Both the position numbers and the translations under genes were made by a program. Of a stretch of DNA of 64,000 bases, positions 1 to 64,000 are shown one piece after another (position 1 is the stretch's first letter; the number at the start of each line of letters is the position of its first letter). The stretch covers positions 1,344,001-1,408,000 of the forward strand of contig CAWEMM010000006.1 of the NCBI GenBank assembly GCA_963810095.1, read 5' to 3'. Below the pieces are notes generated by a model that saw only the letters and a program-made list of their open reading frames with translations, had not been told where the DNA came from and searched no databases. The DNA comes from an uncultured Chloroflexia bacterium. GTDB taxonomy: Bacteria; Chloroflexota; Anaerolineae; CG2-30-64-16.

Positions 1-185
1 AGCGGCGCATCGTTCGCGTGCGCTCCCATTGCGGATGTGGCACCCGGTCCGCCGTCAGAGAGGCTGGGGAGGAAGAAAGGATAGAGGAACGCGCCGAGCC
101 CGATCAGGCTCGCCAACACCATGATGGCGGCCGAAAGCAACTTCGACGACGCGGCCGCTCGGCTTGAAGTGCGCACCACGGCCAT
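1..185 (-). CDS. ECF transporter S component (cobalamin-type), 5' part; truncated by the window edge, probable frameshift near 55
   Basis: ATG at 185 overlaps the ATPase TAA. The N-terminus ...LLSAAIMVLASLIGLGAFLYPFFLP is hydrophobic, and the gene sits last in an ECF operon. Confidence 0.55.
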   Translation of the reverse strand, partial: MAVVRTSSRAAASSKLLSAAIMVLASLIGLGAFLYPFFLPSLSDGGPGATSAMGAHANDAP

Positions 186-1876
186 TACGCCTGCTCCGCG
201 GCATGTTGGCTCGCGCCGGCCAGCCCGAGGGCCGCGAGCACGTCACCCACCACGAGAAAATGCGGGTCGCGGAAGAGCTTGTTAACCTGGGACGCGAACA
301 CCTGCGAGTCGCTCATTACTTCGCGGGCCGGCCCGTCCACCACGATCTGCCCCTCGCCCATCAACACGACCCGGTCTACGCAGGCCGCAGCCAACTCGAC
401 GTCGTGCGTCGCCATGACCACGGTCCGGCATGCGGCCTTGAGCTTCAGCAGCAACTCGGCAAGGCTGCGCTTCTGGAGGATGTCCAGGCCCCGGGTCGGC
501 TCGTCGAGGAGGATGATCTGGGGCTGGGCCACCAGGATCGTCGCCAACGCGGCCCGCTGCTGTTCGCCGCCGCTCAAATCGCGGGGGTCCCGCTCGGCCG
601 CATGCGCCAGCCCCAGCTCGGCCAGCAGGGCCAGGTCGCCTTCCGGGTCGGGCGGCATGCCGTGGCTGCGGCGCGTAAACGCCAGCTCGTCGACGAGTTT
701 CTCGCTGAAGAGAAGCGCACCGGGGTGCTGCGGGACATATCCGACGTAGCGCACCAGCGCGTCGGTATCTGCCGTGCGCGTGTCCAGGCCACTCACCAGC
801 ACCTGGCCCTCGCCCGGCTTCAGCAGCCCGATCAGCGCCTTAAGGAGCGTGCTCTTGCCCGAGCCGTTGCGGCCCATCAGCGCGATAAACTCACCCTGCC
901 GTACGTCAAGCGACACGCCGCGCAGCGCGCGGTGGCGGTGATAGGCATAGTGCAGGTTGCGAACGGAGATGGCGAGAGACGGGGAAACGGGCAGCGGCTG
1001 AGCGGAAGAAGAGGGCTGCCCGTCCATCCGATGATCCGTCGCCTCTTGCGCCGCTACTGCGCTTGCCAGCCGGGGCGCGACCCGGCGGACGAACGGCCTG
1101 GCTTCCTTCGTCGTCAGGGGCAGCGGGTCCCAGCCCAGCGTGCGGCCCAGCTCAACCAGCGGCGGAACCATCGGCAGTGCGCCGAGCACCACTCGCGGCT
1201 CGTCCAGCACGGGCGCTGCGCCCAGCTCGGGCAGGTACAGCACGCGATCGACGTACTGCACGACCCGTTCGAGCCGGTGCTCGCTGAGGATGACGGTGAG
1301 CCCCTGGTCTTCGTTCAGATGGCGCAGCGCGATCAACACCTCTTCCGCGGCCTGCGGGTCGAGCTGCGACGTCGGCTCGTCAAGCACCAGGATGTGCGGC
1401 TGGAGCGCGAGCACGCCCGCTATCGCCACCCGCTGCTTCTCGCCGCCTGAAAGGGTGCTGATCCGCCGCTGGCGCAGCTCGGCGATGCCCATCTGGTCCA
1501 GCACTTCTTCGATGCGCTTGCGCATGGTCGCCGGCGCGAGCCCAAAGTTCTCCATCGCGAACGCGAGCTCGTCCTCCACCGTGTCGACTACGAACTGCGA
1601 CTCGGGGTCCTGGAAGACGAACCCCACCAGGTCGGCCATCCCCCGCGGCGCCAGCTCGACGGGGTCGCGCCCGCCCACGCTGATCTGCCCGGACCACCTG
1701 CCGCCAAAGAAATGAGGCACGAGCCCGTTGAGGCTGCGCAGGAAAGTCGACTTGCCCGAGCCCGAAGGCCCGACGACCAGCACAAATTCGCCCTCATCCA
1801 GGGCGACGCTAAAGTCCCGCAGCGCCGGCGCGTCCTGCTCGGGATAGCTGTACGTTACGTGAGATAGCTCGATCAT
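185..1876 (-). CDS. ECF transporter ATPase with two fused ABC domains
   Basis: Two Walker A motifs (GPSGSGKST, GRNGSGKST), LSGGEKQR and LSGGEQQR signatures, FQDPESQ Q-loop. Start MIELSHVTYSY overlaps the stop of the T component. Confidence 0.92.
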   Translation of the reverse strand: MIELSHVTYSYPEQDAPALRDFSVALDEGEFVLVVGPSGSGKSTFLRSLNGLVPHFFGGRWSGQISVGGRDPVELAPRGMADLVGFVFQDPESQFVVDTVEDELAFAMENFGLAPATMRKRIEEVLDQMGIAELRQRRISTLSGGEKQRVAIAGVLALQPHILVLDEPTSQLDPQAAEEVLIALRHLNEDQGLTVILSEHRLERVVQYVDRVLYLPELGAAPVLDEPRVVLGALPMVPPLVELGRTLGWDPLPLTTKEARPFVRRVAPRLASAVAAQEATDHRMDGQPSSSAQPLPVSPSLAISVRNLHYAYHRHRALRGVSLDVRQGEFIALMGRNGSGKSTLLKALIGLLKPGEGQVLVSGLDTRTADTDALVRYVGYVPQHPGALLFSEKLVDELAFTRRSHGMPPDPEGDLALLAELGLAHAAERDPRDLSGGEQQRAALATILVAQPQIILLDEPTRGLDILQKRSLAELLLKLKAACRTVVMATHDVELAAACVDRVVLMGEGQIVVDGPAREVMSDSQVFASQVNKLFRDPHFLVVGDVLAALGLAGASQHAAEQA

Positions 1877-2977
1877 GCTGGCGTCATGGCCTCCGGGATA
1901 TCGCCTGGCGGCATGACGCTGGCGTTCTCCTCTTCGTGCGGCAGCAGCAAGCCGGGCACGGCCAGGAGCAGCAACACCACGCCGATCACGGGGCTGAACG
2001 TCGGGCCAGGGCGAGTAGGGCATGTACGGGTAGTAGTGGAGCCAGCCGGGGCGGACGAACATCACGGCCAGCCAGGCGGTCACCCCGAAAAGACCGAGCG
2101 CAACGACCACTACGTCGAGCCGCGACCACGGCCAACGCCGGTAGCGCGTGCGCCGCGAGCGCCGTCCGACGTCCCAGAAGCTCCACATCATCAGGGCCAG
2201 CCCACCGGCCACCTGCAGCCCGCCCACAATGGACAAGGCGGGCCAGAAGGCATCGACCGACAGGCCGAGCCCGACCAGTGCCAGCCCGCCGAGCAGCGCG
2301 AGTTGGTGGGCGAGCCGCTGCCGCGGGGTAACCGCGAGCACCTGCCCACCGAACCCGCGCGCCTCCATCGACCCCGCCAGGTTCATTGCTCTTTCGAGCG
2401 CGGTGACCAGCAGCGGCATGAGCAGCGGCAGCAGGTCGCGCAGCCCGCGCACTTTGTGCCCGCGCACCTGCTGTGCCTCGCGGATCGACTGCCACGTCGC
2501 CACCATGGTGGGTACAAAAGCCACCGCGATACCTGCGACCACGCCGGCCTGGTAGAGAAAGCCAGGCGTCAGCCGCAGCAGCCGCGCCTGGTCGACCGCA
2601 ATGTTGAACGTGGCGAAGATCAGCAGCAGAGAAATGATGGCCAGCCCGCCGCTCAGCCCGAACAGAAGAGCCTCCAGCGTGATCGCGCCCCCGATGATGG
2701 GCCAGGCCCGCGGCAGGCGGAAGAGCACGATGGTCCCGCCATGCGAAGTCAGCATCGTGAACGGAATCGTGAGCAGCCACAGAATGGCGCCGAAGCGGAC
2801 GAACGCGCCCCAACTGCGGGCGGTCGGGTTACGGCGCCCCAGGGCCGCGTAAGTTACACCCACGGCCAGGAGGATCAGGCTGAGATAGAGCGGATTGCGC
2901 GTTGAAAGTGCCGGCAGCGCAGCCGCCGCCAGCCAGGCCGTCCAGGCCAGGGGATGAAAGGTCTCTTCTGTCGCCAA
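1873..2977 (-). CDS. ECF transporter transmembrane T component (frameshift near 2004)
   Basis: HPLAW N-terminus, AQQVRG and SMEARGF motifs. Removing one base near 2004 restores a final TM helix and a TGA overlapping the ATPase ATG. Confidence 0.88.
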
Positions 2978-3030
2978 GCGTGTCTCGATGCCCGCCGGTT
3001 ACGGACGCGCCCCCCTTCCCGTCTCGCAGG

Positions 3031-3067
3031 AAAAAGGACGCCGGGGTCTCGTTACCGGCCTTCGTCT
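3031..3067 (-). terminator. possible intra-operon terminator-like hairpin
   Basis: Minus strand reads GACGAAGGCCGG...CCGGCGTCC followed by TTTTT, between the surface-protein genes and ecfT. Confidence 0.4.
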
Positions 3068-3099
3068 GTGCCCTTCGTGCTGAGTGCCCAGGGAAGGCA

Positions 3100-4490
3100 C
3101 TATTCCCCTTCGCCCGGGGCCGTGACCTGGCCATTCCGGCGCCGCAAGGTGAACCATGCCATTACAAGCAGCGCAGCAACCGTCACAATGTAGGCCGCAT
3201 ACTGCGGCAGCAGATCCGGCGTGAACGCCCGGCTCTGCACCAACTGCTGCGCCCCCACCGCGCCCGCACCACGGCCGCTCGCGGCCCTTGCATCCGGCGC
3301 CTGTCCCGCGCCCCGCCGGCGCGCGCGATCAACAGCGGCGTGGGCGTCGGACCATCGGCCCCCAGCATCCGACGTGGCCGCGGCGTTTCCGTCGGCGGCA
3401 GGCTGAATGCATAGCGTGTCGGCGTGTACCGGGGCGTCGGAATGGCTGCTTCGGCCGGCTCAGCCGTCGGTGCAAGCGGCACCCCCCCGGCCAACTCGGC
3501 CTGCGTGCCCAGGATGGCCGATTGGTCCGGGGTGGGCAGCACAGCCGGCGGCTGCGTCATAATCGGACGTTGGACGGCGGTCGGCGCTGCCGGCCGCGGC
3601 GAAGGCGTCGCACCCGGCGTGCTGCCACCGGTCGCGGCGACCTGAATCGACACCTGCCTGGTCGTCTGCCCCGCAGGGTTCACCGCGACCAGGGTCCACG
3701 TTCGCGTCGCCGGCGGGCACACCTGTTGCGATCCGTTCGTCGCCACCGCCGCGCCGTCCAGGGTCACCGAAGTCGCGTCGCTGGTCTGCCAGTTGAGCAC
3801 GGTGCACTGGGGCGCCACCAAGGTCTGCGCCCCGGCTGTGAACGTGACCTGGGGCGCGGTGCCCGGCGGGGCCGCCTGCGTTTCGGCCGTTGCAGTGGCC
3901 GTGGCCGTGGGAGTCGCCGTATTGCTCGCTGCGGCAGCCGTACAAACGTCGTCGAACGTCACGTCGGGCGCCGGCGCGCCGTTATCGGCGTCGCCCGAGC
4001 CCCACGCCCAGCCGTGCATGCCGCCGTTCCTCACGACGACGGTCTCGGCCATCACACCCCATTGGGAATAGATCCAGCCGTCGCCGCCCCAGTGGTAAAA
4101 GGCCCAATACTGGCAGTCCTGAAAATTCTGGCACCGGCAAAAACAATCGTCGGTCGGGCAACCCTCGACGCCGATGCTGCAAACCGCGCCTTCCGGCGAG
4201 ATTGCCGGCGCCAGCCCCGACCGCTGCAACAGTTCGTCGCCGCCGATATCCTCTTCACTGAACGCTACGCAGCGGCTCTCCACGTGGCCGTCGCCAAACT
4301 TGACCGCCACTGCGGCCCGGTTGGGCCCGCTGCCCACGACCTGCGACTGGGGCTGTGCGCCGGCAAGCGCCGGTCCCGCCGACGCCTGGACGACCGGCAC
4401 GGGCGTGCGCGTGGCGATCAGCGCCGCTGCCAGCAGCGCGGCAGTCAGCAGGACCGGACGAACCAGGCGCATGACGAAGATCCTCGACAC
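3100..4490 (-). CDS. secreted, membrane-anchored protein with DUF4430/transcobalamin beta-domain-like region and Pro/Thr linker (frameshift near 3312)
   Basis: Signal peptide and VCSIGVEGCPTDDCFC..YWAFYHW motif. The alternative frame gives a C-terminal TM segment LPQYAAYIVTVAALLVMAWFTLRRR ending at TAG 3100. Confidence 0.7.
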
Positions 4491-4507
4491 CGGCGGCTCC
4501 TACGTGC

Positions 4508-5080
4508 CTACGCTCGCGCGCGCAGCCGCCGGGCATAGCCGGCGAGCGCCGCGATGCCGCCGCCCAGCAGCAGCAGCGTCCCCGGCTCGGGCACCGAAAC
4601 GGGGGGGTTCTGCGCCGCAAGCAGTTGCTCGAACGTGTAGACCGGCGGCTTGACCGTCGGGTTGAACTGAGCGTCAAAACCGCTCCACGCCCAGCCTTCG
4701 ACAGCCCGATTGGCGGGGACATAAGCCCCGACACCCTCGGAGGCGCTCGCCCACGCCCCATTGGCCAGGTGATAATACGCCCAGAAGTGCTCGGCGTCGC
4801 AGAAGCAGTCGTCTGCCGGGCAGCCCGTCGTGTTGATCTTGCACAGCGACGTCCCAAACGAGCTATCTGCCGTGGCAATGGTCACGTTCGCGGCGCGCAG
4901 TGCATCCAGGCTCGTCGCCGCCGCCGGCACCGTCACTACTTGCAGGTGCGTCGTGCCGTTGGGAAAGGCAATGACAACGCCGACCTGCTTGGTGGCCCCG
5001 CCCTGAGCAAGAGCGGAGCTTGCCGTGAGCGCCAAGAGCACAAGCACCAGGACGAGAACGATGGAAGTGCGATGAGACAT
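4508..5080 (-). CDS. secreted DUF4430-like beta-domain protein with PEP-CTERM sorting signal
   Basis: GAGGAGG RBS, signal peptide, LCKINTTGCPADDCFC..FWAYYH motif, and C-terminus VPEPGTLLLLGGGIAALAGYARRLRAR. Confidence 0.8.
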   Translation of the reverse strand: MSHRTSIVLVLVLVLLALTASSALAQGGATKQVGVVIAFPNGTTHLQVVTVPAAATSLDALRAANVTIATADSSFGTSLCKINTTGCPADDCFCDAEHFWAYYHLANGAWASASEGVGAYVPANRAVEGWAWSGFDAQFNPTVKPPVYTFEQLLAAQNPPVSVPEPGTLLLLGGGIAALAGYARRLRARA

Positions 5081-5127
5081 AACGGATCCTCCTCTATTTG
5101 CAGGACGGCCGTTGGGCCGCCCCTGAA

Positions 5128-6193
5128 CTAACGCACCAGCAGCACGGGCAAGTACATCCTGCGGCACTCGCCGCCGGGCTGCCCCTGCGCCTGCAGCAAC
5201 CCCGCCAGCGCATCGGCGGTCGCCGTCAGGCGAATCTCTTCGCCGCCGGGCACGGCCGTGTAGACGAACGCGCCGCTCGCTTCCTGGAAGGCCAGCAGCG
5301 CCTGGAGCGCGCTCTTGCCGCCCTTGACGAACGGCGCGGCGTCCGGATTACGCCCGCTGGCCCGTAGCCCGCCGACCGCCAGGCCGGTCGAGTTCGCGTT
5401 CGGCGCCTTGGTGGTGGGTGCGGGCACGTCCGCCCACCCGGCCGTTTCTAACTGCGCCCGGGCCAAAAAGTCTGCCGCCGGCGCGAGCGTCACATCACAC
5501 GCCGCCAACGGGGCCCGTCCCAGCACTGTCAGCACCCGGCCGGTTGTGTCCACGTCGGACGGCGGTGGCGTCTTGCCCGGCAGGGGGAATGCCCAGGCCC
5601 AGCCCCCGTCTGCTAGCTGTGTCTGGCGCAAGGCCGAGTATGCCGGCCCGGGGACGGGCACGTTGGAGCGCTGGAGCGCTTCCACTGCGACCGTGTGGCG
5701 GTAAAGATAGCTCGGATGATACCGCCCGGTCGCCGGATCATAGGCCGCCTGAATCACGCCGATTAGGTCCATGCCACCGAACGCCCGGGGGTTACGTCCC
5801 GCCGCCGCGACGGCCACGCGCGACCTTGCCGGCTTGCCCCGCGTCCGACTTCGCGTAGGCCGGCGCCAGCTTCGCCAGCGCGTCCAGGGCGCTCTGGCCG
5901 TTCTTCGTCCAGGCCGGCCCGCCGGGGTCTTCGCCCGCCAGTGCCAGGGCAAAGACTACGTCGGCAGTCATGGCGGCGCTCGCTTTGCCGTTGACGCCGA
6001 ACGCCCCATCGTACAAATGCCCCGGGTCGGTCAGTTGCTGGGTGTGCAGCCACTGCACGGCCAGCGCCACCGGGTCGCCGGCAAGGGCCTGCACCGGATC
6101 AGCCGCAGCCAGACGCGGGGCGGGCGCCGCGATGGCAGCCAGCAGCACCGCGGCCGACAAAAGAAGGACCAGGTTTCTATTTAGCGTCCGCAT
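5128..6193 (-). CDS. secreted prenyltransferase/squalene-cyclase-repeat (alpha/alpha barrel) protein (frameshift near 5820)
   Basis: Signal peptide, QW-type repeats (WLHTQQ..DGAF, LRQTQLADGGW, LARAQLETAGW, LLAFQEASGAF), DVDTTG and NANSTG motifs, C-terminal MYLPVLLVR. Confidence 0.78.
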
Positions 6194-6333
6194 CAGAGCA
6201 CCCGGGAAAACAAAAAGCACCCCGGACCAAGGGGTGCTTGTGTCTCCTGAAAAAGGCCCGACACAACAAAAAACCCCTTGCCCGGCAGTGGCAAGGGGAG
6301 CGGCCGATCCGTGAACAGCACACACCTGTCCAC
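6193..6333 (-). CDS. putative leader peptide (about 46 aa) downstream of the cobalamin riboswitch
   Basis: GTG at 6333 (or 6342) follows a purine-rich GAGGTAAAGGGAG. The frame stays open through both terminator hairpins and its TGA overlaps the next ATG (TGATG). Confidence 0.5.
   Translation of the reverse strand: MDRCVLFTDRPLPLPLPGKGFFVVSGLFQETQAPLGPGCFLFSRVL
6205..6240 (-). terminator. intrinsic terminator 2 in the riboswitch leader
   Basis: AAGCACCCC-TTGGTCC-GGGGTGCTT followed by TTTGTTTT on the minus strand. Confidence 0.75.
6263..6298 (-). terminator. intrinsic terminator 1 in the riboswitch leader
   Basis: CCCCTTGCC-ACTGCCG-GGCAAGGGG followed by TTTTTTGTTG on the minus strand. Confidence 0.8.
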
Positions 6334-6339
6334 GGTTCC

Positions 6340-6495
6340 CACTCCCTTTACCTCGAAGGTCGTCGAGAACTGCGGCGGAGGCGGGTTTTCTGGCTCGCCC
6401 AAATGCAATGGGCCTACAGTTGCGGGACAGCGCCGGCTTGCCTGCCGTGGCAGGGCACCGGCTTTCCCCATTTCTCCACCGAAGCATATTCGTTT
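6340..6495 (-). promoter_or_regulatory. cobalamin riboswitch
   Basis: Minus strand contains GGGGAAAGCCGGTG...AAGCCGGCGCTGTCCCGCAACTGT...GAGCCAGAAAACCCGCC (B12 box) and a downstream CCTTCGAGGTAAAGG hairpin. It lies upstream of an ECF operon. Confidence 0.93.
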
Positions 6496-6551
6496 GTACG
6501 CTGGCCTAGCGTAGCACAGGAAGCGGGTGTCGTCAAATGACTTTCGTCATA

Positions 6552-7682
6552 TCAGCGCAACATCACCTCCTGCGCCCGTGCCCGCCCCGCGTCGGTCAGG
6601 ATCAAACGCGCCCCGTCGTCGACCCGCCGGATGAACCCCTGCCGGTCAAGTTGGCCCGCAACCGCTTCGCCAAACCCGTCGGGCCACCGCATGTGGCGCG
6701 CCATGTGCTCGACGGTTGCTTCGAGACCCGACGCAGCCGAATCTTGCAGCCCTCCGGCCTCGTGCTGCGAAAGGTGCACCAGGAGCATTTCACCGGCAAA
6801 CTGCCGGCGCTGCCGGCGGCGCAGCAGCGCCTTGCGTACCAGGCCGCGCTGGGGCGCGAACAGCAACGCCAGGAGAAACGCGACCCCGGTCATCGTCGCC
6901 ATGCTGCCCGCAATCGAGGCATCCAGCGCCCGCGCCAGCCCAAAACCCAGGACGGCCGAGAGCACTCCGATTCCAACCGACAGACCGAGCATCCGCGGCA
7001 GGCGGTCGGTGAGCAGGTACGCGGCCGCCGGGGGCGCGATCATCAGCGCCACGACCAGGACCGTGCCGGCTGCCTCGAACGAACTGACGGCCGTCACCGA
7101 AACCAGGGTCATCAGGCCGTAATGGATCACCACGGGCGAGAAGCCGAGCGCAGCCGCCAGCGCAGGATCGAACGTCGCCAGCTTCAATTCCTTATAGAAC
7201 AGGGTGATGAACAGCACGTTGAGCGCGCCGACGCCGAGCGCCAACCACAGCGCCTGCGGCCCGATGTCGACGCCGAACACGACCGTGCGGTTGAACGGCG
7301 CAAAGGCCAGCTCGCCCAACAGCACGGCATCCACGTCCAGGTGGACATTGGCGGCGTAACGCGTGATCAGGATGACGCCGAGCGAGAAGAGCAGCGGAAA
7401 GACGAGCCCGATTGCCGCATCCTCCTTGACCAGTTGCGTGCGCGTCAGCGCCTCGACCAGAACCACGGTCAGCACCCCCGTGACGGTCGCGGCCACGATG
7501 AGCAGGGGCGACGTGGTGCTCTCGACGACAAAGAACATCAGCACGATCCCAAACAGGATCGCATGGCTGATTGCGTCCGACATCAGCGCCATGCGCCGCA
7601 ACACGAGGAAGCTGCCAATCAGCGCGCAGCTTGCCGCCACCGCCGCCGCAATCAATACAATCTCAATCTGTGCCTGTACCAT
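6552..7682 (-). CDS. mntD: Mn/Fe/Zn ABC transporter permease with C-terminal helical extension (TroD/MntD-like)
   Basis: VLRRMALMSDAISHAILFG, HLDVDAVLLGEL and KELKLATFDP motifs. Confidence 0.88.
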   Translation of the reverse strand: MVQAQIEIVLIAAAVAASCALIGSFLVLRRMALMSDAISHAILFGIVLMFFVVESTTSPLLIVAATVTGVLTVVLVEALTRTQLVKEDAAIGLVFPLLFSLGVILITRYAANVHLDVDAVLLGELAFAPFNRTVVFGVDIGPQALWLALGVGALNVLFITLFYKELKLATFDPALAAALGFSPVVIHYGLMTLVSVTAVSSFEAAGTVLVVALMIAPPAAAYLLTDRLPRMLGLSVGIGVLSAVLGFGLARALDASIAGSMATMTGVAFLLALLFAPQRGLVRKALLRRRQRRQFAGEMLLVHLSQHEAGGLQDSAASGLEATVEHMARHMRWPDGFGEAVAGQLDRQGFIRRVDDGARLILTDAGRARAQEVMLR

Positions 7683-7696
7683 GCGTCTGCCTCATC

Positions 7697-7785
7697 TCAC
7701 CACCAAGGCCCGAAGCCACAAGGATTCACCGAGTCACGAAGATGCCTTCGTGTCGCCTCGTGTCTTCGTTTCTTTGTGGTTCATC
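7697..7785. repeat. REP-like imperfect palindrome, family A (CACCAAG/CACGAAG...CTTCGTG/CTTTGTGG)
   Basis: Similar element at 25217-25300 and a degenerate one at about 48942-49001. Confidence 0.65.
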
Positions 7786-8905
7786 ATCGTTCCATCGCCC
7801 GCCGCGCCGACTCGCGCCCCTTGTCGGTGAGCGCCAGCCGGTCGCCCGAACGCGTGATCAGCGCGCCGTCCTGCGCACGACTCACGACCGCCTCCGCGTA
7901 GCCGGGCGACCACCGCATGTGGCTGCTGGCATGGGCCACTTCCGACTCGAAGGCCGCGCCCGGCGCGCCGGCGGCAACAGCGCCCTCGTGCTGCAGCAGG
8001 TGGACCGCCAGCGCCTCCTGCGCAAACTGCCACTTCTGGCGCCGGCGCTGACGGGTGCGGGCGAGCAGCCCGCGGCGCGGGGCGAACAACAGCGAGAAAA
8101 GCACCACTGCGCTCATGTAGACCACAATCACGGGGCCGGTGGGCAGCCGGGGCACGAGACTGCTCGTGATCGCACCGAGCAGCCCCACCAGGGCGCCGAA
8201 CGCGCCCGCCAGGGGCACCATCACGTTCAGCTTCTCGGTCCACTGGCGGGCTGCCGAAGCCGGCGCGACGAGCATTGCGCTCATCAGCACCACGCCCACC
8301 GTTTGGATGCCCACCACGATCGCTACGACCATCAGCGTAATCAGCAAAATCTCGAGCATTTTGGCGGGGTACCCGAGGCTGGCGCCGAAATCCGGATCGA
8401 AGGTCAGCAGCTTGAACTCCTTCCAGAAGAGCATGACCAGCACAAGCGCCGCGCCGCCCAGCGCTGCCATGGTAATGAGGTCCCGGCCGAGCAACGTCGC
8501 TGCCTGCCCGAACAGAAACTTGTCCAGCCCGGCCTTGCCTGCGCTTGGCAGGCGCTGGATGAAGGTCAGCAGCAGCAGGCCGAACCCGAAGAAGACCGCC
8601 AGCGCGATCCCCAGCGCGGCATCCGGCTTGATGCGGGTGTGCCCGGTCACCTGGAGCACCAGCACCGTGGCCAGCCAGCCTGCGGCAATGGCGCCCAGCG
8701 CCAGCACCAACGGTTCTTTGCTGCCCGTGATCAGGAAGGCCAGCGCCACGCCCGGCAGCGCGGCATGGGAAATCGCATCCCCGAGCAAGCTCTGGCGGCG
8801 CAAGACGGCGAACACTCCCAGCACACCGCTGACGAGCCCCAGCAAGGCCGAACCGAGCGCCACCGTGCGCAGCGTGTAATCCGTAAAGAGTAAGAGCAAA
8901 TCCAT
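7784..8905 (-). CDS. mntC: Mn/Fe/Zn ABC transporter permease (TroC/MntC-like)
   Basis: VLRRQSLLGDAISHAALPG, GLDKFLFGQAA and KEFKLLTFDP motifs. Confidence 0.88.
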   Translation of the reverse strand: MDLLLLFTDYTLRTVALGSALLGLVSGVLGVFAVLRRQSLLGDAISHAALPGVALAFLITGSKEPLVLALGAIAAGWLATVLVLQVTGHTRIKPDAALGIALAVFFGFGLLLLTFIQRLPSAGKAGLDKFLFGQAATLLGRDLITMAALGGAALVLVMLFWKEFKLLTFDPDFGASLGYPAKMLEILLITLMVVAIVVGIQTVGVVLMSAMLVAPASAARQWTEKLNVMVPLAGAFGALVGLLGAITSSLVPRLPTGPVIVVYMSAVVLFSLLFAPRRGLLARTRQRRRQKWQFAQEALAVHLLQHEGAVAAGAPGAAFESEVAHASSHMRWSPGYAEAVVSRAQDGALITRSGDRLALTDKGRESARRAMER

Positions 8906-8945
8906 ACACTGACCTATCTGATGCGAGTCGGAAAGGAAGTCCGGT

Positions 8946-9767
8946 TCAACTAACCGGACTGATGCCTATGAGCCTCTCAGCAGAGGCATCCTGTGCATCA
9001 ATCGCACCGGTTTGCTCGGCGTTCGCTTCCGCCCTGCCCAGGAAAGCAATCCGCCCGCCGTACGCCCGGCGCAGGTTCTCTTCCGTGAACACCTCGGCCA
9101 CCGGCCCGCTCGCGATCCGCCGCACGTTCAGCAACATCACCCAGTCGAAGTATTCCGGCACGGTCTGCAGATCGTGATGGACGACGACCACGGTCTTGCC
9201 TTGCCGCCGCAGCTCGCGCAGCAGCGCCACGATGGCCCGCTCCGTCGTTGCGTCGACCCCGGCAAACGGCTCGTCCATCAGGTACACCCGCGCATCCTGC
9301 ACAAGCGCACGGGCCAGGAAAACCCGCTGCTGCTGCCCGCCCGAGAGCTGGCTGATTTGCCGGGCCGCGAAGTCGGCCATCCCCACCTTCGCCAGCGCTT
9401 CCATTGCCAGGTCGCGCTCCGCCTTGCCCGGCCGGCGCACCCAGCCCACCCGGCGATACAGGCCCATCGTCACCACGTCCAAGGCGTCCGTAGGAAAGTC
9501 CCAGTCGACGCTGCCGCGCTGGGGCACGTACCCCACCAGGCGCCGCTGTTCGGCGTAGGGCCGGCCGTAGATGCGCACCTGTCCCGCGGCCGGCGAAGCC
9601 AGCCCCAGCACGGTCTTCATCAGGGTCGACTTGCCCGCACCGTTGGGTCCAACGATAGCCATCAGCACCCCCTCGGGCGCCTCGAGGTCCACGTCCCACA
9701 GCACCGGTTTCTCGTGATACGCCACCGTCAGGTCGGTGGCCTCAATCGCCAACGCTCGCTCGTTCAT
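8946..9767 (-). CDS. mntB: Mn/Fe/Zn ABC transporter ATPase (TroB/MntB)
   Basis: [37 protein letters not shown]. Confidence 0.92.
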
Positions 9768-9788
9768 CCACTCATCTCCGGTCCGCCG

Positions 9789-10913
9789 TCAAAGCTCCGG
9801 CTTTTTCGAAACCACAGAGCTCTCGCCTAACAGGGCCCCAACAATCGTGTCGATGTTGTGCCGCACCATCCCGATATAGGTCCCCTCGGGCGTGCCTGCA
9901 CTGCCCATCGCGTCCGAGAACAACTCTCCGCCCACTTCGATGTCCCAGCCGCGTGACCGCACCGCAGCCTGCACCGCCTCGATGTTCCGCACGGGGACGG
10001 ACGACTCGATGAAAAGCGCCCGGATCTTGCGCTGCGCCAGGAAGTCGGCGAGTCCGCGCACGTCGGACGCGCCCGCCTCTGCGGCCGTGCTAATCCCTTG
10101 CAGCCCGCGCACCTCGAACCCGTACGCCCGGCCAAAGTAATTGAAGGCATCGTGAGCTGTAACCAGCACCCGCTGCTCGGGCGGCACCCGCTCGGCCTGC
10201 GCCTTGACATACCGGTGCAGATCCTCCAACTCGGCCAGGTACGCGGCGGCATTCGCCCGGTACGCTTCCGCGCTGCCAGGGTCCATCTCGACCAGCGCGT
10301 CGCGCACCCGCTCCACCGCCTTCATCCACAACGTCACGTCGAACCACACGTGTGGATCGTACTGCCCTTCAAACTGGGCCGGCTTCAGCAGCACGCCGCG
10401 ATCGATGTCGTCTGTGACGGCCACGGTCTTGATGCGCTCGCCCAGCCGCTCCAGGACTTCGGCCAGCTTCGCCTCCAGGTGCAGCCCGCCGTAGAAGATC
10501 ACGTCCGCCGTCCCCAGCCGGAGCACGTCGCCCTCGCTCGCCTTGTAGAGGTGCGGGTCGACTCCGGGGCCCATCAGCCCGGTCACCTGGACGCGGTCGC
10601 CGCCCACCTCGCGCACGATGTCCGTGATCATGCCGACCGTGGTCACCACCCGGATCGGACGGCCGGCCAGGTCGCCGGTTTGGGCCTGAGCGGGCGCGAC
10701 GCAGCCCGTGAGCAGCACGACGAGCAGCAGCAGCGCCGGCGCCGCAGCCCATCGGGAGCCGGACACCCTTCGACGGCGCACCATAAGTGGCGTTCCGCCC
10801 AGGATGCCTATCGCTGCTCCGAGGCCGGCCGCGCCCATGCCCGAACCGCCCAGAACGCCCCGCTCCGCTGCACGCAGGCGAAGGATGCGAATGCCCTGCC
10901 TGAATCCTCTCAT
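9789..10913 (-). CDS. mntA: Mn/Fe/Zn ABC substrate-binding lipoprotein (TroA/MntA); start uncertain
   Basis: Lipobox LTGC, GVDPHLYKAS, YDPHVWFD, TAHDAFNYFG and ELFSDAMG motifs. Confidence 0.9.
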   Translation of the reverse strand: MRGFRQGIRILRLRAAERGVLGGSGMGAAGLGAAIGILGGTPLMVRRRRVSGSRWAAAPALLLLVVLLTGCVAPAQAQTGDLAGRPIRVVTTVGMITDIVREVGGDRVQVTGLMGPGVDPHLYKASEGDVLRLGTADVIFYGGLHLEAKLAEVLERLGERIKTVAVTDDIDRGVLLKPAQFEGQYDPHVWFDVTLWMKAVERVRDALVEMDPGSAEAYRANAAAYLAELEDLHRYVKAQAERVPPEQRVLVTAHDAFNYFGRAYGFEVRGLQGISTAAEAGASDVRGLADFLAQRKIRALFIESSVPVRNIEAVQAAVRSRGWDIEVGGELFSDAMGSAGTPEGTYIGMVRHNIDTIVGALLGESSVVSKKPEL

Positions 10914-11614
10914 GCTGCCCCCACCTGTTCGTGCACGTCGACGACGAAGACCTGTTCGGCGGCCCGCCGTCCGATCACGCTGCGATTCCCGCGAATGTCG
11001 ATCGTGACCGGACCGTCAAACGGGGCAACGTCGACCACCAGAACCACCGCATCGGGGTAGACCCCGAGCGCGCCGAGGTAGCGCAGAAATTCGCCGTCTT
11101 CATTGCCAACCCGCGCAATGGTCCCAGCCTCATTGGCCCGCAGCCGTGTGAGTGGCGTGTCCATGAGCGGGCGGACTTGCCCCGCAGTCGACGGGATGGG
11201 CTCGCCGTGCGGATCGGTCAGCGGGCTGCCCAGCGCCTGGTCGATGGCCGCAGTCACCCGCTCGGACAGCACGTGCTCCCACTCTTCGGCCTCCACATGG
11301 ACCTGGTCCCACGAGAGTCCCAACACGTCCTGCAGGTAACGCTCGGCCAGCCGGTGCCGCCGCACGACCGCCAATGCGATGCGCCGGCCCGCCTCGGTCA
11401 GCATCGCCCCCTGGTATGGCGTGTAGGTCACTAACTTCTCGGCCGCCAGCTTCTTCACCATCGCGGTGACCGAGGCCGCGGCGACGCCCAGCCGTTCTGC
11501 CACGTCGTTTGTGCTTACGCCGTGACCGGCAGCACGCTCGCCGTTCGCAATCACCCGCTCGGCCTCGAGCTGGTAGATCGTTTTGAGGTAATCTTCCGTC
11601 GTCTTCTTGTTCAT
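10910..11614 (-). CDS. DtxR/MntR/TroR metal-dependent repressor with FeoA domain
   Basis: TEDYLKTIY, RRHRLAE, EAEEWEH and DPHGEPIP motifs, plus a C-terminal FeoA-like domain. Confidence 0.92.
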   Translation of the reverse strand: MNKKTTEDYLKTIYQLEAERVIANGERAAGHGVSTNDVAERLGVAAASVTAMVKKLAAEKLVTYTPYQGAMLTEAGRRIALAVVRRHRLAERYLQDVLGLSWDQVHVEAEEWEHVLSERVTAAIDQALGSPLTDPHGEPIPSTAGQVRPLMDTPLTRLRANEAGTIARVGNEDGEFLRYLGALGVYPDAVVLVVDVAPFDGPVTIDIRGNRSVIGRRAAEQVFVVDVHEQVGAA

Positions 11615-11651
11615 AGTTGCACCTAAATCTATTTTTAGTCATATCTAAAAA
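11614..11651 (-). promoter_or_regulatory. tandem DtxR/MntR-type operators (autoregulation)
   Basis: Minus strand TTTTAGATATGACTAAAA and TTTAGGTGCAACTA abut the repressor start codon. Both are TTAG-N6-7-CTA(A) palindromes. Confidence 0.7.
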
Positions 11652-11831
11652 TTCCACCGTAGCAATGGCTACAGTTCGGTCGGCGGAGTCGCTCACTGTA
11701 AGCCAGACGCCTAGCCGATTAAGATAATGTCTGCTATACTAAGGTGGTCTGAGAACATAGCTTGAAGTGCGCGGGTGACGAACGCCGGGCTTCTCGCTGT
11801 CCCTGTGTCTCCCGTTTGGAGGTAGTCCATC

Positions 11832-13773
<1,942 letters not shown>

Positions 13774-13795
13774 TCTGAGCGATAGCTATGAGCAT

Positions 13796-13828
13796 AGAAA
13801 CCAGGTTTCTCAAAGAACCCTGGTCTCT
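13796..13828. repeat. REP-like palindrome, family C (AGAAACCAGGTTTCT x2)
   Basis: Second copy at 33445-33477 (AGAAGCCAGGTTTCT..AGAAACCTGGTTTCT). Both lie just downstream of genes. Confidence 0.65.
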
Positions 13829-13871
13829 TTTGCAATCGCGACAGGATCCCCTTCGTTGCTTAGGAGCAAGC

Positions 13872-14276
13872 ATGGCTGAAACCACTCAATTCCCCGCCGG
13901 CCTCGCCGGCGAAGCCACCGTCGTCGTCATCCCCGAGGTCACCGCCCGCCACATGGGCAGCGGGACGGTCGCCGTCTTCGCCACGCCCGAGATGGTGCGC
14001 CTGATGGAGCGGGCCGCAGTCAACGGCCTGGCCCCCTACCTGGCGCCCGGCCAGCAGTCCGTCGGCACGATGGTCAACGTCAAGCACCTGGCCGCGACGC
14101 CTCTCGGTGCAACCGTCACGGCCCGCGCAGAATTGCTCTCAGTCGACGGCCGGCGGCTGCTCTTCAAGGTCTCTGCGCATGATGGCACCGACCTGATCGG
14201 CGAGGGCACGCACGAGCGCGCACTGATCGACCTGGCCAAGTTCGAGCAGCGGGTGGCGGCGAAGGCGAAGGGCTAA
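13872..14276 (+). CDS. FlK-like hotdog-fold thioesterase
   Basis: GSGTVAVFATPEMVRLME, SVGTMVNVKHLAATPLG and IGEGTHER motifs; AGGAG RBS. Confidence 0.88.
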   Translation: MAETTQFPAGLAGEATVVVIPEVTARHMGSGTVAVFATPEMVRLMERAAVNGLAPYLAPGQQSVGTMVNVKHLAATPLGATVTARAELLSVDGRRLLFKVSAHDGTDLIGEGTHERALIDLAKFEQRVAAKAKG

Positions 14277-14308
14277 CGGAGCGGTCCGCACGGTTCACCG
14301 GCCGGCGC

Positions 14309-16676
14309 CTAGAGTAATCCCCCTGAATAGACCAGCGCGAAATCCTGGGGCCCGCGCGGCACGTTGAACGCCCGCACCCGGATGCTATACCGCCCCAATT
14401 CGGGCTGCGCCGATCACCAGCCGCTCCACGTTGTTCACCCGGTCGGGCGATCCGCCCGGCTGCCCGTTCCGGCTGTTCCCGTAGTACAGCGCGCCCGATG
14501 GGCTCGTGACGACCAGGTCCAGGTCGTTCACCAGGTTCGGATAGATGCTCGGGCTGCCGGGGTAGTCGGTCCAGGCGAGGGTGAAGGCTAACGGCACGCT
14601 CGCATCGTTCACCGTGCACGCCCAGCGCCAGCTTTGCCCCGTGTTCAGCCCGCTCCGCTGGTCGTACCACCGCACGTCGGTCGGGCTCGGCGGCGTCAGG
14701 CTCTCGCACAGGTCGATATGCCCCCACCCCTGCGCCCAGTCGTACAGCCCCGGCCCGGCAGGCTCGAAGCGATAGCGGCGAAAGCCGGCCCCGTGGATCA
14801 AAGCGGCCTTGACGAGCGCGGCCGACGGGTTGAGGCGGCGCTTCACCGTCCGAAAGTACTGGCGCACCAGCGCGGCCGCACCGGCCGCCAGCGGCGTCGC
14901 CATGCTCGTCCCGCCGTTGTACATATACCGGTCGCTTCCCGCATATGGCCCCCAGCCGGGCGTCCCTGCCCCCGCCCAGGCAGCCGAGCGGGTCGAGAGA
15001 ATGTTGGTGCCGGGCGCCAACAAGTCCGGCTTGACCCGGCCATCGCGCGTCGGCCCCCGGCTGGAGAACGCCGCGATGTCGTTGCCGTCATTTGATGGCA
15101 GGTCGGCGCTGAGCGGAGGCGTGGCATAGTTGTCGGGCCACAAGCTGCCCCACGCCCGCTGGTACCCCCCCTGTGAGCGGACAGACTCGGCCGCGCCGAC
15201 CGTGATGCAGTTCTTGGCTGTCCCTGGTGGCGTGACACTGCCGGAATCCACGATGCCGTCGCGGTTGCCGTCCGTCCCGTCGTTCCCGGCCGCAACCAGC
15301 ACCAGGAAATCCTTGTGTTCCCACATGAACCGGTCGACTGCCTCCGCGAAGTCGTCGTATGCGCCGAACGAACCGCCGCCCCAACTGTTGCTGTGGATCC
15401 GCACGCCCACGTCGTAAGCCTGCTGAAACACCAGCTTGAGGTCTGCCGGCAGCCCCGCGAGGCCATAGTTGGGCGGATAGCGGCGATACTGGTTGAAGTA
15501 GGACTGCCGGTACGCGTCCGTCCACTTGAGTTCTTGCTCGATGGCCTGGAACACGAGCGTGGCCTCGTAGGCCAGCCCCCGGCACACTGCTCCCTGCTCG
15601 CCAAGGGTCTTCCAGACTGTGCCGTTGCCCAGGATCGAACCGGCGACATGCGTGCCGTGGCCGGAGCGAGTATCGGATGGCCCATCGTCGGCGCCCACGT
15701 TGGTCACCATCGATGACCAACCCGTCGCCACGGGCCAGCTATAGAGGTTGGCGATCCGGCCCGCAAAGTCCGGATGGATCGTCGCCGGCACGCCGCTGTC
15801 CAGCCCCGAATCCGCCATCCCCACGATCTCGCCCCGGCCGCTAAGGTTTAACCCCGAGGGGTCTTGTACCTCCTGCGCACCCATCAGCCCCGGTGCGATG
15901 TTGTTGCGCAACTGCCGCAGAACGTACGGTTCGACTGCCCGCACCCCGTGCAGCGCGGCCAACTGCGCAACCCGTCCAGCCAAGTTCTCCGCCTGAGGAT
16001 CGAAAGTCACGGTAATGACGTTCGCGCCGGGCGTTGGCTCGCTGGTATTCCCGCCGAGATCCTCGATCGGCCGGAGCGCGGCCGCCAGGTCGTCCGGCTG
16101 GAAGAACCGAACGGTGAAGGCGTTGGGCACCCGCTCGACGCCCGGCGGCACACGCGCATCGAACGCCGGCTCGCGGCGCATGATGCCCCGCGCGATCACC
16201 GGGCTGTCTCCCAGCCCTTCTGCCACGTCCGGACTGATACGCAGGTCTACGCCGTAGTGCCGGACTTCGTCGACATAAGGCGCCTGCCGCACAAACGCAT
16301 ATGCCGCGTCGTCGAGCGCGATCACATAGCCGTAAGGTGGCTCAGGCTCTTGGGGCCGGCCGCCGTGCTGGCCGATCTCCGCCAGCCACTCTGGCTTAAT
16401 GGGGCCTGCGAAGTTAACGAGGTAGTAGTGGTGGCCCGGCCCGAGGCTGTCCGGTTCCGGGGTGCTGCGGGGCGTCGCTTCGTCAAGGGCAAAGCCCGAA
16501 GCCGGTTCGGCGCGGTAGATCTCGACTTCATACCCGCGCCCGCGGAGTTGATCCACCTGTTGGTCGCTGGCGCGGGTCAACACATAGTCTTCATACTCCG
16601 CAAGGAACTGGAAGCCCTCGCGGACCAGGCGGCTGCGTGCGCGCCGCGTCGCGTAAATGAGGACCGTTTGGCTCAT
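14309..16676 (-). CDS. S8 subtilase (KP-43-like) with long prodomain; frameshift near 14410
   Basis: Catalytic triad motifs ADSGLD, HGTHVAGS and GTSMATP, plus AAGNDG and TAKNCITVGA. The corrected tail ends NVPRGPQDFALVYSG. No evident signal peptide. Confidence 0.9.
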
Positions 16677-16727
16677 GCTTCCCTCCGCGCCCGGCAGAGC
16701 ACTGGCGAAGGCCGGCCGGGCAAGGGC

Positions 16728-16736
16728 ATTATAGCA
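16728..16736 (-). promoter_or_regulatory. extended -10 promoter (TGCTATAAT) for the S8 gene, overlapping the CHAT stop codon
   Basis: Exact TGnTATAAT about 50 nt upstream of the S8 start. Confidence 0.5.
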
Positions 16737-19700
16737 CCCGGCCGCGCCGCCGCAGCAAGAGGATTCCACCTGCGGCCAGCAGGATGAGGAGGCCGGCCAG
16801 CCCGGCCGCGGCCGGTGGGACCCACTGGGCGCCAAGGACCCTGCTTCGCTGCGTGCTCGTCACGCCGGGGTCGCCGCTGAGGACGAAGGCGGCCCAGTAG
16901 TAGGGCGCCCGCCACTCCGGGTGGGCCGGATCGTCGCGAACGGCCGACTGGGCTGCAGCCAGCGCTTGCGCCTTGCCCACGCCCTTCGCGAGGTTCGCGT
17001 AAAAGGCGCCCATCAGGGCGGAGGTCGCGGCGTCGTCCACGCTCCAGAGGCTGGCGACGACCGAGCGCGCGCCCGCATAAAGGAACGCCCGGCTCAACCC
17101 GGTCACGTCGTCGCCCGCATTCAGCTGGCCCAGGTCCGTCTGACACGCGCTCAGCGTGATCAAGTCGGCTTCCTGCAAGTCGAGGCCGTAAACCTCGTGC
17201 ACTTCGAGCGACCCGTCGTTTCCTTCGCCGGGCGCCAGCAGCAGGCGTGAGAAGAGCGGCGCAGTGCTGTTGAGCTGCCCGTGGGCCGCGAGATGGATGA
17301 TCCCGCGACCCGGCGCCCCGGAACGCAGCGCAGTCTCGCTGGCATTTTCGCCCAGCAGCGGCTGTGTGCCCAGCGCGGCGGCCGCCGCCGCGGCCTCGGC
17401 ATCGGCCGCCTGCAGCGGCGCCAACCCTACGGGGCTGGCGTAGGCCATGACCAACGCATCCTGCGCCTGGGCTCGGGCCCTTTCCAGGGGCAAATAGGGC
17501 AGCGCGCCGACGCTGGGCAGCGAAAACAGGAGGAAGCGGCTGCCGAAATAGGCCGGCTCGCCGGGATCGGTGGCCGGTCGGGGGCCCTGCGTCCCTTGTG
17601 AAGGCCAGGCGAGTGCGGCGAAGGGCAGGTAGTGCAACGGGCCGTGAGGCACGACGCCGACAACCGGCGTGTCCAGATACGGCGCCACGGGCGCAAGCAG
17701 CCGTTCGGCGAGCCAGGCGCCCGAGGCGGGCGCCTGGCTCTGCGTATCTGTAAGGCCCCCACGGAAGGCCGCCACCTGCTCCCACACCTGCCCCGCCGGA
17801 GCCTGGAGCGTGACAGTCTGGAAACTACTCGCCCGGATCACGAATGCGAAGGAAGACTCCAGCCCAATGAAATAATCCACGAGTGTGATGTCGGGTGGCA
17901 GCAGGGCCTGGATCTGATCGAGCGTGGCTGGCTCCGCGCTCACCATCGCCGCATACTGCGGGTTGCGACTCTTGATGTCGGCCAGGAGCGCATCGTACTC
18001 CGCCTGGCGCGTGCTCAGGTCCTGGCCGAGCGCCTGGACCCGTTCTGCACTGCGCCGCGCCGATGGCTTCACCGCGTTCCTCGCGCACCTCCTGGTCCAG
18101 GCGACTGATCTCGGCCCGCAGGGCCTGCTCGCGCGCCAACAGCGCGGGCTCAACCCCTGCCGCTTGCTCCAACCGCCCCGCGTTAAGTTGGTCGAGAAGC
18201 TGCCGGCTGCGCGCCCGTTCGGTAAATGCGAACGCCTCTTCCCCCCGGCCCAGCTTCAGCGCCAGCATGGCGGCTGCGTCGTAGACGGCGCTGGCGCCCT
18301 GGGTGAGCCCCACGCGCAGCACTTCGCCCGGAGCCTGGCCCCGCAGTCGCTCGCGCAGCGTGAGCGAGCGGCGGTACGCGTCGAGCGCATCGGCATCGCG
18401 ACCCAGCTGTTCCAGCAGGTAGGCTTTATTTGACAAGGCCGTCGCCTGGCCGGCCACTTCGCCAATCTGCTCATAGAGCGCCAGGGCCCGGTCGAGATCT
18501 GGCAGGCCGTCGGCGGGCGCCGACAGGGCGGCCCGCATCAGCCCTAAGCCGTTCAAGGCGCTGGCTTCCCCGGCTTGGTCACCCAGCTCGCGAAAACCTT
18601 CGAGCGCAGCCTGGTACGTCTCGTACGCCTCCTGATTACGGCCCATTTCGCTCAAAACTGTGGCCACGTGGTTCTGCCAGGTCGCCGCAGCCCCCGGATC
18701 GGTTGCCTCGGCCGCGATCGCTGCCGCCTGGCGATAGCCGGCGAGCGCGGCCCCGTAATCGCTCCGTTCATAATCGAGGGCGGCCAGGTCGCCGAGCACC
18801 ATCCCCTCGCCGGCGCGATCGCCGATCCGCCGCCGCAGGGCCAACGCCTCTTCGTAGCTCTTGTGGGCTTCGTCCAGCCGGCCAAGCGTCATGTACAACG
18901 TTGCCAGGTTGCTCAGGCCCACCGCCTGCGGCTGGAGCATGCCCCGCTCCCGGAAAACCTCGAGCGCAGCCTGGTAGCCTTCCAATGCCTCCCGATATCG
19001 CCCCTGCGCCACGTCCTGTCCGGCCAGGTTCTCGACCACTGCGGCCTCGCCGGCCGCGTCGCCCAGCCGCCGGTGAATGGCGAGGGCCTGATCGTAGAGG
19101 GGCCGCGCTTCTTCGTAGCGCCCCTGGCTGTCGAAGTTCTGCGCCAGGTTGTTCAGCGTGACAGCTTCGTCTGCGACCGAGCCGGCCTTCCGGAACAGGA
19201 CCAGGGCCTCCTGGTAGAAGGCGGCAGCCTCGTCGTACTTCCCCCGGTGATTCGACACGCCGCCCTGGTTGTTGCGCACGGTCGCTTCGAGCTTGGGTGC
19301 CCCAAGCGTCTTCGCCGTCTGCAACGCCGCTTGCAGCGCGGCTTCTGCATCTGCACGCCGGCCGAGAAGGTCATAAACCAAGCCCAGGTCGTTGTTGATA
19401 CGCGCCAGTTGCTCGGCATCGCCCAGTTCGTCCGCAATGGCTCGGGCCGCCTCATAGCGCTCCACAGCCTCGCGGCTCCGGCCCAGCTCCTCCAGCGTCG
19501 CGCCCAGCTGCCTCAGCGCCAACGCCTCGCGCGTGCGGTTCCCCGCCGACCGTTCAAGCGCCAGGGCCTGCTCCTGGGGCTTCAGCGCCTCTGCCCAGCG
19601 TCCCAAGTCATAGAGCGCAAGCCCGGCATCCAAGCGGGCCAGTGATTCGCCGGCAGAGTCGCCGCGTTCCTGAGCAATCGCCGCCGCAGCCTCGAAGTCC

Positions 19701-20530
19701 GCGAGCGCCGCCTCGTACTGCAGGAGTGCGGATTTGGCGCCGCCCATCCCCTCCAGTGCCAACTGCTGCCACATCCGGTCGCCAAGCGCCACGGCCAGGT
19801 CGCGACTCCTTGTGTAGGCCGCCAGCGCCATTTCGTGCTGGTCGAGCGCGTTGTACACGTTCGCCAGACCCGCGTGGAGCATCAACTCGGCCCGCTGGTC
19901 CTTCAGCCCAACGGCGATGGTCAGGCCGGCCTGGAATCTCTCAATCGCTTCATCGTACCGGCCAAGCGCGTGCAAGGTAACGCCCGCGGAATTAATGGCC
20001 GAGACGGCCGAGCGCTTGGAAGCGGCATCCGTATTAGCCATGAAGAGCGTGGTCGCCTCGCCGTAGGCCGAAAGCCCGTCCTCGCGCGCACCGAGCAAGA
20101 CCCGGCAGTCGCCAATGCCCAGCCAAAGACTCCCTTCGACGACCTGATTCCGGAGGGGGCGCACTGTGTCGAGCGCCGCCTGGTACTCGGGCAGCGCGTC
20201 GGCGCAGCGGCCGAGCTTCCGGAGGTACAGCGCCAGGAAGAAGTGCGCGCCCACCTCGCCGTCGGGGTTGTCTCCCTGCTGATACAGCGCAATCGCCTGT
20301 TTGAACCGGACGAGCGCGGCGTCGACGTCACCGGCGTCCGCGAGCCGTTGGGCTTCGGTCAACGCGACGGCGGCGGCATCCGCTGCGGGCTCCGCAGCGG
20401 ATGCCGCCGCCGTCGCAATAGGAGCGGGGGTGGGGGTCTGGGCGGCCGCGGGGGCCTGTGTGACGAGTGCGATGAGCAGGACGGCCGCCAGGCCCAGCGC
20501 CAAGAGGAAGGTGTGGGGGAGTCGCAGCAT
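16729..20530 (-). CDS. exported TPR-repeat + CHAT (caspase-like) protease with C-terminal membrane anchor (frameshift near 18060)
   Basis: Signal peptide MLRLPHTFLLALGLAAVLLIAL, a long TPR array, CHAT motifs VPHGPLHYLPF, IHLAAHG, LSACQT, SLWSVDD and PYYWAAF, and a TM+RRR tail. Confidence 0.88.
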
Positions 20531-20537
20531 GGTTTGC

Positions 20538-21623
20538 CTACTTCGTCGCGGCGTCGATCTCCGCCACCGACTTCTGGTCGCCCAACTGCTCGTAGAGGCT
20601 GCGAGCCTGCTGGTAGAACGTCTTCGCTTCCGCCGTGTTACCGATCGCACCGTATACCCTGCCCAACCCGCGATTCGCCAACGCGGCCCCCTCCCGATCG
20701 CCCGCGGCGGTCGACGCCTCGAGCGCCCCGGCATACGCCGTTTCCGCCTCGCGCGTCAGCCCCACCGCCAGCGCAATGTCGCCCGCAAGCCGTGCCAGCG
20801 CCGGCTGGGTAGGCGCCTCCGCCCCGCCCAGCCGCTGCAGCGCCTCCGCATACAGCCGCCGCCCCGCATACAGGTTGGCCACCAGCAGCCGGGTCGCCTC
20901 GTCGCTCAGACCCAGGGCGCCCACCCGGGCCTCCTCGGCGCGCACGTCCTGCGCCTCATCCGCAGCCAGCAGGGAGAAACCGAGATCCGGCCCTGCTTCC
21001 TCCCGGGAACTTCGTCCCCCCGCCTCGACCACCAGCCGGTAGCTCTTGCCAGGCTCCAGCGCCGGCGCATCCGCCGGATAAGCCAGCTCCGTTGCGCCGG
21101 CCACTTCGGTCTGCCACGTCGTGCCCTCGATGCTCACCTTGTAGCTCGTCGCACCCGGGACCGCCGTCCACTGGAGGAGCGGCCGGCCGCTCAACAGCCG
21201 CGTCTTGCGCGGCGCCACCACAACGGGGTAGTCACCCGTGCCCTGGTCGCCCGCGCGTCGGCAGCACCAGTGCGCCCTCGAACACCAACGGCGTCTCCTG
21301 TGCCGACGGGCACGGGTAGCCCTTCACCCCGCCGCTAAGTTCCTCCAAGCTGAGGTCCGAGCACGCCACCACAGCCCGGCCGGCGCCGCCGACCTTCACC
21401 AGGTCTCCCCGGCGCACCGCGGCGCCAAAAGCTGCGGGCGCATAATCCTGCCAGCCCTGGCGCTTGAGCGCGGCATCCCCCGTTACGTCGACGATCAGGG
21501 CGGCCCACGCCGGAGTTGGGGCCGCCGCGGTCGAGGGGCCGGGGCAGCGCCGCAGCCCGCCAACACGACGAGCGCCGCGGCGCAGCAAAACCATCGTCCG
21601 AAGACCATCACCCGTCGCTTCAC
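20538..21623 (-). CDS. lipoprotein with beta-rich domains and C-terminal TPR (frameshifts near 21537 and 21240)
   Basis: GTG overlaps the upstream TGA. Lipobox LAGC, then LPTRG, APRKTRLLSGRPLLQWTAVPGATSYKV and TPR helices. Confidence 0.7.
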
Positions 21624-22899
21624 TTTGCAGAGCCTCCAGCTAAACGCTCCTGCGCCAGGGCCGCCCAGCCCGGCTCGACGTCGAAGTCACGCGCATAGGC
21701 CACGCACTGCTCCCAGGAAGCTTGCGCCGCCTGGCCCAGCATCTCCTGCACCTGCGCCAGCAGGCAGTGGGCCGCCCCACCGTCTGGCTTGAGGTCCATG
21801 GCCGCCCGCAAGTCACGCTCCGCAAGACGCGGCAGCATCAAGGACAGGTAGGCCCAGCCCCGGTTCTTGAGCAGCCCGTACCGCGTCAGAGCGTCGATCG
21901 ACTTGCTCTCCAAGGCGGTGTCCAGCAGCTTTACCGCCGAGCCGGGCTCCTGCTTGTGCAGTAGATAAAGCCGCGCCAGGTTGTTGTAGAGGAAGAAGTA
22001 GCGCCCGTCGGCGTGCTGCTGGCTCAGACCCAGCGTGTACTCCCGGATGGCCGCGTCGTAGTCGAGGCCTTCCTCATACACGTTGCCCAGGTTATAGTGC
22101 ACGACGCTTTGATCGGGGTCGATGGCGAGAGCCCGCTCGAAGGTCACGGCTGCTTGGGCCAGCCGGCCGGCTTCGAACGCCGCGATACCCCGGTTATTGT
22201 AGTAACGGGCCACAAGCGGCGGCAGCAGCCGGCTCAGGGCGAAGAGCACAAGCAGTGCGGTCACGGCCAGTGCCAGCCGCGCCCACTGCTCGCGACCCCG
22301 CCGAACGCCAAGCCGCGGGAATACCCGGTCGATGCCGCGCTGGAACAGCTTGAAGAAGTCGTCGGCAATCTCCGAGTCCAACCCGAACGTGTCCGCGACC
22401 CGGCCGATCAGGCGCCGCCCGCGCACGGTCAGCGCGTTCGCGGCGAAGAGCACCAGGACGATCAGGATGAGGGTGACGAATACGCCCAGGAAGTCGACGC
22501 CGGGCGCCAGAAATCGCCGGGCCATGTCGGCAGTCAGCGCCACCGCCGCCGCAATAACCAGCGTGGTGATAATCGTCCAAAGCAGGTCGACTGTGGTTTC
22601 GCCGGCAGGGGTCGGCGGCCACCACCACGCCGTAGGCGGGGGCAGTCGAGCGTCGCGCCAATCGGGCACTTCTGCCGCAGCGGCCGCATGCACGTGCGGC
22701 AGCACCGCCCGCAGCCGCGTATCCAGAGCGGTCGCCTGGGCGATCGCCGCAGCGGTAGGTGTCTCGAGGTGCTCGAAGGCGTAAGCGACATTATCGCGCG
22801 CGGCGAGAAGTTGGAGTGCGTCCTGCGGAGCGTGTGGGCCGCGCCCCATGCCTCGAGGCAGCTTGCATAGTTTGCCAGGGCTTCTGTGTGGTCGTTCAC
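21620..22899 (-). CDS. membrane protein with three TM helices and C-terminal TPR domain (5' end uncertain, possible frameshift near 22830)
   Basis: LLAARD and WWW motifs, TM segments, YYNNRG..YNLGNVYE..YNNLARL TPRs. TGCTATACT promoter at 22909-22917. Confidence 0.75.
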
Positions 22900-22955
22900 T
22901 GCAAGGCGAGTATAGCACGATGGTTTGCCCTGACAACGCGTGGTAGAATTGCCTT

Positions 22956-25205
22956 GTGACGGCAAACACTCTGCGCGGGACGATCGAGCGCATCACCTAT
23001 CACAACGAGGAGAACGGCTACTCCGTCGTGCAGCTGTTGCCCGACGGCCAGTCGACGCTCGTCACGATCGTCGGCAACATGCTGGGCATCAACGTGGGCG
23101 AGTCCGTCGCACTGACGGGCGCGTGGGTGGCGCACAGCCAGTACGGCAGGCAGTTCAAGGCGGAATCGGTGCAGACCGTCCTGCCCGCCACCGTTGCCGG
23201 CATCGAGCGCTATCTCGGCAGCGGGATGATCAAGGGCGTCGGACCAGTTACCGCAAAACGCATCGTGCGCAAGTTCGGGGCTGAAACCCTCACCGTCATC
23301 GAGCAGGAGCCGGAACGGCTGCTCGAGGTGCTGGGCGTCGGCCGCAAGCGCGTCGACATGATCGCCAAGGCCTGGGTCGAACAGCAGAAGATCAAGGAAG
23401 TGATGTTGTTCCTGCAGAGCCACAACGTTTCGACCGGGCTGGCCGTCCGCATCTTCAAGCGCTACGGCGACGATGCCGTCGACGTGGTACGCAGCGACCC
23501 CTACCGGCTGGCGCGAGAGGTTTACGGCATTGGCTTCCTCACGGCCGACAAGATCGCACGCGAATTGGGCATCGCAGCCGATGCGCCCGAGCGCGTCGCC
23601 GCCGGCGTTTCCTACGCGCTGAGCCAGGCGGCCGACGAAGGGAACTCCTATCTCCCCGAGAAGGAGCTGACGAAGCGCTCGGCCGAACTGCTCGGCGTCG
23701 CAGAAGCGCAGGCGGCCGAAGGCATACGCACGCTGCTGGCCGACGAGCAGGTGTGGGTTGAAGGCGAGACACCCGCCTGGGCCGGCGAGCATGCGGTCCG
23801 GGCCCCTATCGCAGCACTGGCCGAAGAGCGGCCCGTCTACTTGCTGCCGTTCTACTACGGCGAGGTGGGCGTGACGGGACGGCTGCGGCGGCTGGCTGAG
23901 ACGCCCGAAGACCGGTTGGCGGCCTTTGCCAGCTTCAACTGGTCGGCCGCGTTTGCCCTGCTCGCGGCCGACACATCCAACCACCAAACGCTCACGCCCC
24001 GGCAAATGCAAGTAGTCCAGGCCGCCCTGACCAAACGGGTGGTGGTGCTCACGGGTGGCCCGGGTACGGGCAAGACGTTCAGCGTGCGCAGCATCATCCG
24101 GCTGGCCGAGTCGGCGGGCGCGCGGGTTGCGCTGGCCTCGCCAACCGGTCGCGCCGCCAAACGCCTGGCCGAAACCACGGGCCGGCCGGCCAAGACCATC
24201 CATCGCCTGCTGGAGTTCAAGCCCGGTGAAGGGACCACCTTCCAGCGTAATGAGGACAACCCGCTCGAGGCCGACCTGGTCATCGTCGACGAGGCCTCGA
24301 TGCTCGATCTGCTGCTGACGAACCACCTCTTGAAGGCGCTCGCACCGGGTTCGCACCTGCTGTTCGTCGGCGACATCGATCAACTGCCAAGCGTGGGCGC
24401 CGGCAACGTGCTGCGCGACATCATCGCCGCCATCGAGGACTCCGAAGGTTTGCCCAACGCCGAGGTCATCCGCCTCGACACCATCTTCCGCCAGGCGGAA
24501 GGCAGCTTCATCATCACCAACGCGCACCGGATTAACCAGGGCGAGATGCCCGTGCTTGATAACCAGAACAGCCGGGACTTCTTCATTTTCAAGGAAGAAG
24601 ACCCGGACAGGGCCGCCGGGCTGGTGGTCGAGCTGGTGCAGGAGCGGATCCCGCGCAAGTTTGGCCTGGCGCCCGACCAGATCCAGGTGCTCAGCCCGAT
24701 GCACCGCGGGGCCGTCGGCGTGGGCAACCTAAACCTGCTCCTGCAGGCCGCACTCAACCCGCCGAAAGCGGCCGCGCCCGAACGGCAGGTCGCCGGCCGG
24801 GCGTACCGGTTGGGTGACCGGGTGATGCAGATTCGAAACAACTACGACAAGGAAGTCTTCAACGGCGACATGGGGCAGATCGCCGCAATCGATCTGGAGG
24901 AACAAGTCGTGACGGTCCGCATGGACGAGCGCTCGGTTCGCTACGACTTCCTCGAGCTGGACGAGCTGGTCCATGCGTATGCGGTGAGCGTGCACAAGGC
25001 GCAGGGCAGCGAATTCCCGGCGGTCGTCGTCCCCCTGCTGCCCACACATTACATGATGCTCCAGCGCAACCTGCTATATACGGCCGTGACCCGGGCGCAG
25101 AAACTCGTCGTGCTGGTCGGCACACCGCGCGCCGTCGCCATTGCAGTGCGCAACGACCGTGCCCATCAGCGCTATTCCGGCCTGGCCGAGAGACTTGGGG
25201 GATGA
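22956..25205 (+). CDS. recD2: RecD2 (RecD/TraA family) 5'-3' helicase
   Basis: GTIERITYHNEENGYSV, GIGFLTADKIA, TGGPGTGKT, DEASM, HKAQGSEF and LLYTAVTRA motifs. Confidence 0.95.
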   Translation: MTANTLRGTIERITYHNEENGYSVVQLLPDGQSTLVTIVGNMLGINVGESVALTGAWVAHSQYGRQFKAESVQTVLPATVAGIERYLGSGMIKGVGPVTAKRIVRKFGAETLTVIEQEPERLLEVLGVGRKRVDMIAKAWVEQQKIKEVMLFLQSHNVSTGLAVRIFKRYGDDAVDVVRSDPYRLAREVYGIGFLTADKIARELGIAADAPERVAAGVSYALSQAADEGNSYLPEKELTKRSAELLGVAEAQAAEGIRTLLADEQVWVEGETPAWAGEHAVRAPIAALAEERPVYLLPFYYGEVGVTGRLRRLAETPEDRLAAFASFNWSAAFALLAADTSNHQTLTPRQMQVVQAALTKRVVVLTGGPGTGKTFSVRSIIRLAESAGARVALASPTGRAAKRLAETTGRPAKTIHRLLEFKPGEGTTFQRNEDNPLEADLVIVDEASMLDLLLTNHLLKALAPGSHLLFVGDIDQLPSVGAGNVLRDIIAAIEDSEGLPNAEVIRLDTIFRQAEGSFIITNAHRINQGEMPVLDNQNSRDFFIFKEEDPDRAAGLVVELVQERIPRKFGLAPDQIQVLSPMHRGAVGVGNLNLLLQAALNPPKAAAPERQVAGRAYRLGDRVMQIRNNYDKEVFNGDMGQIAAIDLEEQVVTVRMDERSVRYDFLELDELVHAYAVSVHKAQGSEFPAVVVPLLPTHYMMLQRNLLYTAVTRAQKLVVLVGTPRAVAIAVRNDRAHQRYSGLAERLGG

Positions 25206-25216
25206 CTGCAACGGTT

Positions 25217-25300
25217 AACCACCAAGACACGAAGACGTTAAGGTTCACGAAGGATGCTTGTCACCTTCGAGTTTCTTCGTGACTTGGTGTCTTTGTGGTG
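25217..25300. repeat. REP-like imperfect palindrome, family A
   Basis: ACCACCAAGACACGAAG...CTTCGTGACTTGGTGTCTTTGTGGT, similar to 7697-7785. Confidence 0.65.
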
Positions 25301-25314
25301 AAAGGATGGATCCG

Positions 25315-25920
25315 ATGACGATCATTACCCTTTCCAGGGAGTTGGGCAGCCGGGGCGACGACGTGGCAAAGGCCGTGGCCGAACGGCTGGGGCTGCGGCT
25401 GGTCGGCCGCGAGATGATCAACCGGGCCGCTCAGGACGCCGGCGCGGGCGAGGTCGCCCTGGCCGAGTTGGACGAGTTGGGGCTGCTCGGGGTCAAGCCG
25501 TCGGCGGCCAGCCAGAAGCGCTATCGCGCGAAGATCGTGGAAATCATCGAAGCGCAGGCCGCCCAGGGCGACGTGCTGCTCGTCGGCCGGGGCAGCCAGG
25601 TGGTGCTTGGCCAACGGCAGGACGTGCTCCACGTCCGCATCACCGCTCCACTTGCGCTCCGCTGTGCGACGGTGCAGGAGCGGTGCAAGGTGTCTGCGGA
25701 AGTGGCGGCGGCCCGAGTGGCAGCCTCAGACGCAGCGCGCGCCGCATACCACAAGCGCCATTTCGGCGTGCGCTGGGACGACGGGTCGCTCTACGACCTG
25801 GTGCTGAACCTCGCGCGCCTGACCGTGCCGGCCGCGGTGGAGACAATCTGCGCCGCGGCGACCACACAACTCCGGGACACATCAGCGCCAGCCGCCGAAG
25901 GATGTGAGTGCCAGCAATGA
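25315..25920 (+). CDS. cytidylate kinase-like family protein
   Basis: IITLSRELGSRG P-loop, VGRGSQ, SDAARAAYH and YDLVLN motifs. Confidence 0.85.
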   Translation: MTIITLSRELGSRGDDVAKAVAERLGLRLVGREMINRAAQDAGAGEVALAELDELGLLGVKPSAASQKRYRAKIVEIIEAQAAQGDVLLVGRGSQVVLGQRQDVLHVRITAPLALRCATVQERCKVSAEVAAARVAASDAARAAYHKRHFGVRWDDGSLYDLVLNLARLTVPAAVETICAAATTQLRDTSAPAAEGCECQQ

Positions 25921-26276
25921 CGGCCGAAGTTCCTCCTCCCTTCTCCCATCCCGTCGAGGCGGAGTTCGCCCGCATTCTCGACTTCTACGGGATCCCGTGG
26001 GACTACGAGCCGCGCACCTTCGTGCTCGAACGCGACGGGCTGGGCCGCGTCACCGAGGCCTTCTCGCCCGATTTCTACCTGCCCGACCAGGACTTGTATG
26101 TAGAGTTGACGACGATGCAGCCGAACCAGATCCGGCACAAGAACAAGAAGCTCAGGTTGCTCCGCCAGTTGTATCCGGACATCAATATCCGCTTGTTCAA
26201 GCGCGGCGACATCCGCAACCTCCTGCTCAAGTTCGGCGTGGAAGACGTGCCGGACATGATGGCGAACGAGCTATGA
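25917..26276 (+). CDS. small PD-(D/E)xK-fold nuclease-like protein
   Basis: EAEFARILDFYGIPWDYEP..FSPDFYLPDQDLYVELTT. ATGA overlap with the upstream gene. Confidence 0.7.
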   Translation: MTAEVPPPFSHPVEAEFARILDFYGIPWDYEPRTFVLERDGLGRVTEAFSPDFYLPDQDLYVELTTMQPNQIRHKNKKLRLLRQLYPDINIRLFKRGDIRNLLLKFGVEDVPDMMANEL

Positions 26277-26304
26277 CTGCAACTATCAGAGGCTAAAACG
26301 CGCT

Positions 26305-26896
26305 ATGAACGCAACCCCCAACGACTTCACTGCTGGATTGGGCCGCGTGCTCTTCAGCGAGACCGCTCTTCAACGCCGCGTCGCCGAGCTCGGTGCACAG
26401 ATCAGCCGCGACTACGCCGGCCTGAACCCCGTCGTCGTCGGCGTCTTGAAGGGCGTCATGTTCTTTATGAGTGACCTGCTGCGCACGCTCACGCTCCCCG
26501 TCCAGGTCGACTTCATGGCCATCTCCCGCTACCAGGCGGGTGCCGGCGCCAAGGGTCCGGTGCGCCTGACGAAAGACCTGGACGAGCCCGTCGAGGACCG
26601 CCACGTGCTCTTCGTCGAAGACGTGATCGACACCGGGCTCACCCTGAGCTACCTGCTCCGCAATCTGCGCGCCCGCGGGCCCGGCCAGCCTCGAAGTCTG
26701 CACCCTGTTCGACAAGCCCCAGCACCGTCTCGCCGACGTGAAGATCCGCTACAAGGGGTTCGACCTGCCCGATCGCTTCGTCGTCGGCTACGGGCTGGAC
26801 TACCGCGAAGCCTACCGGCACCTGCCCTACGTCGCCGAGCTGACGCCCGAAGCATTGGGCTTCTCGAACGGCCAGCCGAGCCCGCGGCACTCGTAA
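26305..26896 (+). CDS. hpt: hypoxanthine phosphoribosyltransferase (frameshift near 26682)
   Basis: GVLKG and [15 protein letters not shown] motif. The second frame gives [24 protein letters not shown]. Confidence 0.92.
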
Positions 26897-26993
26897 AGCG
26901 CAGCCCGGCTTCGGCCCAGGAAAGGATCAGAAAGCCCGCTTCACGTTTCCAGGTGCAGGCACAGGAAAATTAGCAACTTATGACTGATGACGG

Positions 26994-27267
26994 TTTGGCG
27001 GGGGCGCTCTCGCCCCCGCCGCCCCCGACCAGGGGCTACGCCCTTGGAACCCCAAGGGCAACGCTGCGGGTACATGGGCGGCTAGATAAGTCACTGTACC
27101 GGGGATGAGGCAGGGGTGGCAGAAACCATGCGTGGACTCAACCGCCCTGGTGCGAGAAACGATCACTACCGCGCCCGGCACTGCGAGGCGCCCAACCGTC
27201 AAGAGGCAGCCTGCCCGCCGGGAGCGTTGCCATTGGGGGGTTCGGGGGCCGGCTGGCCCCCGCCAAA
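26994..27267. repeat. MITE/REP-like element with inverted ends
   Basis: TTTGGCGGGGG...CCCCCGCCAAA termini and an inner inverted pair CCCCAAGGGCAACGCT / AGCGTTGCCATTGGGG. A related left end occurs at 55760-55833. Confidence 0.6.
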
Positions 27268-27446
27268 AATGTCTGACCTACATTGCAGCCCGAGCCGGCA
27301 ATTCCTTGTGTTTGTGCTTAAGCTAATCCAGAGCGCCCCCGCAAAGTCGTGATTGACCCCGGCAACCAATAATGCTGTTGCTTTTTTGCGCAGTGTCGGT
27401 TATGATGTTGCCCATGTCCAGCATTTCCAGCAGTTAGGCAGGCGCC

Positions 27447-29393
27447 ATGAGACGTTGGCCCATCTTTGCCGTCGCCGTAGTCCTGTTCTTCACCGTCTTC
27501 CCGGTGGCGGCGCTGGCGCCGAGCGGCGCCATGCCAGGCGAGAAGCTGCCCCCGCGGGCCGCACAGCCCGCGCCTCCCGGCGAAGTCGATCGCACAGGCT
27601 ATATCAAGGGCTTCTACGTCTCGGCCGCGGCCATGGGCAACGCCGACTTCATGGCGCGCGTGAAAGACCTGCTGGAGAACACCGAACTCAACGCGGTCGT
27701 CCTGGACTACAAGAGCGACCGCGGCTATATGGCTTTCCCGACACAGGTCCCACTCGCTGTCGAAATCGGTGCGGACGCCGACCCGCAGGTGAAAGACCCC
27801 GCCGAGTTTATGCGTTGGTTCAAAGAACACAACGTCTACACTATTGCCCGCATCCCCACCTTCAAAGATAACATGCTGACCAAGGCCTACCCGGGCTGGG
27901 CAATCGTCGACACGAACACCGGCGGCGTGTGGCGCGACAAGGAAAAGATGGGCTGGGTGGATGGCAACCGGACAGAGGCGTGGGATTACAATGTTGCCCT
28001 GGCTCAGGAAGCGGCCGCGTACGGTTTCGACGAGATCCAATTTGACTACGTCCGCTTCCCGACGGACGGCAACGTCCACAGCGCCCTTTACTCGAAAGAC
28101 AACACGTACGAGAACCGGGTGGCCGCCATCAGCGGACTCCTGAGCCGCGCCAGCCAGGCACTGCGTCCGCTCGGCGTGAAGGTGAGCGCCGACATTTTCG
28201 GCTACACCTCCTGGGTGCCCGACGACCTGGGAATCGGCCAGCACATCGAGGCGCTTGCGCCCTACGTCGACGTCCTCTCGCCCATGGTTTACCCCTCGAC
28301 CTTCGCCGCGGGCATGCCCGGCGAGAACCCCAAATACCACAACGCCGTCGCCTACCCTTACGAAATCGTCAACAAAAGCACCGAACGCTCGGTGCGGCGG
28401 GCGAAGGAGATCAACCCTCGCATCGAGATCCGCCCTTGGCTCCAGGATTTCCAGGACTACGCGTTCGACTACAGGACGTACACGCCGTACGAAATCCGGC
28501 GCCAGATGGACGGGGCACGTGATGCCGGCGCCCGCGGTTGGCTGCTGTGGGATCCGGCGGTGCGGTACACGAAGGAAGCGTTGGCGGCCGCGCAGCCGGC
28601 CTTCGTGCCCAATGGGGCCGGCCAGGTGCCCGTCCTGGCCTACGGCGACGTTGCTCCCGACGTGCTGCAGGACGACCTCACGTGGCTCTTGGCGCAGGGT
28701 TTCTACCCGACGACGGTCAAAGACCTCGCTGCAGGAAAGCTGGGCGGCGTGCCGGCAGGCAAGAAAGCCGTCGTGCTGACGTTCGACGGCTCGCTGCCCA
28801 ACCAGTTCAAGCTGTTGGAGGGGGGCCAGGTCGATCCGGCGAGCGCGGTGGGCGTGCTGCTCAACTTCGGAGCCCGCCATCCGGCCGACTTCCCCGCCCG
28901 CGCCACCTTCTACGTCGACGCGGTGGGCGGCGAGAACTCCCTCTTCGGCACCTCTGATCTCGCCAGCATCAAGCTGCAGACCTTGCAATCGTGGGGCTTC
29001 GACATTGGCTTGGTGCAGCCTGCCGTCTCTGCCACCGAAGGAACAACTACCGAAGGAGCTACTGCCGAGGCGCTCGGGCAGGCGGCGATGGCCGCATTGG
29101 ACGCGGCGAAACAGCGGCTGGCCGGCCAGCTGCCCGACTTTGTTCCCGCCACCGTGGCGCTTCCGAGCGGCGCATCACTGGCGCCGGTCAGCCAGAGCGA
29201 AGGGGACACCGCCGCTGCGCCCGCCATCCCCTATGCCGGTGCGGTCCTGCCAGCCGGCGGACTCGCCACTTCGCCCTACGACCCCGGGGCGAACCCCTAT
29301 CAGATCCCGCGCCTTCCGGCCGGCGAGGCCGGCGGATCGAGCTGGCGTGACGCCATCGGGGCAGCTGAGATTTACGTTTCCGGGGGCGAATGA
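27447..29393 (+). CDS. secreted putative glycoside hydrolase (DUF4015-like) fused to a degenerate polysaccharide-deacetylase-like domain
   Basis: Signal peptide, TELNAVVLDYKSDRG, GFDEIQFDYVRFP, SPMVYPS and RPWLQDF motifs. C-terminal VPVLAY and VVLTFDG motifs. Confidence 0.82.
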   Translation: MRRWPIFAVAVVLFFTVFPVAALAPSGAMPGEKLPPRAAQPAPPGEVDRTGYIKGFYVSAAAMGNADFMARVKDLLENTELNAVVLDYKSDRGYMAFPTQVPLAVEIGADADPQVKDPAEFMRWFKEHNVYTIARIPTFKDNMLTKAYPGWAIVDTNTGGVWRDKEKMGWVDGNRTEAWDYNVALAQEAAAYGFDEIQFDYVRFPTDGNVHSALYSKDNTYENRVAAISGLLSRASQALRPLGVKVSADIFGYTSWVPDDLGIGQHIEALAPYVDVLSPMVYPSTFAAGMPGENPKYHNAVAYPYEIVNKSTERSVRRAKEINPRIEIRPWLQDFQDYAFDYRTYTPYEIRRQMDGARDAGARGWLLWDPAVRYTKEALAAAQPAFVPNGAGQVPVLAYGDVAPDVLQDDLTWLLAQGFYPTTVKDLAAGKLGGVPAGKKAVVLTFDGSLPNQFKLLEGGQVDPASAVGVLLNFGARHPADFPARATFYVDAVGGENSLFGTSDLASIKLQTLQSWGFDIGLVQPAVSATEGTTTEGATAEALGQAAMAALDAAKQRLAGQLPDFVPATVALPSGASLAPVSQSEGDTAAAPAIPYAGAVLPAGGLATSPYDPGANPYQIPRLPAGEAGGSSWRDAIGAAEIYVSGGE

Positions 29394-29422
29394 ACCGGCG
29401 GGGCGAGGCAGAAGGCCCGAGC

Positions 29423-29456
29423 AATAAAAAGGGAGCGTTGGAATCAACGCTCCCTG
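29423..29456 (-). terminator. intrinsic terminator of the minus-strand ncRNA (possibly bidirectional)
   Basis: AGGGAGCGTTG-ATTC-CAACGCTCCCT followed by TTTTATT on the minus strand. Confidence 0.85.
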
Positions 29457-29467
29457 CCGGTTAAACA

Positions 29468-29651
29468 GAGGTGCCCCAAGCAACCGTCTGGCTTTTGAAT
29501 TCCGGGCTCGCTCTTCACTCGCTTAGTCACTTACCAGATTTTCAAGCTTCTGCACTTTTCAGCACGTCTGCTCAACCGGTTTGTCCGAGCTTCCAGTTTC
29601 CTGGTGTATCTTCGAGCCTGGAACCGCCGTCTGATTTCTCGGGGCTCCCTC
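29468..29651 (-). ncRNA. 6S-like RNA (184-nt core within a transcript of about 280 nt)
   Basis: Flanked by a consensus promoter and a terminator. The 5' and 3' ends pair extensively (GAGG/CCTC, GCCCCGAG/CTTGGGGC, GGTTCC/GGAATT, GGCTCG/CGAGCC), followed by a bubble and an inner ACCAG/CTGGT helix. No convincing ORF. Confidence 0.65.
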
Positions 29652-29707
29652 ACCAGTAGATCAACAACGCCCTTATGATTGTTTGTTGTTTTTCTATTGG
29701 CGCATTG

Positions 29708-29736
29708 AGTGTAGCTGAAATCCACGCTATTGTCAA
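29708..29736 (-). promoter_or_regulatory. sigma70-type promoter TTGACA-17-TACACT
   Basis: -35 at 29731-29736, 17-nt spacer, -10 at 29708-29713, AT-rich upstream sequence. Confidence 0.85.
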
Positions 29737-29739
29737 TAC

Positions 29740-30085
29740 TTTTTATGACAACTTATGAGCCGCACGCGAAATATTAAGCTAAACTTATAAATACCCCGCC
29801 GGCTGTCATCGCCACCGTAAGGGTTGTAACGTATTGAGCTAATGAGTATCTTATTAAAAACAGTAGTAGTAGGGACTGTGGATATGTGGGCAAGACGCGC
29901 TGCAGCAGCGGCGTGCGCGGGATTCCGCGCACCGGTCAGGCGCTCCCACTACATGTGGCCTGCGGCAAATGGCGTCTGGTGTGGGTGGGCCGTGCGCCCG
30001 AGGCCGGGTTTTGTGCCGCAAAGGACATAGGGGGATAACTGGCCTCTGTTTCTCCTGGTTGTCCCCAGTTAAGTGTGGAAAACCG
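29740..30085. other. candidate chromosomal replication origin (oriC)
   Basis: AT-rich tract, then CAGTAGTAGTAG (DnaA-trios, 29861-29872), GGAC, and tandem TGTGGATAT/TGTGGGCAA boxes (29877-29893). Further boxes GGGGGATAA (30030), TTGTCCCCA (30059) and TGTGGAAAA (30074). Confidence 0.75.
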
Positions 30086-30227
30086 GGAGTGGCCGGGAGA
30101 TGCGGTTGCCATAACGGCCGCTTTTGGTCCTGCCCGGCACCAATGCTATACTGCAAGCGTCAATGAGACGCCGCCCGATTTTGGGCGGCGTTTTGCCCGT
30201 CAGGGGCCGGGAGGCACAGTTCGTTCG

Positions 30228-31043
30228 TTGGCTAGTATTCGCATCATGACCTACAACATTCACCGCTGGGCCGGACGGGACCAGCGGATGGCGCTTGATA
30301 GCCTCGCCGATGTCATCGCCGGCGCCGAGGCCGACGTTATCGGCCTCAACGAGGTGCTTCACCCGGTCACTACGTCGTTGCACACGTATGCCCCGCTCGC
30401 ACAACTCGCCGAGCGACTCGGCATGTGGTACGCCTTTGGGCCCAGTGGGTGGATTGACCAGGGGCCGAGTTGGCATGGCCCGGTGGGAAATGCCTTGCTG
30501 AGCCGCTATCCGCTGGTGGACGTCGCAAACACGCTGCTCCCGCGCCTGCCGGGCACCAAGCAGCGCTCCCTTTTGTGCGCCACGCTCGATGCAGAGCCCG
30601 TGCAGGGCCTCACCGCATTTGTAACGCACCTCGACCATGCCTTCGAAGGCACGCGGCTTGTCCAGATTCGCGGCGTGCTGCGGCGACTGATCCAGCGAGG
30701 ACACAACCACCCGCACTTCCTGATGGGCGACTTCAACACGCCCGGCTTTCTCGGCGCCCGATCGCGCCAGGTCATGCCCCCGGTCCTTCAAGCCATGCAC
30801 GCTGCCGGGTATAGCGATGCATTTCGAACGGTTGGCGAAGGCGCGGGGCGCACCTTCCCGGCCCATTCTCCGATGGTCAGGATCGATTTTCAGTTCGTTC
30901 CGCAGAAGTGGGCGCACGGCTTGCAGCGGGCCGAGGCGATCGGGGGCAGCGCGGCGCACCGCGCGTCCGATCATCGCCCGCTCCTTGTCGAGTGGCTGTG
31001 GCCCGAGCGGACCCGCCTGGGTGAGCTGTCTCCTGCAGGATAA
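30228..31043 (+). CDS. endonuclease/exonuclease/phosphatase (EEP) family protein
   Basis: MTYNIH, ADVIGLNEV, GNALLSRYP, THLDH, MGDFN and ASDHRP motifs. Confidence 0.88.
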   Translation: MASIRIMTYNIHRWAGRDQRMALDSLADVIAGAEADVIGLNEVLHPVTTSLHTYAPLAQLAERLGMWYAFGPSGWIDQGPSWHGPVGNALLSRYPLVDVANTLLPRLPGTKQRSLLCATLDAEPVQGLTAFVTHLDHAFEGTRLVQIRGVLRRLIQRGHNHPHFLMGDFNTPGFLGARSRQVMPPVLQAMHAAGYSDAFRTVGEGAGRTFPAHSPMVRIDFQFVPQKWAHGLQRAEAIGGSAAHRASDHRPLLVEWLWPERTRLGELSPAG

Positions 31044-31082
31044 GCCCGCGCCGCAACCTTCGCCGTCGAGCAAGAGAAGCCA

Positions 31083-31889
31083 GTGAGAGTTCTGACCTAC
31101 AACGTTCATGGCTGGCTCACGCCAGCAGGCGGGCCGAACGTCGACCTGATCGCCGACGTGGTGGGCCGGGCTGACGCCGACCTTGTAGGGCTCAACGAGG
31201 TCTTCTATCCGGACGCCGGCGTCGTGCTGCCGGCGCTCGAACGCCTCGCCGGGGCGCTGGGCATGCATTTCGCGTTTGGCGCTACCCAGCCCACCGATCC
31301 CCAGAAACATCCGCCTTACGGCAATGCCTTGCTGAGCCGTTGGCCCATTGCAGCCTACGCAGCCCATCACCTTGCGCCCGTCGTCAGTTATGGCAAGCGG
31401 GGCCTTTTAGAATGCCGGGTTGTTCGCCCTGACGGTCGAACGCTGACCGTCTACGTCACACATCTCGACCATCGCTCCGAAAAAATCCGCCTCGAGCAGT
31501 GGTCTTCGGCCAACACCTGGTTGCTGCGTGACCGCAACCGGCCGCATCTGCTGCTTGGCGACTTCAACGCCTTGGCCGAGACCGACTATCCCGATCCGGG
31601 CGCCCGCGAACGGCTGGCGGCTTACCAGGTCGAGCGGGAGTGGCCGACGCCGGCATTCGATCTGGTGGCCCAGGTAACCCGGGCGGGCTACCTGGACGGC
31701 TTTGTTGCCGCAGGCCATCCAGCGGGCGCCGGCGCAACCTTCCCCGCCGCCGCGCCTGAGCGCAGGGTCGACTACATCTTTTTGCCAGAGCTATGGCGCG
31801 ACGCGCTGAAGGCCTGTGCCCCGTTCGACCTAGGCCCGGTGCGCGCGGCTTCGGATCACCGTCCCGTGATGGCCGAAATCGATGCCTGA
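31083..31889 (+). CDS. EEP family protein (paralog of the upstream gene)
   Basis: LTYNVH, ADLVGLNEV, GNALLSRWP, THLDH, LGDFN, RVDYIF and ASDHRP motifs. Confidence 0.88.
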   Translation: MRVLTYNVHGWLTPAGGPNVDLIADVVGRADADLVGLNEVFYPDAGVVLPALERLAGALGMHFAFGATQPTDPQKHPPYGNALLSRWPIAAYAAHHLAPVVSYGKRGLLECRVVRPDGRTLTVYVTHLDHRSEKIRLEQWSSANTWLLRDRNRPHLLLGDFNALAETDYPDPGARERLAAYQVEREWPTPAFDLVAQVTRAGYLDGFVAAGHPAGAGATFPAAAPERRVDYIFLPELWRDALKACAPFDLGPVRAASDHRPVMAEIDA

Positions 31890-32519
31890 GTCTCTGCCGG
31901 AAACGCCCATGCCTGCAGACCAACCGCCGGACTCGGCGCAGCGAGACCCCGATTGGTGGGAGGCTCGCTACCTGAGCGGGGACCTGCCCTGGGACACGGG
32001 CATCACGCCGCCCGAAGTGGTGCAACTGGTTGCCTCAGGGATGGTCAAGGCGGGGTGGGCGCTGGACCTCGGGTGCGGCTCGGGGGTCACGAGCCGGTTT
32101 CTCGCAGCCAACGGATTTCGCACGATCGGCTTGGATCTTTCACTTGCCGCCTTGCGCCGCGGCGCAGCGCGGGCGGCCGCCGAGGGGTTGTCGTGTGCGT
32201 TCCTCCGGGCCAGCGTCGCCGACCTGGCCTTTCTGCAGGTCGACGTCACACTCGCAGTCGACGTCGGGTGTTTTCACAGCCTTTCGGCCCACGCCCGGCA
32301 GACCTACATCCATTCGCTGGCAGATCGTGTCGTGAGAGGCGGCTATTACCTGCTGTACGGTTTTGTCTGCGCGTCCCCGGCCGGGGAGGACGGCGACGGT
32401 CCCTGTCTCGCCTGCCTGCCGACATCGCCGCCTTTGCTCCCTGGTTTATCCTGCGCACGACGGCGCACGGAGGCGACCGGGGCCGTCCTTCGGCATGGTT
32501 CCTCATGCAGCGCGCCTAA
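31882..32519 (+). CDS. class I SAM-dependent methyltransferase, TPMT-like (frameshift near 32410)
   Basis: WEARY..PWDTGITPPEV, LDLGCGSG and DVGCFH motifs. The tail GRPSAWF lies in another frame. Confidence 0.82.
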
Positions 32520-32532
32520 ACTGGTCTGAAAT

Positions 32533-32621
32533 GGGACACTGATTGAACGGATCGGACTGATGATTATGATCTTTGCCAAAGGACAGGGCAGATCAGTTCA
32601 ATCAGTTGCATCAGCGTCCTA
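32533..32621. repeat. REP-like palindrome, family D (GGAC(A/G)C(T/A)GAT...ATC(A/T)GCGTCC)
   Basis: Related element at 63249-63340. Confidence 0.55.
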
Positions 32622-32787
32622 TTTCACATGAGATGAGTCGTCCTGCAAGCCTTGCTGCCTGCCTGCCTCGCATCGCCACACTCCGTCAAATGACTGAGTC
32701 TGCTCGAAGGAACGTTGCCCGGCTTACTTACCCTTTCCAAACCCCTTGCTACAATACTTTAAGTTTCAATTCTCCGGAGGCCATTTT

Positions 32788-33420
32788 ATGCGTTTTGAGA
32801 ATCCGCTTAAGCGGGTGGAGCGGCTGAAGCGGGTGCGCAACCTGCCGGGGCCGACTACCAACGACCGCGTGCCGCCAGGACAGTTTTTGACCGAGAAGTT
32901 CCCTGTCCTGCATTACGGCTCGGTTCCGATCTATAAGAACCTCGACAATTGGGATTTCCGCGTCTTTGGCCTCGTCGAAGAACCGCTGCGTTTGACATGG
33001 GCAGAATTGCTCCGGCTGCCCAAGCAGGTTCAGACGGTGGACATCCATTGCGTCACCCGCTGGAGCAAGCTGGACATGAACTGGGCCGGCGTGCCGTGGC
33101 GCGAGTTTGCCAAGCTCGTGAAGATCAAGCCTGAAGCAACCCATGTCATGGCGCACTGCGAGTATGGGTTTACGGCGAACGTGGACCTGGAAGTACTCGA
33201 CGACGACGATACGATGCTGGCCTACGAGTACGACGGCCAGCCCTTAACCGCCGAACACGGCTATCCGCTCCGGCTTCTGGTGCCAAAGAAGTACTTCTGG
33301 AAGAGCGCAAAGTGGTTGCGCGGCATCGAGTTTATGGCCGGCGACAAGCCCGGCTTCTGGGAGCGCAACGGCTACCACATGGAAGGTGATCCCTGGCGGG
33401 AAGAGCGTTTCGGCTGGTAG
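32788..33420 (+). CDS. sulfite-oxidase-like molybdopterin oxidoreductase (YuiH-like)
   Basis: [36 protein letters not shown] and GFWERNGYH motifs. Confidence 0.9.
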
Positions 33421-33507
33421 CCGGCGCGCGGCCGCCTGCGATTTAGAAGCCAGGTTTCTGCCAGAAACCTGGTTTCTTTTTCAATTCCGTGTAAAATAGA
33501 CGGCGTC

Positions 33508-35073
33508 ATGATCGGCTATCAACTGCGCCAACGCGAATACCTGCTGCAAATCAGCCGGGCGATGACGTCCCGGCTGGATCTCCCGTCCCTGCTGCGCCTG
33601 ATCTTGACCAGCGCGGCCGATCTCGTGCGCGCCGAGGCAGGCGTGATTGCCCTGCGCCGCGGCCGTTCCTCGACCCTGGTCATACACGCGTCGTATGGCG
33701 TGCCGGTGGCGCTGTTGCCCAGGTTTGCACCCTTGCTGACCGATTTCCCGCTCAAGCCCGAGGAATACCGGGTTCCCGACCTGGAGGCTCGGCTGAACAT
33801 GGTGGCCCGGGCCGTCCGCCTGCCGCTGAGCCAAGTCATCGCGCTCCCGCTCATCGTCCACGACGGCCTGTCCGGGGTGATCTACCTGTTCCGCAGCGGC
33901 AGCATTGCGTTCACCGAAAACGATCAGGCCGTGCTCTCCAGCTTCGCCGACCAGGCGGCCATCGCGGTCCGCAACGCGCAACTCTACCAGCAGGTGAGCG
34001 CGGAAAAGCGCCAGCTTGACGCGGTGATCCAGCACAGCGCGGACGGCGTGATGATTCTCGATCCCGACCTGCGCATCCAAGTCTTTAACCAGGCATTGAG
34101 CCGCCTTTTGGGGTGGCCGGCAGACCAGGCCGTCGGCCGGCCCTGCTACCAGGTGCTGGCGCTGGAAGAAGTCGTGGGGGACGACCTGTGCAGCGCAGCC
34201 GGTGGCGAGGCTGTTTTCGCCGGCGGCCAGCCCAGGACGGCCGACGGTGTCGTCGTGCGACCGGGTGGCTCGCGCGTCTCGGTGAGCGTCACCTATTCGC
34301 CGCTGTACGACGAGGACGGGCGGCTGACGAACGTGATTGCGAACGTGGTGGATGTGACCCGCTTTCGTGAGGCGGAGGAAATGAAGGCCTCGTTCGTCTC
34401 GGTCATTTCTCACGAACTGAAGACCCCTGTGGCTCTGATCAAGGGGTATGCGAGCACGCTCGCGCGCGAGGACGCCGAGTGGGACCGGGAGACGCTGCGC
34501 GAGGGACTCCAGGTGATCGGCGAGGAGAGCGACCGCCTAAACGCCCTGATCAACAACCTGTTGGACGCCTCACGCATCCAAGCGGGCGGCTTTACCGTCG
34601 AGCGGGCCGACCTGGACCTGGCCGGGCTGGCCGCGTCCGTCGTCGAGAACTGGCGCATTCAAACCGAGCGCCACCGTTTCATCCTTGATTTCCCCCCGGG
34701 CTTTCCCGACGTAGAGGGTGACGAAGAGCGCCTGCGGCAGGTGCTGAACAACCTGCTGAACAACGCGATCAAGTACTCGCCCGAGGGCGGCGAGGTGCGG
34801 GTGGGGGGCTGGCGCGAGGGCGACCACGTGACGACATACGTCGCGGACCAGGGCATCGGCATTCCAGAGGCCGAGCAGGCCAACCTGTTCCAGCGCTTTT
34901 ATCGCGTCGATTCGAGCCTGCGCCGCTCGACGCAGGGCGCGGGGCTTGGGCTCTTCCTGTGCCGCTCCATTATCGAGGCGCATGGCGGGCGGATTTGGCT
35001 GCGAAGTGAGCCGGGCAAGGGTACGACCGTCTTCTTCACCCTGCCGGTCGCAGGCTCCAACGCGGGACGCTGA
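33508..35073 (+). CDS. cytoplasmic GAF-PAS sensor histidine kinase
   Basis: GAF region (FADQAAIAVRNA), PAS domain, SHELKTP H-box, NAIKYS, DQGIGI and GAGLGL motifs. Confidence 0.92.
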   Translation: MIGYQLRQREYLLQISRAMTSRLDLPSLLRLILTSAADLVRAEAGVIALRRGRSSTLVIHASYGVPVALLPRFAPLLTDFPLKPEEYRVPDLEARLNMVARAVRLPLSQVIALPLIVHDGLSGVIYLFRSGSIAFTENDQAVLSSFADQAAIAVRNAQLYQQVSAEKRQLDAVIQHSADGVMILDPDLRIQVFNQALSRLLGWPADQAVGRPCYQVLALEEVVGDDLCSAAGGEAVFAGGQPRTADGVVVRPGGSRVSVSVTYSPLYDEDGRLTNVIANVVDVTRFREAEEMKASFVSVISHELKTPVALIKGYASTLAREDAEWDRETLREGLQVIGEESDRLNALINNLLDASRIQAGGFTVERADLDLAGLAASVVENWRIQTERHRFILDFPPGFPDVEGDEERLRQVLNNLLNNAIKYSPEGGEVRVGGWREGDHVTTYVADQGIGIPEAEQANLFQRFYRVDSSLRRSTQGAGLGLFLCRSIIEAHGGRIWLRSEPGKGTTVFFTLPVAGSNAGR

Positions 35074-35107
35074 AGGTGCAGGAGCCAGCTGAGGATCCAG
35101 GAGCAAG

Positions 35108-35809
35108 ATGAAGAAACGCATCCTTGTCGTCGACGACGAGCCGCGCATGCGCCGCTTCGTGCGCATGAACCTGGACCTGGAAGGGTACGAGGTGCTGGAG
35201 GCGGACAATGGGCTGGTCGCACTGCAGAAGGTGCGCGACGACATGCCCGACCTGGTCCTGCTCGACGTGGCCATGCCCGAGATGGACGGGTTCGAGACGC
35301 TGGAGCGCATCCGCGAGGTCTCGGCCGTCCCCGTGATCATGCTCACCGTCAAGAGCGACGAGGACGACCGTATCCACGGGTTGGACTTGGGCGCGGACGA
35401 CTACGTGACCAAGCCCTTCAGCCCCCGGGAGTTGTCGAGCCGCATTCGGGCGGTGCTGCGCCGGGTGGAGCCGGCCAAGGGCAGTGTCGAAGAGCCGCTG
35501 GTGATCGACGAAGATCTGCAGATCGACTTCCCGCGGCGAACCGTCATCGCGCGGGGCGAGCCCGTCAAGCTGCGGCCCACCGAATACCGGCTGCTGCTAC
35601 ACCTGGTCGAGAACGCGGGCTGGATCGTGCCCCAGGAAACGCTGCTGTCGAAGGTGTGGGGACCGGAGTACCGGGACGACAACCAGCTGTTGCGCCTGTA
35701 TATTACCTACCTGCGGAAGAAGATCGAGCCGGACCCGGCCAACCCGAGGTACATCCTCACGGAGCGCGGCGTCGGTTACCAGTTCACGAACTACAAGAAG
35801 GCTGCCTGA
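35108..35809 (+). CDS. OmpR/KdpE-family response regulator
   Basis: [27 protein letters not shown] and winged-helix TERGVGY motifs. Confidence 0.93.
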
Positions 35810-35878
35810 GCGAGGCGCCGGTCAGCGGCCCTGACCGGACCTCGCCGGCGGCGAGATAGCCTGGAACAGCATCCGCTC

Positions 35879-35948
35879 CGCGAAGACGGCGAAGGCGCCC
35901 GCATTTGCGGGCGCAGCGAAGACGCGAAGCGCGAAGGTCGCGAAGGCC
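35879..35948. repeat. (C)GCGAAG-rich iterated repeat, family B
   Basis: Multiple CGAAG units. Similar tracts at 46005-46086 and, inverted, 62521-62567. Confidence 0.55.
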
Positions 35949-36121
35949 GGCCCTCAGAGCTCCGCAAGCCGACGGGCGCGCCGCAGTCGAAGGGTGCCGA
36001 GCGTCGCGATCAACAGATTCAATGTGGTTGCACTTAGATTCCATCCGAGCCAGGCGGGGCACGGTGAGACACCGGCCCCAGCTAATTCTCGGATAGACAT
36101 TTGGATGAAGCGCGGTTGAGG

Positions 36122-37531
36122 CTACGCGAGCCGCACGGCCAGCGGAATGCGGCCCGACGCCGGCGGCTGCCAGGGGAGGGGGCCGACAACCGTCGCGCCC
36201 GGCCCGAGCATCGGCGCCGCAAACTGCGCAGCGCATTCCCAAGGGGCGGCATCGGCACGCCGGAAGCAGACTTCGCCGGTGATCCCGTAGAGATATGCAA
36301 GACCGGGATTCGTGACCCGGACGTAGAGCGCGTTTTCGTGCCCCACCTCGGCCGCCTGTGCCTGGCTCCCGCCATCGGGCCTCTGGCGCAGCCACACATC
36401 CGCGCTGCCTGTGATCAGGCCCCCCTCAGACTTGCCGTAGACCACTGGGTGCCCGGCTGGATTGCGGCGGGCTGAGAAGATCGTCGAGGCATACCGGCTG
36501 ACGTAGGCGTACGGGATGTAGCCGTAGCCGGGCTGCCAGACGCCGTCCCACGCCCACGGCTGCCATGAGTTGCGCAGCAGGAAGTAGCCGCCGCCGGGCG
36601 CCCGTGGGTCGTCCTGATACCCCACTATGGTCATCGCGTGCCCCTCGCGCATCGGCTCGCCGGCCAGGGGCAGCGTGATCTTGCCCCAGCGCGTCATAGC
36701 CGACGACTTGAACCAGCTGTCGAAGACGGGCAGGGAGAAGGCGATACTCCGCCCTTCGACCAGGCACGCTTTCATCCCGGCGATGTCGGTGCGGCTAAAC
36801 TCCTGCGCGGGCTGGATGGCAAAGCCGAGGTCGCCGCCCGCGGCCAGCGGCGGCGGTGCGGCGAGGTCAGAGCCGGTCGCAGGCTGTGGCACGTAAGGCC
36901 AGAGTGCTTCGAGCGGCGCGCCCGCCTCGCCAAGGCAGCGCATGCCCAGTGACAGGTAGGTGCCGCTTCGTCCGGGTAACCCATCCCGCTCCTTGCACCA
37001 CCAGTAGACGTACTCCTCGGAGAGGTCCAGGTCGTGGGGCGCGCCGGCGGCAAGTTCGAGCTGCTCTCGCAGGGCCAGGACGGCATGCGCCACGCAGGTC
37101 GGGCGCTTGCCCTGGCTGCGCAGTGGGGGAAGTTGGTCCAGGAGATGGTGGCTGATCGGAAGCGGGAGGCGGCTTTCGGCGACGTACGGCGGCAGCGCGG
37201 CCATGCGTGCAGCGGTGACGGCCGGATCTTCGAGGAGCGCGCCCAGGGGGTAATCGGCAGCCGCCGTTTCCATTTCAAGGGCGGCGTCGACGCCGCGGCG
37301 CGCGGGCAGGGTGAGCCGTTGTGCGGCGCTAACGATCGTGTCGAGGCGCGGCCGCTCCAGGCCGAGCATCGAAGCCAACCGAGTGCGGGTGGCCTCGTTC
37401 GTGCCGTAGATGCCGACCAGTTGTGGCGCACTGTCGATCCACAGATCGTTCAGTGTCTGCACCTGGCCGGCATCGAGGCCGGGCACGGCCGAAAGTGGGG
37501 CGGACGCGGGTATCAGATCAGGCGGAAACAC
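36122..37531 (-). CDS. C1 (papain-family) cysteine peptidase with N-terminal HhH-like region
   Basis: SQGKRPTCVAHA (Gln/Cys), DLSEEYVY, GHAMTIVGY (His), LRNSW (Asn) and GYGYIPYAYV motifs. Confidence 0.85.
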   Translation of the reverse strand: MFPPDLIPASAPLSAVPGLDAGQVQTLNDLWIDSAPQLVGIYGTNEATRTRLASMLGLERPRLDTIVSAAQRLTLPARRGVDAALEMETAAADYPLGALLEDPAVTAARMAALPPYVAESRLPLPISHHLLDQLPPLRSQGKRPTCVAHAVLALREQLELAAGAPHDLDLSEEYVYWWCKERDGLPGRSGTYLSLGMRCLGEAGAPLEALWPYVPQPATGSDLAAPPPLAAGGDLGFAIQPAQEFSRTDIAGMKACLVEGRSIAFSLPVFDSWFKSSAMTRWGKITLPLAGEPMREGHAMTIVGYQDDPRAPGGGYFLLRNSWQPWAWDGVWQPGYGYIPYAYVSRYASTIFSARRNPAGHPVVYGKSEGGLITGSADVWLRQRPDGGSQAQAAEVGHENALYVRVTNPGLAYLYGITGEVCFRRADAAPWECAAQFAAPMLGPGATVVGPLPWQPPASGRIPLAVRLA

Positions 37532-37540
37532 GCTCGTCCC

Positions 37541-38720
37541 TTAGATGACGCCCATCTCCTTGCCCACCTTCTCGAAGATCGCCAGCACGCGGTCCATCTG
37601 CTCGAAAGTGTGCGTCGCCATGTAGCTGGTGCGCAAGAGCTCGCGGCCGGGCTGGACCGCGGGAGCCAGTACCGGGTTCACAAACACGCCCTCGTCGAAC
37701 AGGCGCCGCCACATGAAGAGCGTGAGCATCTGCTCGCCAAGGATAACTGGAATGACGGCGGTTGTCGAGGTGCCGATGTTGAAGCCCAGCCGCCGGTAGC
37801 CGTCACGCATGTAGTCAGCGATCTTGCACAAGTGCTCGACCCGTTCCGGCTCCTCGCGCATGATCTTCAAGGATGCGAGGGCCGCCGCCGCGTTCGAGGG
37901 CGGGATGCTGGCGCTGAAGAGGAGCGACCGTGCGTGATGCTTGATGTAGTGCACCACGGGCTCGTCGCCGGCGATAAAGCCGCCCAGCGATGCGAACGAC
38001 TTGCTGAAGGTGGACATCACCAAGTCGATGTCGCGCGTCATGTGGAAGTGCTCGCCTGTGCCCCGCCCGCAACCCAATACGCCGATCGCGTGTGCATCGT
38101 CGACCAGCAGCCGGGCGCCGTACTTTCGGCACAGGGGGATCAACTCGGGCAGCGGCGCGATATCGCCTTCCATACTGTACAGCCCATCCACACACACCAA
38201 CTTGCCTTTGTCTTCGGGCAGCCGCTCCAGGATGCGCTCTAGCTCCGCCATGTCCTGGTGGGCGAACCGCTTGGTCTCGCCGTAGCTCAGCTTTGCGCCG
38301 TCGACCAGGCTGGCGTGATCCTCTTTGTCGAGGATGACGTAGTCTCCGCGGCCGATCAACGCGCTCGATGGCCCCGAGGTTAGCCTGCATGCCGGTGGAG
38401 AAGACGACGGCCGATTCCTTACCCACGAAATCCGCCAGCTCGTGCTCGAGCTGCTCGTGCATCTCCAGCGTCCCGTTGAGGAATCGCGAACCCGTGCAGC
38501 TGGTTCCGTAACGTTTGATCGCCTGGATGGCCGCCTCGCGGACCCGCGGATCGGTGGTCAGCCCGAGGTAGTTGTTGGAGCCGCACATGATGAGGCGGTG
38601 GCCCTTATAGACTGCCTCCGAGCCCTCGTTTTCGGTCAGCGGGATGAAGTAGGGATAATAGCCGGCCGCAATGGCCTCTTTGGCTTCGGTGAATTCGTGC
38701 GTTTTGGCGAAAAGATCCAT
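37541..38720 (-). CDS. spt: serine palmitoyltransferase-like alpha-oxoamine synthase (frameshift near 38362)
   Basis: [43 protein letters not shown] and [11 protein letters not shown] (PLP Lys) motifs; adjacent to bCerS-like and KDSR-like genes. Confidence 0.8.
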
Positions 38721-38809
38721 GAGTGCTCCTTCAGCTAGGGGTCGAGTCCTATCCTGTGGCGTGCACGGGGGTGAATGCCGCCGTGTACGTCACAGATACA
38801 GACGTGACC

Positions 38810-39790
38810 TCAGGTAAGGTAACCGTGTTCCCGATACCAATGATACGCCCGTTCTGCCGCCTCGCGGAAAGGAAGAATGGGAAACCCGAGTTCGGTCACG
38901 GCTTTGCCTGAGTCAAAAAAGACATTGTGCGCGGAAAGTCGAAGCTGGTCACCACTGGCCATCGGGCGGGGGATAAACCGGTTAGCCAGGTCCAGCACAG
39001 TCGCCGCCGGCGGCAGCGCCCAGCCGGGAATGATCCAGGCAGGCGGGCGGGTGCCGACGATATCGGAAATGATAGCAGTAATCTGGCGATATGTCAGGTT
39101 TTCGCCCCCCAGGATGTATCGCTCGCCTACCCGGCCCAGTTCGGCGGCCGCGAGGTGCCCCGCGACGACCGCATCGATGTCGACCATGCACAGGCCCCCC
39201 GGCGGACAGCCGGGCAGGGGCCGCTTTGCCATTTCCACGATCAAGCTGCCTGAGATCAGGTTATGGTCGCCCGGGCCCATGACTGCGGCGGGGTTGACGA
39301 TCACGGCGGGCAGTCCCAGCTTGACCGCCCTGGCCACCTCCAATTCGGCGAGGTGCTTGCTGTGGGCGTAGGCGAAACCCTTCTCGCGCGCGTCGAAGGG
39401 CTGGCTTTCGTCCGACGGCCTTCCGTCGCGCCGCACGCCCACGGCCGCGGCGGACGAAGTATGCACGACGCGCGAAACGCCCGCCCGCAGGCACGCATCC
39501 ATGACGATCCGGGTGCCTTCGACGTTCACCCGGCGAACGGCTGCTTCGTTCGAGCGCCAATAGGATGAAACGGCCGCGACGTGGAAGACCCGGTCGCAGC
39601 CGTCGACGGCGGCCCTGACCGCACCGGCGTCGAGAATGTCGCCGTGGACATGCTCGACCGGGAGGCCGTCCAGCGCGATGGTGCTCGAGTTCTTCCGCCT
39701 TAAGATGCGGACGTCGTCTCCCCGGCGGACGAGCGCGGCGGCCAGTTGGCTGCCGACGAACCCTGTCGCGCCGGTGACCAGCACCTTCAC
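38810..39790 (-). CDS. NAD-dependent epimerase/dehydratase (HpnA/dihydroflavonol-reductase-like; candidate ceramide reductase)
   Basis: VTGATGFVG, VFHVAA, HTSSAAA and YAHSK motifs. GTGA overlap with the upstream gene. Confidence 0.8.
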   Translation of the reverse strand: MKVLVTGATGFVGSQLAAALVRRGDDVRILRRKNSSTIALDGLPVEHVHGDILDAGAVRAAVDGCDRVFHVAAVSSYWRSNEAAVRRVNVEGTRIVMDACLRAGVSRVVHTSSAAAVGVRRDGRPSDESQPFDAREKGFAYAHSKHLAELEVARAVKLGLPAVIVNPAAVMGPGDHNLISGSLIVEMAKRPLPGCPPGGLCMVDIDAVVAGHLAAAELGRVGERYILGGENLTYRQITAIISDIVGTRPPAWIIPGWALPPAATVLDLANRFIPRPMASGDQLRLSAHNVFFDSGKAVTELGFPILPFREAAERAYHWYREHGYLT

Positions 39791-40920
39791 AGAGGCTTCT
39801 CGTAGATGCGGTAGGTCTTGTACTTACGGCCGCCCATGCGCTCGATGATCGTGTTCATCATCGTGTTGGTTTCCAGGATCCACGAGCCTTCGACGCGCTT
39901 GTAGCCGTGTTTGAGGGCTTCCTGGGCCGTCTCCAGGTAGAAGATGGCATCTACGCCGAGGCCGCGGTACTCCTCGATCATGCCCATGATCATCAAGCGG
40001 CACTGGTCGATGTGGCGCCGCGCGAGCAGGAACTTGGGCAGGCCGAGCGGCCACATGTGCCCTCCGCCCGAGCGCTTGAGCGCCTGGTGCAGGTCGGGCA
40101 TGGTGAGCGACACGCCCGCGGGCCTGCCGTCCGCAGTTTCGGCGATAAAGATGAGGTTGGGATCGACCATCGGCTTGAGGCTGCCGACTAGGTGGTCGAT
40201 CTCGTGGTCGGTAAGGGGCACGAAGCCCCAGTTCTTCTGCCACGCGCCGTTGTAGGCCGCCTTGATGAGCGCAATCTCCGAGTCCAGGTGCTTCATGTCG
40301 ATCTTGCGCACGCGCAGGCCGTGCCGCTCCATCGCCTTCTTGGAGACTCGGTACAGTTTCTGGGGCGCCTCGTCCAGAGCCTTCTGGATGTCGTAGATCC
40401 AGGCGAACAAGTCCATCGCCTTGACGTACCCGTGGCATTCGATCAAGGCGGGATAGTAACGCGGGTTGTGGGTAAGCATGAGCATCGGCGGAGTATCAAA
40501 ACCGTCGATCAGGGTGCCCACCTCGTCGTTCGTCGAGAAGTTCAGGGGGCCGCGGATGAGGTTCATCCCCTGCAAGCGGCACCAATCCTCTGCGGTCTGG
40601 AAGAGCGCGCCCGCAACTTCGGGGTCGTTGACCGATTCGAAGAAGCCCCAGCCGCCGGCCAGCTCGTTGTGCACCCGGTTATGGTTGTCGTTGACCACGC
40701 CGCCGATGGTCCCGACGATCTTCCCCGCCCGGCGAGCGACGAAAAGCTGGTAGCGCGAGTGCTCGTAGAAAGGGTTCTTTTTGGTGTCGAAGAATGCGAG
40801 TCGTTCCTCGATCAGGGGCGGCACCCAGCACGGGTCGTCCTGGTAGAGCTTGAAAGGAAACTGCACATACGCGGACAGCCCTTTGCGGCTATTGACGGCT
40901 TCGATGTCGATGTTGCTCAT
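39787..40920 (-). CDS. GNAT-like protein, bacterial ceramide synthase (bCerS/YghO-like)
   Basis: FPFKLY..WVPPL, NPFYEH, GFFESVND, RGPLNFSTNDEVG, HNPRYY, WQKNWGFVP, SWILETN and KTYRIY motifs. Confidence 0.8.
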   Translation of the reverse strand: MSNIDIEAVNSRKGLSAYVQFPFKLYQDDPCWVPPLIEERLAFFDTKKNPFYEHSRYQLFVARRAGKIVGTIGGVVNDNHNRVHNELAGGWGFFESVNDPEVAGALFQTAEDWCRLQGMNLIRGPLNFSTNDEVGTLIDGFDTPPMLMLTHNPRYYPALIECHGYVKAMDLFAWIYDIQKALDEAPQKLYRVSKKAMERHGLRVRKIDMKHLDSEIALIKAAYNGAWQKNWGFVPLTDHEIDHLVGSLKPMVDPNLIFIAETADGRPAGVSLTMPDLHQALKRSGGGHMWPLGLPKFLLARRHIDQCRLMIMGMIEEYRGLGVDAIFYLETAQEALKHGYKRVEGSWILETNTMMNTIIERMGGRKYKTYRIYEKPL

Positions 40921-40936
40921 GGTGCCTCCTCTGACG

Positions 40937-41767
40937 TTATTCCTGTCGAGGCTCGTGCTTGCGACGGGCCCGCCCAATGAGTTGGTCGAGTACGGGGAAC
41001 TGCAGGTCGCCGAGCAGGCTGGCGGCCCGGGCCGCGGCGCTCATTTCCAGCCCGGGCACGATCGAATAGCGGTTGTGGCGTATGCCGTGGAGGATTTCGC
41101 GCGCGACGTACTCAGGCGAAACGACCGTGCCGCCGTAGACGTCGTGGGCCTCGGGAGGGCGGAGGGGGACTTCCCCTGTGAGCTGCGGTGTGTCGGTGTC
41201 TGGCGGATAGACTACGGCGACGTGGATGCCGTACGGCTTGAGCTCGATCCGCAGCACGTCGGACAGCCCCCGGAGCGCGCACTTGGACGCCGCGTACGCG
41301 GTGTAGCCATACGTCGGGAGCAAGGCTGCGCCTGAGGCAACATTGACGATAAAGCCCGCCCGCCGTTCGATCATGCCGGGCATCACGGCTTTAATCACGT
41401 GCAACGCACCGAAGTAGTTGACGTCCATCATCTCGTGAAAGACGTCAAGATCCAGGTCCGCGAAATAGCCGGGGTGGGTGACGCCGTGCGAGTTGACGAC
41501 GATGTGGGGGAGCCCCACCCGGCGCGTTACTTCGGCGACCGCGGCGGCGGCTTGTGCAGGGTCGGCCACGTCGGCCGCCGTCGCGCCGCACACCTGATCG
41601 GGCCGTGTGCAAGCGGCCTTGACTTCGTCCAGGGCCTGTGCCAGGCGTTCCCGGTTGCGGGCCACCAGCCAGACATGGGCTTCTTCGCGGGCAAAAGCGC
41701 GGGCAGCCGCCAGTCCGATGCCGCTGGAGCCGCCCGTGATGAGAATGACTTGGTTACGGAAGGTCAT
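40937..41767 (-). CDS. SDR resembling 3-ketodihydrosphingosine reductase (KDSR/Tsc10-like)
   Basis: ITGGSSGIG, MDVNYFG, YTAYAASKCALRGL and the KDSR-type YPPDTDTP motif. Confidence 0.78.
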   Translation of the reverse strand: MTFRNQVILITGGSSGIGLAAARAFAREEAHVWLVARNRERLAQALDEVKAACTRPDQVCGATAADVADPAQAAAAVAEVTRRVGLPHIVVNSHGVTHPGYFADLDLDVFHEMMDVNYFGALHVIKAVMPGMIERRAGFIVNVASGAALLPTYGYTAYAASKCALRGLSDVLRIELKPYGIHVAVVYPPDTDTPQLTGEVPLRPPEAHDVYGGTVVSPEYVAREILHGIRHNRYSIVPGLEMSAAARAASLLGDLQFPVLDQLIGRARRKHEPRQE

Positions 41768-41819
41768 GAAATGAATGCTCGAGCGCGCGTGGGTACGTAC
41801 GCGAGGTAAGATTATGTGT

Positions 41820-41849
41820 ATTATATAACACCGGCGGGTCGCGATGCAA
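41820..41849 (-). promoter_or_regulatory. promoter of the sphingolipid operon (TTGCAT-18-TATAAT)
   Basis: AT-rich patch about 50 nt upstream of the SDR start. Confidence 0.55.
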
Positions 41850-41918
41850 GCGCCATGAACGAACGGACTGGGCCTTAAGGCCAGTCTACGTGGGCCGTCC
41901 CGGCCGTGCGCCGGAGAG

Positions 41919-44477
41919 TCAGGACTTTAAGCTGGCCCGCAGCAAGGCTTTGGTCAGTTCCTTCGTGTCCAGGGCGTAGTCATGCTCGAGCACCGGCCCC
42001 ACGCAGGCGGGACAGCCGTTGTCGCATGGGCAGTTCGTGACCAAATCGAGCGCCGCGGCCAGCACATCGGGCATCGATTGGAAAAGCTGCTCGGCGTAGC
42101 CGACTCCGCCGGGCGTGCGCTCGTAGATCGTAATGGCGGGGCCGCCCGTGTTCCGGTCTTCTGGCTCGGCCAGCACGCCGAGGTCGCGGCCGTCACACAT
42201 GAGGAAGAGCGGTGCGACGCCCTCGATCAAGGCCGCCGCGCCGCCGAGCCCCGACCGCGTCCGGATGCCGGACTCGGCCCGGTGGTGGCACGACTGGCAC
42301 AGCGTCACCAGGTTATCGTGGCGGTTTGCGACCTTCCAGGCGAGGGCAGCAGGCAGCCCTTCGCGCCGTGCTTCGTCGGCGACGAACGCACGGAAGGGGA
42401 CCTTGTGGTGCACGTCGTGCTGGCGGCCCGCCATCTCTAACGTGCCGCACCCCTGGCAGCGGTAACCGTCGCGCAGGCGCACGGCGTCGCGGGTGGCGGC
42501 CCATTCCGGTCCGTAGTCGTTCGGGTCAGATAGCCACGCGCCGGCGGCTTTGAGCGCCTCGACCGTACGTTCGGGAAAAGCCAGCCAGGCCGCCTGTGTG
42601 TCCAGGATCTGTTCGGGCAGGTCGATCTCCCCGTAGCCGAGCACCTCGTTCGAGCCGCGCTGCAGGATCTTGTAGCTTGTCGCCTGCGAGGTAACCCGCA
42701 CGTCGCCCCAGCCGAGCAAGTAGGGCGCGGCTTCGTCCTCCATTCTCCCGCGCGCTTGCAGCACGTCGATTCTTTCGCCTATGACGGGGCGAGTGTAGAA
42801 GGCGGCCTCGATGCCGCGAACGGCCGCGATCCCCGCTTCCCAGTCGAGCCGTTCGACCACGTACGACGCGCCTTCGTGGAGATAGATCGCGCCTTCGTAT
42901 AGCAGCAGTGGGACTCCTTCGCGATCCAACTCGCCGATGACGACGGGTTTTCCGTCTTCGCCGCGCGCCTGGATCAGCACCCGGTCGCTGCCTGCGCTCC
43001 GCAGGCTGACCGCTTGCGTCGGGCTGCCCTCGCCGGCCCAGAAGTAGCGCCCGCCTGATAAGTAGAGCTGTCCGGCCTCGACCATATCTGTAAGCAGCCC
43101 GGGCACCGCGGCTGAGCCAAACTTCTCTTCTTGCCCCAGCGGCAGCTCGGCTGCGGTGCAAGCCAGGTGACCGGCGAGGATCACCTCGTTGTCCGGGTTG
43201 ACACGAGCGTGCTCGGGCGACTGCTGGAGCAGCCAGCGCGGGTGGGTAATGACGTACTGGTCGAGCGGCCCGGCGCCGGCGACGAGCACTGCTACGGAAG
43301 CGCCTTGCCGCCGGCCGGCCCGCCCCATCTGCTGGCGGGCGCTGGCGATGGTTCCCGGATGGCCGGCGAGGATGGCTGCATCGAGGTCGCCGATGTCGAT
43401 GCCCAACTCAAGCGCGTTCGTCGCAACCACTCCCCGCACTGTTGCCTCTCGCAGCCCTTTTTCGATCTCCCGCCGGTCTGCCGGCAGGTAGCCACCCCGG
43501 TAGCCACGGACGGTGTGCCGCGCCTGGCGGGGCAATTCGTCGTGCAGGTGGGTCAGCATCAGCTCTGTGGCAAGCCGGGCGCGACCGAAGAGGATCGTCT
43601 GCACGTCGTGGCGGAGGAAGTGGGCCGCAAGCTCGGCGGATTCCTGAACGGTGCTGCGGCGGATGCCCAGGTCCGGGTCGACGACCGGCGGGTTGTAAAA
43701 GAGGATGTGCTTTTCGCCCTGGGGTGCGCCGTCCTGCTCCGGTCCGACAACGGTGACCGGGGCTTCGACCAGCCGCTCGGCCAACTCGCCCGGGTTGGCG
43801 ATCGTGGCAGAGGCGAGGACGAACTGGGGCCGGCTGCCGTAGAACGCGCAGAGACGGCGCAAGCGGCGCAAGACGTTCGCGACGTGCGAGCCGAACACGC
43901 CCCGGTAAACGTGCATTTCGTCCACAACCACGACGCGGAGGGAGGCGAAGAACGCGGCCCAGCGGGGGTGCTGGGGCAGGATGCCCATGTGCAGCATGTC
44001 GGGGTTCGAGAGGATGATGCGCGACGTATCGCGAATCCTGGTTCGCTGCGCCGACGCCGTGTCGCCGTCGTAGGCCGCAGGGAGCAGGGACAATTCTGCC
44101 AGGCGTGCGAGCGCGCTCACTTCGGCTAACTGGTCGTGCGCGAGCGCCTTCGTCGGGAACAGGTACAGGGCCCGAGCCCGAGGCTCGGATAGTAGCCGCT
44201 GGAGCACGGGGAGGTTGTAGCAGAACGTCTTGCCGCTGGCGGCCGGGGTCGCGACGGCAACGTTTTCGCCCCGCAGTGCGGCTTCGACTGCCGCGGCCTG
44301 GTGCTCGTAGAGTGCGTGGATGCCGCGCGACGCCAGTGCCGCCCCAATGCGAGCGTCGAGCCCGGCGGGAGCGGGTTGATAACGGGCGGGCCGGGCGGGC
44401 AGCCGTTCCCAGCGCACCACGTTGCTCATAAAGCGCGGGTCCAGGCGCAGCGCCTGAAGCGCGGATTCTACAGACAT
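41919..44477 (-). CDS. MrfA/YprA/SftH-family DEAH helicase with DUF1998 Zn domain and inserted HNH domain
   Basis: TPAASGKT, DEMH, ATNALELGID, QQMGRAGR and C-terminal CPCDNGCPAC motifs. Insert RDGYRCQGCG..HDVHH..NLVTLCQSCHH. Confidence 0.9.
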   Translation of the reverse strand: MSVESALQALRLDPRFMSNVVRWERLPARPARYQPAPAGLDARIGAALASRGIHALYEHQAAAVEAALRGENVAVATPAASGKTFCYNLPVLQRLLSEPRARALYLFPTKALAHDQLAEVSALARLAELSLLPAAYDGDTASAQRTRIRDTSRIILSNPDMLHMGILPQHPRWAAFFASLRVVVVDEMHVYRGVFGSHVANVLRRLRRLCAFYGSRPQFVLASATIANPGELAERLVEAPVTVVGPEQDGAPQGEKHILFYNPPVVDPDLGIRRSTVQESAELAAHFLRHDVQTILFGRARLATELMLTHLHDELPRQARHTVRGYRGGYLPADRREIEKGLREATVRGVVATNALELGIDIGDLDAAILAGHPGTIASARQQMGRAGRRQGASVAVLVAGAGPLDQYVITHPRWLLQQSPEHARVNPDNEVILAGHLACTAAELPLGQEEKFGSAAVPGLLTDMVEAGQLYLSGGRYFWAGEGSPTQAVSLRSAGSDRVLIQARGEDGKPVVIGELDREGVPLLLYEGAIYLHEGASYVVERLDWEAGIAAVRGIEAAFYTRPVIGERIDVLQARGRMEDEAAPYLLGWGDVRVTSQATSYKILQRGSNEVLGYGEIDLPEQILDTQAAWLAFPERTVEALKAAGAWLSDPNDYGPEWAATRDAVRLRDGYRCQGCGTLEMAGRQHDVHHKVPFRAFVADEARREGLPAALAWKVANRHDNLVTLCQSCHHRAESGIRTRSGLGGAAALIEGVAPLFLMCDGRDLGVLAEPEDRNTGGPAITIYERTPGGVGYAEQLFQSMPDVLAAALDLVTNCPCDNGCPACVGPVLEHDYALDTKELTKALLRASLKS

Positions 44478-44532
44478 GGTTGGATTATAATCCATGCCCC
44501 CCGAACGCGCTGGCCTGGGTGGGCGGGCTGGG

Positions 44533-45861
44533 TTACTGGCCCCGCTGCAGGGTGTACTCGAACTCGCCGGCCCGGCCGGTGGTCGACAGGGAGGTGCTGC
44601 CGCAGGCGCTCACGGCACGCACGACATAGGTGTAGTTGTTGGTCGCGCTGCCCAGCACCGCATCTGTGTAACTTGTCCCTGCCACACTGGTGCAGCGTAG
44701 GGCGCCGGGGCTGCTGCAGCTCGCACCCGGCGTGAAGTACGGCTGGTTGGCCGCGGACCAGAGTTCGTAATGGTTGGCGCCCACCGCCGCGGGCCACGTC
44801 AGCTTCACCTGCGTCGCGTCGAGCCGGGCGATCGAAAGGCTGCTGACGTTCGCCGGCGTCCCACAGATGGGGTTGACGATGCTCACAGCCTGCATCGCCA
44901 TGCCCTCGTAGCTGCCGCCCCAGGCCATGCTGTAGGTGTTGTAGTCCCAGGTGTCGTGAAGATACACGGTGTTTCCCGAGTCGTTGTAGCCTATACCGAC
45001 GATCGAATGGCCGGCGAGGTTGATCATTACCGGGCGCCCGGCATCAATCTCAGCCTTGTACTTGGCATAGGTGAATCCGCCGCCGTTGTTGTCGGTCTTC
45101 TGATTGTAGCAGTCGGTGACGGTATAGCCGCGGGCCTCATAGAACAGTTTCCGGCCGTAGCTGCCGTCCTCGGTGATGTTGTTGGACAGCATATCTGCGC
45201 ACGTGAGCGCGGCCGAAGACGACGTCCAGGCATAGAAGCTGGTTGCGCCGTCGCTGTTCCCGTAGGCCGACTGGCTGGTCTTCATGTAGTCACCGATCGC
45301 GTCGCTCGGGGTATGCTGAGTCCAGCCGTTCGTGACGTAGGGGTCGTTGGCGGTGCTGCCGTAGGCGATCCAATAGTCGTTGAGTGAGCCGCGGCTGCTT
45401 CGCCCGTCCAGTCCGGAACGGGAGGCGGTCAGCGGGCATTGGCCGTAAGTGTCCCCGTTGCCGTCCGTCCACGGCCCCCACGTGCTGCTGTCCAGCGGCA
45501 TGAGGCCGCCGCCCGTCGGGCCGGTGTACATATTCGGCAGGCCGGACCGGTCGTAATAGGCGGCAATCATGGCGGCGGACGTCGCCGAGCATCCGAACGA
45601 CCAGTCATATGCGGGGACGGTCAACTGCTTGCTGCCGAGCAACTCGCCGGCTTCGCCCTGGGCGACGGGAGTGCGCTCGATGCCGGCAGGAGGGTGCGGC
45701 GGACCCGCAATTACCATCTTGTCCACCTCGGCGCCGAGCGCGGTTTCGATGCTGTTGACGCGAAAGTATGGCGGATGGTCGGGGGCTGCGAAAACGTGCA
45801 GAACGCCGGTCGTCAGGATCAGGATTGCGGCCAGGAGGGTGGGCAGCGCGTGCTGTTTCAT
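44533..45861 (-). CDS. secreted papain-fold (C39/C10-like) peptidase with FN3-like C-terminal domain
   Basis: Signal peptide, VPAYDWSFGCSATSAAM (Cys), EIDAGRPV, GHSIVGIGY (His), HDTW (Asp) and YTYVVRAV motifs. Confidence 0.72.
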   Translation of the reverse strand: MKQHALPTLLAAILILTTGVLHVFAAPDHPPYFRVNSIETALGAEVDKMVIAGPPHPPAGIERTPVAQGEAGELLGSKQLTVPAYDWSFGCSATSAAMIAAYYDRSGLPNMYTGPTGGGLMPLDSSTWGPWTDGNGDTYGQCPLTASRSGLDGRSSRGSLNDYWIAYGSTANDPYVTNGWTQHTPSDAIGDYMKTSQSAYGNSDGATSFYAWTSSSAALTCADMLSNNITEDGSYGRKLFYEARGYTVTDCYNQKTDNNGGGFTYAKYKAEIDAGRPVMINLAGHSIVGIGYNDSGNTVYLHDTWDYNTYSMAWGGSYEGMAMQAVSIVNPICGTPANVSSLSIARLDATQVKLTWPAAVGANHYELWSAANQPYFTPGASCSSPGALRCTSVAGTSYTDAVLGSATNNYTYVVRAVSACGSTSLSTTGRAGEFEYTLQRGQ

Positions 45862-46096
45862 CAGGGGATCGTCCTCGACTCTGAAGTGTTCAATGCGGTG
45901 CGATATGGGGCTGTAAGTCGGGGCCTGCGTAGCCCGGCCGTTGCCCGGATGAAGAGAGAATATCACCGTGCAGGCAGCGCGTCAAACACCCGAGGGAAGG
46001 GGCGCGGGAACGCGAAGGGCGCTGGAACGCGAAGGCGCGAAGGGTAACGAAGGGCGGGAAGCGCGAAGAGCGCGAAGAGCGAAGGGCGGCGCGGCT

Positions 46097-46125
46097 TTGA
46101 CAGTGTCTGGTGGGTGGACTATGAT
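46097..46125 (+). promoter_or_regulatory. sigma70-type promoter TTGACA-17-TATGAT
   Basis: Near-consensus elements upstream of the AIR synthase-like gene. Confidence 0.6.
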
Positions 46126-46172
46126 GCCCCGGCTGTGCGTGTGTCCATGGCCAATCCTGCCGCCGAGGCTTC

Positions 46173-47197
46173 ATGTTCGATCCAACGCTACCCTTACCTG
46201 CGGGCAAACTGCCCCTGCCCTTGCTCGAACGGCTGCTGACGCGCTTCGCCCCGGATGACCCCCGCATCGTCGTGGGCCCGCGTGCGGGGGAGGACGCGGC
46301 GGTCTTCGACCTGGGCGACCGTTACCTCGTTGCCAAGACCGACCCGATTACGTTCGCAACGAGCGAAATCGGCTGGTATGCCGTCAACGTCAACGCCAAC
46401 GACGTGGCCGTCATGGGCGCCCAACCGCGTTGGTTTCTGGCCACCGTGCTGCTGCCCGCCGGCAAGGCGACCGGTGCGCTGGCCGAGGAAATTTTCCAGC
46501 AGATCTACAGCGCGTGCGCGACCCTGGGCGTGAGCCTGGCGGGGGGACACACCGAGTTGACGGTTAACCTCGACCGCCCCCTGATCAGCGGCACAATGCT
46601 CGGCGAGGTCGCACCCGATCGCTTGATTATGACGGCGGGCGCCCGGCCCGGGGATGCGATGCTGCTGGTGAAGGCGGCACCCATCGAGGGCACCGCGCTG
46701 ATTGCGCTGGAGCGGGAGGATACGCTGCGAAAGCGCGGGTATGCGGACGATTTTATCGCCGGTGCCAGCGCTACCTGCACGACCCCGGGATTAGCGTAGT
46801 GCGTCCCGCGTTGTTTGCGGCCGGCGTTGCAGAGGTGCACGCGATGCACGACCCGACCGAGGGCGGGGTTATGACCGGCCTGCTGGAGATGGGGCGGGGC
46901 GCCGGCGTGGGGTTGGAGATCGACCTGGATGCCATCCCGATTGCACCGGAGGGCGCCGTGCTTTGCCGGGAGTTCGGCCTGGACCCGTTGGGGACGATCG
47001 CGTCCGGTGCGGTGCTGATGGCCGTGGCAGGGCACGACGCGTCCCGCCTGGTCCGGCTGCTTGCCGAGCAAGGCTATCCGGCAACTGAAATCGGCCGGGT
47101 GACGGATGCGGCCGGCGGGCTGGTGGCGCGGCGCGGCGGCGAGCCCGTCGAGTGGCCGCAATTTGCGACCGACGAGATCACGAAGATTTTCGCGTAG
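46173..47197 (+). CDS. AIR synthase/HypE-like protein (frameshift near 46765)
   Basis: GKLP, GEDAAV, KTDPITF, NANDVAVMGA, GGHTE and MHDPTEGG motifs. Confidence 0.85.
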
Positions 47198-47892
47198 CTA
47201 CTCTTGTCCCTCTTGCGGCACCCCCGCCCGCCGCAGCAGCAACCGCAGAGCGTGCTCGCTAATCAGCGCCATCAGTGCGGGCCACACGATGACGACCAGG
47301 ACGGCGAGGACGACGCAGATGACCGTCAGCACCAGGGCGATGGCGAGCAGGACGATCGAGAAGAGCGGATTGGCAAATGCGGCCAGGGCCGACATGCGCA
47401 GTGCCCGCCACAGGCTTGGCTCCTCGAGCGCCATGTAAAACGGGTAGACGTAGAGCTGCATCCCACACCAGAACAGGATGAGGTAGATCCACAGGATGCT
47501 TAGCAGGCGGAGCGTTACGTTGGCCTGCAAGGTGTAGAAGATCAGGTTCAGCAGCAGCAGGCTCAGCACGACCATGCCCAGCGCGTTCAGTGCGAGGCCC
47601 GCCTTCCAGTTCGTCCTGAGCGCGTCCAGGTATTCGCGGCGGTCCGCGGCCCGGCCCCGAATCGTCTGCCGTGTAACCGATGCCAGCGCCAGGATCGCCG
47701 GCCCTGCCGGGATCGCAATGACGGTGTGATCCACCACGGTCCGCCCGCGGCAAACAGGAAGAACGCGAGGACGGCCGCGACCGCGAGGAAGATGCCACCC
47801 GTGACCCACCACAGCAAGCTCATGGCGGTGAAGACGAACAGGTCGTTGTAGAGGCTGAGCAGGGCCCTTCCCGCGGTGGCGAACGCTCTCAT
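47198..47892 (-). CDS. DUF624/YesL-like membrane protein (frameshift near 47730)
   Basis: Multiple TM helices, GPAILAL and YVYPF motifs. N-terminus lies in another frame and overlaps the upstream stop. Confidence 0.6.
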
Positions 47893-48920
47893 GGCGCCAC
47901 GATCCCAAGCGCCGCCTTCTGAATGTCTGGATCGGCAAGCTGGTTGTTGTGGGCCACCGAAGGCAGGTGATCGTACAGCGAGCGGGCGGCGGCCTCGGCC
48001 GGCGAGGCGGGCGCGGTGGTCAAGGACATGCTGATGCTCTCTCCAGCCACGAAGGGATAGGGGGTGCACGCGGCGCCGGGTATCTCCCGAGCGCTGGCCG
48101 CGGGCACGAGGAGGTCGCCGAAGCTGACCGCATGATTGACGAGCGTCAGCCGGTTGGCCGTGATGCGGACGCTGTAGCGGATGTCGCCGTAGAAGGTGTA
48201 GCATTGGATGCCGGCGGGCAGCGTGCCGGGCCGGTTGAGTTCTGCCAGCACCGGGCTATCCGGATGCAATTGGGCGTAGACGGGCGAGTCGGTGAGCAGC
48301 ACCCGCGGCGTTGGGTACCCCGGTGCATCCAGGGTGGCAGCCCGCTGCTCCGCCTGTTGTTTGCGCAGCGCGTCGGCAAGTTGTTCGACCGCGCTGACCG
48401 GACGGGCCGGCGCCAGCCCCAGGCGCTCGAGCAGGCGAATGAGCCACCACATGATCGACCCCCGGGGCGCCAACTCGATCACCCGCGCGATCTCCACTCC
48501 CCGGTGCGGCGTGCCGATGGTGATCAGGCGGGCGACGTTGCCGCGGTAGAGGGTGCCCCAGTTGTCCGGCGTGGTCCGGCTCAGGTAATAGCGGCAGATG
48601 ATGCCGCCGAGGCTGTGAGCGATGAGCGTCACGCCGGGCGGCCCGCCGCGGGCAACGCTGTTGTCGCTCAACTGGTCCACACTGCACAGCAGGCGCTCTT
48701 CGGGCGACAGCGCGGCGCCACCCAGACGGCTCGCCACCTGGCGCAGGTCGCCGCGGTTGTTGTAGGTCCCGTCTTCCGCGGCGCCGTAATCGAAGGTGCG
48801 CACCAGGTTGGGGTCGAGGTCGCCGTCGACGATCAGCCGCTGGCGGAAGCCCGACTCGTTCCATGTGGAAGGCGAGCCGTCAAAGCCGTGAACCAGCATG
48901 ATGGGGATGAGCCTGGGCAT
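47889..48920 (-). CDS. alpha/beta hydrolase (PGAP1/lipase-like)
   Basis: LVHGF oxyanion motif, AHSLGG nucleophile, IGTPHRG, GDLLVP and C-terminal His. Confidence 0.82.
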   Translation of the reverse strand: MPRLIPIMLVHGFDGSPSTWNESGFRQRLIVDGDLDPNLVRTFDYGAAEDGTYNNRGDLRQVASRLGGAALSPEERLLCSVDQLSDNSVARGGPPGVTLIAHSLGGIICRYYLSRTTPDNWGTLYRGNVARLITIGTPHRGVEIARVIELAPRGSIMWWLIRLLERLGLAPARPVSAVEQLADALRKQQAEQRAATLDAPGYPTPRVLLTDSPVYAQLHPDSPVLAELNRPGTLPAGIQCYTFYGDIRYSVRITANRLTLVNHAVSFGDLLVPAASAREIPGAACTPYPFVAGESISMSLTTAPASPAEAAARSLYDHLPSVAHNNQLADPDIQKAALGIVAP

Positions 48921-49013
48921 ACGTCTCCTCGAAGGGCGCTCCACCACGGCGTCACAAAGGCACAGGGCATCCGGAATCTTTCTGTCCCCGTGCCTGTGTG
49001 TTATCCAACCGAT

Positions 49014-50102
49014 TCAGGCGGCGAGGATGATCTCCTGCAGCAAGCGGGCCCCGTTGGCCATGTCCTCGATGGCGATGTGCTCGTCGGGCGTGTGCACGTC
49101 CGCCATGCCCGTGCTGATGATCGCACAGTAGATGCCGTGCTCTGCGTAGATGTTTGCGTCCGTGCCGCCGCCCGACGCCTTGATCATGGGCGTCCAGCCG
49201 AGCTTCTTCACCGCCGCGATGGCTGCCGCTACGACGGGGTGGTTGTCGGCCAGCTTGTAGGTCGTGTACATGCGCTTGATCTTGAACTCGACGCGCGCAG
49301 CGTTGTGTTCCGCCGCTTCCTGGAACGCCCCGGCCATCGCCGCGGTCTGAGCGGCCAGCTTCGTGTTGTCACGGCTGCGGGCCTCGCCCTTGACGAACAC
49401 GTAGTCGGGCACGATGTTGGTCGCCACGCCGCCCTGGATGACCCCGATGTTGGCCGTGGTCTCCGCGTCAATCCGTCCCAGCGGCATCGCAGCAATCGCC
49501 TCGCTTGCGACCCGGATAGCGTTCACCCCCTTTTCCGGCTCCGCGCCCGCATGCGCAGTCCGGCCGTGCACCTTGATCTCCAGGCTGTCCTGGCTGGGCG
49601 CGCTGGTAACGATGACGCCGCTGGGTCCGCCCGCGTCGAGCACGTACCCGCGGCGTGACTTAATCCGGCCCTTATCCAGCGCCCGCGCGCCGGCGAGGCC
49701 CATCTCCTCGCTCACCGAGATGACTGCTTCGAGGGGTGGATGCGGCGCGTTGTCTTCGTTAAGCGACTGGACGACCTCGAGGATGGCGGCCACGCCTGAC
49801 TTGTCGTCGCCGCCCAGGATGGTGGTGCCGTCCGAGTAGATAACGCCGTCGCGAATCTGCGGCTTGATCCCCCGATCCTTGCCCACGGTGTCCATGTGCG
49901 CGCTGAGCATGATGTAATCGCCGGGCCCCGTGCCCGGGAAGCGCGCGATGAGGTTGTGAACCTCGTCGCGCTCGATCTCTGTGGCGCCGAGTGCCTTGAA
50001 GCGCCGCTCGAGCTCGTCGCAGATGGCGGCTTCCTCGCCGGATGGGCTGTCGATGGCGACCAGCTCCAGGAAAGTCTGTACAAGGCGTTCTTCGTTGATC
50101 AA
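49014..50102 (-). CDS. M20 peptidase T-like metallopeptidase
   Basis: SAHMDTV, LGGDDKSG, SEEMGL, GGGTDAN and HTPDE motifs. Confidence 0.9.
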   Translation of the reverse strand: MINEERLVQTFLELVAIDSPSGEEAAICDELERRFKALGATEIERDEVHNLIARFPGTGPGDYIMLSAHMDTVGKDRGIKPQIRDGVIYSDGTTILGGDDKSGVAAILEVVQSLNEDNAPHPPLEAVISVSEEMGLAGARALDKGRIKSRRGYVLDAGGPSGVIVTSAPSQDSLEIKVHGRTAHAGAEPEKGVNAIRVASEAIAAMPLGRIDAETTANIGVIQGGVATNIVPDYVFVKGEARSRDNTKLAAQTAAMAGAFQEAAEHNAARVEFKIKRMYTTYKLADNHPVVAAAIAAVKKLGWTPMIKASGGGTDANIYAEHGIYCAIISTGMADVHTPDEHIAIEDMANGARLLQEIILAA

Positions 50103-50188
50103 GGGTCACCTCTTCGATTCATTCGTGATGAGCTTTGGCAGCCGAGCCAAGTGGGGCGAGCCGCGCAGCGCCCAAGGCAGCGGTTTTC

Positions 50189-51304
50189 TCAGGTCAGCCA
50201 CCGCACGCGGCCCGTTTCTCCCGTTTCGTAGCCGCCCAGTGCCTCGATTGCGTCCTTGGCACCTTGCGTCGCAAGCCACCCGGCGAGCGCCCGCATCGGG
50301 GGTAGTTCCCACGACTCGGCCGGCACGACCAGGTCGTATGGCTCAGTGGCCAGGGGGACGAAGCCCAACCCGTAGCCGATCGCCGCGGTCTCGATACCGA
50401 GGCCGGCGCCGGCGGCGTCCTCGGCCACGGCCCGCGCAACTTCGGCATGCGTGCTTACTTCGTGATCATACCCCGCGATGGCCTCGACGTCTACTGCTGA
50501 CCGGCGCAACTGCGCATCAAGCCAGACGCGCGTGCCGGTCCCGCGTTGCCGGTTGACAAAGCGCACACCCGGTCGCACCAGGTCTCGCAGTCCGGCCAGG
50601 CCGAGCGGGTTGCTGCGCGCGACGATCAGGCCGAGCCGGCGGTGTGCGAGTGTCAGCAGCGCAACGCGGCGGCCGGGCAGGAGGCGGCGCACGAAGGGCT
50701 CGTTGTACGTGTCGGTCTCTTCATCCCACAGGTGACTGCCTGCCAGGTCGGCCTTGCCCTCTGCCAGCGCGATCAGCCCGCCCAGGCTGCCTGAATAGCT
50801 CACCTGCAGCGAACAGCCCGGGGCCTCGGCGCCGCAGAACTCGGCGAAGCGGGCCGCCAGAAGCGAAACGACCGGATCATTGCTGCCTGCGAAGCGGAGC
50901 ACGTCGCCCACAGCAGGCGGCGTTTCGGCTGCCAGGGCGCGCCAGCGGTCGAGGCTGACGCGAAAGGCGCTTTCGATCTCCGCCAGCGAGTAGCCCGCCG
51001 ACAGCATTTCCAGCAGGAAGGCTTCGGCCTGGTGCGTCACGGTGGCGCGGCGCAGGGGGACCGTGTCGAGCGCGCCCATGGGCGCCCCGCTGCCGATGTG
51101 GGTGCCCTGGCCCGGCCGGCTAACGGCGATGCCCTGCCGTGTCAACTCCTTGTAGGCCTGCTGAACGGTGCCGGGCGTGCATCGCCACTGCTCCGCCATC
51201 TCGCGGACGGTAGGCAGCGAGTCGCCCGGGCGCAGCCGGCCCTCCAGCAGGTCCTGCCGGACGGCTTCGGCGATCTGGAGATAGATCGGCCGCTTGTCTT
51301 TCAC
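50189..51304 (-). CDS. GntR-family HTH fused to a PBP-like (MoeA-associated) binding domain
   Basis: PIYLQIA..LPTVREMA HTH, then GSND, GSLGGLIAL and FVNRQRGTGTR motifs. Confidence 0.85.
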   Translation of the reverse strand: MKDKRPIYLQIAEAVRQDLLEGRLRPGDSLPTVREMAEQWRCTPGTVQQAYKELTRQGIAVSRPGQGTHIGSGAPMGALDTVPLRRATVTHQAEAFLLEMLSAGYSLAEIESAFRVSLDRWRALAAETPPAVGDVLRFAGSNDPVVSLLAARFAEFCGAEAPGCSLQVSYSGSLGGLIALAEGKADLAGSHLWDEETDTYNEPFVRRLLPGRRVALLTLAHRRLGLIVARSNPLGLAGLRDLVRPGVRFVNRQRGTGTRVWLDAQLRRSAVDVEAIAGYDHEVSTHAEVARAVAEDAAGAGLGIETAAIGYGLGFVPLATEPYDLVVPAESWELPPMRALAGWLATQGAKDAIEALGGYETGETGRVRWLT

Positions 51305-51314
51305 CTCGTCCTCG

Positions 51315-52812
51315 TCATGCCGAGTCTCGGCCGGTGGAGCACATCGGATCGGTCACCTCGACCTCACCCACCTCCTGGGCAGTGTGGTCGAGCAGCCTCG
51401 CCGCAAAGCGGACGAACGCTGCGGCGTCGGCGAAGTTCGAGGCGATGCCCACGGAGATGCGGACCGCGCTCGACGTCGCGGCCGAAGTGCGCCTGCATCT
51501 CGCGGCGCAGCTCCTGAAACGAGAGCGCGGTCGACGAGACGAAGAACGAGCGCATGATCTCGGGGCCGAGGCCGTGGGCCACTTCGCCGGCGCCTGGGTT
51601 GCAGAAGCACCCGGTGCGCAGGGAGATGCCGCGGTGGTTCGCCAACTCCTCGATGCGGCGATCGTCGAGCGCCCGCCCGTTACAGTCGAAGAAGGTCATC
51701 GTAACGGTACCCCCGCGGGCATCCAGGGTGCGCGGACCGTGGATCTTGACGAGGGGCTGGCCGGACCGGTGGTGCAGCGAGCTCAGGTTTTCGATTAGCC
51801 AGCCGGTGAGCGCCATGACGCGGTCATGGATCATGTCGATCCCGACGGAAGCCAGGTGCCGCAGGCCGATCTCGACGGCCGGGATGTTGAGATAGTTGAC
51901 CGTGCCGTCCTCGAAACCCGCCTCGCCCGGCACAAGGTAATAGCCGTCGCCCTGCACCGACGAGATCGTGATCGTGCCGCCCGCGTACCACGGCCGCACT
52001 AACTTGTCGAGCGCAGACCGCCGCGCGAGCAGCGCGCCAACGCCCGAAGGATAACCAAACATCTTGTAGAACGACAGCGGGACAAAGTCGGGAAGCCAGG
52101 TCGACAGGTCCAGCCGGTTGCTCGGCGCGAATGCGGCAGCATCCACCAGCACGTCCCATCCCTTGGCGCGCGCGCTGGCGATCAACTCCAGGGGGTGCTG
52201 GACGCCCGAGAAGTTGGACTGGGCCGGAAAGGCAAAAAGGTTCCCGGCCCCTGGGGTGGCGCGGTCCAGTGCGGCGTCGAGCGCGGCCATGTCGATCCGG
52301 AGCTCGGGCGCGACGACGGGGACGTAGGTGAACGCCGCGCCCTTGCGCCTCGCAAACTCCCGTATACCGTTGACGGAGTTGTGGTTGTCGAAGGTCAGCA
52401 CGTAATGCCCACCCGGCGCAAAGGGGTAGGCTTCGCCCACGAGCTTGAGTGCGCCGCTGGCGTTGGGCGTGAAGATGACGACGTACTCGTCGGGCGGTGC
52501 ATTGAAATACTCGAGGACATAGCGCCGGGCGGCGTCGATCAGGCACGTCATTGCCTGCGAGGTCGGGTTGTTCGAGTGCGGGTTGCCGAACACGTTGCCG
52601 CTCAGCAGGTCGTGGTGTGCGCGGAGCTGGCCGGTCGCGTACAATCCGCCGCCGGTGTAGTCCAGGTAGACCTGGCCGGCCTGGTCCAGCCGGGCGTATT
52701 CACGATCGCGCAGCTCGTCAAGCGGGTCCGTCCGCCCGTAGGCGGGAAAGGCGCGCAGAAACGCTTCGTAAGCGGCGTCGTGCGTCGTTGTGTTAAGGAC
52801 GGGTTGGGTCAC
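51315..52812 (-). CDS. class V PLP enzyme, molybdenum-cofactor-sulfurase (MOCOS/ABA3 N-domain)-like (frameshift near 51470)
   Basis: YLDYTGGG, GNPHS, DNHNSVNGIRE, PAQSNFSG, SFYKMFGYPSGVG, FEDGT and RTGCFCNPG motifs. Confidence 0.82.
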
Positions 52813-52843
52813 GGCGTCGTGTCCTCCTTGCGACGATGCTCTG

Positions 52844-52881
52844 ACCCCGGTTTCGCCTCGGCCGAGACGGAACCGGGGTCT
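52844..52881. terminator. GC-rich hairpin downstream of pepF
   Basis: GACCCCGGTT...AACCGGGGTC inverted repeat. Confidence 0.5.
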
Positions 52882-52890
52882 CCTATAGCC

Positions 52891-54693
<1,803 letters not shown>

Positions 54694-54775
54694 GATGTTT
54701 GGGCGCCCTTTCGGTCTGCAAGAGCGATGCCTTGCGGTGCACATGGGGTGCTTGCCCCATTTGCAAAGGAAGACT

Positions 54776-55663
54776 TCACTCGTTCTGGAAATGATACTCC
54801 ATCGAATCGCACACCGGACGATAGCCGATTCGTTGGTAGATGTCGTTTGAAGTTGGGTTGGCCAGGTCGGTGTACAGGGTGCAGAATGCCCACCCCGCAT
54901 CGAGAAGCTGCTGGCTGAGCGCTGCCACGCATGCCGACGCGTAGCCCCGGTTGCGCTGCTCGCGCGGCGTGTAGACCAGCGACACGGTCATCCCGTGGCT
55001 CGTCGGCCGCGCTTTCATAGCCATCGAGACGGGATGACCTTCGTTCTCCCAGACGAAGAGATCGCCCAGGCCAACCCGGCGCTCCGCCAGCCCCCAGGCT
55101 TCCAAGGGGTCCAAGGGCGGGAGATTGGCATCCAGGTTGAAGTTGGCCACCCACTCGGCGAGCGTAGCGAGGTCCGCAGAGCGCGCCTGCCTGAGGCAAC
55201 CGGGCACGCCTTCGGGCGGCGTGACCGTCCGGAGTTCGTAGATTCGCTGCCGCATCGCAACGGTGTACGGCCGGCCGGTGCGCTGCGACCAAAGCTCGGC
55301 CAGCGCAAGCGCCGCAGCGGCATGCCCGGTCACGCCCGGGAGTTGACCGTCCGGGCTATCGGGCGGGTTCTGTGCGGTAACGTCGACGAGGTCGTCCAGG
55401 ATCAGGCGCAGGGGTTCGGGATCGGCCCCCCGGCTGCTGTAGAGGATCACGTTGTGGGGTGGGGTTCGGACTGCGGCGGCCACCAGCGCGTCGCCCTCAT
55501 CCACGGTGGCCAGGTAGACGGCAGACTTGCCGTAGAAGTCGGGGCTTTCGGCCACTCGCATGGCGATGCCGACGATGAGGTTGTTGGCCGCCTCTTCCTG
55601 CTCGAGGGGCGCGCGCGCCCGCCGCAAAAACGCGGCCGGGTTCGCATAGCGTGTCAGTTGCAT
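54776..55663 (-). CDS. GNAT acetyltransferase
   Basis: EAANNL, VYTPREQRNRGYAS and LYTDLANPTSNDIYQRIGY motifs. Confidence 0.87.
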   Translation of the reverse strand: MQLTRYANPAAFLRRARAPLEQEEAANNLIVGIAMRVAESPDFYGKSAVYLATVDEGDALVAAAVRTPPHNVILYSSRGADPEPLRLILDDLVDVTAQNPPDSPDGQLPGVTGHAAAALALAELWSQRTGRPYTVAMRQRIYELRTVTPPEGVPGCLRQARSADLATLAEWVANFNLDANLPPLDPLEAWGLAERRVGLGDLFVWENEGHPVSMAMKARPTSHGMTVSLVYTPREQRNRGYASACVAALSQQLLDAGWAFCTLYTDLANPTSNDIYQRIGYRPVCDSMEYHFQNE

Positions 55664-55714
55664 CGGGAACCTCCAGCCCCCACCGTGGAGCGGTGGAGGC
55701 GCTGCTGCTGTTTT

Positions 55715-55833
55715 GATGGGGGCCGGCCGGCCCCCGCCGCCGTCCTTCGGGCATTCTCGTTTGGCGAGGGCCGGCTGGCCCCCGCCGCCCCCGCCTCGGT
55801 GGCTTCGCCCCCGAGACCCCCAAAGGCAACGCT
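55715..55833. repeat. copy of the GGGCCGGCTGGCCCCCGCC repeat family
   Basis: Matches the left end of the 26994-27267 element, including CCCCAAAGGCAACGCT. Confidence 0.6.
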
Positions 55834-55904
55834 CTAAACGTCTCTTGCGCCGCGCATCTGTCATGTCTCGACGGCACGGCGGCGCTAATGGTTGTGGTGC
55901 CCTG

Positions 55905-56478
55905 CTAATGGCTGGATCCGGCAAGTGTGCGCGCGTCGGGCCAGCAGTACGCCACGTCGATGAGTTGGGACGGGCCGATGGTGATGGCTTTTTCGCCAGA
56001 GAGCACGCCGTCCAGCGCTTCGTAGAAGGCACGGGCGGGCGCGTTCTTCTGCAGCGCCCAGATGACGATGGCGGCTCACACCCTGCTGCACAAGCCAGCC
56101 CGCGGCGACTGCCACCAACCGCCGCCCGATGCCCTGCCGTTGGTACTCGGGCGCGAGGTAGAGCGCGTACACCTCGCCGTCGTAGGCCACGCCGTCGACG
56201 ACCAGCCCTTCGCGCTCGGGGCCGCAGCTGGCAAAGCCGGCGATTGTGGACGGCTGGGGGCCGGTTAGCTCGGCGACGAACACCTGGCGGCCCTCGGCGG
56301 GCGCCTCGGCTAACCATTCGCGCCAGCGCGGCTCGCGCGCAACGGGGTCCAGCGCATCGAGGAAACTGTCGGCCACGATGCCCCGATACGCGGCCAGCCA
56401 GGACCGCACGTGCGCGCGGCTGATGCCCGGTGCGTCGGCGGGCGTCGCGTGCCGGATGCCCATGTCCATTTCCGTCAC
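55905..56478 (-). CDS. GNAT acetyltransferase (frameshift near 56078)
   Basis: HVRSWLAAYRGI and EVYALYLAPEYQRQGIG motifs. The second frame gives IWALQKNAPARAFYEALDG. Confidence 0.82.
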
Positions 56479-56575
56479 CCCCGGCTTCCTCTCTGTCGGG
56501 CCGGTCTTCGCCCCGTGGAGTTTGGCCGCGACGGAAAATAATAGGATTTTGTGGTAGCCACTTTTATGACCACAG

Positions 56576-58375
56576 TCAGGATTTCGCAGCCTTCTGCCCC
56601 GCGACGTCCCCCAGCATCTCGGCCACGCTGGCCCGCCCGGCGTCCGTGTCCGCGCCCATCATGCGGGCCAGTTCCGCGACCTGGCCGTCGCCCTCCAGGC
56701 GTAGAACCTCGGTCGTCGTGCGGCCGGCGGCGACGTGCTTTGCGACGTGGTAGTGCAGGTCGCCATAAGCGGCAAGTTGTGGCAGGTGCGTGATGCACAG
56801 GACCTGGTGGCGCACACCCGCTGCTGCGGCCGCCGGTGCGCCGTTGCGCATGGTCAGCCCCCACAGCTTGAGCCCAACCGTGCCGCCCACCCGGCCGCCG
56901 ATGCCCTGGTCGATCTCGTCGAAGATGAGGGTCGGCGTCTCGTCGGCCCGACCGAGCACCGTCTTCAGCGCCAGCATGAGCCGAGACGTCTCGCCGCCAG
57001 ACGCAACCCTGGCCAAGGGCCGGAGCGGCTCGCCTGGGTTTGCGGAAACGAGGAAGCCGACCGTATCGAGCCCGTGGCCGTCGAAGGCATAGCGGCCGGG
57101 TTGGGCACTGCTTCGTATAGCCGAATCCGTCTCAACCACTGCACCGGACGGGTCAGCGGTCCATTGGATGTCGACGGCAAAATGTGCGCGGGCCATCTGC
57201 AGGTCGTCCAACTCGGCCTCGATCGCACGAGCCATGCGCTCGCCGGCTGCGCGGCGTGCGGCCGACAGTTCCGCGCCCTGCCGGCCCAACTCGACCAGGA
57301 ACCCTGCTTCCGCTGCCTCCAGCTCCTCGATGCGCTCGCCCGCATGGGTGATCGTTTCGAGCTCGGCGGCCGACCGCTGGCCGTACGCCAGCACCTCTTC
57401 GACGGTGTCCCCGTATTTGCGCTGCAGGCTGTGGATCACGTGCAGGCGCTCTTCCACCTGCTGCAGCCGCCGGGGGTTGAACTCCACGCCGTCGCGGTAG
57501 TGGCTCAGCTCGCGGCCGATGTCGTCGAGCAGCGCAGTCGCCTCGCCCAACTGGTCGAGCAGACCGGCCGCGGTGGGGTCGATGCGCGCAAGCCGGGTCA
57601 GTGCTTGTTCGGCCAAGCCCAGCGCGTCGAGGGCGCCTGGCGTGTCCGCATCGCTGCCCGAGATCAGCAGGCTGGCTTCGGTGCTCAGCTGCGACAACTG
57701 CTCGGCATTGGCGAGGCGCTTGCGCTCCGCGTCCAGTTCCTCTTCCTCGCCCACCTTGAGCTTAGCGGCCCGGATCTCCTCGACCTGGTAGCTGAGTAGG
57801 TCGATGCGACGGGCGCGTTCGCGCTCATCCTGGCGCAGCCCCTCCAACTCGCGGCGGATGGCCCGCACCCGGCGCACCAGGTCTGACACCCGGCCCACCT
57901 CTTCGCTCAGTCCTGCGTAGCGATCGAGCAAGCCGACGTGCTCGCGTTCGTGTAGCAACGAGAGGTGTTCGCCCTGGCCGTGCACGTCGACGAGCAGGTT
58001 GCCGACTTCGCCCAGCAGCGCCGTGGTGACCGCTCGACCGTTGACGCGCGCCACCGATCGCCCGTTCGCGCGCACCTCGCGTGCGAGCACGATTTCGTCG
58101 GCCTGGTCGCCCTCCAGCCCGTGCTCGGCCAGCAGGGGCGCCACGCGCGCTCCGACGGACGGGTTCAGCCGGAATGTGCCCTCGACCTCGGTCCGGTCGG
58201 CGCCGGCGCGCACGACTTCCTGCGATGCCCGGTCGCCCAGCAGCAGGTTGACAGCGTCGATGATGATGGACTTGCCCGCGCCGGTCTCGCCGGTCAGCAC
58301 ATTGAAGCCGGGTCCGAAGACGAGGTCAAGGCGGTCGATGATCGCGAGATCGCGTATCCGTAGTTCGGTCAGCAT
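56576..58375 (-). CDS. recN: DNA repair protein RecN
   Basis: LTGETGAGKS, HGQGEH, VASGGETSRLMLALK, FDEIDQGIGG and CITHLPQLAA motifs. Confidence 0.96.
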   Translation of the reverse strand: MLTELRIRDLAIIDRLDLVFGPGFNVLTGETGAGKSIIIDAVNLLLGDRASQEVVRAGADRTEVEGTFRLNPSVGARVAPLLAEHGLEGDQADEIVLAREVRANGRSVARVNGRAVTTALLGEVGNLLVDVHGQGEHLSLLHEREHVGLLDRYAGLSEEVGRVSDLVRRVRAIRRELEGLRQDERERARRIDLLSYQVEEIRAAKLKVGEEEELDAERKRLANAEQLSQLSTEASLLISGSDADTPGALDALGLAEQALTRLARIDPTAAGLLDQLGEATALLDDIGRELSHYRDGVEFNPRRLQQVEERLHVIHSLQRKYGDTVEEVLAYGQRSAAELETITHAGERIEELEAAEAGFLVELGRQGAELSAARRAAGERMARAIEAELDDLQMARAHFAVDIQWTADPSGAVVETDSAIRSSAQPGRYAFDGHGLDTVGFLVSANPGEPLRPLARVASGGETSRLMLALKTVLGRADETPTLIFDEIDQGIGGRVGGTVGLKLWGLTMRNGAPAAAAAGVRHQVLCITHLPQLAAYGDLHYHVAKHVAAGRTTTEVLRLEGDGQVAELARMMGADTDAGRASVAEMLGDVAGQKAAKS

Positions 58376-58385
58376 ACTTATATCT

Positions 58386-59616
58386 CTAGCTTCGCCGCAC
58401 CTGGGGGGCGAAGAGAATCAGGCCCAGCGCAAAGACCAGGGAAATGCCCGCTCCGAGAGCGATCGCGAGGCTTGCCCCGATCACCTGCGCCACGGCCCCG
58501 GCCAGCAGCGACCCGAACGGCGCGGTGCCGAAGAACATGAGCGAGTAGACGCTCGTGACGCGGCCGCGCAGTTCATCGGGCGCCAGGGTCTGGACCAGGG
58601 TATTGGCCTCGACATTTTGCATGACGAAGCCGAGACCGACGAGCACGAGCAGGAACAGCGCGACGTACAAGTTGCCGGTGAACGCCAGGCCGAGCAGCGC
58701 CAGCGGGAACAGCAGGCTTCCGACGGTCAGGATGCCTCCGCGGTTGCCCCGCCGGCTGAGGCTGGCGACCAAGAGCGAGCCAACGAGTGCGCCGACGCCG
58801 ACTGCTGCGTTCATCACCCCGTAGCCGGCCTCGTCCGTGTGCAGCACGTCCGTGGCGTAGGCCGGCAGCAGGACGGCATACGAAAAGCCGAAGAGCGCGG
58901 CCGCACCGACGAGGACGATGATGGGACGGATCACCTGGTGATGGGCGATGAAGCGGATGCCCTCGCCGATGTCGGCGAAGACGCGACGGCTGGACGGCCG
59001 GCCCACGTCGTTGGGCAGCACCAGGAGCAGGAGCGCGATGAGCACGGCGAGGAAGCTGAGGGCATTGAGCGCGAAACACCAGGCCGCGCCGGCCGTTGCC
59101 AGCACGAGGCCGCCGATGGCCGGCCCCACCACGCGCTGCCATGTTGAACATCATGGCATTGAGCGCGATGGCGTTCTGCATGTCCTCCCGGTCATCGACC
59201 AACTCTGGGACGATGGACATGCGGGCGGGCGCATCAAACGAGTTCGCCACGCCGAGCAGGAACGCCAGCACGCCAATCTGCCAAACCTGCAGCGTCCCGC
59301 TCCATGCAAGCCCGGCGAGGATGAACGCGAACACCATCATGCTGGCTTGCGTGATGATCAATAACTTGCGCTTGGACACGCGGTCGGCAACGACGCCGCC
59401 CGGAAGCATCAGGAACAGCGTGGGCAGGGTCCCGATGAATGCGATGGTGCCCAACGCGAATTTAGAGCCCGTGAGTTGATAGACCAGCCAGCCTTGCGCC
59501 ACGGACTGCATCCACGTGCCCATGAGCGAAAGGACCTGGCCGACGAACCACTTGCGGTAGTTCGGATGCCGCAATGCCGCAAACGTTGCGGGAATCCGGC
59601 CCGAAGCTCCTTGCAT
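58386..59616 (-). CDS. MFS transporter (DUF894/MFS_3-like; frameshift near 59135)
   Basis: FAALRHPNYR, GTWMQSVAQGWLV, GVVADR and LRGRV motifs. Confidence 0.88.
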
Positions 59617-59647
59617 GTTTGCCTACCTATCTACGCCTTACACTTCG

Positions 59648-60160
59648 CTACAACAACCTCGCGTACAATGTGCTTGCTGCCAACCCGCCCAGGAGCAGCG
59701 CACTCCAAAACATGAACATACCCGGAAAGCCCACCAGGAAGAACCCGACGGCCAGGAAGCCTACAACAAAAGCTGCGGTTGCACCGATCTTGAGGCCGGC
59801 CGCACGTCGACGCCGGAGCACTCGCCGGATGACCTCGGCCACCGCGCCGCCGGCCGCGGGCCCGGCAAAAAATGCGATGATGAAGCCGATCCACGGGATG
59901 CGCCCGAGGAACAGGTACGACAATGCGCCCACGCCCAGGCCGAGCACTAACGCGATGACCGTGCCGATGGCGACGTCGGAGCTGGTGCCGTTGTAATACC
60001 TGGCCTGTGCAGCCTTGCGGCAGTCGGGACAGATCTGCCCGACCGGCGTCTTGAAGGCGCACTGGTAGCAGATGGGCTTGTCGCAGCGGTGGCAGCGCAG
60101 CCCGGTCTCGCGATCTGGATGGTTCACGCAGTAGATCGCCGGAACAACTGGTTCGGTCAT
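59648..60160 (-). CDS. B-box-type zinc-finger membrane protein
   Basis: CVNHPDRETGLRCHRCDKPICYQC..CPDC followed by TM helices. Confidence 0.8.
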   Translation of the reverse strand: MTEPVVPAIYCVNHPDRETGLRCHRCDKPICYQCAFKTPVGQICPDCRKAAQARYYNGTSSDVAIGTVIALVLGLGVGALSYLFLGRIPWIGFIIAFFAGPAAGGAVAEVIRRVLRRRRAAGLKIGATAAFVVGFLAVGFFLVGFPGMFMFWSALLLGGLAASTLYARLL

Positions 60161-60270
60161 AAGTCCTACTTTCTCTGTCTCGAGAAATCACGTTCCTTGC
60201 GCCGGCTTAGCCGGCGACGTAAACGGGATTTCCAGCCTATAACGCGTTGGAGAAACCAGTTCCTGGCCCT

Positions 60271-61119
60271 CTATCCTCGCCAACGGAGGCGCTCCATCAG
60301 CGTGCGGTAGAAGTACGCCCGGTCTTGCACGTGGACGAACTGCGCGACGTGCCGGCTTGCGCGCACCTCTACCCGGTCGCCTTCGGCCAGGGCGATCTCG
60401 AACTGTCCGTCGACGGTAAGGATGGGCGCGTAGTCGGCGTGCGCCTCGAGCGTGATCGTGGCGCCCTGGGCTAACACGATGGGCCGGTCCAGGCTGAGGT
60501 GCGCGCAGATCGGGATGACGAGGATGTTTTTGAGCTCTGGCGGCAGGATCGGGCCGCCAGCGGCCAGCGCGTACCCCGTGCAGCCGGTCGGCGTCGAGAC
60601 GATGACGCCGTCGGCCCGGAAGGTCGTCAGGTAGCTCTGATCGACCCAGGTGTTGACCGAGATGATGCGCGCCAGGCCACCCCGGCTGATGACGACGTCG
60701 TTGATGGCGAGGTAGGAGTGGTTGACCGATGGCTCGCCCTCGCGCGTCAGGGCCACGTCGAGCAGCATCCGCTCTTCGATCCAGTACCGGCCGCCCAGAA
60801 TTTCCTCCAGCGGCGGCTCCCATTCCTCGGGCGTGATTTCAGCCAGGAAGCTGACCTTGCCGAGCTTTACGCCGACGATGGGCACCTGGTCGCGGCTGGC
60901 CACGCGGGCGGCGCGCAGCATGGTGCCATCGCCGCCAAGCGTGACGAGCAGGTCGAGCCCGCGCACGTTTGCCAGCGCCTCGGGTTCGTCCCACGCCGAG
61001 CCGATCCAGACGGAGCAGCCGCGGGTTTGCAGGAACTCGGCCATTCGGTCCGCCAGGGGTGCGCTCTCAGGTTTCTTCGGATGAATGAGCAGTCCGACGC
61101 TGCGGGGCGCGTTGAGCAT
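60271..61119 (-). CDS. nadK: NAD kinase
   Basis: LGGDGTML, AIND, ADGVIVSTPTG.TGYALAAGGP and VDGQ motifs. Confidence 0.94.
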   Translation of the reverse strand: MLNAPRSVGLLIHPKKPESAPLADRMAEFLQTRGCSVWIGSAWDEPEALANVRGLDLLVTLGGDGTMLRAARVASRDQVPIVGVKLGKVSFLAEITPEEWEPPLEEILGGRYWIEERMLLDVALTREGEPSVNHSYLAINDVVISRGGLARIISVNTWVDQSYLTTFRADGVIVSTPTGCTGYALAAGGPILPPELKNILVIPICAHLSLDRPIVLAQGATITLEAHADYAPILTVDGQFEIALAEGDRVEVRASRHVAQFVHVQDRAYFYRTLMERLRWRG

Positions 61120-61132
61120 GGACGGGTCCCCC

Positions 61133-62399
61133 CTATGCCAAGCCCAGGTGGGCCCGCAGCCAGTTGACGATCTCGGCGCTGTTGACCGAAGTCTGCTGGC
61201 CGGTTGCCATCTCGCGCACGAGCACCGTATCCTGTGCCAGCTCTGACTCGCCGAGGATGATGGTGTAGGCGACGCTCGCCTTGTCCGCGCTCTTGAGCTG
61301 CGCTTTGAGGCTGCGGCTGCCGAAGGCTAGCAGCGCGCCGATCTCGGCCTCGCGCAGCTGGCGCACCAGCTTGATCCCGGCCGCCCGGGCCGCTTCGCCC
61401 AACGGAGAAACCTGCACGCGCGGGGCGGGCAGGGCCGGCGGCTGCACACCCTGCGCTTTCAGGCTGGCGATGACCCGCTCGATGCCCATCCCGAAGCCGA
61501 TGCCGGGGGTCGGCGGTCCGCCGAGCTCCTCGATGAGACGGTCGTAGCGGCCGCCACCGCACACGGCGGCCTGTGCACCGATGCCCTGTGCCCACACCTC
61601 GAACACCGTCTTCGTGTAATAGTCCAGGCCGCGCACGAGCCGGAAGTTGATCGTGTGGGGCATGTTGAGGCTGTCGAGGTAGCCGCGCAGGGTGGCGAGG
61701 TGCGTGGCGCACTCTTCGCAGAGATAGTCGACGCTGTGAGGCGCGTCGTTCAGCAGCGGCTGGGCGGCCTCCTCCTTCGAGTCGAGCAGGCGCAGCGGGT
61801 TGATCGACAGCCGGCGGCGGTCGGTCTCGTTCAGCCGGTCCTCGTACTGCTTGAAGTAGGTAATCAGGGCCTGGCGGTAGGCCGGGCGGCAGTTGGGACA
61901 GCCGGTCGAGTTGAGCTGGAAGCTCAGCCCGCGGTAGCCAAGGCGCGAGAGCAAGCGTCCAGGCGACCGACATGACTTCCAGGTCGACCGCGGGATCGAG
62001 CTCGCCGAGCATCTCGACGTTGAACTGGTGGTGCTGGCGGAAGCGGCCGGCCTGGGGGCGCTCGTAGCGGAAGATCGGGCCCATGGAGTAGAGCTTGACC
62101 GGCTGGGGCCGCACGTGCATGCCGTGCTGGATGTACGCGCGCATGACGCCCGCGGTCCATTCGGGGCGCAGCGTGATTTCATCGCCGCCCTTATCCTGGA
62201 AGGTGTACATCTCCTTGTCGACGATGTCGGTCCCTTCCCCAACCCCACGCACATACAGGCTGGTTGCCTCGAAGATGGGTGTGTCGATCTGCTGCAGGCC
62301 AAAGAGCGCAGCGACCTTGTGCATTTCTTCGGTCACGTAGCGCCAGTATGGCCGGTCCTCGGGCAGGATGTCCTGAGTGCCCTTCGGGGCCTGGTACAT
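61133..62399 (-). CDS. hisS: histidyl-tRNA synthetase (frameshift near 61960)
   Basis: KGTQD, TDIVDKEMY, FRYERPQAGRFRQ, LVRGLDYY, GGGRYD and GFGMGIER motifs. Confidence 0.96.
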
Positions 62400-62659
62400 G
62401 TTGATTGCCTCCGAATCCGATTTCCGCGCCGAGGCGCGACAACCTGCGAATTATAGCGCAGTTGAAGCGCAGTGTCTAAGGAAGTGCAGGGCGCGCGGCC
62501 CCAACTCCGACGGCGCGGCGCCCTTCGCGCTTCGCATCCTTCATCCCCCTTCGCGTCTTCGCGTTCCAAACCGAACCCCCCGTTGACAGCCTTGTGTCGA
62601 ATATGGTACAAGCACCGACCAGAAGCGGGTGGCACCCGTCTTGCGGAGGTGTATGAAGC

Positions 62660-63236
62660 ATGGCTGATATCAGAGGCACGGCGAGGGAGGTGGCGCCTGA
62701 ACGACGCGCCGAACTGCTCGAAACATTGCGGGCTCGTTTCGAGAAACACATGGACCGCCACCCCGGGCTCGAGTGGAGCCAGGTGCAGGCCCGGCTGGAG
62801 GAGCACCCCGACAAATTGTGGTCGCTCGGCGAGATGGAACGGACCGGCGGCGAGCCGGACGTGACCGGCCGTGACGGGGAAACCGGCGCGTTCGTTTTCT
62901 GCGATTGCGCCGCGGAAAGCCCGCAGGGCCGTCGCAACCTGTGTTATGACCGGGCCGCGCTTGACGCGCGCAAGACGGCCAAGCCGGAGAACAGCGCGGT
63001 GGACCTGGCGGCCGCGATGGGCGTTGCGCTCCTGACAGAAGAGGAATACCGGGCGCTGCAGGAACGCGGCGAGTACGATCTGAAGACGTCAAGCTGGCTC
63101 GGCACGCCCCCCGAGGTCCGGAAACACGGGGGCGCCATCTTCGGCGACCGTCGTTTCGGCCGCGTCTTCATCTATCACAACGGCGCGGACTCGTATTACG
63201 GGGCAAGGGGCTTTCGAGGCGCTGCTGCGGGTGTGA
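62660..63236 (+). CDS. DUF4256 family protein (last codons probably shifted; the ORF as read ends at 63262)
   Basis: EMERTGGEPDV, ESPQGRRNLCYD, DLKTSSWL and YHNGADSYY motifs; GGAGG RBS. Confidence 0.82.
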
Positions 63237-63341
63237 AAAGGCGGGAATTGGACGCAGATTGAACTGATGTGGACTGATGTACCTGATCGTTGTCCACGCG
63301 TATCAGGAAAATCAGTCTAGCACAGTTGAATCTGCGTCCTG

Positions 63342-64000
63342 TTATTGCTTCGGCGGGTGCACGCTGAGGTATTGCAGCAGGAAGGGGAAGGTCTCGCCGA
63401 GCACCTCGTAGCTCTCCCAGCCGACCGAAGCGGCCGCGGCGAAGATGGCCGCACCGAGCACGTAGTCGTCCTGCATGAGGTGCGCGTCGTACCAGGCCAA
63501 TTGCTCGATGTAGTTGCCCGGCGTGTCGCTGCCCATCCCCAAGCCGGCCCAGTAACCCCCGAAGTCCTGCCAGCCCTTGCCTTGCGGGCCGGGGCGGTTC
63601 TGGAGCAGACCGTCGATACCCACCTCTGTCAGCAGGAGGGGGATGTTGAGCTTGTTCGGCTGGAGGTACTGGCGATACACCTTGCGGTAGCGCAGGGTGA
63701 TCCACCCTTCCTCGGCCGCGTTGATCGTCCACCCCAGGGGGTCTTGCGGGGTCCCGAACTGCATGGTCGGCGCGCTGTACTCGTGCAGCCCGAGATACCC
63801 CTTATGCTTGATGGCTGCCTCGAGCGCGGGCCGGAACTGGGGCCACCACTCGAGCGGCGGCATCCCCGCGCTGAAGTTGCCGACGCACGAGCGCACACCG
63901 GCCTTAGCGAAGATCTCCGTGCGGGCCGCCTCGAACTCGCCAAGGCGGGCCATCTCGTCCGGGTTGCCCGGCGTCGGCTCGTTGAACGACTCCCATGCGT
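63342..64000 (-). CDS. 3' part of a protein with a glycoside-hydrolase-like catalytic domain
   Basis: ESFNEP, LGLHEY, LRYRKVY, LLTEVGID and QLAWYD motifs; open to the window edge. Confidence 0.55.
   Translation of the reverse strand, partial: AWESFNEPTPGNPDEMARLGEFEAARTEIFAKAGVRSCVGNFSAGMPPLEWWPQFRPALEAAIKHKGYLGLHEYSAPTMQFGTPQDPLGWTINAAEEGWITLRYRKVYRQYLQPNKLNIPLLLTEVGIDGLLQNRPGPQGKGWQDFGGYWAGLGMGSDTPGNYIEQLAWYDAHLMQDDYVLGAAIFAAAASVGWESYEVLGETFPFLLQYLSVHPPKQ

Follow-up and report, generated by a model that had tools for sequence, protein, structure and literature searches.

Where would replication begin on a chromosome in which an unwinding module of the Bacillus subtilis type (basal unwinding system, BUS) stands in a spacer with no dnaA gene nearby? 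The window, that is, the whole stretch of 64,000 nucleotides analysed here (C6:1,344,001-1,408,000), belongs to a genome (G000) of 6.13 Mb in 16 contigs that is 88.5% complete. Judging from sequence comparisons, the site is very probably the chromosomal oriC of this Anaerolineae bacterium, and of the BUS type. The parts of the module are as follows.

29820..29860, no strand: candidate unwinding element, AT-rich DNA adjoining the trios, by AT content
29851-29860: AT tract directly before the trios
29861..29872, plus strand: DnaA-trios CAG TAG TAG TAG of the 3'-GAT-5' type, their periodicity kept in 30 family origins
29873..29876, no strand: 4-bp spacer GGAC, by direct sequence reading
29877..29893, minus strand: two tandem DnaA boxes, TGTGGATAT at 29877-85 and TGTGGGCAA at 29885-93
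30030..30082: three distal degenerate DnaA boxes at 30030, 30059 and 30074, that at 30059 in opposite orientation

The string on which the sequence-only reading had based its origin call (AT-rich DNA, CAG TAG TAG TAG, GGAC and two boxes) is present exactly at 29851-29893, and the three further DnaA-box-like 9-mers that it mentioned are those at 30030, 30059 and 30074. Its most extended low-GC island is likewise real, as the intergenic spacer with the module has the lowest GC of the window at the scales of 100, 200, 300 and 500 bp. The spacer also holds the 200-bp GC minimum of contig C6 and ranks fourth lowest genome-wide, and the AT content reaches 68-70% over 29820/29836-29872 in a genome of 65% GC. 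The description of the module as near-textbook holds for the order of the parts and fails in two details, since the tandem boxes share a base and the mid-trio position is often C in relatives. The base common to TGTGGATAT and TGTGGGCAA is 29885, and these boxes carry 1 and 2 mismatches to TTATCCACA; the distal boxes at 30030, 30059 and 30074 have 2, 2 and 1 mismatches to the DnaA-box consensus. Altogether, 29740-30085 contains five DnaA boxes with at most 2 mismatches against 0.76 expected (1000 shuffles; P ~0.001), and five boxes occur in 1 of 368 tiles across the 64-kb window.

The rule that we used for a BUS follows PMC8287927 and counts a site when a DnaA box of at most 2 mismatches has three or more NAN trios no further than 16 bp away. 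Here four NAG trios (seven NAN in register) lie 4 bp from a 1-mismatch box, the tandem boxes stand beside the trios, the gap is short and GC-rich, and the proximal trio is 3'-GAT-5'. A genome-wide scan with this rule returned 789 loose matches, three of which have three TAG trios; two of these three are this site and the third is without a near box. The module is thus the best BUS match in the 6.1-Mb genome.

The sole dnaA gene lies 377 kb to the right of the site and dnaN-recF 369 kb to the left, all on the same 1.92-Mb contig C6. The earlier statement that dnaA is absent from the neighbourhood and at least 29 kb away is therefore correct by a wide margin: there is none in the window. The dnaA-dnaN layout of B. 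subtilis is thus not found around the unwinding region, which is no bar to BUS membership since that layout is not required. On C6 the cumulative G-C skew bottoms out at window position 33,988. Calculated from fourfold-degenerate sites, with a simple custom gene caller, the curve has a flat minimum spanning window 31,082-35,073, the deepest of the genome. The replication component of the fourfold-site skew, taken over 80 kb on each side, turns from -0.128 to +0.100 across the site; it runs from +0.074 to +0.100 across dnaA and from -0.097 to -0.017 across dnaN, with no flip at either gene. Two of the checks suggested earlier came out in favour of the origin: the skew of the contig flips 1-5 kb from the site and not at dnaA or dnaN, and the flank of dnaA has DnaA boxes and no trios. 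Between the chromosomal, secondary or relocated origin that had been left to choose from, the main origin is the most likely, not a secondary one. Strand asymmetry of octamers gave no discrimination among the candidate sites. One sequence agrees exactly with the parS-type consensus; its distance is 113 kb to the origin and 264 kb to dnaA, and parB is 11 kb from dnaA.

Some features of the surrounding contig can be recorded here. The genes dnaN-recF (C6:1,004 kb) and dnaA (C6:1,751 kb) flank the origin at nearly equal distances (-369 and +377 kb). An origin-centred inversion that broke a dnaA-dnaN junction would leave them in this way, and dnaA is on the lagging strand in G000. A 486-codon frame at C6:611,421-611,888 (L002) gives a weak match to the DnaA-ATPase family (E 2.9e-7) and is without the DnaA C-terminal domain. 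Two helicase genes are found no more than 12 kb away from the origin, one of the RecD2 type (window 22956-25205, plus strand) and one of the MrfA/Hrq1 type (window 41919-44495, minus strand).

The pattern of trios, spacer and tandem boxes was found in 33 of 37 genomes of the family, in 31 as a single copy, while the reversed control pattern had no match in the same 37. Loci were obtained for 30 of the 33 genomes, and dnaA was within 1.5 kb of the motif at none of them (0/30); all 37 genomes have one dnaA, and in the four where it shares a contig with the motif the two are 154, 357, 377 and 672 kb apart. The letters of the tandem boxes are nearly invariant among relatives. The spacer letters differ, its length of 4 being imposed by the search pattern. 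The middle base of trios 2-4 in the 30 family origins is A in 51, C in 27, T in 11 and G in 1 of 90 cases, and origins of the same genus have a comparable box triplet at +160 to +216. As kin are not independent, the family counts demonstrate conservation and are not separate proofs. At the level of sequence, then, the order of the parts, the single copy, the conservation and the position at the skew switch are established.

Across the class the exact variant matches 10 of 201 genomes, with false positives among them, and is thus mostly family-specific. The two matches in G183 and the one in G022 (L033, L158, L159) were rejected as origins, being IS-adjacent repeats with no distal boxes, and so was the match in G024, also without distal boxes. 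The element at the former three loci adjoins IS or toxin-antitoxin-like genes and consists of a mimic of the trio-spacer-tandem-box order followed by an inverted box. A loose pattern applied to five near-complete genomes of the class stayed at chance level (3 matches vs 5 for the control), and only L267 looked like an origin.

The best understood system of this kind is the incC BUS of B. subtilis (PMC6669920, PMC8287927, PMC10721633), with which the site shares tandem boxes, a 4-bp GC-rich gap, at least three 3'-GAT-5' trios, AT-rich DNA and a separate distal box group. In B. subtilis the origin needs a proximal and a distal group of boxes joined by a loop (PMC6669920); by sequence both groups are present in the window, the distal subregion of such a bipartite origin being represented by the three degenerate boxes 145-190 bp off. 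Asn187, Ile190, Ile193, Arg202 and Glu228 of B. subtilis DnaA bind the trios (PMC10721633), and the equivalents of all five are identical in the DnaA of this genome when it is aligned to the protein of PDB 8btg. The mid-trio A can be replaced by C and not by G or T (PMC10721633), a biochemical rule that the natural A-to-C variation in the family matches. Unlike incC, the site lies outside a dnaA-dnaN spacer, the two genes being 377 and 369 kb off; its boxes share one base and often have the sequence TGGGGATA; many relatives use C in mid-trio; and an NrdR-type palindrome stands between the proximal and distal boxes. If the B. subtilis mechanism applies, DnaA would bind the tandem boxes, and ATP-DnaA would polymerise leftwards onto the trio strand and open the AT-rich DNA, while DnaA on the distal boxes (30030-30082) would be brought in by a loop and assist the opening.

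Remoteness from dnaA is no novelty by itself, since it is already known of origins in some species (10.1101/2022.08.09.503306; PMC13643167), and E. coli oriC and other dnaA-remote origins resemble the site in this respect. Our literature search, within the limits set by subscription papers and DoriC entries, found no report of an Anaerolineae origin of this type. The Chloroflexi predictions in Table S1 of PMC8287927 concern the same phylum and follow the same search idea; at least 12 Chloroflexi rows of that table, including Anaerolinea and Caldilinea, use a non-standard box motif and none of these 12 resembles this module. The site offers a well-supported origin for a Chloroflexota lineage in which the published BUS predictions look unlike it.

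Between the two groups of boxes lie two inverted repeats.

29915..29930, no strand: GC-rich inverted repeat at the would-be partner-box position, 31 bp before the NrdR-type box
29946..29961, no strand: NrdR-type 16-bp palindrome CCACTACATGTGGCCT, 76 bp from the proximal trio, by matrix score

The search for NrdR sites was seeded with the consensus of PMC4009431 only, and the best pairs upstream of nrdR were taken; these are spaced by 31 bp in 27 of 30 genomes and by 30 or 32 bp in the other three. From the nrdR-promoter pairs of 29 relatives alone we built a matrix, by which 29946-29961 scores 11.5 bits (local shuffle p ~0.003) and ranks 108th of 510 genome sites of at least 9 bits. In a set of 27 family origins freed of duplicates, 17 have a site of at least 9 bits within +30..+99, compared with 0.86% of equally long intergenic windows, and one of at least 8 bits lies within +28..+299 in 26 of the 30 family origins, the controls giving 2/30 and 1/30. 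The offset is +45-49 or +75-79 in 20 of 30 origins, and these two favoured offsets differ by ~31 bp, the spacing of an NrdR pair. With known NrdR operators (PMC4009431, PMC12176259) the site thus has in common the 16-bp palindrome, as in the boxes of the nrdR promoters of this lineage, and the phase of the origin offsets at ~31 bp. It differs from them in that origin boxes are mostly single and overlap no nrd gene or promoter. The palindrome expected from the consensus (PMC4009431) is present in the window; the second box 31 bp away is not, as the 31-bp partner scores -10.7 bits and the GC-rich repeat at 29915-29930 scores -12.5 bits. A palindrome like that at 29915..29930 is found also in G001, G004 and G007.

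It is plausible, if just short of probable, that NrdR acts at this palindrome. In its dATP-loaded form NrdR attaches to DNA and bends it into a sharp kink (PMC12176259). Bound in this form, it would shape or gate the loop between proximal and distal boxes, a step to which we give nearly even credence. An almost balanced case can be made for an oriC whose palindrome is bound by another architectural protein with a similar motif or is a relic of low occupancy. The box in the window is single, full 31-bp pairs were found in one of 30 origins (G013, with two full pairs), and the matrix rank is modest; in addition, in 10.1101/2025.03.28.645925, regulation was seen only with pairs of NrdR boxes, and the single boxes at dnaA (Shewanella) and topA gave none. 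Against this, a matrix that comes from 31-bp pairs at nrdR promoters still finds the origin site, the favoured offsets keep the ~31-bp phase, nrdR is present in 31 of 31 genomes, and offsets fixed across ~16 genera are not what a relic would be expected to show.

In E. coli, IHF works at oriC between the proximal and distal boxes, in a fixed-geometry box cluster, and on the arms of integrase attachment sites. An NrdR-type box is present at all three kinds of IHF-type site here, namely oriC, a DnaA-box cluster of fixed geometry and both arms of putative integrase attachment sites. The likeness to E. coli oriC is a bending-protein site between the proximal and distal DnaA sites (PMC6669920), and the difference is that the intervening site is NrdR-like and not IHF. 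A search for HU/IHF (PF00216) gave matches in 2 of 37 family genomes, each weak or partial, and in 22 of 151 genomes of the class; lack of a match does not amount to absence. As HU/IHF is rarely found and NrdR kinks DNA with dATP, we propose that NrdR might stand in for IHF; and as both binding and kinking by NrdR depend on dATP loading, initiation would then be licensed by the precursor pool. The full scheme, in which NrdR took over the architectural jobs of IHF, the dATP pool licenses initiation and the divergent 6S/Ms1-like RNA described below may help opening, is speculative and rather unlikely as a whole. NrdR may just as well have a repressing role at the origin as a licensing one; in B. 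subtilis, the loss of nrdR has its effect mainly on elongation (PMC9825946). If NrdR does act at the origin, this would give a direct and testable mechanism matching initiation to dNTP supply, and would make NrdR a DNA architect beyond repression. Our literature search, limited by subscription papers, bioRxiv supplements, RegPrecise and DoriC, found no report of NrdR boxes in oriC, and passages of PMC4989314, PMC3840689, 10.64898/2026.10.21.760802 and 10.1101/2025.08.05.668638 held nothing further on these questions.

The genome has seven strong tandem NrdR pairs, one being the nrdR-nrdJ promoter and six adjoining tRNA genes or fragments. Pairs of the NrdR type (30-32 bp) stand at both ends of two integrase-bearing islands, and the tRNA-adjoining pairs lie at C6:453.6-469.9 kb, C7:104.6-115.9 kb, C12:745.7 kb and C14:315.3 kb (L129-L132). 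As a fourth IHF-type site we looked for CRISPR leaders and found no array in this genome. Downstream of nrdR, at C14:110.2-111.8 kb, the ribonucleotide reductase appears as two PF02867 pieces in different frames, which may be a split gene, a frameshift or an insertion.

It is improbable that another initiation site exists elsewhere, whether as the second of two origins or in lineages where the present one is silent or bypassed. The genome is a draft with the completeness and contig number given above, the pattern is missing in 4 of 37 family genomes, of which three are 97-99% complete, and the skew of relatives is not uniform. Besides G000, seven long-contig relatives were sampled for their skew near the motif, and in these eight genomes it flips in five, is flat in two and is contrary in one. 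Flips are seen in G002 (-0.043/+0.064), G217 (-0.021/+0.074), G221 (-0.100/+0.017) and G230 (-0.033/+0.056), in addition to G000; G008 (+0.001/+0.010) and G012 (+0.046/+0.055) are flat. In G001, the closest relative, the values are +0.173/-0.021, the skew peaking 150 kb away and falling to zero at the site. Set against this, no other switch in the genome comes close in depth to that on C6 (-5854 vs shallow minima or slopes at contig ends), there is no second match of BUS quality, and each of the 37 genomes has one dnaA.

The G001 anomaly is a smooth positive hump of GC skew over C24:160-435 kb that reaches ~+0.5 at fourfold sites near 310 kb. It includes genes of both strands, and its sign is opposite to that of the homologous DNA in G000 and G002. 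An inversion was rejected as its cause: the 341-425 kb segment is inverted relative to G000, but its sign equals that of the flanks.

A very improbable reading makes the site a DnaA-box cluster like datA or DARS and places the real origin in the boxes 3' of dnaA. The dnaA gene does have such boxes. Directly 3' of it stand three co-oriented DnaA boxes at 0, +22 and +42, followed by a palindrome 51-52 bp after the third box, which is rank 2 by the nrdR-promoter matrix, and by a fourth box ~95 bp after the third; with 4 boxes of at most 1 mismatch this is the best box cluster of the genome. These boxes are better than the weak distal ones at the site, parB is nearby, and the geometry is fixed: the boxes are found in 12 of 13 family genomes and the palindrome at that offset in 9 (G025, of another family, was left out of the count). 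However, neither trios nor an AT tract were found next to these boxes, the skew does not change at dnaA in G000, G002 or G230, and G015 is without the cluster yet has a BUS. An origin at dnaA was rejected on the grounds of the missing trios and skew change.

The cluster may instead tell of the history of the origin. In G207, a genome of another family, the module is intact 3' of dnaA, in the order three boxes, NrdR-type box, box, NrdR-type box, tandem boxes and trios, and the layout beside dnaA in the present family matches the distal half of that origin. We infer that the origin once stood immediately 3' of dnaA and then underwent a split or a partial duplication: dnaA would have kept the three distal boxes and the NrdR-type box without trios, while the unwinding half would now be hundreds of kb away. 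Our guess, by analogy, is that the cluster may now serve as a titration, autoregulatory or DARS-like site. The comparison systems are datA and DARS2 of E. coli and the DnaA-box clusters of B. subtilis, which are alike in having boxes in fixed geometry and a site for a bending-type protein but no trios. The cluster here differs from all of these in following dnaA directly on its 3' side and in its layout, which resembles the distal half of a G207-type origin.

The left edge of the 29740..30085 region abuts the promoter of an RNA gene, and protein genes follow on both sides. Neither this RNA gene nor the NrdR-type box had been noticed in the sequence-only reading.

27447..29393, plus strand: left neighbour, DUF4015 putative glycosyl hydrolase (Pfam PF13200, E 3.5e-102)
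29430..29455, minus strand: intrinsic terminator hairpin of the RNA gene, an 11-pair stem, then a T run
29456..29701, minus strand: uncatalogued structured non-coding RNA, ~275 nt with terminator, by conservation, fold and covariation
29708..29736, minus strand: sigma-70-type promoter (TTGACA-17-TACACT) that faces away from the trios; distance to the proximal trio, 133 bp
30246..31889, plus strand: two genes of the endonuclease/exonuclease/phosphatase family (EEP; Pfam PF03372)

It is scarcely credible that the AT island is the promoter region of this RNA only and that the likeness to a BUS arose by chance: the island does hold a strong promoter with a conserved upstream AT tract, but the RNA occurs without a BUS in G009, G012, G013 and G017 and the BUS also without the RNA, so that the two are separable and this reading is largely refuted, and the letters of the tandem boxes are nearly invariant. 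The A/T tract at window 29740-29780, 20-30 bp upstream of the RNA promoter, is kept in RNA copies without an origin and thus belongs to the promoter.

Beside the oriC, 29456-29700 is the most conserved part of the spacer, above the BUS itself, and the RNA was found in 18 of 18 family relatives. From the predicted +1 at 29701 it would form a 5' hairpin arm and then a long rod (29651-29467) with a central multiloop. The fold has z = -2.7, and 8 of 25 consensus pairs show a compensatory change, including G-C to A-U swaps in the closing helix. Among copies the 5' arm measures 32-144 nt and the rod ~165-205 nt, relatives' RNA genes also have terminator-like hairpins, and the promoter layout is kept in 34 of 35 distinct copies, the 35th being the C7 paralogue with a variant. 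A model of the RNA recognised it in 3 of 3 further family genomes and, weakly, 2 of 117 others, and all 28 named records with the RNA motif are Anaerolineae, Anaerolineales, Chloroflexia or Chloroflexota MAGs. Rfam gave no match to the RNA at the locus, and the loci of 11 relatives gave solely an irrelevant miRNA match. Canonical 6S (RF00013) was rejected, as its model has no match here and the 6S of the genome is at C11:25113-25310 (85 bits), and so was Ms1 (RF02566), with no match at the locus and a best E of 2.6 elsewhere. Ms1 is a rod with a central open region and extra 5' and 3' hairpins, of 230-370 nt and near ori (PMC9130861). In the predicted folds the present RNA likewise has a rod with a central open region and 5' and 3' hairpins, and it shares with Ms1 the size range and the position near the origin (PMC9130861). 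With both Ms1 and 6S it has in common an independent sigma-70-type gene and the long rod with its central open region, and it differs in matching neither model and in being transcribed away from the origin. According to the models, then, the RNA is a conserved family missing from Rfam, 6S/Ms1-like in shape; our literature search, limited by subscription papers and bioRxiv supplements, found no report of an RNA of this kind.

Contigs from RNA libraries cover 29456-29694; in three libraries they are 100% identical over 179-214 nt, with no contigs on the flanking genes, and in a fourth variants occur at summed depths in the thousands vs ~3 on neighbouring DNA. These libraries were chosen for containing the sequence, and the contigs show neither strand nor level. 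The family, missing as it is from Rfam, is visible in metatranscriptomes.

The RNA gene flanks 24 of the 30 origins and is absent beside 6 (in one from lack of flank), so it is not required for the origin. In E. coli, the gidA promoter fires away from the AT side of oriC, parallel to the RNA promoter here. By this analogy, the RNA gene, being transcribed in the direction leading off from the trios, could add negative supercoils that aid opening, a suggestion that we make tentatively and with some doubt. A second copy of the RNA at C7:574,544-574,925 (L104) has its own promoter and terminator and is not near the origin.

The DUF4015 gene converges on the RNA terminator, and a homologue lies within 1.5 kb of the origin in 17 of 30 family origins. 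An EEP homologue does so in 27 of 30, which makes it the most constant right-hand neighbour and an EEP gene a usable origin indicator gene for this family. Together, the motif and the EEP neighbour form a signature for finding origins and for anchoring replication-rate estimates in these MAGs. In G012 (C6:252.1-252.3 kb, L091), the RNA beside the origin keeps the 5' arm and the closing stem and has lost the apical domain, and a full copy is present on another contig.

Follow-up and report, generated by a model that had tools for sequence, protein, structure and literature searches.

A cluster of four co-directional genes on the minus strand of the window (the whole 64,000-nucleotide stretch of DNA analyzed) probably serves an Anaerolineae-type Chloroflexota bacterium as an operon for making sphingoid bases and dihydroceramide, in which a frameshift in the Spt gene is no part of the system; we give this reading a probability of about 0.8. 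Family-level gene identities, synteny, co-occurrence and the broken frame are observed, whereas substrates, cofactor and step order are predictions. The genes encode a KDSR-family SDR, a GNAT-like N-acyltransferase, an extended SDR and an alpha-oxoamine synthase (Spt), separated in this order by 16 nt, a 4-nt overlap and 89 nt. The first-pass annotation had described four co-directional genes and one motif each in the SDR and the synthase, all of which are present. It had also placed them behind one promoter, which was not borne out: a sigma-70 consensus scan, unsuited to this phylum, found nothing promoter-like in the 151-nt gap that precedes the SDR gene (41768..41918, minus strand; a possible promoter region), and the flanking helicase and peptidase genes are co-directional too.

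The helicase gene on the far side of this gap (41919..44495, minus strand; MrfA-type DEAD-box, 858 aa; Pfam DEAD, Helicase_C and MrfA Zn-binding domain) is a conserved upstream neighbor, syntenic in family loci, whose function is probably unrelated. At the other end, a gene for a papain-like cysteine peptidase (36122..37531, minus strand; 469 aa) begins 9 nt past the Spt stop; its product matched a cysteine protease structure (PDB 3ois, E 3.3e-15) and gave no match in a Pfam search. Because the order GNAT-extended SDR-Spt is collinear in 21 of 24 same-family loci, the arrangement is not due to chance. The peptidase gene lies 3' of Spt in 14 of these 21 loci, and ~3.3 kb further on in one genome (G018, locus L047).

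The synthase had been annotated as a single gene, whereas the window carries it in two frames: an N-terminal part of 118 residues, read directly in frame A and ending in NLGAI (38367..38720, minus strand), and a C-terminal part of 274 residues in frame B, starting from SALIGRGDY (37541..38365, minus strand). The former holds a motif of 13 residues, and the latter holds DDAHAIG and the PLP-lysine motif TFSKS. For both parts NF047600 was the best NCBIfam family (149.5 and 345.6 bits, compared to 89.3 and 256.1 bits for the bioF model), with a summed score (~495 bits) below the lineage-specific NCBIfam cut-offs. The best solved match of the C-terminal part was the Sphingobacterium SPT 3a2b (282 bits); the top chain named BioF/Kbl (7poa/8s1y) reached 206.5 bits and the top Kbl chain (3tqx) 163.5 bits. 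The proposed phylogeny against Spt, BioF and Kbl (46 rows) places the protein in an Spt clade (SH-aLRT 96) that takes in the Sphingomonas cluster Spt and the synthases of the E. coli yghO cluster and a Streptomyces cluster; the two own-genome paralogs fall outside it, as do the BioF and Kbl of E. coli. The initial Spt assignment therefore holds, in family, structure and tree. A BioF or Kbl identity was rejected, based on the position of E. coli BioF and Kbl outside this clade and on the lower bioF family scores.

It is quite improbable that the synthase instead uses a non-serine substrate (cysteate, alanine or glycine) and leads to a sulfonolipid, a 1-deoxy lipid or another N-acyl amino-lipid. 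The scores below the curated Spt cut-offs and a cysteate-C-fatty acyltransferase among the solved relatives (171.5 bits) would fit such a substrate, as would the 1-deoxy and sulfated ceramides that the available text of PMC11334938 reports from environments rich in such bacteria; however, solved SPTs (206.7-282 bits) outscore the cysteate enzyme, and the protein falls within the Spt clade together with the Sphingomonas Spt.

The two Spt frames are separated by a single extra base (38366..38366; G on the minus strand), which ten relatives lack, reading G[AT]ISAL in a single frame. The frameshift was overlooked at first pass. The extra base is either an assembly error (long-read) or a strain-specific lesion, most likely the former, and is no feature of the system itself. 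A fresh pseudogene in a decaying operon has a low probability. In its favor, the base is present in the assembly as given, and it is missing in only one low-depth contig, from another study. This near-identical environmental contig (run X5; 343 nt, on 38330-38673; depth 2.7) omits one base at 38366, differs at one other letter and is the only contig showing the intact form, and none of the contigs listed for runs X1-X3 covers the site. Nevertheless, apart from this base both Spt halves are undamaged and share 92% identity with the ortholog of the related genome G001, these genes carry independent indels, unrelated to this one, in two genomes of the same genus that are likewise assembled into few contigs, and the genome is 88.5% complete although it comprises just 16 contigs.

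The second gene (39787..40920, minus strand) encodes a tandem-GNAT N-acyltransferase of the bCerS/YghO family with 377 aa from MSNIDIE, a start shared with the database copy P0001; initiation at a TTG further upstream, at 40977, is less likely. Its EYRGLGVDA segment fits the GNAT CoA-binding pattern R/Q-x-x-G-x-G/A, and the closest folds to its AlphaFold model (pLDDT 93.9) are tandem GNATs. Along its full length, the protein shares 36% identity with the N-acetyltransferase of the Sphingomonas cluster (E 8e-74), and it shares 37% with E. coli YghO (99% coverage), whose gene has aasR-, cerR-, acpR-, spt- and lptF/G-like neighbors, in agreement with its annotation as a bCerS. YghO is the published ortholog of the Caulobacter ceramide synthase CC_1154 (PMC9386255; "aca: CC_1154, yghO ECD_02850" in its Fig. 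9 legend). Of 80 loci examined in other phyla, 51 have the GNAT-like homolog adjoining Spt; one genome (G035) has a homolog at 51% identity, and an Spt ortholog was not found there.

The third gene, whose first four nucleotides are shared with the end of the GNAT gene, encodes an extended SDR (38810..39790, minus strand; 326 aa; Pfam Epimerase 112.5 and 3Beta_HSD 96.9 bits) with GATGFVGS at residues 7-14 and Y141-x3-K145. The best curated family was HpnA (TIGR03466, hopanoid-associated sugar epimerase), which aligned end to end at 314.1 bits, below its cut-off of 367.65; SdmB followed at 226 bits. Nine cluster-linked reductases of other phyla reached 83-168 bits with the HpnA model, and the protein falls outside their CerR-type clade in a quick tree. 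Reciprocal BLAST was mixed: another own-genome paralog was the best match for CerR-type queries from Sphingomonas, E. coli and Streptomyces, and the extended SDR was the best own-genome match for cluster reductases of Zixibacteria, Gemmatimonadota and Bacteroidota. A CerR identity is thus not demonstrable for the extended SDR; from its CerR position in the cluster, we propose that it is a 3-keto reductase. The family scores, the tree and the three discordant queries would also suit an HpnA-like sugar epimerase/dehydratase or another lipid-modifying enzyme, with the KDSR-like SDR carrying out the reduction and, in genomes that lack it, some enzyme encoded elsewhere. Such a role is unlikely, given the overlap with the GNAT gene, the collinearity with GNAT and Spt across the family, the direct adjacency to Spt in one genome (G031) and the three concordant queries. 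Unlike in an HpnA context, the gene stands beside Spt and bCerS, and a squalene-hopene cyclase was not found in the genome. OleD and SdmB, two related NCBIfam families, comprise reductases of lipid keto groups, which points the same way.

The first gene encodes a KDSR-family classical SDR (40937..41767, minus strand; 276 aa; Pfam adh_short 165.8 bits) with a TGGSSGIG cofactor motif, Arg37, Ser145, Tyr158-x3-Lys162 and VVYPPDTDTPQL at residues 185-196, where YPPDTDTP occupies residues 187-194. PPDxDTP and the catalytic residues are invariant in all 11 aligned sequences, and many homologs carry the JGI name "3-dehydrosphinganine reductase". Compared with named eukaryotic KDSRs, the full-length identity is 30-33%, rising to 40-46% within residues 100-276, the C-terminal two thirds. 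The suggested phylogeny against eukaryotic KDSR recovered one clade (SH-aLRT 99) with 11 own-genome SDR paralogs outside. Within it, the eukaryotic clade and the groups of bacterial sequences join in a polytomy, so that a bearing on where eukaryotic KDSR came from, raised at first pass, is no more than a possibility. Tsc10 8jat, the only solved KDSR, ranked first among the single-domain matches to the family profile (148.7 bits, next 138.4 bits). The clade and the invariant motif substantiate the annotation as a member of the eukaryote-type KDSR family. The protein shares with eukaryotic KDSR/FVT1 and Tsc10 the classical SDR type, the catalytic Ser-Tyr-Lys, Arg37 and PPDxDTP, whereas it lacks the hydrophobic stretches by which the eukaryotic sequences are extended at both termini, and the fungal chain 8jat carries LPCGISGP where the others have the motif.

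Within the family, the KDSR-like gene is accessory, a status that went unnoticed at first pass: it occurs in 16 of 24 genomes, and none was detected at E <= 1e-40 in the other eight (93-99% complete), which retain GNAT-extended SDR-Spt, so it is not needed for the product of the core cluster. In the phylum sample, it directly adjoins Spt in 7 of 19 loci, adding seven genomes of the same class that belong to two further families (six loci in f18 and L182 in f20), and likewise in G008. It is rather unlikely that this SDR reduces another carbonyl of the sphingolipid cluster (e.g., acyl chain, head group) or serves the helicase neighborhood. Its absence from the eight genomes would be compatible with such a role, and so would the f20 loci, where the gene adjoins a helicase homolog four times (L177, L180, L181 and L183) and Spt once. 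KDSR-like genes also occur at 45% (G032) and 47% (G055) identity in genomes where an Spt ortholog was not found, as do PPDTDTP-carrying homologs at 32-34% identity (G127 and G180), and a KDSR-like homolog was present in none of the 80 GNAT-centered loci from other phyla. On the other hand, the SDR groups with eukaryotic KDSR, Tsc10 tops its single-domain matches, no pathway gene intervenes between it and Spt in the six f18 loci, L182 and G008, and all five f20 genomes tested with a KDSR-like gene contain an Spt ortholog (61-69% identity).

Among known systems, the ceramide cluster of Caulobacter, Sphingomonas and E. coli B (spt CC_1162, cerR CC_1164, bcerS CC_1154 = yghO) shares with the present one a linked Spt-clade synthase, a YghO-family tandem-GNAT and an NAD(P)-dependent extended SDR. 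In contrast, no acpR or aasR homologs and no second lptF/G genes occur in the cluster described here, the extended SDR is HpnA-like and lies outside the CerR-type clade, a KDSR-family SDR is added and lpxC was not found in the genome (88.5% complete), in line with the earlier expectation of a lineage lacking a classic LPS outer membrane. The Chloroflexota origin proposed at the same time agrees with the named homologs, which are Chloroflexi or Anaerolineae MAGs. In Bacteroides thetaiotaomicron, the SDR BT_0972 was proposed to reduce 3-ketosphinganine ahead of N-acylation; the available text describes it as only a partial Tsc10/FVT1 homolog (16-30% identity among candidates) not clustered with SPT (PMC9278070). 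By that description it differs from the SDR reported here, a clear KDSR-family member in or next to an spt operon. The sphingolipid potential of Chloroflexota is already published: from homology to Spt-like, bCerS and CerR proteins, Black Sea Chloroflexota (Anaerolineae) were predicted to produce sphingolipids (218 MAGs; Ding et al. 2024, ISME J; PMC11334938, available text). "KDSR" does not occur in the main text of that paper, whose supplements may list such genes, and no report of an Spt-linked KDSR homolog was found in the literature searched.

Judging from these gene identities, the PLP-dependent Spt would convert serine and an acyl thioester to 3-ketosphinganine, and the tandem-GNAT enzyme would N-acylate the amine with acyl-CoA. 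The 3-keto group would be reduced by the HpnA-like extended SDR, the only candidate in relatives without a KDSR-like gene, by the KDSR-family SDR, whose predicted reaction, like that of the eukaryotic enzyme, is the NADPH-dependent reduction of free 3-ketosphinganine, or by both; two reduction routes in one organism are plausible. The host is a soil or sediment Chloroflexota bacterium with a sphingolipid gene cluster that includes a relative of the eukaryote-type reductase. Because this relative is a true one, the disputed step order in bacterial ceramide synthesis becomes directly testable.

The four genes of the cluster follow one another on the minus strand (37541-41767) and are as co-directional and closely packed as the first-pass annotation had described: 16 nt separate the first from the second, the second and third overlap by 4 nt, and 89 nt precede the last. 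By translation, they encode a classical SDR of 276 aa (41767..40937), a GNAT-like protein of 377 aa (40920..39787; start MSNIDIE, as in its database copy P0001), an 'NAD-dependent epimerase'-type extended SDR of 326 aa (39790..38810; hereafter, EPI), and an alpha-oxoamine synthase that is split over two frames (38720..37541; hereafter, Spt). Both sequence motifs quoted in that annotation were found in the translations. The cluster is flanked by two further minus-strand genes with the same direction, one on each side. An MrfA-type DEAD-box helicase (41919-44495) ends 151 nt upstream of the four genes, and a papain-like cysteine peptidase (469 aa, 36122-37531; PDB 3ois, E 3.3e-15; no Pfam match) begins 9 nt past the Spt stop codon. 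The helicase is conserved on the upstream side of the cluster, and in another Chloroflexota family (f20) its homologue adjoins the KDSR-like SDR also in genomes whose Spt lies elsewhere (loci L177, L180, L181, and L183).

EPI is collinear with the GNAT and Spt genes in 21 of the 24 loci from the source organism's own family, and 14 of these 21 also have the peptidase downstream of Spt; the remaining three family loci comprise two contig ends and the genome G008, in which the order is helicase, SDR, Spt, and peptidase. A scan that is uninformative for this phylum returned two promoter-like sites within genes, none upstream of the SDR, and no terminator-like site on the minus strand. One contig from the public sequencing run X5 skips 566 nt of the cluster (40242 to 40809); its shorter side covers 26 letters at 90% likeness, and the contig probably derives from another organism or a repeat. 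A short way downstream of the cluster, on the plus strand (33508-35809), translation gives a 521-aa protein followed by one of 233 aa, which we take to be sensor-kinase-like and OmpR-type response-regulator-like, respectively.

The synthase was found with its quoted motif, but not as one open frame: its first 118 residues (to NLGAI) and its last 274 (from SALIGRGDY) are encoded in different frames, due to one surplus G at position 38366, after an ATC codon, when compared to relatives, ten of which read NLG[AT]ISAL in a single frame. Contigs of four public runs were aligned to this region; among those listed for X1-X3, none spans 38317-38376, and one X5 contig (343 nt, 38330-38673, one other difference, depth 2.7) omits exactly one base at 38366. 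The source genome is assembled into 16 contigs, yet is only 88.5% complete. Of two few-contig genomes of the same genus with unrelated indels in these genes, one (G002, locus L050) carries a separate 1-nt insertion some 20 nt beyond this site, and the other (G001, L070) is fragmented throughout, with the helicase, SDR, GNAT, EPI, and peptidase genes all in pieces. We consider the frameshift very probably an error of the long-read consensus; a strain-specific lesion, which would place the surplus base in the organism itself, is the much less probable explanation. Many single-base indels in coding regions were seen in the few-contig assemblies of this genus, and gene calls from such assemblies need frameshift-aware handling.

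Both Spt halves matched Aminotran_1_2 in Pfam, and the C-terminal part contains TFSKS and DDAHAIG, that is, the fold of a PLP-dependent alpha-oxoamine synthase with its PLP lysine. The best NCBIfam model for both halves was NF047600 (serine palmitoyltransferase; 149.5 and 345.6 bits), compared to 89.3 and 256.1 bits for the bioF model. The sum of about 495 bits is below the NF047600 cut-off of 640, with the protein scored in two pieces and against models that are lineage-specific (CFB, Alpha, Beta). Among solved structures, the closest relative of the C-terminal part was the Sphingobacterium SPT (282 bits; other solved SPTs, 206.7-216), and the same search gave 206.5 bits for the best BioF/Kbl-named chain, 163.5 for the best Kbl chain, and 171.5 for cysteate acyltransferase. 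In a quick maximum-likelihood tree (built from 46 of the 83 sequences collected, after removal of every second non-reference row), the window Spt falls in a clade (SH-aLRT 96) with all Chloroflexota orthologues kept in the tree, the Spt of a Sphingomonas parapaucimobilis cluster, the synthase of an E. coli yghO cluster, and that of a Streptomyces cluster. The cluster-linked synthases of nearly all other phyla are also included, with one Acidobacteriota row (L117) just outside, whereas E. coli K-12 BioF, E. coli K-12 Kbl, and both other paralogues of the source genome are excluded. The ranking of solved structures agrees with the tree in separating Spt from BioF and Kbl, and the earlier identification as Spt is thus retained.

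The GNAT-like protein is assigned, based on full-length homology and linkage to spt, to the bCerS/YghO family, as had been proposed. No NCBIfam family was hit and Pfam GNAT matches were weak. Full-length relatives in named organisms, which came from a tblastn search of a plasmid collection, include an E. coli protein annotated as YghO (37% identity, 99% coverage) and a Sphingomonas parapaucimobilis cluster protein (36% identity, E 8e-74). The E. coli yghO gene is surrounded by those for a fatty acyl-AMP ligase, an epimerase-family protein, ACP, a class I/II aminotransferase, lptG, and lptF; the Sphingomonas neighbourhood encodes an NAD(P)H-binding protein, ACP, a 420-aa Spt, and lptF and lptG; and a Streptomyces plasmid has the order synthase, GNAT, epimerase. 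The legend of Fig. 9 in PMC9386255 lists genes required for dihydroceramide synthesis as 'aca: CC_1154, yghO ECD_02850' and 'epi: CC_1164, ECD_02852', and this legend ties YghO to the Caulobacter ceramide synthase; homology to CC_1154 was judged through published orthologues rather than the Caulobacter sequence itself.

A scan of species-representative genomes recovered 80 loci of other phyla with GNAT homologues of 41-52% identity (Bacteroidota, Zixibacteria, Ignavibacteriota, Gemmatimonadota, Myxococcota, Acidobacteriota, Nitrospirota, and others). An Spt-like gene is adjacent in 51 of them and an extended SDR is nearby in 43, and the GNAT gene stands alone in 27, some of which are short contigs. 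Within the family, the GNAT gene is linked with spt in 21/24 loci. Its AlphaFold model is a tandem GNAT (pLDDT 93.9), for which the nearest solved folds are tandem-GNAT amine N-acetyltransferases (11-15% identity; TM 0.58-0.63, normalised to the query); a sequence search of the PDB gave one match at chance level only (E 0.21). The GNAT family is wider than bCerS, with 8333 representatives at E <= 0.001. The clusters of ten distant representatives contained only MAG names (Gammaproteobacteria, Acidobacteriota) and linked no characterised protein, and the Protein Atlas offered nothing beyond generic family names and phylum ranges.

The source genome (G000) encodes a second full-length YghO-family paralogue (G000:C9:612331-613425, plus strand; 31-32% identity) and a partial third one (G000:C6:1541901-1542449, plus strand), neither of which is next to an alpha-oxoamine synthase match. 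Two database proteins of this family, P0241 (784 aa) and P0265 (780 aa), are of double length; P0241 aligned with the query over two separate segments and may therefore be a tandem fusion of two YghO-family enzymes. A complete Caulobacter-type cluster was found in an E. coli sequence filed as a plasmid (L165, NZ_MG591698.1, 2343-10122), with lptF, lptG, spt-like, acp, epimerase, acyl-AMP ligase, and yghO genes, in agreement with the published E. coli B cluster. Because E. coli strains carry this cluster, BL21-like hosts are no clean background for sphingolipid reconstitution.

EPI is an extended SDR, with the Rossmann motif GATGFVGS, Y141-x3-K145, and matches to the Pfam families Epimerase and 3Beta_HSD. 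It occupies the place of the reductase in the cluster. The first-pass annotation had compared the cluster to the Caulobacter pathway, which has the reductase CerR, and an identity of EPI with CerR was not borne out. EPI scored 314.1 bits on the HpnA model TIGR03466 (cut-off 367.65) and 226 bits on SdmB, whereas nine cluster-linked reductases from other phyla, those of Sphingomonas and Streptomyces among them, reached only 83-168 bits on HpnA. In a quick tree with long branches (65 rows, one partial row dropped), CerR-type reductases form a 40-row clade (SH-aLRT 95), with those of Sphingomonas and Streptomyces inside it. The 20 EPIs of the family lie outside, in a clade of their own (SH-aLRT 99), and paralogues from the source genome are placed between the two on long branches. 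Reciprocal BLAST was mixed, and EPI shares 29-32% identity with the cluster reductases of Sphingomonas, Streptomyces, and E. coli. On this evidence, we did not classify EPI as CerR and describe it as HpnA-like, although we expect it to work like CerR. A role in hopanoid synthesis, as the HpnA match might imply, is rejected based on context: a search of the source genome (88.5% complete) gave no match to squalene-hopene cyclase, and the HpnA score is also below the cut-off. The nearest EPI paralogue in the quick tree is a 985-aa open frame of the source genome (G000:C6, minus-strand offsets 781819-784774), residues 478-729 of which are 37% identical to EPI.

The first gene of the cluster encodes a KDSR-family enzyme, in line with the eukaryote-type KDSR initially proposed. 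The protein is a classical SDR (adh_short, 165.8 bits) with TGxxxGxG and Ser-Tyr-Lys, and among the 120 homologues listed at JGI many are named '3-dehydrosphinganine reductase'. When 40 family members were combined into a profile, its top-ranking single-domain match in the PDB was Cryptococcus Tsc10, the only solved KDSR (148.7 bits; next match, 138.4). A search with residues 100-276 against proteins of >310 aa retrieved named KDSRs of Dictyostelium, Tieghemostelium, Lottia, Octopus, Owenia, and Bugula (36-46% identity). PPDxDTP, Ser145, Tyr158, Lys162, and Arg37 are invariant in all 11 aligned sequences, seven of them eukaryotic; the invariant motif positions P188, P189, D190, D192, T193, and P194 belong to the PPDTDTP segment beyond the catalytic lysine. 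Eukaryotic KDSRs have extra hydrophobic ends compared to the bacterial protein. A quick tree of 50 rows selected by hand placed the bacterial family and eukaryotic KDSRs in a 39-row clade on a long stem (SH-aLRT 99), with 11 SDR paralogues of the source genome outside; within the clade, bacterial groups and eukaryotic KDSRs are a polytomy. The PPDTDTP motif alone is not sufficient, because two 32%-identical homologues carry it in genomes in which a search found no Spt orthologue.

Within the family, the KDSR-like gene is accessory. An orthologue is present in 16 of the 24 genomes; in 15 of the 24 loci, it is flanked by the helicase and GNAT genes. The other eight genomes (93-99% complete) gave no match at E <= 1e-40. 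None of the 80 GNAT-centred loci of other phyla contains a homologue. Among 301 evenly sampled Chloroflexota genomes, a KDSR-like match was obtained in 20. The gene is directly beside Spt in 7 of 19 foreign loci (six in the family f18, one in f20), and all five further f20 genomes tested encode an unlinked Spt orthologue; no Spt orthologue was found in two genomes with KDSR-like genes of 45% (G032) and 47% (G055) identity. In three Chloroflexota families, spt and a KDSR-family gene are physically linked.

This lineage occurs in sediments at high abundance, and the sphingolipids predicted for it are already under discussion as environmental lipid markers (PMC11334938, PMC12619533). The Spt-bCerS-CerR cluster is already known, and Chloroflexota are also in print as candidate sphingolipid producers, with 218 MAGs reported in PMC11334938 (PMC12619533 is relevant as well). 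An Spt-linked bacterial homologue of eukaryotic KDSR was not found in the searched literature, on which supplementary gene tables may bear. As stated in PMC11087976, the step order in bacterial ceramide synthesis is disputed (acylation then reduction, or the reverse) and, apart from Spt, bacteria are without homologues of the eukaryotic enzymes.

For all enzymes of the cluster, we infer substrates, cofactors, and step order as follows. Spt would produce 3-ketosphinganine, and the tandem-GNAT enzyme would N-acylate its amine. EPI would reduce the keto group and is the sole candidate for this step in the eight genomes without a KDSR homologue; in the source genome, the KDSR homologue may also reduce the keto group, acting on the free base. 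With EPI and the KDSR homologue as reductases, two step orders would therefore be possible in one operon. lpxC was not found in the source genome (88.5% complete), consistent with a cell without LPS. We tentatively give a probability of about 0.3 to the reading that the Anaerolineae KDSR homologue is the physiological 3-ketosphinganine reductase, with synthesis following the eukaryotic order (Spt, KDSR, N-acylation) in the cytoplasm of an LPS-free cell, and with the non-orthologous HpnA-like reductase serving a Caulobacter-order route in parallel or where KDSR is absent.

With its KDSR-family gene, bCerS-type acyltransferase, and additional reductase of another kind, the cluster is a natural four-gene system for testing both orders, and it also gives rooted phylogenies of eukaryotic KDSR a bacterial sister group. 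If the proposed reading is true, bacteria would own a second homologue of the eukaryotic pathway besides Spt, and eukaryotic KDSR and the bacterial family would share a direct ancestor.
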